Below are positions 1 through 25,146 of a DNA stretch of 25,146 nt, piece after piece. This DNA is from Verrucomicrobiota bacterium. GTDB taxonomy: Bacteria > Verrucomicrobiota > Verrucomicrobiia > Limisphaerales > CANJXF01. A model generated the notes under the pieces. That model was not told the origin of the DNA. It made no database searches and saw nothing but the letters and a program-made list of their open reading frames with translations. The stretch spans positions 1 through 25,146 of the forward strand of contig JBBQRQ010000077.1 of the NCBI GenBank assembly GCA_038214755.1. The letters are read 5' to 3'. Positions within the stretch are counted from its first letter, which is position 1. Every line of letters begins with the position of its first letter. Made by a program: the position numbers and the translations under genes.

Positions 1-1256
1 CATCGGGTAGGTCTTGCGGATGCTCACGAAGACGAGGTTGTGGAAGACGCCTTCCGCCGGCAGCGCGATGTCCACGATCTCGGGGAAGTTCATCTTGAAG
101 ATGGGCAGGAAGAGTTTCACGGACGCGCCGCCGATGTAGAAATCTTCCATCGGCGGCATGCCGACGATGGTGGCGGGATAGACGGCGTCTTTGCGGTGCG
201 TGATGGCGGTGATGTGGAAGACGGGATACGGCTCGGGCAAGGCGTAGTAGCCGGTGTGGTCGCCGAACGGGCCTTCGTCGCGGAGCGGTTCTGTAGGATC
301 GATGTAACCCTCAATCACGAAATCGGAGTTCGCGGGAACCTCCAGGTCGCATGTGACGCATCGGACTAATTCGACCGATTTCTTTCGCAGATAGCCAGCC
401 AACAAAAACTCGTCGAGGCCGTCGGGCAGCGGCGCGGTGGCGGCGAAGGTGAACACGGGATCGCCGCCGAGGAAAATGGCGACGGGCATGCGTGTGCCGG
501 TTTCGTAGTAGCGACGTCCGTGTCGCGCGCCGACTTTCTGAAGTTGCCAGTGCATGCCGGTGGTGCGGTCGTCGTAAATCTGGATGCGATACATGCCGAC
601 GTTGCGCTCGCCGGTGTCGGGATCCTTGGTGACGACGCAGGGCAGGGTGATGAATCGCCCGCCGTCGAGCGGCCAGCATTTCTGGATGGGGAGGTTGAGG
701 AGGGTTGAGAGTTGAGAGTTGAGAGTTCGCCCTCACCCCGGCCCTCTCCCCCAAGAGAGGGAGAAACGTTTGCCGTCGCGGGCGATTTTAAGGCGTTGAT
801 GTTGGGAGCGACGGGCCACGGTTCAGTTCGTGTGGGCGGGGCGTCGAACTTGTGGATCACCTCTTTGCACGGGCCATCCTTCACGATTTTTGGTTTCGCG
901 TGGCGCAAATCCATCGCCGTTCCGAGCAGCTTGATTGTCTCGCGAAAACCCATTGGCGGTTTGGCTTTCATCAACGCGCCGAGTTCGGCGGCGACTTCAT
1001 CCACAGAGTCTGCGTTCAAACTCATCGCCATGCGCTTATGCGAACCCATCGTATTAATGGCGAGAGGGAATGGGGAGACAACACCATTGACCGTGGGATT
1101 CTCGAACAGCAACGCTTTGCCGCCGCCGGGTTTTTTCATTTCGCGGTCGGCCATTTCGGTGATTTCCAATTCCGTTGCGACGGGCTTTGAAATGCGAATC
1201 AACTCACCGCCTTTTTCCAACACGCTTATCCAATCGCGAAATGAATCGAAGGCCAT
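1..1256 (-). CDS. ubiD: UbiD-family (prFMN-dependent) decarboxylase, probably the menaquinone/futalosine-pathway type. Frameshifted as sequenced at a heptamer repeat (705-725); the 3' end runs off the window.
   Basis: The N-terminal frame from ATG 1256 reads MAFDSFRDWISVLEKGGELIRI...ELEITE...KALLFENP. A second frame, open from about 735 to base 1, reads TLLNLPIQKCWPLDGGRFITLP...RNVGMYR...MHWQ...EGPFGDHTGYY...PPMED, which are hallmark UbiD motifs. The ORF track misses this second part. Confidence 0.9.
705..725 (-). repeat. Tandem heptamer (CTCTCAA)x3 inside ubiD
   Basis: The + strand reads TTGAGAG at 705-711, 712-718 and 719-725. Confidence 0.95.
730..764. repeat. REP-like palindromic half-element inside ubiD (encodes SPSLGGEGRGEG)
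   Basis: CCCTCACCCCGGCCCTCTCCCCCAAGAGAGGGAGA, with a CCCTCTC/GAGAGGG stem. It resembles a widespread 'CCCTCACCCCGGCCCTCTCCC' repeat family (recalled, not searched). Confidence 0.7.
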
Positions 1257-1263
1257 GACCGCG

Positions 1264-1291
1264 AAACTAACAGAAACCGAAATCGACGCAA
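1264..1291 (-). promoter_or_regulatory. Putative sigma70 promoter for a leaderless ubiD mRNA
   Basis: TTGCGT, 16 nt, (TG-extended) TAGTTT, 7 nt, then ATG. Confidence 0.45.
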
Positions 1292-1306
1292 TGGAGTCGA
1301 GCGGTT

Positions 1307-1410
1307 GTAGGGCAGACATGTTGTCTGCCGGTGGGAGCGACTTTCCAGTCGCTCGCTGAAAAACCGGACTTGGAAGTCCGGAAACCAGCAGGCTCGAAAG
1401 CCTGCCCTAC
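1307..1410. repeat. GTAG-ended four-hairpin REP/REPIN-like element
   Basis: Terminal inverted repeat GTAGGGCAG/CTGCCCTAC. Hairpins: GGCAGACA-TGT-TGTCTGCC, GAGCGACT-TTCC-AGTCGCTC, CCGGACT-TGGA-AGTCCGG, GCAGGCT-CGAA-AGCCTGC. Confidence 0.85.
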
Positions 1411-2987
1411 TTCTGTTCAACGGCGAAAAGGTGCGTCATCGTGGCGAAATAAATTGTTCCGTTTGCGGCGGTGACGGTGGAGTTGATCGGCGCGCCCAAT
1501 GGAATTTTTCCAAGAATTTTTTTCTCTTTGCTCGCCGCGAAAATCCAGAAATCGCCGTTGCGCGCGCCCAAATAAACTTTGTCATCCGCGACCAGTGGCG
1601 ACGCCCAAACCTCGCCCGCGATTTCATGGATCCAATAAGGCTTGCCCGTTTTCGCATCGACGCAGTGCATGGTCCGTCCGTTGTCGGCGAGGAAAACGCA
1701 ATCGTCGAAAATCGCAGGGGTGCCAAGAACATGTTTCTCCAGCGGATACGACCAGATCAAACCGTTCGTTGTGATGTCACCTGTTTTGGTCGCGTCGATG
1801 CATTTGAGCCACGCTTCATTCTTACCCCAAAAAACATCGCCACCGCCCGCGACAAAGATTTTACCGTCGTGAAAAACCGGCATTCCATAAAAATTGCTCG
1901 GTCCCTCGCGACGATTGCGCAGGAATTCATGAATATTTTTCTTCGGCGCGGTCGGATCGAAATCGAATTGCCAAACTTTTTTTAAAGTGGCTGGTGAGGC
2001 ATTGGATTTCTCCAGCGAGAAATTTTTTCGCAACGCTTTGAAGGCGTAAATAATTCCATTTCCTCCCGCGAGAAAAATCAGTTTCCGTCCGGCGATTTTT
2101 CCCATAGAAGGCGGCGACCAGGTGCAATGAAAAATATCCGGCGCGATTTGTTCGCGTTCGCGCGCCAGATATTTTCCAGTGCGTTTATCGAGCACAATGA
2201 GGCTTGGGGCATCTGGCGTGCGAATGACTTTATGGGTGTTGTCCACGCCTGTTCCGCTATTAAGATAAAGAAAATCGCCGTCGATGAGAATGGAACTGTG
2301 CGCGCCATCGTGCGACCAGATTCCCGCGCCGCTGGTGAGGTCAGAGAGCCACAAGATGTCACCGTCGGTCGCGCCGGTTTCGTCGCCGCCGACGCGAGGA
2401 GGCGAATTGGTATCAGCTTCGATCCGCTTCGTTACCTCGGCGGCTACGGGTTTTGGCATCATGTGCGCCGCTTCATCTTTGAACGGGCCGTCATTGCCAT
2501 TCTCCATCCCGCGCGCATCGAGGCACAAAACTTCCCCGCGATTGCTGACCACGTAAACGCGATCACCTTCCACCGTCACCGGCGATGACCATCCTGTTTT
2601 CGGCCAGTCGCAATACGGATCGTCCTCGCGTTTGGGCACCACGAGTCGCCAAAGCAATTTTCCGTCTTGTTCATCGAAGCACATCAGCACACCGGAATCA
2701 GCTTTGTGTTTCGGATCGCGCGGCTCCTCGTTATTGGTGCCGATGTAAACGCGCCCGCCCGCGACGATTGGAGTGGAAAAAGTTTGCGTGCCGAGCTTCG
2801 CGGTCCATTTGATATTTTTTCCCGTCTTGGGACCGAATGAATCGGGCAAATTTTTTTCGGATGAAATCATGTTGCGCGACCACGCGGCGCCCCACTGCGC
2901 GCTGTCTGCCGCCAGCTCCAAGGCGAGGGAGGAAAAGAAAAAGACCAGGAATAGAAACCGGAAAAATTTTGCATTCTCGCGCGACAT
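1407..2987 (-). CDS. Secreted PQQ-binding-like (BamB-like) beta-propeller repeat protein
   Basis: Signal peptide, then repeated motifs such as STPIVAGGRVYIG, SSPVTVEGDRVYV, CVDAKTGKPYW and ASPLVADDKVY. Confidence 0.85.
   Translation of the reverse strand: MSRENAKFFRFLFLVFFFSSLALELAADSAQWGAAWSRNMISSEKNLPDSFGPKTGKNIKWTAKLGTQTFSTPIVAGGRVYIGTNNEEPRDPKHKADSGVLMCFDEQDGKLLWRLVVPKREDDPYCDWPKTGWSSPVTVEGDRVYVVSNRGEVLCLDARGMENGNDGPFKDEAAHMMPKPVAAEVTKRIEADTNSPPRVGGDETGATDGDILWLSDLTSGAGIWSHDGAHSSILIDGDFLYLNSGTGVDNTHKVIRTPDAPSLIVLDKRTGKYLAREREQIAPDIFHCTWSPPSMGKIAGRKLIFLAGGNGIIYAFKALRKNFSLEKSNASPATLKKVWQFDFDPTAPKKNIHEFLRNRREGPSNFYGMPVFHDGKIFVAGGGDVFWGKNEAWLKCIDATKTGDITTNGLIWSYPLEKHVLGTPAIFDDCVFLADNGRTMHCVDAKTGKPYWIHEIAGEVWASPLVADDKVYLGARNGDFWIFAASKEKKILGKIPLGAPINSTVTAANGTIYFATMTHLFAVEQK
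2382..2447. repeat. 66-bp palindromic REP-like element inserted in frame in the beta-propeller gene
   Basis: GTCGCCGCCGACGCGAGGAGGCG ... CGCTTCGTTACCTCGGCGGCTAC has imperfect inverted arms and GT(C/A)G...CTAC ends; 66 bp = 22 codons. Confidence 0.8.
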
Positions 2988-2994
2988 TCAGCAG

Positions 2995-3022
2995 ACGGTA
3001 GCAAAGAGAAGTCTTCTGGCAA
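2995..3022 (-). promoter_or_regulatory. Putative sigma70 promoter for a leaderless beta-propeller mRNA
   Basis: TTGCCA, 16 nt, (TG-extended) TACCGT, 7 nt, then ATG. Confidence 0.45.
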
Positions 3023-3073
3023 ACAGGTAGATGTGCAGGCGAGAGGTTGCCGCCTTCAACAGCCCGCCAGGTT

Positions 3074-3156
3074 TTGGACTGCGCCAGGCCTCGGGCGCTT
3101 TCGATCAGCCGTCACCGTTCAAAAAGCGCCAGAGGACTGGCGCAGTCCAAGACGCT
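3074..3156. repeat. Intergenic inverted-repeat element (TTGGACTGCG...CGCAGTCCAA family)
   Basis: TTGGACTGCGCCAGGCCTCGGGCGCTTT pairs with AAAGCGCCAGAGGACTGGCGCAGTCCAA. Confidence 0.85.
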
Positions 3157-3204
3157 ATCGCGCCACAGCCATCGAGGCGAAATTTTCTGAAGACGGCCAA
3201 CCCA

Positions 3205-3233
3205 TTGACAATGCTGAGAGGCAAATCTAGCAT
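3205..3233 (+). promoter_or_regulatory. Near-consensus sigma70 promoter upstream of a candidate small RNA
   Basis: TTGACA (3205-3210), 17 nt, TAGCAT (3228-3233). Confidence 0.7.
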
Positions 3234-3244
3234 CGGAAAAATTT

Positions 3245-3319
3245 GATTCGGGTAGCGGGACGTTTCTTCAGCGGGGTTCTCCACCCCCACCTCCTTGGCG
3301 TCTGCTGCCCGAATCTTTT
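3245..3319 (+). ncRNA. Candidate structured small RNA displaying the anti-Shine-Dalgarno sequence CACCUCCUU (possibly related to the Acido-Lenti-1 motif; unverified)
   Basis: Closing stem of about 17 bp (3245-3262 with 3299-3315), inner hairpin GGGG-TTCTCCA-CCCC, unpaired CACCTCCTT at 3288-3296, a T run after the stem, and its own promoter. Confidence 0.6.
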
Positions 3320-3329
3320 GAAAACCCCG

Positions 3330-3358
3330 TTGACTTGGAAAATCTCCTCCTCTAGCTT
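3330..3358 (+). promoter_or_regulatory. sigma70 promoter of tRNA-Asp
   Basis: TTGACT, 17 nt, TAGCTT, ending 13 nt before the tRNA. Confidence 0.65.
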
Positions 3359-3371
3359 GCTCGGCACTTGC

Positions 3372-3448
3372 GGGGGCGTAGCTCAATTGGTTAGAGCGCT
3401 GCCCTGTCACGGCAGAGGTTACGGGTTCGAGCCCCGCCGCTCCCGCCA
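3372..3448 (+). tRNA. tRNA-Asp(GTC)
   Basis: Cloverleaf with acceptor stem GGGGGCG/CGCTCCC, anticodon arm CTGCC-CTGTCAC-GGCAG, T loop TTCGAGC, discriminator G and encoded CCA. Confidence 0.97.
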
Positions 3449-3750
3449 TTTTTCCTCTGAGTTTTTCCGCTGTTTTTTTCAGGCGAAGAAGGCCATGTCC
3501 AGTTTGCTCCACCAATCCGAATCCCTCACCGGCCTGACCCGATAAACCGCATTTAAAAAAATCATTTCGGCCATCATCCGCGCGTCCGGCTGACCCTGTG
3601 AGAAAACTATTTTCGTCATTTGCAAAAATAAGTTGAAATCATTTGAACAAACGGGCAAAACATCGCATCGAAGTTAGCGAACAAATTGGCCATTCCTCCT
3701 CGCGCGTGAAATTCTTTCGCGACAGGCCGATTTGAGAGTCGGATTTTTTA

Positions 3751-4461
3751 ATGAGCATTCCCGTGTACTTTTTGGCGGATTCACAGTTGCATTACGTCTG
3801 GTCGCGCGCGCCCATCGAGGGACGCTCCATCCTCGTCGTGCTCATGATCTTTTCCATTTTTGCCTGGTCGGTCATGGTGTCGAAAGCTCTGCAAATGCGG
3901 CGCGCGAAAAAACTCAACCAATTTTTCGACGCGGAATTTCGTTCGCAAAAAAATGTTCTGGGAATTTTTGATCGGCGAGTCCAGGTGGAGGGCTGTCCGC
4001 TTTTTTCCGTCTATCAAGCCGGCAGCCTCGAACTGGACGCGCGCTTGAAAGACCGGATGACCGACGGGCGAAAAAAATTTATCTCGCTCAAAGGAATGGA
4101 GCACGTCAAACGCACTCTGGAAAACGCGGTCGCGCGCGAGTCGTTGAAATTGGAATCAGGTTTAATTTTGCTGGCCATCGCGGTCAGCGGCGCGCCGTTT
4201 CTCGGACTGCTGGGAACGGTTTGGGGCGTGATGATCACTTTTGCGGACGTCGGTCAGACGCGGCAGGCGGATTTGGTAACGATGGCGCCCGGCGTCTCGA
4301 CCGCGCTGGTCACGACGGTGGCCGGGCTGCTCGTCGCGATTCCGTCGATGTTTGGCTACAATTGGCTCGTGCACAACTTGCGCGTGCGCACGGTGGAGCT
4401 GGATAATTTCGCGCAGGAACTTGTTTCCAAAATGGAGACGGAATATTTGCAGGACGAATAA
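3751..4461 (+). CDS. tolQ: TolQ (MotA/TolQ/ExbB proton channel)
   Basis: APFLGLLGTVWGVM and APGVSTALVTTVAGLLVAIP motifs; first gene of a tol-pal cluster. Confidence 0.92.
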   Translation: MSIPVYFLADSQLHYVWSRAPIEGRSILVVLMIFSIFAWSVMVSKALQMRRAKKLNQFFDAEFRSQKNVLGIFDRRVQVEGCPLFSVYQAGSLELDARLKDRMTDGRKKFISLKGMEHVKRTLENAVARESLKLESGLILLAIAVSGAPFLGLLGTVWGVMITFADVGQTRQADLVTMAPGVSTALVTTVAGLLVAIPSMFGYNWLVHNLRVRTVELDNFAQELVSKMETEYLQDE

Positions 4462-4463
4462 TT

Positions 4464-4874
4464 ATGCGCCGTTTTTCCCAACGCAATTCGCTGGTGACGT
4501 TGAATGAAATCAACATCACGCCGCTGCTGGATTTGGCGTTTGTGCTGTTGCTTATTTTCATCATCACGCGCCCGATGCTGGAGCAATCGATAGGTTTGAA
4601 ATTGCCGGGGGGCGGAGAAAAGCCAGGAAAGGTCGAAGCGAAAAATCGGCTGTTGGTGGAAATTTCTCCGCAAGGAATTTATATGTTGAACAAAAAACAA
4701 ATGACAATCGGTCCGCTGCTCGAACAATTGAGAAGTCTGGCACGCGCAAATCCAAATGCGTTTGTCTCCATTCGCACGGATGAAAAAGCGCCGAGTAAAT
4801 ATTTTTATGCGGTGATGGATGGTTGTCAGAAACGCGACATCACTCGTTTTGAATTGAAGACATCGCCGGAGTAA
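4464..4874 (+). CDS. tolR: TolR/ExbD biopolymer transport protein
   Basis: EINITPLLDLAFVLLLIFII motif. Confidence 0.9.
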   Translation: MRRFSQRNSLVTLNEINITPLLDLAFVLLLIFIITRPMLEQSIGLKLPGGGEKPGKVEAKNRLLVEISPQGIYMLNKKQMTIGPLLEQLRSLARANPNAFVSIRTDEKAPSKYFYAVMDGCQKRDITRFELKTSPE

Positions 4875-4875
4875 A

Positions 4876-5787
4876 ATGAATCGTTATCAAAAAAAATGTC
4901 TGGTGGCTTCACTGCTGATGCATGGACTTTTACTCCTTGTGTTGGTGGTCGGCACTGCATTTTTTAATTCAGAAAAAAAACTGATTGAGTCGCCGAATCT
5001 CATCACCGTGTTGAATGGCGTCGTCACTGATGGAAAGTCGGGCGGAGCAAATCCAACTCCTGCCAGTGCGACGCCTGCTGTAGCGGCTCCCACGCCCAAA
5101 CCAGAACCGATTAAACCCGCGCCGCCGCAACCTGAGCCTGAGAAGCAAAGAGTGGTTGAACCGCCGAAACCGAAACCAACTGAACGGAAAGAAACTGTAT
5201 CTGAACTTCCCGTCCCAAAAAAACCGAAGAAGACTTTGCCGGAACCGATTTCTAAAACGGCGGCGACGGTTTCTCCCAAACCTCCGCGCCCAACTCGGAA
5301 CATCGACATCAGCAAACCAACGGTTCGCGACAACAAGGAAAAATTAGCAGCGGCAGAGGTGGCCCGACTCGCTGCTGACCAACGTGTGCGCAATGAGCGG
5401 CTGGCCGCTTTCAATGGCATACGAAAAAATATTGAAAACAATTTGTCGCCGGGCACGACGATTGAAATGCCCTCCGGCGCAGGCGGGGGACAAGCGGAAA
5501 TCAATTACGGCGATTTGGTTCTCAGCAAATACGACGCGGCGTGGTTCGCGCCGAGTGAAGTGGATGACAGCGAAGCAATCGTCAAAGCCCGCGTCGTCAT
5601 TGCGCGGAATGGCAGGGTAATTTCCAGCGCCATTATCAAAGCTTCAGGAAATGTGACGCTGGATAGCTCCGTGCGGCGCGCGCTGGAATTGCGCGACATC
5701 GGACAACCTTTTCCGGCGGGCAGCACGGATTCTCAACGCACTTACATCATCAATTTTAATTTAAAAACCAAACGAGGACTTGGATGA
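4876..5787 (+). CDS. tolA: TolA/TonB-family energy transducer
   Basis: N-terminal TM helix with SxxxH (SLLMH), Pro/Lys-rich linker, and a C-terminal TonB_C-like domain (SGNVTLDSSVRRAL); lies between tolR and tolB. Confidence 0.8.
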   Translation: MNRYQKKCLVASLLMHGLLLLVLVVGTAFFNSEKKLIESPNLITVLNGVVTDGKSGGANPTPASATPAVAAPTPKPEPIKPAPPQPEPEKQRVVEPPKPKPTERKETVSELPVPKKPKKTLPEPISKTAATVSPKPPRPTRNIDISKPTVRDNKEKLAAAEVARLAADQRVRNERLAAFNGIRKNIENNLSPGTTIEMPSGAGGGQAEINYGDLVLSKYDAAWFAPSEVDDSEAIVKARVVIARNGRVISSAIIKASGNVTLDSSVRRALELRDIGQPFPAGSTDSQRTYIINFNLKTKRGLG

Positions 5788-6950
5788 AAAAAATATTTTC
5801 GATTGCAATCTTTTTAACCATTTGCGCGGCGACCTTTCTGCCAAGAACTTCGGCGCAAAACGGCGAATTAAATCTTAACCGTTGGCCCGACCCAAAAAAA
5901 GTGATTCCCATTTCGATGACCGGATTTTCAGGAACGGCCCAGGAAGTTTTGCGATTTGATTTGGAGGTTCACGGTTTCGAATTCGTCGGAGCCGATGCGG
6001 CGCAATTTATTTTGACGGGCAACAACAACGGACAAGTCGAGGGGCGTCTCACGGATAAAAATAAATCGTCGCTCCTCTCGCGCGCTTATACCGGCGGCAA
6101 CACGCGCTCACAAGCGCACGCGCTGGCCAACGATGTTATTCTTGCCATCACGCAGCGCAAGGGAGTCACGCAAGGCAAAATCGCATTTCGGGTGGGCGAA
6201 GGGAAAACGAGCGAGATTTACGTGGCGGATTACGACGGCGCGAATGCGGTTGCCGTGACGCACGACCGCTCGTTGGTCAGCGCGCCCTGCTGGACGCCGG
6301 GCGAGCGCAGACTTTTTTACGTCTCCTACAAATCCGGTTTCCCGGACATTCTTTCCCACGACCTCTCAACCGGCGCGCGAAAAAAGTTCGCCAGTTACGG
6401 CGGGTCGAATTTCAGCCCGGCGGTTTCTCCCGATGGCCGGAGCGTCGCGATGATTTTGAGCAAATCAGGGAATGCCGAAGTTTACGTTGCCAACATCGAC
6501 GGCTCGAATTTGAAACAGCTCACCAAATCGCGGGACAGCAAATCCTCACCGTGCTGGTCGCCGAGTGGTCGCGAAATTTGTTTCGTTTCGATGAGCGGTC
6601 GAGCCGGTTTGTATAAAATCAATTCCAATGGCGGCGAGCCGCGACGTCTTCAGACCGCGGGTGTTGGCGGAAACTTGACCGAGCCGGACTGGTCGCCAGA
6701 CGGCAAAACAATTGTGTTCACTGCGCAGATGGGCAACTTCAACATTTGCACGGTTCCGGCCGAAGGAGGCAACGCAGTGGCACTGACGGACGGGGAAGAT
6801 CCGGCTTGGGGGGCAAACTCCCGGACGGTCATTTTCACTCGTAGAAAAAGTGGTGGACGCGTCTTGTCTTTGCTTGACGCGCCTACCAGGCATGTCAAAG
6901 ATGTTTCTCGAATTTCGGGGAGCAGTTCTCAGCCATGCTGGGCAAAATAA
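5784..6950 (+). CDS. tolB: TolB beta-propeller protein
   Basis: Signal peptide; PD40-type repeats SPAVSPDG, SPCWSPSG, EPDWSPDG; IYVADYDG. Confidence 0.9.
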   Translation: MKKIFSIAIFLTICAATFLPRTSAQNGELNLNRWPDPKKVIPISMTGFSGTAQEVLRFDLEVHGFEFVGADAAQFILTGNNNGQVEGRLTDKNKSSLLSRAYTGGNTRSQAHALANDVILAITQRKGVTQGKIAFRVGEGKTSEIYVADYDGANAVAVTHDRSLVSAPCWTPGERRLFYVSYKSGFPDILSHDLSTGARKKFASYGGSNFSPAVSPDGRSVAMILSKSGNAEVYVANIDGSNLKQLTKSRDSKSSPCWSPSGREICFVSMSGRAGLYKINSNGGEPRRLQTAGVGGNLTEPDWSPDGKTIVFTAQMGNFNICTVPAEGGNAVALTDGEDPAWGANSRTVIFTRRKSGGRVLSLLDAPTRHVKDVSRISGSSSQPCWAK

Positions 6951-6973
6951 CAACCTTCCTAAACAAAAATAAA

Positions 6974-7582
6974 ATGAAACGCACGGCACTTTTTAATCTA
7001 TTGATCGTCGGTCTGGTTTTCGTCTTCGGAGTCACGGCTTGCAAAAAGAGACCGGTGAACACCACGGATATTCCTCGTTTGAGACCTATAGTTGGAGACA
7101 ATGGGAGGGGCGACCTTCCTGAAGGTGGGAAATTACCCGGAAATAATTCTGAAAATAATCCTGTGGTCAATCGTGACGGGACTGGGATTGAACAGGCAAA
7201 TCGCGGATCAATCGGAGACCGCCCGCAAAATCGCTCAATGTTTGCAGCCGACACCGTCTATTTCGATCTCGACAGCGCCGCCGTCAAAGCGGGGGAAAAA
7301 TCAAAACTCGAATCGGTCGCCAGCGGTTTCAAATCACAAGCCAACGGAGATTTGCTGATCGAAGGTCATTGCGATGAGCGCGGCACGGAAGGTTACAATC
7401 TCACGCTGGGCGACAAACGCGCCAACTCGCTCCGCGAATATCTGGTGAACCTCGGAGTCTCGGCTGAGCGCATTCACACGATCAGTTACGGCGAATCCCG
7501 CCCTGCGTCCGAAGGGCACGATGAATCCTCCTGGTCAAAAAATCGCCGCGGCGAATTCATCTTTGTCGAACCGGCCAAATAA
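6974..7582 (+). CDS. pal: Peptidoglycan-associated lipoprotein Pal (OmpA C-terminal domain)
   Basis: Lipobox VTAC; IEGHCDERGTEGYNLTLGDKRA, ISYGESRP and NRR motifs. Start placed at ATG 6974. Confidence 0.93.
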   Translation: MKRTALFNLLIVGLVFVFGVTACKKRPVNTTDIPRLRPIVGDNGRGDLPEGGKLPGNNSENNPVVNRDGTGIEQANRGSIGDRPQNRSMFAADTVYFDLDSAAVKAGEKSKLESVASGFKSQANGDLLIEGHCDERGTEGYNLTLGDKRANSLREYLVNLGVSAERIHTISYGESRPASEGHDESSWSKNRRGEFIFVEPAK

Positions 7583-7615
7583 TAAATCGCTCGTTCTTGC
7601 AATGTTTGCTCCGAA

Positions 7616-7766
7616 TCTCATTAGCACCCGCGCTTCAGCCGGGTGTTAAGGTCGCGAGGCCGGTTCAACCGCTTGAGCGGTTTGCCCCAAGTGGGAAACC
7701 GCTCAAGCGGTTGAGCGGTCGCACTCTGTTCCTGTCCACCCGGCTGAAGCGCGGGTGCTAATGAGA
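7616..7766. mobile_element. 151-bp MITE-like palindromic element
   Basis: Perfect 30-bp terminal inverted repeat TCTCATTAGCACCCGCGCTTCAGCCGGGTG, plus an inner perfect 19-bp inverted repeat TCAACCGCTTGAGCGGTTT/AAACCGCTCAAGCGGTTGA; no coding capacity. Confidence 0.8.
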
Positions 7767-7868
7767 GGAGTCAATCGAGTTGCAAGAAACTGAGATGCGC
7801 TGGTTGTAAATTCATTCTCGGTTTGAGGCTTTACGGAACGTCCTGTCTGACTTATTTTCTTTGCACTT

Positions 7869-8072
7869 ATGAATAATTTATTTGCGGCCATGCTCGGCGG
7901 AACGGAAATCCTCGTCATCGCCGGCGTCATCCTTCTTCTCTTCGGCGGCAGCAAACTTCCCGCTCTGGCGCGCGGCCTTGGCCAAAGTATCAAGGAGTTC
8001 AAAAAAGGCGCTCGCGAGGAAGATGAAGTCAAAACCGCGGAAACAAAGCCGGTCGGAGAACGCCACGATTAA
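7869..8072 (+). CDS. tatA: Twin-arginine translocase TatA/E subunit
   Basis: GGTEILVIAGVILLLFGGSKLPALARGLGQSIKEFKK. Confidence 0.93.
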   Translation: MNNLFAAMLGGTEILVIAGVILLLFGGSKLPALARGLGQSIKEFKKGAREEDEVKTAETKPVGERHD

Positions 8073-8100
8073 GCCGAGTTAAATTTTCTGGAAATTTTCC

Positions 8101-8442
8101 ATGAACGAAATGCTCGCATTTTTAGGACTGGGCGGAACCGAACTGATGGTGATTCTCGGCGCAGTCCTGTTACTTTTCGGCCCGAAGAAGCTTCCCGAAC
8201 TGGCGCGCGGTTTGGGCAAAGGCATTCGTGAATTTAAAAAAGCATCCAGCGAAGTCACCGAAGAATTACAAAGAACGATGGACGAACCGCCCGCGCCGAC
8301 GGCGAAATTTCCACCCGAAGGTTCTCCCGTGGAGCACTCCATTCCTCACATGCTTGAGGAACCCAGTTCACCGGTTTCCGAACATTCCAGCGCCGAACAT
8401 TCTGTTCCGCAGCCCGCCGAGCCTTCGCAGCCGCCGAAATAA
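8101..8442 (+). CDS. tatA: Second TatA/B-family subunit with a Pro/Ser/Glu-rich tail
   Basis: [37 protein letters not shown]; directly upstream of tatC. Confidence 0.85.
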
Positions 8443-8462
8443 TTCCGCTCAGTTTTTTTCCC

Positions 8463-9458
8463 ATGCCCCCGACTGAGCCTGAGGATTTTTCCCACCAAGA
8501 AGAAGGCGGCCCGACGAAAAGTTTTCTCGAACATTTGGAAGACCTCCGCTGGGTCTTGATGAAGTGCGCCGCGACCGTCGCCGTTACTTTCATGGCTTGT
8601 CTTATTGCTTCGCCCACCCTCGTCAAGGTTCTGACTCATCCACTGAAAAAGGCCAACATCCACAACTCGGCAAAGAGTGACTCAATCTCGTTGCTCGTGG
8701 GCACAAACCGTGTCGGCACCTTTCTGCTCGATACCAACAAACCAAATCTTTTCGGCACAAATCACGCCTTGCAAATCGTGCCAGTGCAAATCGGGACGAA
8801 CTTTCTTTTGTCATTGCAGCCGGCGGAAAATCAAACACTTCCCCCGACCGTTGGCAATGGAGTCAACCTCGTGAATCTCGGTCCGGCATCGGCTTTCATG
8901 CTCGCATTTCAAATGGCGATTTATGGGGGCATCGCGCTGGCCTCGCCGTTTTTATTTTATTTCATCGGCCAATTTGTTTTTCCCGCTTTAAAGATGAAGG
9001 AAAAAAAATATTCCTATCTCGGCTTGGGCATCGGCATTTTGCTTTTTTTCACCGGCGTTTCGTTTTGTTATTTCGTATTGATGCCCATTGCCCTCAACGC
9101 GGCCGTTCAATATTCCGAGTGGATGGGTTTTCAGGCGGAAACCTGGCGCGCGGAAGAATATGTCAACTTCGTTTCTAAATTTTTGCTCGGCATGGGACTC
9201 GGTTTTGAAATGCCGGTCGTGCTGCTCGTGCTCGTTAAAATTGGAATTCTCGATTACGAAAAACTGGCGGGCTTCCGCCGTTACATGATTATCGTCTGCT
9301 TGATCCTCGGCGCGATTTTGACGACGCCGGAAGTCATCACGCAAATTCTCATGGCCGTGCCGCTTTATTTTCTTTACGAAGTCAGCGTTTGGATCGCGTG
9401 GTATTGGGAGCGCGAAGAGCGGAAAAAACGAAGGCGAAATGAGACAATCTCGATTTAA
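8463..9458 (+). CDS. tatC: Twin-arginine translocase TatC
   Basis: FLEHLEDLR, FVFPAL..KEKK, FEMPV and ILTTPEVITQ..MAVPL..LYE motifs. Confidence 0.95.
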   Translation: MPPTEPEDFSHQEEGGPTKSFLEHLEDLRWVLMKCAATVAVTFMACLIASPTLVKVLTHPLKKANIHNSAKSDSISLLVGTNRVGTFLLDTNKPNLFGTNHALQIVPVQIGTNFLLSLQPAENQTLPPTVGNGVNLVNLGPASAFMLAFQMAIYGGIALASPFLFYFIGQFVFPALKMKEKKYSYLGLGIGILLFFTGVSFCYFVLMPIALNAAVQYSEWMGFQAETWRAEEYVNFVSKFLLGMGLGFEMPVVLLVLVKIGILDYEKLAGFRRYMIIVCLILGAILTTPEVITQILMAVPLYFLYEVSVWIAWYWEREERKKRRRNETISI

Positions 9459-9476
9459 CGCCAATCAGCTTTTGCT

Positions 9477-9650
9477 CGAAATCCGAAATCCGAATCTCCG
9501 AAATCCGAAAGAAAGCCGAAATCCGAATACCGAAAACGCCTCCACCGCGCGCGCCCAAAAAAGTGTTTTACCACCCGCACAGTTCCCACAAATTTATCGG
9601 ATTTAGGATTTCGGATTTCTTTCGGATCTCGGATTTCGGAATTCGGATTT
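9477..9650. repeat. Inverted pair of degenerate heptamer arrays (AAATCCG)n ... (CGGATTT)n
   Basis: Left array at about 9477-9535 and right array at about 9597-9650 are reverse complements; both carry the same CCGAAAGAAA interruption. Confidence 0.9.
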
Positions 9651-9714
9651 CCAAGTCTCCGTTTAAAAATTCCTGGCCAACAATCCAACAATCCAATCGA
9701 ACCCGGTTATTCAG

Positions 9715-9744
9715 TTGACCCTCTTTTAACCGCCAACCTACTTT
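9715..9744 (+). promoter_or_regulatory. Putative sigma70 promoter for a leaderless antiporter-waaA mRNA
   Basis: TTGACC, 18 nt, TACTTT, 7 nt, then GTG. Confidence 0.45.
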
Positions 9745-9751
9745 TTCGCTC

Positions 9752-11188
9752 GTGGAACCCGCCTACGCTCCGACTCCCTGGATGATTTTGCCCTTCGGAT
9801 TTTTGCTCGCTACCATCGCGCTCGCCCCCCTGCTCTTCCCGAATTGGTGGGCAAAGAATTATCCGAAAGTCGCGATCCTGTTTGGCGGAATAACTCTGGC
9901 CTATTATTTATTTGGATTCCAAAACGCCGCACGCTCGGCCGCTCATCACAAAATTTTTGAAACCGCCCACGAGTATTTCAGTTTCATCGCATTGATCGGT
10001 TCGCTTTACGTCGTCTCGGGCGGGATCCACATCAATGTCAAAGGCGAAGCCACCCCTTGGGCTAATGTCGTTTTCCTTTTCATCGGCGCGGTGCTTGCCA
10101 ACGTTCTTGGAACGACCGGCGCCTCGATGTTGCTCATCCGTCCCTGGCTGCGCATGAACAAATATCGCGTCACCACCCATCACATCGTTTTTTTTATTTT
10201 TATCGTTTCAAACGTCGGCGGCTGTCTCACTCCGATTGGCGACCCGCCGCTCTTTCTCGGTTATCTCAAAGGCATTCCGTTCTGGTGGGTCGCTGAACAT
10301 TGCTGGCCGATGTGGGCTACGGGTTTGGCTATTCTACTTTTGTTTTTTTATTTCGTGGATTTCAGAAATTATCTGCGCGCGCCAAAACCGGTTCGCGAGC
10401 ACTTCGAATCGCACGAGAAATGGCGCTTCGATGGCTTGGCCAATATTTTTTTCCTACTCGTAATTCTAGGAGCGGTGTTCATCAGCCAACCACCATTTCT
10501 TCGCGAAGGTTTGATGCTCGCCGCCGCGGCCGGTTCTTATTTCACGACCAAAAAATCCGTCCATCAATCCAATCACTTCAATTTTCATCCCATCCAGGAA
10601 GTCGCGATTTTGTTCCTCGGAATTTTTGCGACGATGATGCCCGCGCTCGATTGGCTGCAAAACAACGCCCAAACCATCCTCGGAAAATCTCCCTCGCCCG
10701 CGCTTTTTTTCTGGGGGTCCGGTGTGCTCTCCAGCGTCCTCGATAACGCGCCGACTTACCTGAGTTTTCTCACCGCCATTTTTGGTTCGCTCATCGATCA
10801 CGACGCGATTTCGCAAGTGCAACATCTCATTCAAAACGGCGGCGCTGATCTGGCCGGCGCACCAGAGCCCGTGCGGCAGACGGTCGCCGCCTTGCAAAAA
10901 TATTTTGCCGCGCCTCTCGCCAGCAAAAGCGTGGCGCTGGAAAATATTGAGATCGCCTATCTCCTCGGCAACGTCAGCCTGAACAACTACCTTATCGCCA
11001 TCAGCGTCGGCTCCGTGTTTTTCGGAGCGAACACCTACATCGGCAACGGCCCCAACTTCATGGTCAAGTCCATTGCCGACCAGCAGAAAGTTCACTCGCC
11101 GCATTTTCTCGAATACATTTTCAAATGGACTCTGCCCTTCATGGTTCCCATGCTCGTCATCGTCTGGTGGATTTTCTTCCGGCACTGA
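9752..11188 (+). CDS. Putative Na+/H+ antiporter (ion-transporter superfamily, NhaD/DUF1646-like)
   Basis: Polytopic membrane protein with GTTGAS, SNVGGCLTPIGDPPLFLG, LSSVLDNAPTY and GANTYIGNGPNFMV motifs. Confidence 0.85.
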   Translation: MEPAYAPTPWMILPFGFLLATIALAPLLFPNWWAKNYPKVAILFGGITLAYYLFGFQNAARSAAHHKIFETAHEYFSFIALIGSLYVVSGGIHINVKGEATPWANVVFLFIGAVLANVLGTTGASMLLIRPWLRMNKYRVTTHHIVFFIFIVSNVGGCLTPIGDPPLFLGYLKGIPFWWVAEHCWPMWATGLAILLLFFYFVDFRNYLRAPKPVREHFESHEKWRFDGLANIFFLLVILGAVFISQPPFLREGLMLAAAAGSYFTTKKSVHQSNHFNFHPIQEVAILFLGIFATMMPALDWLQNNAQTILGKSPSPALFFWGSGVLSSVLDNAPTYLSFLTAIFGSLIDHDAISQVQHLIQNGGADLAGAPEPVRQTVAALQKYFAAPLASKSVALENIEIAYLLGNVSLNNYLIAISVGSVFFGANTYIGNGPNFMVKSIADQQKVHSPHFLEYIFKWTLPFMVPMLVIVWWIFFRH

Positions 11189-11194
11189 TCGCCC

Positions 11195-12490
11195 ATGCGC
11201 TGGCTCTATAATTTTCTCTTCCCCATTTGTTTCGGGCTGAGCGCGCCATTTTATTTTTTGAAAATGTGGCGACGCGGAAATTGGCAGGCCGGTTTCGGCC
11301 AGCGCTTCGGCTATTACAGCGGGCGGCTTAAGCAAGGCCTGACCAACCGTAGCGTTCTTTGGCTCCATGCCGTCAGCGTCGGCGAAGTCAATATTTGCAC
11401 GCAATTGATTCACGCCCTCGAGCCGCGCGCGCCCAATTTAAAAATCGTCGTCTCCACCACCACTTCGACCGGCATGGGCGAGTTGCAAAAAAAATTGCCG
11501 CAACACGTCGAGAAAATTTATTACCCCATCGACGGGCGCAAAGTTGTCCGCCGCGCCATTTCTTCAATTCATCCCGACGCCATCGTCCTGATCGAAGCCG
11601 AAATCTGGCCCAACTTTTTGTGGAACGCAGGCGACCGCGGCATCCCGCTTTTTCTGGTCAATGCGCGGCTCTCGGAAAAATCCTTTCGCGGCTACAAACG
11701 TTTTGGTTTTTTGTTTCGTCCCATTTTCAAATCGTTTGCCGGCGTCGGTTGCCAGAATGAAACGGACGCCGGGCGGCTGGTCGAACTCGGTTTCCCGCCG
11801 GAAAAAGTTTATCCGTTCGGCAATTTGAAATTTGATGCGGCACTGCTCGAAGATCGCATTCCGTTGAATGTTTTGCCTTTGCTGGCGCAGCTTGGCGTAA
11901 AAAAAGGCGCGCCCCTTTTTGTCGCGGGCAGCACTCACGCCGGGGAAGAAGCGATTCTCGCGGAAATTTTTCTTCGCCTCCGCGAAAAATTTCCCGATCT
12001 GTTTTTTGTTTTGGTGCCGCGCCATTTCGAGCGCGGGAAGGAAGTCGGGCGCGAACTGGAAAAGCGCGGAGTGAAATTTATTTATCGCAGCGCCATCACC
12101 GATCAAACGAGCCACGCGCCCGGCGAAGTGAATTGTTTGTTGGTCAACACCACTGGCGAACTCAAATTTTTTTATCAGCACGCCACCGTGATTTTCGTTG
12201 GAAAAAGTTTAACGGCGGAAGGCGGACAAAGTCCGATCGAGCCGGGCGCGCTCGGCAAGGCCATGGTCTTCGGGCCGAACATGCAAAACTTCGCGGCGAT
12301 TGCCGAAGCCTTTGTAAAGCACGATGGCGCGGCTCAAGTGCGCAACTCTGCTGAATTGGAAGAGACCCTTTTCTCTTTGCTCGCCGACGAGAATCGCCGC
12401 GCTGCACTGGGAAAAAATGCGTTAGCCGTCGTCCGCGAAAATCTCGGCGCTATTTCCCGCACGGTCGATATGATTTTAAAAGCGTTTTAA
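11195..12490 (+). CDS. waaA: 3-deoxy-D-manno-octulosonic acid (Kdo) transferase
   Basis: WLHAVSVGE, EAEIWPN, VNARLS, GNLKFD, AGSTHAGEE, VPRHFER and GPNMQNF motifs. Confidence 0.95.
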   Translation: MRWLYNFLFPICFGLSAPFYFLKMWRRGNWQAGFGQRFGYYSGRLKQGLTNRSVLWLHAVSVGEVNICTQLIHALEPRAPNLKIVVSTTTSTGMGELQKKLPQHVEKIYYPIDGRKVVRRAISSIHPDAIVLIEAEIWPNFLWNAGDRGIPLFLVNARLSEKSFRGYKRFGFLFRPIFKSFAGVGCQNETDAGRLVELGFPPEKVYPFGNLKFDAALLEDRIPLNVLPLLAQLGVKKGAPLFVAGSTHAGEEAILAEIFLRLREKFPDLFFVLVPRHFERGKEVGRELEKRGVKFIYRSAITDQTSHAPGEVNCLLVNTTGELKFFYQHATVIFVGKSLTAEGGQSPIEPGALGKAMVFGPNMQNFAAIAEAFVKHDGAAQVRNSAELEETLFSLLADENRRAALGKNALAVVRENLGAISRTVDMILKAF

Positions 12491-12748
12491 GTTTTTTCCA
12501 TCCATTCCAAAGCCTTCGGGGATTGCGGTTTCGTCACTCAGTTAACATTAGCGGCGCGGGTGGACGACCATTTTTTGTTCGGATAAAACTTTGATTTTGC
12601 TCGCAGCGCGTTGGGCCGACACACGTGCGGTGGTTATATGGGCGAAAGAAAGACTTGGCAAAAAATTTTGAAATTTTTTTTATTAGCGTGAGTCAACTGC
12701 TGGAAAAGAAATTTTTAAACTGATTGAATCCAAATTTCGCATTAGAAC

Positions 12749-12856
12749 GTAGCGCGGGTTTTTAACCTGCCGTATCGCGGGTTTGCAACCCGCTGGATGT
12801 CGCGACGGCCGGCCGGTTGCAAACCGGCGATACAGCAGCTTGCAAAGCTGCGCTAC
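12749..12856. repeat. GTAG-ended multi-hairpin REP-like element (GTATCGC...GCGATAC subfamily)
   Basis: Ends GTAGCGC...GCGCTAC with four internal hairpins; same family as 15201-15314. Confidence 0.85.
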
Positions 12857-12866
12857 GATCTTGGTG

Positions 12867-13646
12867 TTAGAACGGTCGGCCATTGGCAAGAAATCTTTTC
12901 CAAATTCTTTTCACGCGGAAAATTTCGCGAAGCACGCAAAGCAAAATCTCCCTGCCCAACCAATCCTGATGCCGCAAATGCAAATACTGCCTCTGCAAAC
13001 GCCGCCATTCTTCCACCCGCCGTTGATCCAGAACTTTGCTGGTGTTGCTTCCGTGCCAGCGAAATGCGGCCAGCGCTTCCGGCAAATAAGCAAAGCGGCG
13101 ACCCGCCTGGCCAAGGCGGAGATAATATTCCAGGTCCATGCAAACCCGATAATTGAGATCGAGTAAATTTCCCGCCGAAATAATTTCCCGGCGCAGAAAC
13201 GTGGACGTGGACGGAATGTAACAGCCGTAAAATAACAAAATCGAAAAATCAAAATCGTGCTCGCGTTTGCGTCGGATCACTTTTTTCGATTCCTTGACGA
13301 AGATGCAATCGCCGTAAATCACGTCGGCGTCGCGATGATCTTCGGCGAACGCGGCCACTTTCGCCAGCGCGCCCGGCAGCAAATAATCATCCGCATTCAA
13401 CCACATCACCCACTCGCCCGTCGCCTGGAGAAAGCCTTTGTTGATGCCATCGCTCATGCCCTGGTCCGGCTGGGAAGTCCATTTGAGGTGCGGAAATTTT
13501 TGCAAAACCGAAATGGTTCCGTCCTTTGAACCGGCGTCGATGAGGATGTGTTCCACCTCGACGCCGGTCTGGGAAGAAACGCTCTCGATGCAATCGCGAA
13601 TGAAACGGCCCTGGTTCAAGCTGGGCGTAATGATCGAAAATTTCAT
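12867..13646 (-). CDS. Glycosyltransferase family 2
   Basis: MKFSIITPSLNQGRFI, IDAGSKDGT, INKGF..ATGE and WLNADD motifs. Confidence 0.92.
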   Translation of the reverse strand: MKFSIITPSLNQGRFIRDCIESVSSQTGVEVEHILIDAGSKDGTISVLQKFPHLKWTSQPDQGMSDGINKGFLQATGEWVMWLNADDYLLPGALAKVAAFAEDHRDADVIYGDCIFVKESKKVIRRKREHDFDFSILLFYGCYIPSTSTFLRREIISAGNLLDLNYRVCMDLEYYLRLGQAGRRFAYLPEALAAFRWHGSNTSKVLDQRRVEEWRRLQRQYLHLRHQDWLGREILLCVLREIFRVKRIWKRFLANGRPF

Positions 13647-14902
13647 TCGATGCTGTGTATGAACGCGGAGAGATTTTCCAAATGGCGCTCAATGGTAAAA
13701 TTTTCCAGAAAATGTTTTCGCAAGCCGATATCGAAATCCATTGCCATCATGCGCAGTAAGGCGTCTGCGATCTGGCGGTGATTCCTCGGCTCGACCAGGC
13801 CGGGATAATTTTTCGGCATCACTTCAGGAATGGAACGCCAGCGGCTGGCCACGATGGACAGTCCGAACGCCATTGCTTCCACCAGCACCACCCCGAAACT
13901 TTCGGCGTAATAATAAGTCGGGAAACAGAAACAATCGCTCTCGGCAAACACGCGGTCCTTTTCCGCGCCGCTGACAAATCCCTGGTAAGCGACGCACGAT
14001 TTACTCGCAGGATCGCCGTTGCGGCGCAGGTCGGGGCGGGCGATGCGTTGCTCATAGTCCGCCTGCTCGTGCGGGCTGAGAAACGCACCCGCCACACTTA
14101 ACTGGATCCGGATCGGAGAACCAACGGAGGTCAACTGCTGGTTGGCCAGCGCCACTCCGTCCAACGTATCGAACAAACCCTTCTCCCGCGTGCAGTGGGC
14201 GAGATACAAAATTCGGAAACAGTGCGGATCGCCGTCCGTGTTTTCAAAATCCACTGCGGCCAGCGTCTCGCCCCTCAAAAGTTTTTTTCGCGTGGCGGCG
14301 CGGGCGGTCCGGCGCGGAAGCAGACTCTGTTCAAAATCCGGGCAGGGATCGGGAATCGCATTCGGCACGAGAACAATTTTTTTTGGCAAAAGTTTTTCGG
14401 CATCGCCTCGATTGGATTCTGAGAGCACGACGCTGAGGTCGGCCTGTTTCATAAATTTGTAAGTCAGAGATCGGAAGGAAGCCGGGGCCTGCGTCTCCAG
14501 CCATTTCGCCAGACCGGCCGCCTGCCATTGGAAAATAACTTTTGGAAAAAAAGGGCGGCAGAAAAACATCACAAGCCAGTCGCGAAACAAGGCCGAACCT
14601 TTTCCCGGAGCCGGAATGTAATAGAAAATTTTTGCTCCGTAACGAAACCGGCACCAGATGGCCGCGACGCAGTGGCCGAGCAGAAGAAAGATTTTTGTCA
14701 GACGAAGCTCCCCGATGTCTTGCAGGTTGCGAGAAAGGCGGACGTTGATGTGATAACAATCTATTCCGAATTTTTTTTCACGGTCGGTTTTGGCTCGTCT
14801 CTTTTTTCTGAAGTCGCCGCCGAATCCATCCAACAATTGCTGCACCATGTAACTTTGCCCGTGATGGGGCGGAGGTGTGTGGGCGAAGATGACGACTTTC
14901 AT
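13643..14902 (-). CDS. Glycosyltransferase family 4 (GT-B)
   Basis: FPTYYYAESFGVVLVEAMAFGL (ExxxxxxxE) and EKG motifs; 4-nt overlap with the GT2 gene. Confidence 0.9.
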   Translation of the reverse strand: MKVVIFAHTPPPHHGQSYMVQQLLDGFGGDFRKKRRAKTDREKKFGIDCYHINVRLSRNLQDIGELRLTKIFLLLGHCVAAIWCRFRYGAKIFYYIPAPGKGSALFRDWLVMFFCRPFFPKVIFQWQAAGLAKWLETQAPASFRSLTYKFMKQADLSVVLSESNRGDAEKLLPKKIVLVPNAIPDPCPDFEQSLLPRRTARAATRKKLLRGETLAAVDFENTDGDPHCFRILYLAHCTREKGLFDTLDGVALANQQLTSVGSPIRIQLSVAGAFLSPHEQADYEQRIARPDLRRNGDPASKSCVAYQGFVSGAEKDRVFAESDCFCFPTYYYAESFGVVLVEAMAFGLSIVASRWRSIPEVMPKNYPGLVEPRNHRQIADALLRMMAMDFDIGLRKHFLENFTIERHLENLSAFIHSIE

Positions 14903-15014
14903 TCTCAGCTTGCTCCGGCAATTTTAGCGGGTGGCAAGCGAGCAGAAACTAAAGGCATCGTTCAACGCGTGACAAGAGTCATTTGCTGGAGCGGGAGTTT
15001 GAGGGCGCATCTTT

Positions 15015-15156
15015 AGGGCGTGTTGCCCAAATGGAAAGGAGCACGGACAGCTTTGTCCGCGCGAATCCGAAGGGGTGAAAACGTTGGGGACTTTGTCTAT
15101 TTCGAAACGCGCGGACAAGGCTGTCCGCGCTCCACTTGGTTTGGGCAACACGCCCT
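15015..15156. mobile_element. 142-bp MITE-like element with a 17-bp terminal inverted repeat, enclosing a GGAG-type REP pair
   Basis: AGGGCGTGTTGCCCAAA (15015-15031) and TTTGGGCAACACGCCCT (15140-15156); inner GGAGCACGGACAGCTTTGTCCGCGCG ... CGCGCGGACAAGGCTGTCCGCGCTCC. Confidence 0.8.
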
Positions 15157-15200
15157 CACGATGCGCCCGCAGTGTGAGGCGCATCTCGCCACAGCCACTG

Positions 15201-15314
15201 GTAGCGCACGTTTCCAACTTGCTGTATCGCCGGTTTCTAACCGGCAGCGTTTGAAATATTCCGGCGCCTGCGGATTGGAAATCCGCGATACAGCAGTTGG
15301 GAAATCTGTGCCAC
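15201..15314. repeat. GTAG-ended multi-hairpin REP-like element, second copy of the 12749 family
   Basis: GTAGCGCACGTTTCCAACTTGCTGTATCGCCGG ... CCGCGATACAGCAGTTGGGAAATCTGTGCCAC. Confidence 0.8.
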
Positions 15315-15423
15315 CCAGTCGATTCAAAAATTCCGCCGTCTAACGCCCCTCGCGGCCATGGAAAAGATTTCGCCGCCAATTAAATTATTTGTTCACTCCC
15401 GCAATTCCGTTTTAATGGAGCCG

Positions 15424-15732
15424 ATGAAAGTTCTGGTAACAGGGTCGAGCGGGCTGATCGGTTCCGAGGCGGTGATCTTATTCAACCCGAATTCCGAAGT
15501 AGAACGCGAAAACTGGAACGGAGCGCGGCCTTCAGGCTGCTTCATCGTCGGACGCCGGTGGGTGTTGCGAGCGTACAAAACCATTCGCACGTTGAAGCGG
15601 CGTGAACGCCGCGCTCCGGCACAACTTTACCCACACGCTACTTCGGAGTTCGGGTTCAAATGTCATTTTCCCATCTGGCGAATCTCGTTTTCGCTGGCCC
15701 GGGTCATGGAGAGAATGGCGGCGCAGGAATGA
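15424..15732 (+). pseudogene. Remnant of an NAD-dependent sugar epimerase/dehydratase; only the N- and C-termini remain and the core is replaced by a MITE
   Basis: N-terminus MKVLVTGSSGLIGSEAV is a Rossmann GxxGxxG start. C-terminus FKCHFPIWRISFSLARVMERMAAQE resembles the end of this extended-SDR family (recalled). The stop overlaps the next gene's start (ATGA). Confidence 0.75.
15484..15656. mobile_element. 173-bp MITE-like element with a 19-bp terminal inverted repeat (1 mismatch), enclosing a GGAG-type REP pair
   Basis: AACCCGAATTCCGAAGTAG and CTACTTCGGAGTTCGGGTT; inner CGGAGCGCGGC..TTCA ... TGAAGCGGCGTGAACGCCGCGCTCCG. Confidence 0.8.
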
Positions 15733-16526
15733 ATTTGAATCAGCTAAAACAAGGCTACTGCATTCTAGGCACTCCATTTCAGACCACGACCTATAGCGAT
15801 TTCATTGCCCAATGTCAGCGCCTCCGTTCCGCAGCCAAATCTTATGCCGTGGAGTTTTGCAACACCCAAATCGTTACCATGCGCCGACACGACCCCCGCT
15901 TTCGCGAAATGACCGACTGCTTCGATTATTTTATTCCCGACGGAATGCCGCTGATCTGGTGCTTGAACATGCAAGGCGCAAAAATGAGTGACCGCGTTTA
16001 CGGCCCGACTTTTATGCGACGATGCATCGCGGCCTGTCCGGCCCCGTTGACGCACTATCTACTGGGAGGCTCCACTGAATGCGGTGGGAAATTACGGCAG
16101 GCGATTCAAGATTGGAATCCGCTCGTGAAAATTGTAGGATCATTTCATGGCAAATGCGAACCAAACGGCCAGCTCGAACAGGCTTTTGAAGAAAGTGTGA
16201 TTCAAGAAATCAATGATCTGTCGCCCGATTTTATTTGGATAGGTTTTGGCACCCCTAAACAACAAGCTTGGATTCACAAACATAAAGCGTTGATTCGCCG
16301 AGGAATTTTATTGTCGGCTGGTTTTGCCTTCGATGTGAATGCCGGGACGAAAAAAGATGCGCCGCTTTGGATGCAACGCTTTGGCCTGACCTGGCTTTAT
16401 CGAATGGCGAGCGAGCCGCGCCGACTGACGGGCCGATATATTCGCTACAACAGTTTGTTTCTTTTTTATCTTTTGCATGATTGGATTGCGGGCGCGAAGT
16501 CTTGCACGACGAAAAATAATCAGTAG
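15729..16526 (+). CDS. WecB/TagA/CpsF-family glycosyltransferase
   Basis: PDGMPLIW, RVYGPTFM, IWIGFGTPKQ, GFAFD and APLWMQRFGLTWLYRMASEPRRL..RY motifs. Start placed at ATG 15729. Confidence 0.92.
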   Translation: MNLNQLKQGYCILGTPFQTTTYSDFIAQCQRLRSAAKSYAVEFCNTQIVTMRRHDPRFREMTDCFDYFIPDGMPLIWCLNMQGAKMSDRVYGPTFMRRCIAACPAPLTHYLLGGSTECGGKLRQAIQDWNPLVKIVGSFHGKCEPNGQLEQAFEESVIQEINDLSPDFIWIGFGTPKQQAWIHKHKALIRRGILLSAGFAFDVNAGTKKDAPLWMQRFGLTWLYRMASEPRRLTGRYIRYNSLFLFYLLHDWIAGAKSCTTKNNQ

Positions 16527-16544
16527 CATCGCGCACAAATATTT

Positions 16545-17303
16545 ATGAACTCACTTCGATTCCTGGCCCGGATTGCGGCGATGGCCGCGATGTTCTTTGC
16601 CAACTCCTTTGCTTACGCCGCCTTCCACACGTGGAAAGTGAACGAGATTTACTCGAATGCGGACGGCTCCGTGCAGTTTATTGAAATGAAGGAAAGTGCC
16701 GGCGCTAATGGTCAAAATGCTCTACCGGGACATGCCATCACCTGCACTGGTCCTTTGGGAACAACGACATTTAACTTCCCCTCTAACCTGCCGTCTACGT
16801 CCACCTCCAATAGAGTTTTTATTATTGGCACTTCCAATCTGACTTCGATTCCGGGCGGTTTAACACCGGATTATGTGTTCACCAACTCAGGCCCGTTTCT
16901 CTCTTTGGTTGGGGGTGGCTTCATTAACTTCGCCGGCGGGTTTGACACCGTGACCTACACGAATTTACCCACGGATGGTTCTGGCGCCATGATTCGCTCC
17001 GGCGCAAATTTGATTGTTGTAACCACAAATTCGCCGGTGAATTTTCGCGGAGGTTCCAATTCAATTGTGCCGCTGCGCTTCCTCTCCACTGCGCGAAATG
17101 GAAATAATTTTGTCGTCACCTTTGCCACTGCGACTGGAACCAATGGTACCGCAGGCCCGAACTACGCGCTTCAAACCACCAATGCGCTCGGCGGCACCAA
17201 TTGGAGCACATTGACAAACCTGACCGGCGATGGCGCGGTGCGGACCATCACCAATTCCATCAACACAACTTCCAACCAATTCTTTCGTCTCCGTTCGCCT
17301 TAG
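16545..17303 (+). CDS. Secreted Thr/Asn/Gly-rich protein with a C-terminal 'Y-x-LQ-xx-NAL...W...FFRL' domain
   Basis: Signal peptide ending AYA/AA; conserved-looking FHTWKVNEIYSNADGSVQFIE start; ends NQFFRLRSP. Confidence 0.8.
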   Translation: MNSLRFLARIAAMAAMFFANSFAYAAFHTWKVNEIYSNADGSVQFIEMKESAGANGQNALPGHAITCTGPLGTTTFNFPSNLPSTSTSNRVFIIGTSNLTSIPGGLTPDYVFTNSGPFLSLVGGGFINFAGGFDTVTYTNLPTDGSGAMIRSGANLIVVTTNSPVNFRGGSNSIVPLRFLSTARNGNNFVVTFATATGTNGTAGPNYALQTTNALGGTNWSTLTNLTGDGAVRTITNSINTTSNQFFRLRSP

Positions 17304-17355
17304 CGCAAACTTCCACTCGCCGGGCAGATTAAGTATTTTTTCTTCGCCCACTCTT

Positions 17356-18315
17356 ATGCGCTTAAACCAATTACTGATGGTCACAACCTTGTTGCTCATC
17401 TCTCCCGCCGTTTTGCGCAGCGCCGAGCGCGCATCGCTCGCGGAGCGGCTGGGTTACAAACCGACCGACAAACTTCTCATCGTCAATGGTGACGATGCGG
17501 GTATGTGTCATTCTGCCAATCTTGCGACGATTGAATCTTTGGAAAAAGGGCAGATGCGCAGTGCGACCATCATGGTGCCTTGTCCGTGGTTTCCTGAAAT
17601 CGCCGCTTACGCCGAGAAGCATCCGGAAAAAGATTTCGGAATTCACCTCTGCCATACTTCAGAGTGGGGCAAGTATCGGTGGGGACCCGTCGCCGCGAAG
17701 GAACAGGTTCCGGGGTTGGTGGATCAAAACGGCTATCTCTGGAAGAGCGTGGAAGAGGTTTATCTTCACGCAACGCCGGAGCAAGCGCTGATCGAAGGAC
17801 GCGCCCAGATCAAACGCGCCTTGGCTGCGGGAGTGGACGTTACCCACTTCGATTCGCACATGGGCACGATGCAATATCATCCCGATTACATGAAGTCGTA
17901 TTTGCAACTGGCCGTGGAATTCGATCTGCCGGTTCGGATGGCATCGCAGGAAACGCTGACACGGCTCGGCCATCCTGAAATTCGCGGCCAGTTCGCCGCC
18001 AAAGGAATTCTTTCTCCCGACCATTTTGTTTTCGATGAATTGAAGAATGAAAAAAAAGATGTGAAAAATTTCTGGCTCGAAGTGGTGAAAAATATCAAGC
18101 CGGGCGTGACGGAGCTTTACATCCATGCGGGATTGCCGAATGACGAATTGAAAGCCATTACCGCCTCATGGTCCACGCGCTCAAAACAATTCGAGGTCTT
18201 CACTCACGACGACGAGATGAAACAACTGATCGCCGACCAGAAAATTATCCTGATTGGCTATCGGCCCTTGCGCGACCTTCAACATAAAGAACGGCAGGAG
18301 AGCAAAGGCCGTTGA
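17356..18315 (+). CDS. ChbG/YdjC-family carbohydrate deacetylase, exported
   Basis: LIVNGDDAGMCHSAN, GIHL, THFDSHMG and TELYIH motifs; signal peptide from ATG 17356. Confidence 0.87.
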   Translation: MRLNQLLMVTTLLLISPAVLRSAERASLAERLGYKPTDKLLIVNGDDAGMCHSANLATIESLEKGQMRSATIMVPCPWFPEIAAYAEKHPEKDFGIHLCHTSEWGKYRWGPVAAKEQVPGLVDQNGYLWKSVEEVYLHATPEQALIEGRAQIKRALAAGVDVTHFDSHMGTMQYHPDYMKSYLQLAVEFDLPVRMASQETLTRLGHPEIRGQFAAKGILSPDHFVFDELKNEKKDVKNFWLEVVKNIKPGVTELYIHAGLPNDELKAITASWSTRSKQFEVFTHDDEMKQLIADQKIILIGYRPLRDLQHKERQESKGR

Positions 18316-18427
18316 GGTCAACGCCAGAAAGTTCCTCTAGTCATTTTTTGGGATTTGCCTATCTTCCCGTCTCTGATTTTCAATGGAGCTTCGTCGCGCG
18401 AAGCTCTGTCGAGTTGCGACTTCTATG

Positions 18428-21400
18428 ATGACCTGTTCTCAAATTCGCCAGTCGTTCCTGGACTTCTTCAAATCGAAGCAACACACCATCGTGCCGTCTT
18501 CGAGCCTCATGCCGGATTCGCCGAATCTGCTGTTTACGAACGCGGGCATGAATCAGTTCGTCCCGATTTTTCTGGGGCAAACGAAATGTCCTTACCACCC
18601 GCCGCGCGCCGCTGACACGCAGAAATGCATTCGCGCCGGTGGCAAACACAACGACCTCGACGACGTCGGTCTCGACACGTATCACCACACGTTTTTCGAG
18701 ATGCTCGGCAACTGGAGTTTTGGCGATTATTTCAAAAAAGAAGCGATTGAATGGGCTTGGCAATTGGTGATCGACGTTTGGCGATTCCCTCCTAACCGAC
18801 TTTACGCCACCGTTTATTCGCCTGATAAAACGAAGTGCGATCCCAGCGAATTCGATCAGGAAGCCTACAATTTTTGGGCGGAGAAATTTATTGCCGCCGG
18901 CCTCGATCCGAAAACCCACATCGTCAACGGCAACAAGAAAGATAATTTCTGGATGATGGGCGAAACCGGCCCGTGCGGTCCCTGCTCGGAACTGCACGTC
19001 GATCTCACGCCGAACGGTGACACCAAAGGCTCGCTCGTCAATAAAGGCGACGCGCGTTGCATCGAGATTTGGAATCTGGTTTTCATCCAGTTCAACGCGA
19101 ATCCGGACGGAACCTTTTCCCCATTGCCTGCGAAGCATGTCGATACCGGAATGGGTTTCGAGCGCGTGACGAGCATCATTCAAGGAACGAAAAATTTTTC
19201 TGATTTCGCCAACGCCAAGATTTCAAATTACGAGACCGACATCTTCCGCCCGATTTTCGACAAGCTCGAAAAAATGAGCGGCAAGAAATATGGTCGCACG
19301 CTGCCTAGTGGGGCAGGCTTCCAGCCTGCCTCTGCGGGCATCTTGCCCGCGTTGGAAACTGGGGCTGGAAGCCCCATTGGCAGGCAGGATGCCTGCCCCA
19401 CTAGTTCGGAACAAATCCAACTCGATATCGCATTCCGCGTCATCGCTGACCACATCCGCACGTTGAGTTTTGCGATTGCCGACGGCATTCAACCCGGCAA
19501 CACCGACCGCAATTACGTCCTGCGCCGCATTCTGCGCCGCGCCGTTCGCTACGGACGCACGCTCGGTTTTCACGAACCCTTTTTCTACAAACTCGTTGAC
19601 GTTCTAGCCGACACAATGGGCGATGTGTTTCCAGAAATCCGCGCACGACGAAATCAGGTTGAAGAAGTGATTCAGCGTGAGGAAGAGGCGTTTAACAAGA
19701 CGTTGGATGCTGGCATCAAAATGTTTAACGGTTTTTTGAATGCTCGGCAAAAAGCCTTGGAAAAAGTTCGACCCGTCGAATCTCTCGTTTCTGACACTCG
19801 GCTCAAAATTGATGAATATCTGTCATCTATTCACAAGGCCAAATTTCCTGTGACAAAAAAAACACTGGATCAACTTAACAAAGCTCTCATGGAATTTGGC
19901 TTGGCTGTCACTGGCGATTTAGTAAGAGCTCTAGGCATCAGCAACCTGCAAGATGCTCAACGTGTTCAAATCAGACAGTTGCCAGAACTTCAGGCTCACT
20001 ATTCCGTCAACGAGGTTTGCGCCGCGATAAATGATCTGCTCGAAAGCGGGAGGGCCGACCAAGACGCACTTCAAATGTTGAACGCCATCTCTTCGAGAGC
20101 CGCAGATTCTTTGAGCGCGATCCAAGTCATTCGCAAAGGACAAAATGTGTTTCCAGGAAGTGCGGCGTTCCTGCTCTATGACACCTACGGTTTCCCGCTG
20201 GACCTCACCGAATTGATGGCGCGCGAACGCGGTTTGACCGTGGACAAAGAAGGTTTTGAAAAATTGATGGAGGAACAGCGCGCCCGTGCTCGCGCCGCGC
20301 AGAAGAAAGAAGTCATTTCGCTTTCGGAAATTGAAAGCACCACGCCGACGAAATTTGTCGGCTTCGATAATCTCGCGGTTGCCGCCAAAGTTTTGGAAGT
20401 GGTCAAGGTGAAGGACAAGACCGCCGTCATTCTCGATACTTCGAGCGCTTACGCCGAAATGGGCGGGCAACTCGGCGACACCGGCGAGTTGAGTCACGGT
20501 GGCCAGATGTGGCGCGTCGTCAACACGCAAAAGAGCGGCAACACCTGGCTGCATTTTGTCGCGGAAGATGCTTCGACGTTGTTGCCCGGAACCGAAGTGC
20601 AATTCGCGGTGGATGCGCCGCGCCGCAATGCGATTCAACGTCATCACACCGTCACGCATTTGTTGCATTGGGCGTTGCACGAGGTGGCCAGCCGCGACGC
20701 TTCGCAAAAAGGTTCTTACGTCGGGCCGGAAAAGTTGACGTTCGATTTCAACAGCGCGCCGCTCACGCCCGAACAACTCAGCGACATCGAAAAACTCGTC
20801 AACGAACGCATCCTCGAAAACGCGGGCGTGTCGTGGACGGAAGTTCCCCATGCCGACGTGAAATCGCGCAAGGATGTGATGCAATTTTTCGGCGACAAAT
20901 ACGGCGACACCGTGCGCGTCGTGCAAATCGGCGGACGGGCAGGGGAGTTGAACGGTTATTCGATGGAACTCTGCGGCGGCACGCACACGCGCGCGACCGG
21001 CGAAATCGGTTTGTTCCGCATCGTCGGCGAAAGCGCGATTGCCGCAGGCGTTCGCAGAATTGAAGCTGTTGCCGGACTCGAAGCGTATCGCAAAGCGACG
21101 GACGAAGTGGCGCTCATCAAATCGCTTGCCGGTAAAGTGAATTCGCCGATTCACGAGTTGGACAAAAAAATCGAAGCGGTGCTCGCGCATCAGAAGGAGT
21201 TGGAGAAGACGCTCAAGCAGTCCATTGCGCGCAGCGCGTCGCAGACCGCGAGCTGGTTGCTGGGCCGGGTGCAGACCGTCAACGGCGTCCCGCTCATCAC
21301 GCAAAATTTCCCCGACGCCGACGCGGAGTTCCTTCAGGCCGTGGTGGACGCACTCAAGAGCCGTTTCAAAGGCGTCATTGTTCTCGGTGGTGCAGCAAAC

Positions 21401-21592
21401 GGCGCAGTCGCATTAGTCGCATCCGTCTCAGCCGATTTCACCGCGAAAGTTCAAGCCGGAAAAATCATCCAAACCATCGCGCCCATCGTCGGCGGCAAAG
21501 GCGGCGGCAAACCGGACCACGCGCGCGGCGGCGGACGAGAGGCAAGCAAGTTGGACGAGGCATTGGCGAAGGCGAAAAGCTTGCTCGGTTAA
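18428..21592 (+). CDS. alaS: Alanine--tRNA ligase of about 1054 aa with two insertions
   Basis: LLFTNAGMNQF, HHTFFEMLGNWSFGDYFK, GPCGPCSE, DTGMGFER, LYDTYGFP, editing motifs HTVTH and ELCGGTH, and a C-Ala GGKGGG. Start is ATG 18425 or 18428. Confidence 0.97.
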   Translation: MTCSQIRQSFLDFFKSKQHTIVPSSSLMPDSPNLLFTNAGMNQFVPIFLGQTKCPYHPPRAADTQKCIRAGGKHNDLDDVGLDTYHHTFFEMLGNWSFGDYFKKEAIEWAWQLVIDVWRFPPNRLYATVYSPDKTKCDPSEFDQEAYNFWAEKFIAAGLDPKTHIVNGNKKDNFWMMGETGPCGPCSELHVDLTPNGDTKGSLVNKGDARCIEIWNLVFIQFNANPDGTFSPLPAKHVDTGMGFERVTSIIQGTKNFSDFANAKISNYETDIFRPIFDKLEKMSGKKYGRTLPSGAGFQPASAGILPALETGAGSPIGRQDACPTSSEQIQLDIAFRVIADHIRTLSFAIADGIQPGNTDRNYVLRRILRRAVRYGRTLGFHEPFFYKLVDVLADTMGDVFPEIRARRNQVEEVIQREEEAFNKTLDAGIKMFNGFLNARQKALEKVRPVESLVSDTRLKIDEYLSSIHKAKFPVTKKTLDQLNKALMEFGLAVTGDLVRALGISNLQDAQRVQIRQLPELQAHYSVNEVCAAINDLLESGRADQDALQMLNAISSRAADSLSAIQVIRKGQNVFPGSAAFLLYDTYGFPLDLTELMARERGLTVDKEGFEKLMEEQRARARAAQKKEVISLSEIESTTPTKFVGFDNLAVAAKVLEVVKVKDKTAVILDTSSAYAEMGGQLGDTGELSHGGQMWRVVNTQKSGNTWLHFVAEDASTLLPGTEVQFAVDAPRRNAIQRHHTVTHLLHWALHEVASRDASQKGSYVGPEKLTFDFNSAPLTPEQLSDIEKLVNERILENAGVSWTEVPHADVKSRKDVMQFFGDKYGDTVRVVQIGGRAGELNGYSMELCGGTHTRATGEIGLFRIVGESAIAAGVRRIEAVAGLEAYRKATDEVALIKSLAGKVNSPIHELDKKIEAVLAHQKELEKTLKQSIARSASQTASWLLGRVQTVNGVPLITQNFPDADAEFLQAVVDALKSRFKGVIVLGGAANGAVALVASVSADFTAKVQAGKIIQTIAPIVGGKGGGKPDHARGGGREASKLDEALAKAKSLLG
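19305..19404. repeat. Four-hairpin palindromic element inserted in frame in alaS
   Basis: Perfect 14-bp terminal inverted repeat CTAGTGGGGCAGGC/GCCTGCCCCACTAG and four 7-8 bp hairpins. Confidence 0.9.
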
Positions 21593-21615
21593 GTTTTTCA
21601 GCGGAGAATTTATTC

Positions 21616-21819
21616 ATGCTGCGGGACGAACAAGCCAGTCCAGAACAGATTGAGGTATTGCGAAGAATGACACCTCAGCAGCGATGGCGCGCGGCCCACC
21701 GGCTTTACTGGACGTGTCGCCGACATAAAACTGCGTTTCTGCAAAGCCAGCATCCCGACTGGCCCGAAGAGCAAATTCAAAACGAAGTGAAGCGCATTTT
21801 CTCCCATGCCCGAACCTGA
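21616..21819 (+). CDS. Small helical protein, putative MenA1 (Rv0078B)-like antitoxin
   Basis: 67 aa, MTPQQRWRAAHRLY...LQSQHPDWPEEQIQNEV; overlaps the downstream nucleotidyltransferase by 14 nt. Confidence 0.65.
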   Translation: MLRDEQASPEQIEVLRRMTPQQRWRAAHRLYWTCRRHKTAFLQSQHPDWPEEQIQNEVKRIFSHART

Positions 21820-22363
21820 CCTGATCGAATTATTTGTTGGGCCGCTGGATAGATTGCAGCTACGTTATTTAGTCAGCGGCAGTGTGGCGGCCATGCTTTA
21901 TGGAGAGCCACGCGTCACCCATGATGTTGACGTAGTGGTTTTTCTTCGGTCGGAAGACGTCGCCCGGCTTCCAGAAAGTTATCCTCCTCCGGAATTTTAT
22001 CTTCCACCGCCGGAAATAATTTTGCAGGAAATTTCCAGCGATCGCGGCCAATTCAACATTATCCACGCTGACAGCGGTCTAAAAGCTGATCTCTACCTGG
22101 CCAAACACGATGAGTTTCACGCGTGGGCCTTCCGAAATGTCAGACGGTATTCAATCGGTGAGACGACGATTCGGCTGGCTCCACCCGAATACGTCATCGT
22201 CCGCAAGCTCGAATACTTTCGCGAAGGCGGTTCGGAAAAACATTTGCGCGACATTCGTTCCATGCTGGCAATTTCTGGAGAACAAATTGATCGCGCCGTT
22301 TTGCGGGAATGGGTGGATCGACAAGACGTAGTGGAGCAGTGGAAATTGCTCAACGTCTCATGA
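21806..22363 (+). CDS. Pol-beta-superfamily nucleotidyltransferase, putative MenT1/AbiEii-like toxin
   Basis: YLVSGSVAAMLYGEPRVTHDVDVVV (GS...R.T.DxD), a third acidic residue in KADLY, and the C-terminal helical motif IVRKL...KHLRDI. Confidence 0.8.
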   Translation: MPEPDLIELFVGPLDRLQLRYLVSGSVAAMLYGEPRVTHDVDVVVFLRSEDVARLPESYPPPEFYLPPPEIILQEISSDRGQFNIIHADSGLKADLYLAKHDEFHAWAFRNVRRYSIGETTIRLAPPEYVIVRKLEYFREGGSEKHLRDIRSMLAISGEQIDRAVLREWVDRQDVVEQWKLLNVS

Positions 22364-22372
22364 TTTCTTTCC

Positions 22373-22497
22373 TGGACTGCGGCGGCATGACGACGCTTTT
22401 CCTGCACGTTGCCCGATGGAGAAAGTGCAGAAATGAAGAACCTTCCCGGTTTTCCAGAGCGCAGCCCAAGCGGAGAGGAATGTCCCCGCCGTCCAAA
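22373..22497. repeat. Degenerate TGGACTGCG...GTCCAA inverted-repeat element
   Basis: TGGACTGCGGCGGCATGACGACGCTTT ... AAGCGGAGAGGAATGTCCCCGCCGTCCAAA; same end style as 3074-3156. Confidence 0.55.
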
Positions 22498-22597
22498 ATA
22501 AGATCAGTTCCAACTCACCCACTTTCAATCACGCCCGTCCCGTGGTGGGAAAAAACGGTTGCTAAATACGAAAAGTAATGTTCAATCCACGTATCAC

Positions 22598-22816
22598 ATG
22601 AGAAAAATAATTGTTTGTTTCGCGTTGGCCGCTGTCGCCGCTCTGCCGGTGTTCGCGGGTGAGAAATCAGATAAAAACAAAACCGCTTGCGCTGACAAGG
22701 CCAAGGCAGAATGCCAGGGCAAAACCGCCTGTTGTGCGGCAAAAAGTGCGTGCAGCAAGACGCCCTCGAAGCAGGCATTGCTCAGCCCGAAGGCCGCTGA
22801 GACCGTCAAGAATTAA
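22598..22816 (+). CDS. Small secreted Cys/Lys/Ala-rich protein (72 aa)
   Basis: Signal peptide MRKIIVCFALAAVAALPVFA; the mature part has 5 Cys including CC; a terminator-like hairpin follows. Confidence 0.75.
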   Translation: MRKIIVCFALAAVAALPVFAGEKSDKNKTACADKAKAECQGKTACCAAKSACSKTPSKQALLSPKAAETVKN

Positions 22817-22836
22817 CTCCCCGATTTTCCACCAAG

Positions 22837-22867
22837 TCCCTCGAGTTCCGGCTCCGGGGATTTTTTA
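22837..22867 (+). terminator. Possible intrinsic terminator
   Basis: Imperfect stem TCCC..GAG/CTC..GGGA followed by a run of Ts. Confidence 0.45.
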
Positions 22868-22955
22868 TGCCGCGGTGCGATCAAAACTTGGATCTCGCCG
22901 CGACAGTTTTTTTCGGATGCTTGACCGTTTCCTCGTCGTTCGGCACAAATGAGCC

Positions 22956-23336
22956 GTGGAAAGAGTCAGATCCAAAACGGATTGGAGAAATCAAACCGCC
23001 GCCCTTCTGATCGCCGTCGCTGCCGGTGTTTTGCTCTATTTTTTTCCGCCGGGCGATTATCCTTTTTATCCGCGCTGCCTTTTTCATTCGCTCACCGGCC
23101 TGGATTGTCCCGGCTGCGGTTCGTTGCGGGCGCTGCACCAATTGCTTCACGGAAATGTCAAAGCCGCTTTTGCATTAAATCCTTTGTTGGTTTTTCTGTT
23201 GCCTGCCCTGCTAATTTTTTCCATGCGTCCGGTTCGAGGCCAACGGAATTTTCGCGAAAACAAAATATGGCTTTGGGTCGGATGCTGCGGTTTGATTCTT
23301 TTCGCAGTTGCCAGAAATTTGCCCGCGTTGTTTTAG
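22956..23336 (+). CDS. DUF2752-like membrane protein
   Basis: CLFHSLTGLDCPGCGSLRALHQLLHG...A...NPL motif. Confidence 0.85.
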   Translation: MERVRSKTDWRNQTAALLIAVAAGVLLYFFPPGDYPFYPRCLFHSLTGLDCPGCGSLRALHQLLHGNVKAAFALNPLLVFLLPALLIFSMRPVRGQRNFRENKIWLWVGCCGLILFAVARNLPALF

Positions 23337-23355
23337 CGAAAAAAAAATAAAAATT

Positions 23356-23781
23356 ATGTTTAAAATTATTGGAACAGACGGGAAACAATACGGGCCAATT
23401 TCCGCCGAGCAGCTCCGGCAATGGCTCGCCGAAGGACGCGCCAACGCCAACACGCTCGTGCTCGCCGAAGGAAGCGCTGACTGGAAACCGCTCGCGACGT
23501 TTCCGGAGTTCATGCGCCCGAGTCCGTTTCATGCGCCGCCGATTCTGGCGGGAGTCGAGGAGCGCAAATCCAAACTCGCCGCTGGTTTACTCGGGATTTT
23601 TTTGGGCGGCTTCGGCGTGCATCGATTTTATCTCGGCTATACCACGATTGGCGTTGTCCAAATTCTGGTGACGTTTTTGACCTGCGGCGTCGGGCACCTC
23701 TGGGGTTTCATCGAAGGAATTTTAATCATCGCCGGGACAACCATTACCACCGACGCAGAGGGCCGGCCGTTGAAAGAGTAG
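23356..23781 (+). CDS. GYF_2 (DUF4339) plus TM2-domain membrane protein
   Basis: GKQYGPIS..QLRQW...W.PL..FPEF at the N-terminus; KSKLAAGLLGIFLGGFGVHRFYLG TM2 motif. Start placed at ATG 23356. Confidence 0.87.
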   Translation: MFKIIGTDGKQYGPISAEQLRQWLAEGRANANTLVLAEGSADWKPLATFPEFMRPSPFHAPPILAGVEERKSKLAAGLLGIFLGGFGVHRFYLGYTTIGVVQILVTFLTCGVGHLWGFIEGILIIAGTTITTDAEGRPLKE

Positions 23782-23787
23782 CGTCCC

Positions 23788-24171
23788 ATGGCCCGCTTCA
23801 TCCATCCGCCGCGAAATCGTTCCGAAGCGTGGCGATGCGCCCTGGTCAACCAACTCGCCTTTCCCGGTCTTGGCACAATTTTCGCCGCGCAAAAAATTGG
23901 TTATGCGCAAGCGGCGTTGATGCTGGCCGGTTTTTTCGTTTGGACCGGTTACATGTGTTGGGTGATTTACCACCAGATAAAAGTGTTGTTCGACATGGGC
24001 GCCAGCACGCAGGAGGTCAACGATGCGAAATTCGCGCACGGCTGGGTTGGCGTTGTGGGGTTAGGGCTTTGTCTGGTGGCTTGGAGTTGGTCGTTGTTTT
24101 CCAGTATTCAAATCGTGAAAGCTGCTCCGGAAAATGCGCTGCCTCCCAGTGTGCCCCCAAAAATTTCTTGA
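23788..24171 (+). CDS. Hypothetical membrane protein
   Basis: 6 nt after the previous stop; NQLAFPGLG motif and hydrophobic segments. Confidence 0.7.
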   Translation: MARFIHPPRNRSEAWRCALVNQLAFPGLGTIFAAQKIGYAQAALMLAGFFVWTGYMCWVIYHQIKVLFDMGASTQEVNDAKFAHGWVGVVGLGLCLVAWSWSLFSSIQIVKAAPENALPPSVPPKIS

Positions 24172-24344
24172 CTCAGAATTCGGAGAAATCTTCCGGATGA
24201 ACCAGCGCCCAACGTTGGCAAATAAACCGGAGTCTCCAGGGTTGATCGAGAATAACTGTGTCTCCCAAAACAGCACGCTCCGCAGCGTCAGGACGCTTGA
24301 CCTTTGGCGCGAACAAGGCACATTGCGCGGCTCGCTTTAAAGTC

Positions 24345-24430
24345 TTCAGTGATCAATTTTAAATTTTGAGTTTTGAATTGAAAGGCATCGAGCGAGACCA
24401 CTCAGAACTGAAAACTCAAAATTCGGAACT
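24345..24430. repeat. Inverted degenerate heptamer arrays (TTTTGAG-like / CTCAAAA-like) in the typA leader
   Basis: AATTTTAAATTTTGAGTTTTGAATTG ... CACTCAGAACTGAAAACTCAAAATTCGGAACT. Confidence 0.7.
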
Positions 24431-24437
24431 AAACATA

Positions 24438-25146
24438 ATGGAACACATTCGGAACATCGCAATTATCGCCCACGTCGATCACGGCAAGACCACCCTCGTC
24501 GATTGTCTTTTGAAACAGTCCGGCACCTATCGCGCCAACCAGCACGAATCGCAGGAGGAACGCCTGATGGATTCGATGGATTTGGAAAAAGAAAAGGGCA
24601 TCACCATTCGCGCCAAGAACGCCGCGTTCAAATATAAAGATTTTCATATCAATATCGTCGATACTCCAGGCCACGCGGATTTCGGCGGCGAAGTGGAACG
24701 CATTTTGAACATGATTGACGGCGTGTTGCTCGTCGTGGATTCCGTCGATGGTCCGCAGGCGCAAACCCGTTTCGTTCTGCGCAAAGCGCTCGAAGCTGGC
24801 GCGAAACCCATCGTCGTCATCAACAAGATTGATCGCGAGAATGCACGGCCGCACAAAGTTTTGGATGAAGTTTTCGAATTGTTCATGGCGCTGCATGCGA
24901 CCGATGAGCAGCTTGATTTTCCCGTGGTTTATTGCAGCGCCAAAGGCGGCTACGCCAAGCTCGATATCAAAGAAGAGACCACGACGATGGAGCCGCTTTT
25001 TAAATCGATCATTAAAAATATACCCCCGCCGCGCGCCCACGCCGGCACCGATTTGAAGGTGCTCGTCGCCAATCTGGATTACTCGGATTACCTCGGGCGA
25101 GTTGCCTTTGGGAAAATTCTTTGCGGAAAAATCAAAGTGGGGGATT
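24438..25146 (+). CDS. typA: Translational GTPase TypA/BipA (5' part; runs off the window)
   Basis: [22 protein letters not shown]...[17 protein letters not shown]...[17 protein letters not shown]...INKIDR. Absent from the ORF track because there is no stop in the window. Confidence 0.96.

Follow-up and report, generated by a model that had tools for sequence, protein, structure and literature searches.

The alaS gene and its in-frame segment

On the forward strand of the window (the whole analysed stretch of 25,146 nucleotides), an open reading frame of 1069 amino acids at positions 18383 to 21592 encodes the alanyl-tRNA synthetase (AlaRS; gene alaS), whose true start is probably the ATG at 18425 or 18428. 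The Pfam domains tRNA-synt_2c, tRNA_SAD and DHHA1 are all contained in this single reading frame, and it is the only match to PF01411 in a genome that is 97% complete. Because no other alaS was found in this genome, the encoded enzyme is presumably active in aminoacylation with its insert in place. The names of close homologs (Verrucomicrobiota, Pedosphaera sp.) point to Pedosphaerales as the probable order of the host. Directly 3' of alaS, and likewise on the forward strand, lies the gene for a 67-amino-acid antitoxin candidate related to Rv0078B (MenA1-like; 21616 to 21819; PF18993 with an E-value of 4.9e-5, below the curated cut-off); it is followed by the gene for an AbiEii/DUF2204-type nucleotidyltransferase (21806 to 22363), a MenT1-like toxin candidate on the basis of profile and structure matches.

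The forward-strand segment of alaS from 19727 to 20149 comprises 141 codons without a stop, in the same frame as the gene, and the PF01411 match is split around it, with profile positions 1-378 ending at 19753 and positions 376-550 starting at 20129. Human AlaRS (4xem) has 10 residues where the enzyme of the window has 139. The spacing between the Asn and the Asp that read the G3:U70 base pair is 227 residues, as against 97 in E. coli and 99 in human AlaRS, and hence the net insertion amounts to about 130 amino acids. When set beside canonical bacterial AlaRS (PF01411, PF07973 and PF02272), the window protein possesses every domain and has both G3:U70 motifs intact, but it differs through these roughly 130 additional residues between the long helix of the Mid2 subdomain and the Asp-bearing helix.

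Both recognition residues are preserved. The Asn at 19499 to 19501 on the forward strand corresponds to E. coli N303 and human N317 (the major-groove side of G3:U70), as judged from the 4xem alignment and PMC6055181. The Asp of the YDTYGFP motif (20180 to 20182, forward strand) corresponds to E. coli D400 and human D416 and makes the minor-groove contact to G3; the statement in the preliminary description that this Asp contacts G3:U70 is correct according to PMC6055181. Its codon lies 11 codons past the insert, on the helix that comes right after the segment. Both residues (N359 and D586 in alignment numbering) are invariant across an alignment of 58 AlaRS sequences.

The composition of the segment sets it apart from its host gene. 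Its GC content is 0.461 (0.42 in the first half and 0.50 in the second) as against 0.559 in the remaining alaS, close to the 43-45% and 58% that had earlier been counted by hand. At third codon positions, G or C occurs in 63 of 141 codons (0.447) of the insert and in 615 of 914 codons (0.673) of the remaining gene (Fisher p=4e-7), and among the 914 long open reading frames of the same genome that have any internal low-GC3 segment, the insert ranks second.

This segment is a real orphan domain, positioned in frame in an essential enzyme, and its earlier description as a 141-residue low-GC insertion in AlaS is borne out by the translation, the split PF01411 match and read assembly. A separately assembled 1989-nucleotide contig of run X1 (depth 28.7) covers positions 19511 to 21499, including both junctions, with no differences; X1 is possibly the source sample and hence not independent, and it is the one run that holds the segment. 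In runs X2, X3 and X5, coverage of the insert is almost nil and no contig bridges it, so that these runs are evidence neither way. Inteins start with C, S or A and end in HN followed by C, S or T; the segment has no match to Hint or any other Pfam intein family and its sequence contains no intein end motifs, as had also been read from the sequence beforehand. Rfam gave no match at E≤0.1 between 18300 and 22400, be it to group I or II introns or to another RNA family. An artefact (an assembly chimera, an intein or an intron) has in its favour that only a single sample has yielded the segment, but is hardly credible in view of the contig across both junctions, the open frame, the lack of matches to intein or intron families, and the in-frame inserts that occupy the same site in well over a hundred other alleles.

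A search at the insert for traces of RAYT, REP or IS elements revealed no HUH motif and no Y1_Tnp match; neither REPs nor terminal repeats flank it, the genome contains no second copy, and no repeats bound the insert in the window. A 15-nucleotide near-repeat (19623 and 20145) was considered as a target duplication and rejected, since its first copy lies about 100 nucleotides ahead of the insert.

Predicted fold and homolog searches

The helical appearance that had been noted for the segment is corroborated by its amphipathicity, with a hydrophobic moment of z=2.7 (3 of 200 shuffles are as high), and by a predicted four-helix structure. Amphipathicity at z>2 is seen in 71 of 85 long inserts at this site. 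The charge of the window insert is near neutral (18 Lys and Arg versus 16 Asp and Glu).

An alignment-based AlphaFold model was built for the N-terminal 642 residues, with 35 of the 43 available long-insert and 22 of the 36 available short-loop relatives in the alignment; its pLDDT values are between 74 and 94 over the insert and below 50 over a REP-derived loop elsewhere in the protein. In this model, the AlaRS anchor helix and the start of the insert form one continuous helix of 59 residues, three further long helices follow, and the chain then enters the normal Asp-bearing helix. The insert is thus predicted to form an up-down four-helix bundle at the tip loop of the tRNA-recognition (Mid2) subdomain, and the order of the helices in the secondary structure of the model suggests that the bundle prolongs the anchor helix in an outward direction. 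The other inserts in the alignment are only 4-13% identical to that of the window, and the prediction may lean on an architecture that is common to these inserts, whose homology is putative. Modelled alone from its single sequence, the insert reaches a pLDDT of 47 with helix limits that differ from those of the alignment-based model; this second model and the Foldseek search conducted with it were uninformative.

Of the structural checks that had been proposed, modelling provided a predicted fold, but the fold search returned only generic bundles and no ancestry. The best non-AlaRS matches of the insert model are generic four-helix bundles that tie at Z 10-12. Talin rod, FAT domains and the de novo protein ABLE share the predicted up-down topology of the insert, with Z values that are tied among unrelated bundles and fall under the level of about 13 that the tool attaches to helical folds, so that no ancestry or function is implied. 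In a viral fold library, just two viral AlaRS proteins were matched.

Sequence searches identified no homolog of the insert in its own genome, none among 540 candidates taken from AlaRS-length database proteins, and no real match in 1.84 billion representatives, in which two matches to low-complexity repeat proteins were rejected. No credible homolog was found in 400 genomes of the class; three matches with E-values between 0.004 and 0.009, two of which contain stops, were rejected. Viral and genome contigs, searched with a sensitivity for close relatives only, contained none, and no family of Pfam, NCBIfam, PADLOC or PHROGs, libraries that consist of described families only, matches the insert; a Pfam ADIP match (E 0.022) was rejected as coiled-coil noise. 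The ESM Atlas yielded no usable match to the window insert, a result that says nothing on absence or novelty.

Two families of long helical inserts found in the alaS genes of relatives, c0 and c1, may share the fold of the window insert, as the model suggests. When the window insert was compared with 20 insert profiles, including c0 and c1, no score exceeded those of shuffles (in the best case, 13 of 300 were as high), and an hhalign comparison with c1 aligned over the last 20 flank columns only. Family c0 was found inside alaS only, in 2 of 401 genomes and with no free-standing copy, and no free-standing member of c1 was detected among 1499 candidates of 83-275 amino acids. None of 217 inserts and 20 profiles matches another place in the genome of the window. 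As a lead only, we mention that the ESM Atlas matches of a c1-family insert are eukaryotic dynein-tail-like helical clusters.

A hypervariable slot and the probable exchange of its alleles

The alaS loop is a hypervariable slot, and the window insert is one of its alleles. Among 30 parsed relatives, sampled mostly one per family, 19 have a short loop and 11 a linker of at least 44 amino acids (five long and non-transposase, two RAYT and four medium). A larger pool of 318 distinct linkers from genome loci, metagenome loci and database proteins (10 loci, and subsequently three loci and three proteins, were unparsed) consists of 81 short (<44 amino acids), 114 medium (44-94), 103 long (at least 95) and 20 RAYT linkers, and is enriched for inserts since similarity to the window determined the ranking of the matches. 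The loop measures 20-30 amino acids in many relatives; in others, it is replaced by unrelated domains of 45-165 amino acids or by a RAYT transposase, with Y1_Tnp recognized by Pfam in both of the two RAYT linkers scanned. The 217 non-RAYT inserts form 116 clusters, 74 of which are singletons, the window insert among them, so that unrelated sequences do occupy the site in relatives, a question that the preliminary description had raised. In one congener allele (P0006/G001), the flanks are 98% (95 amino acids upstream) and 97% (120 amino acids downstream) identical to those of the window while the 60-amino-acid linker is unrelated; two other congeners carry a linker of 65 amino acids and a RAYT of 228 amino acids, respectively. 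The segment is neither conserved nor vertically inherited, nor is its GC content ordinary; the refuting outcome named in the preliminary description thus did not occur.

No description of the slot turned up in literature searches at the level of listings and the openings of abstracts. PMC10036535 and PMC8583063 describe AlaRS as never having gained a domain, and yet, in one bacterial order, well over 100 unrelated domains have been gained at a single loop of this enzyme and appear to be traded.

Near-identical enzymes with unrelated inserts, and related inserts on distant backbones, both occur among the relatives. In a backbone tree of 239 of the 318 alleles, namely those with both backbone pieces, no insert family forms a clade. 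The nearest backbone neighbour belongs to the same insert family for 2 of 97 members, as against 1.2 in shuffles, and 81 of 90 close backbone pairs differ in insert class, in a test that is biased against matches through the collapsing of database proteins at 90% identity and the merging of identical linkers. The alleles L213 and L261 share inserts that are 95% identical in DNA, preceded by 180 nucleotides of 92-100% identity, while their farther flanks are only 67-75% identical, a pattern that reads as a recent transfer tract. The last ten upstream codons have a GC3 of 0.62 in long-insert alleles and of 0.75 in those with short loops. In the window, positions 19565 to 19726 on the forward strand may represent an upstream recombination arm, with 8 window-specific substitutions in 150 nucleotides versus 40 in 1497 elsewhere, a weak signal (p=0.07); further mosaic patches of alaS lie at 18757-18800 and 20683-20724.

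Because the tree is incongruent, the L213/L261 tract exists, bounding repeats are missing and c0 and c1 are not found free-standing, homologous recombination between alaS alleles is the best-supported route of movement, and we regard it as very probable that the insert is a cassette moved in this way. Recombination in the conserved flanks, with arms of roughly 60-200 nucleotides, would replace the loop with alaS DNA that comes from a different strain or species, and neither transposase nor repeat nor splicing would be necessary. The earlier suggestion of an exchangeable domain has thus gained substance from the near-identical flanks around unrelated linkers and from the incongruence of insert families with the backbone tree.

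The central domain of FliC, the target-recognition domains of HsdS, and mosaic penA and pbp2x are hypervariable regions exchanged by recombination. The alaS slot resembles them in its conserved flanks and unrelated low-GC middles, in the exchange of alleles, and in purifying selection within families. It differs from them in that its host is an essential cytoplasmic translation enzyme, and not a surface antigen, a DNA-specificity module or a drug target, and in that a short-loop allele is common.

Selection was assessed in 32 pairs of related inserts, which are at least 45% identical, non-independent and drawn from families other than that of the window insert, itself without a relative. In 17 pairs, dN/dS lies between 0.05 and 0.35; synonymous sites are saturated in the remaining 15, whose pN values are 0.15-0.37. 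These sequence comparisons show purifying selection on related inserts, although a requirement that the domains fold and leave an essential enzyme unharmed could be all that lies behind it.

Low GC is a persistent trait of the slot, since GC3 falls below that of the flanks in 77 of 78 long inserts (mean 0.48 versus 0.78), since low GC3 persists in families that have diverged to synonymous saturation, and since insert GC3 follows that of the host only weakly (rho 0.33, p=0.004). AT-biased mutation is expected in DNA that seldom pairs with a homologous stretch, and the standing low GC fits either this process or an unseen low-GC reservoir; the low GC of the insert is hence no proof of a foreign donor. 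A direct and recent capture of a foreign low-GC gene fragment (from a phage, a plasmid or a polyvalent protein) into the alaS of the window would account for the GC3 of 0.45 versus 0.67; recognized polyvalent-protein domains (PMC5512222) do occur in other housekeeping genes here, and each insert family needs some first origin. We nevertheless consider such a capture quite improbable, as no donor was found in the 1.84 billion representatives, the viral and genome contigs or the 400 genomes of the class, and as low GC3 marks almost every long insert, saturated families included. The proposal that the segment was horizontally acquired consequently holds with respect to swapping between alaS alleles, whereas a foreign low-GC donor gene stays hypothetical, given the standing low GC and the lack of a free-standing copy of three insert families.

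Explanations for the maintenance of the inserts

The alaS insert is not alone in its genome. The top-ranked low-GC segment is a helical linker of 127 amino acids in lysS. This linker measures 25-26 amino acids in 15 of 23 parsed relatives and is longer in eight, of which four have 110-138 amino acids; one further congener has a lysS linker of 129 amino acids, and the linkers of relatives outside the short majority are unrelated. Six lysS inserts gave no significant cross-match with alaS inserts (best E 0.011), and co-occurrence of alaS and lysS inserts over 21 genomes was not significant (p=0.16). In addition, recognized domains sit in frame in housekeeping genes of this genome: PBECR3 in LeuRS, two LPD3 stretches in ValRS, PBECR1 in MutS, a zeta-toxin-like stretch in MetH, and Y1_Tnp in PriA. 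Polyvalent-protein domains (PBECR, LPD3, zeta toxin) in LeuRS, ValRS, MutS and MetH indicate that this lineage builds conflict-type domains into housekeeping enzymes, but the alaS insert matches no such family. The available part of PMC5512222 describes polyvalent domains and does not mention synthetase fusions.

We tentatively suggest, with a confidence just short of even, that alaS alleles are kept diverse by conflict with an intracellular antagonist or partner. The insert domain would alter the protein surface of the enzyme without taking part in reading G3:U70, and would act as a steric block, a decoy or a binder; frequency-dependent selection by phage, plasmid or toxin proteins that bind synthetases would then keep the alleles diverse. 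The full combination of a recombination-swapped cassette with maintenance driven by conflict is, in our estimate, quite possible but falls slightly below probable. Against it stand the many relatives that manage with a short loop and the lack of a PADLOC, PHROGs or NCBIfam match to the insert. A broader and rather unlikely version treats the synthetase inserts of AlaRS and LysRS as a polymorphic module of strain identity or conflict, each allele of which blocks, baits or recognizes a protein (of a phage or plasmid, or a toxin) that targets translation. If this were true, placement in an essential enzyme would guarantee expression, and the toxin-antitoxin candidates behind alaS would be part of the same conflict hot spot. 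Should selection drive the swapping, an arms race on the translation machinery would be implied.

A role on the tRNA side was also considered, in which the bundle would protect the acceptor stem, for instance from nucleases or nucleotidyltransferases that act on it, or would adjust the binding of tRNA-Ala beside G3:U70. The position of the insert 11 codons ahead of the G3-contacting Asp speaks for such a role, as do two HRDC-like insert families, although their matches (L084, E 1.1e-4; L091, E 0.014) are both below the cut-off. The neighbourhood adds to this: the Rv0078B-type gene upstream of the AbiEii/DUF1814-type nucleotidyltransferase makes the two a candidate MenAT1-like toxin-antitoxin pair, with one homolog passing the AbiEii cut-off and a structure match to MenT1 at E 0.046. 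MenT1 is reported to extend the 3' ends of tRNAs and thereby to prevent aminoacylation (PMC10435456), and nine of the 29 best homologs in other genomes also follow alaS. However, presence of the pair shows no association with insert length (12 of 109 long versus 3 of 47 short alleles, p=0.56), no residue is common to the insert families, and the helix order of the model suggests a bundle that points outward along the anchor helix. Only 17 of 104 long inserts carry a net positive charge, the others being neutral to acidic; since these inserts are not basic and a slot of this type exists in lysS too, at an unrelated position, a shield specific for G3:U70 is unlikely. The shield envisioned in the preliminary description is further weakened by the short loops and transposases that the slot also accepts, and a tRNA-side role as a whole seems improbable to us.

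The inserts might instead be tolerated cargo in a permissive landing loop, spread by recombination, drift or hitch-hiking and selected only to fold harmlessly, with no benefit to the cell. That the same slot takes RAYT transposases (20 of the 318 linkers) and REP remnants, that PBECR3, LPD3, PBECR1, zeta-toxin-like and Y1_Tnp stretches are found in other housekeeping genes, and that short loops persist in 19 of the 30 relatives, mostly one per family, are all in keeping with this explanation. Yet the helical inserts come without nuclease, repeat or free-standing reservoir that could drive their spread, and a single recombination with a short allele could remove a costly insert. Moreover, the presence at one loop of over a hundred unrelated folded domains of like size, their low dN/dS (well under 1) and an exchange that does not follow the backbone are more suggestive of balancing selection than of decay. 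We therefore judge tolerated cargo to be unlikely, though deserving of serious attention. If it were neutral, the slot would illustrate how orphan folded domains come to be stored in essential genes; it would identify an alaS loop that tolerates insertions of 130-280 residues, and any use of alaS and lysS as markers in these taxa would have to reckon with their mosaic nature.

Intragenic REP/RPE elements and RAYT (Y1_Tnp, PF01797) cassettes are close known counterparts, RAYT domains being found in the same alaS loop, but the window insert differs from them through its lack of REP flanks, HUH motif, Y1_Tnp match and copies in the genome. Intragenic REPs have been described in Opitutus terrae (PMC3733652). 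In the alaS of the window, a REP-like hairpin with 33-nucleotide arms (z -7.5) marks a second insertion site (19305 to 19404, forward strand); it is in frame, repeated genome-wide (59 matches with both strands counted) and disordered in the model, and this second site carries whole RAYT domains in some relatives.

Recognition motif and further variable sites of alaS

Substitutions that distinguish the alaS gene of the window from those of three congeners are clustered at 18757-18800 and 20683-20724, and the gene is hence, as judged from these clusters, a mosaic also beyond the insert. A REP-like hairpin, a repeat with 59 matches in the genome when both strands are counted, lies in frame within alaS at 19305-19404; the equivalent site is occupied by RAYT (Y1_Tnp-type transposase) domains in the alleles L006, L010, L012 and L017. 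In a minority of alaS alleles (L017, L022, L026, L050, L097, L104, L123 and others), the tRNA-Ala recognition motif YDTYGFP is replaced by YDEQGFP, and the L163 allele of another genome (G005) carries YDQEGFP; both variants retain the Asp residue. Since the G005 motif lies within a divergent tract of roughly 100 nt, its sequence context suggests that the recognition motif itself has been exchanged through recombination.

A resemblance to the nucleic-acid-binding HRDC domain is seen in two families of alaS inserts, each with a Pfam match below the cut-off (L084:2626-2922, E 1.1e-4; L091:1996-2319, E 0.014); L269 and L251 are further alleles listed with these families.

Insertions and low-GC stretches in other housekeeping genes of the same genome

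The lysS gene (L199, G000:C126:4835-6802) encodes a low-GC helical linker of 127 aa at codons about 355-480; at the equivalent hairpin, relatives possess either 25-26 aa or unrelated inserts of 54-138 aa. In-frame stretches are likewise present in LeuRS (PBECR3; L182, contig C27), ValRS (two LPD3 stretches; L183, C56), MetH (zeta-toxin-like; L186, C29), PriA (Y1 transposase; L188, C88) and MutS (PBECR1; L189, C121). ThrRS (L185, G000:C42:18394-20415) contains a helical-looking stretch of lower GC at codons about 276-335.

Surroundings of alaS

Immediately after alaS lies a candidate MenAT1-like pair (21616-22363), formed by an Rv0078B-related 67-aa gene and an AbiEii/DUF2204-type nucleotidyltransferase; this synthetase gene adjoins a putative member of a family of tRNA-end-modifying toxins. 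Among the 29 best homologs within the order, all possess the small gene and nine are also preceded by alaS; no linkage between the pair and the class of alaS insert was found. Most of the several small ORFs at 22611-24171 lack a Pfam or NCBIfam match; one contains GYF_2 and TM2 domains. A tRNA-Asp gene (3372-3448) and a tol-pal-like ExbB/ExbD/TonB/TolB/OmpA operon (3751-7582) are ordinary.
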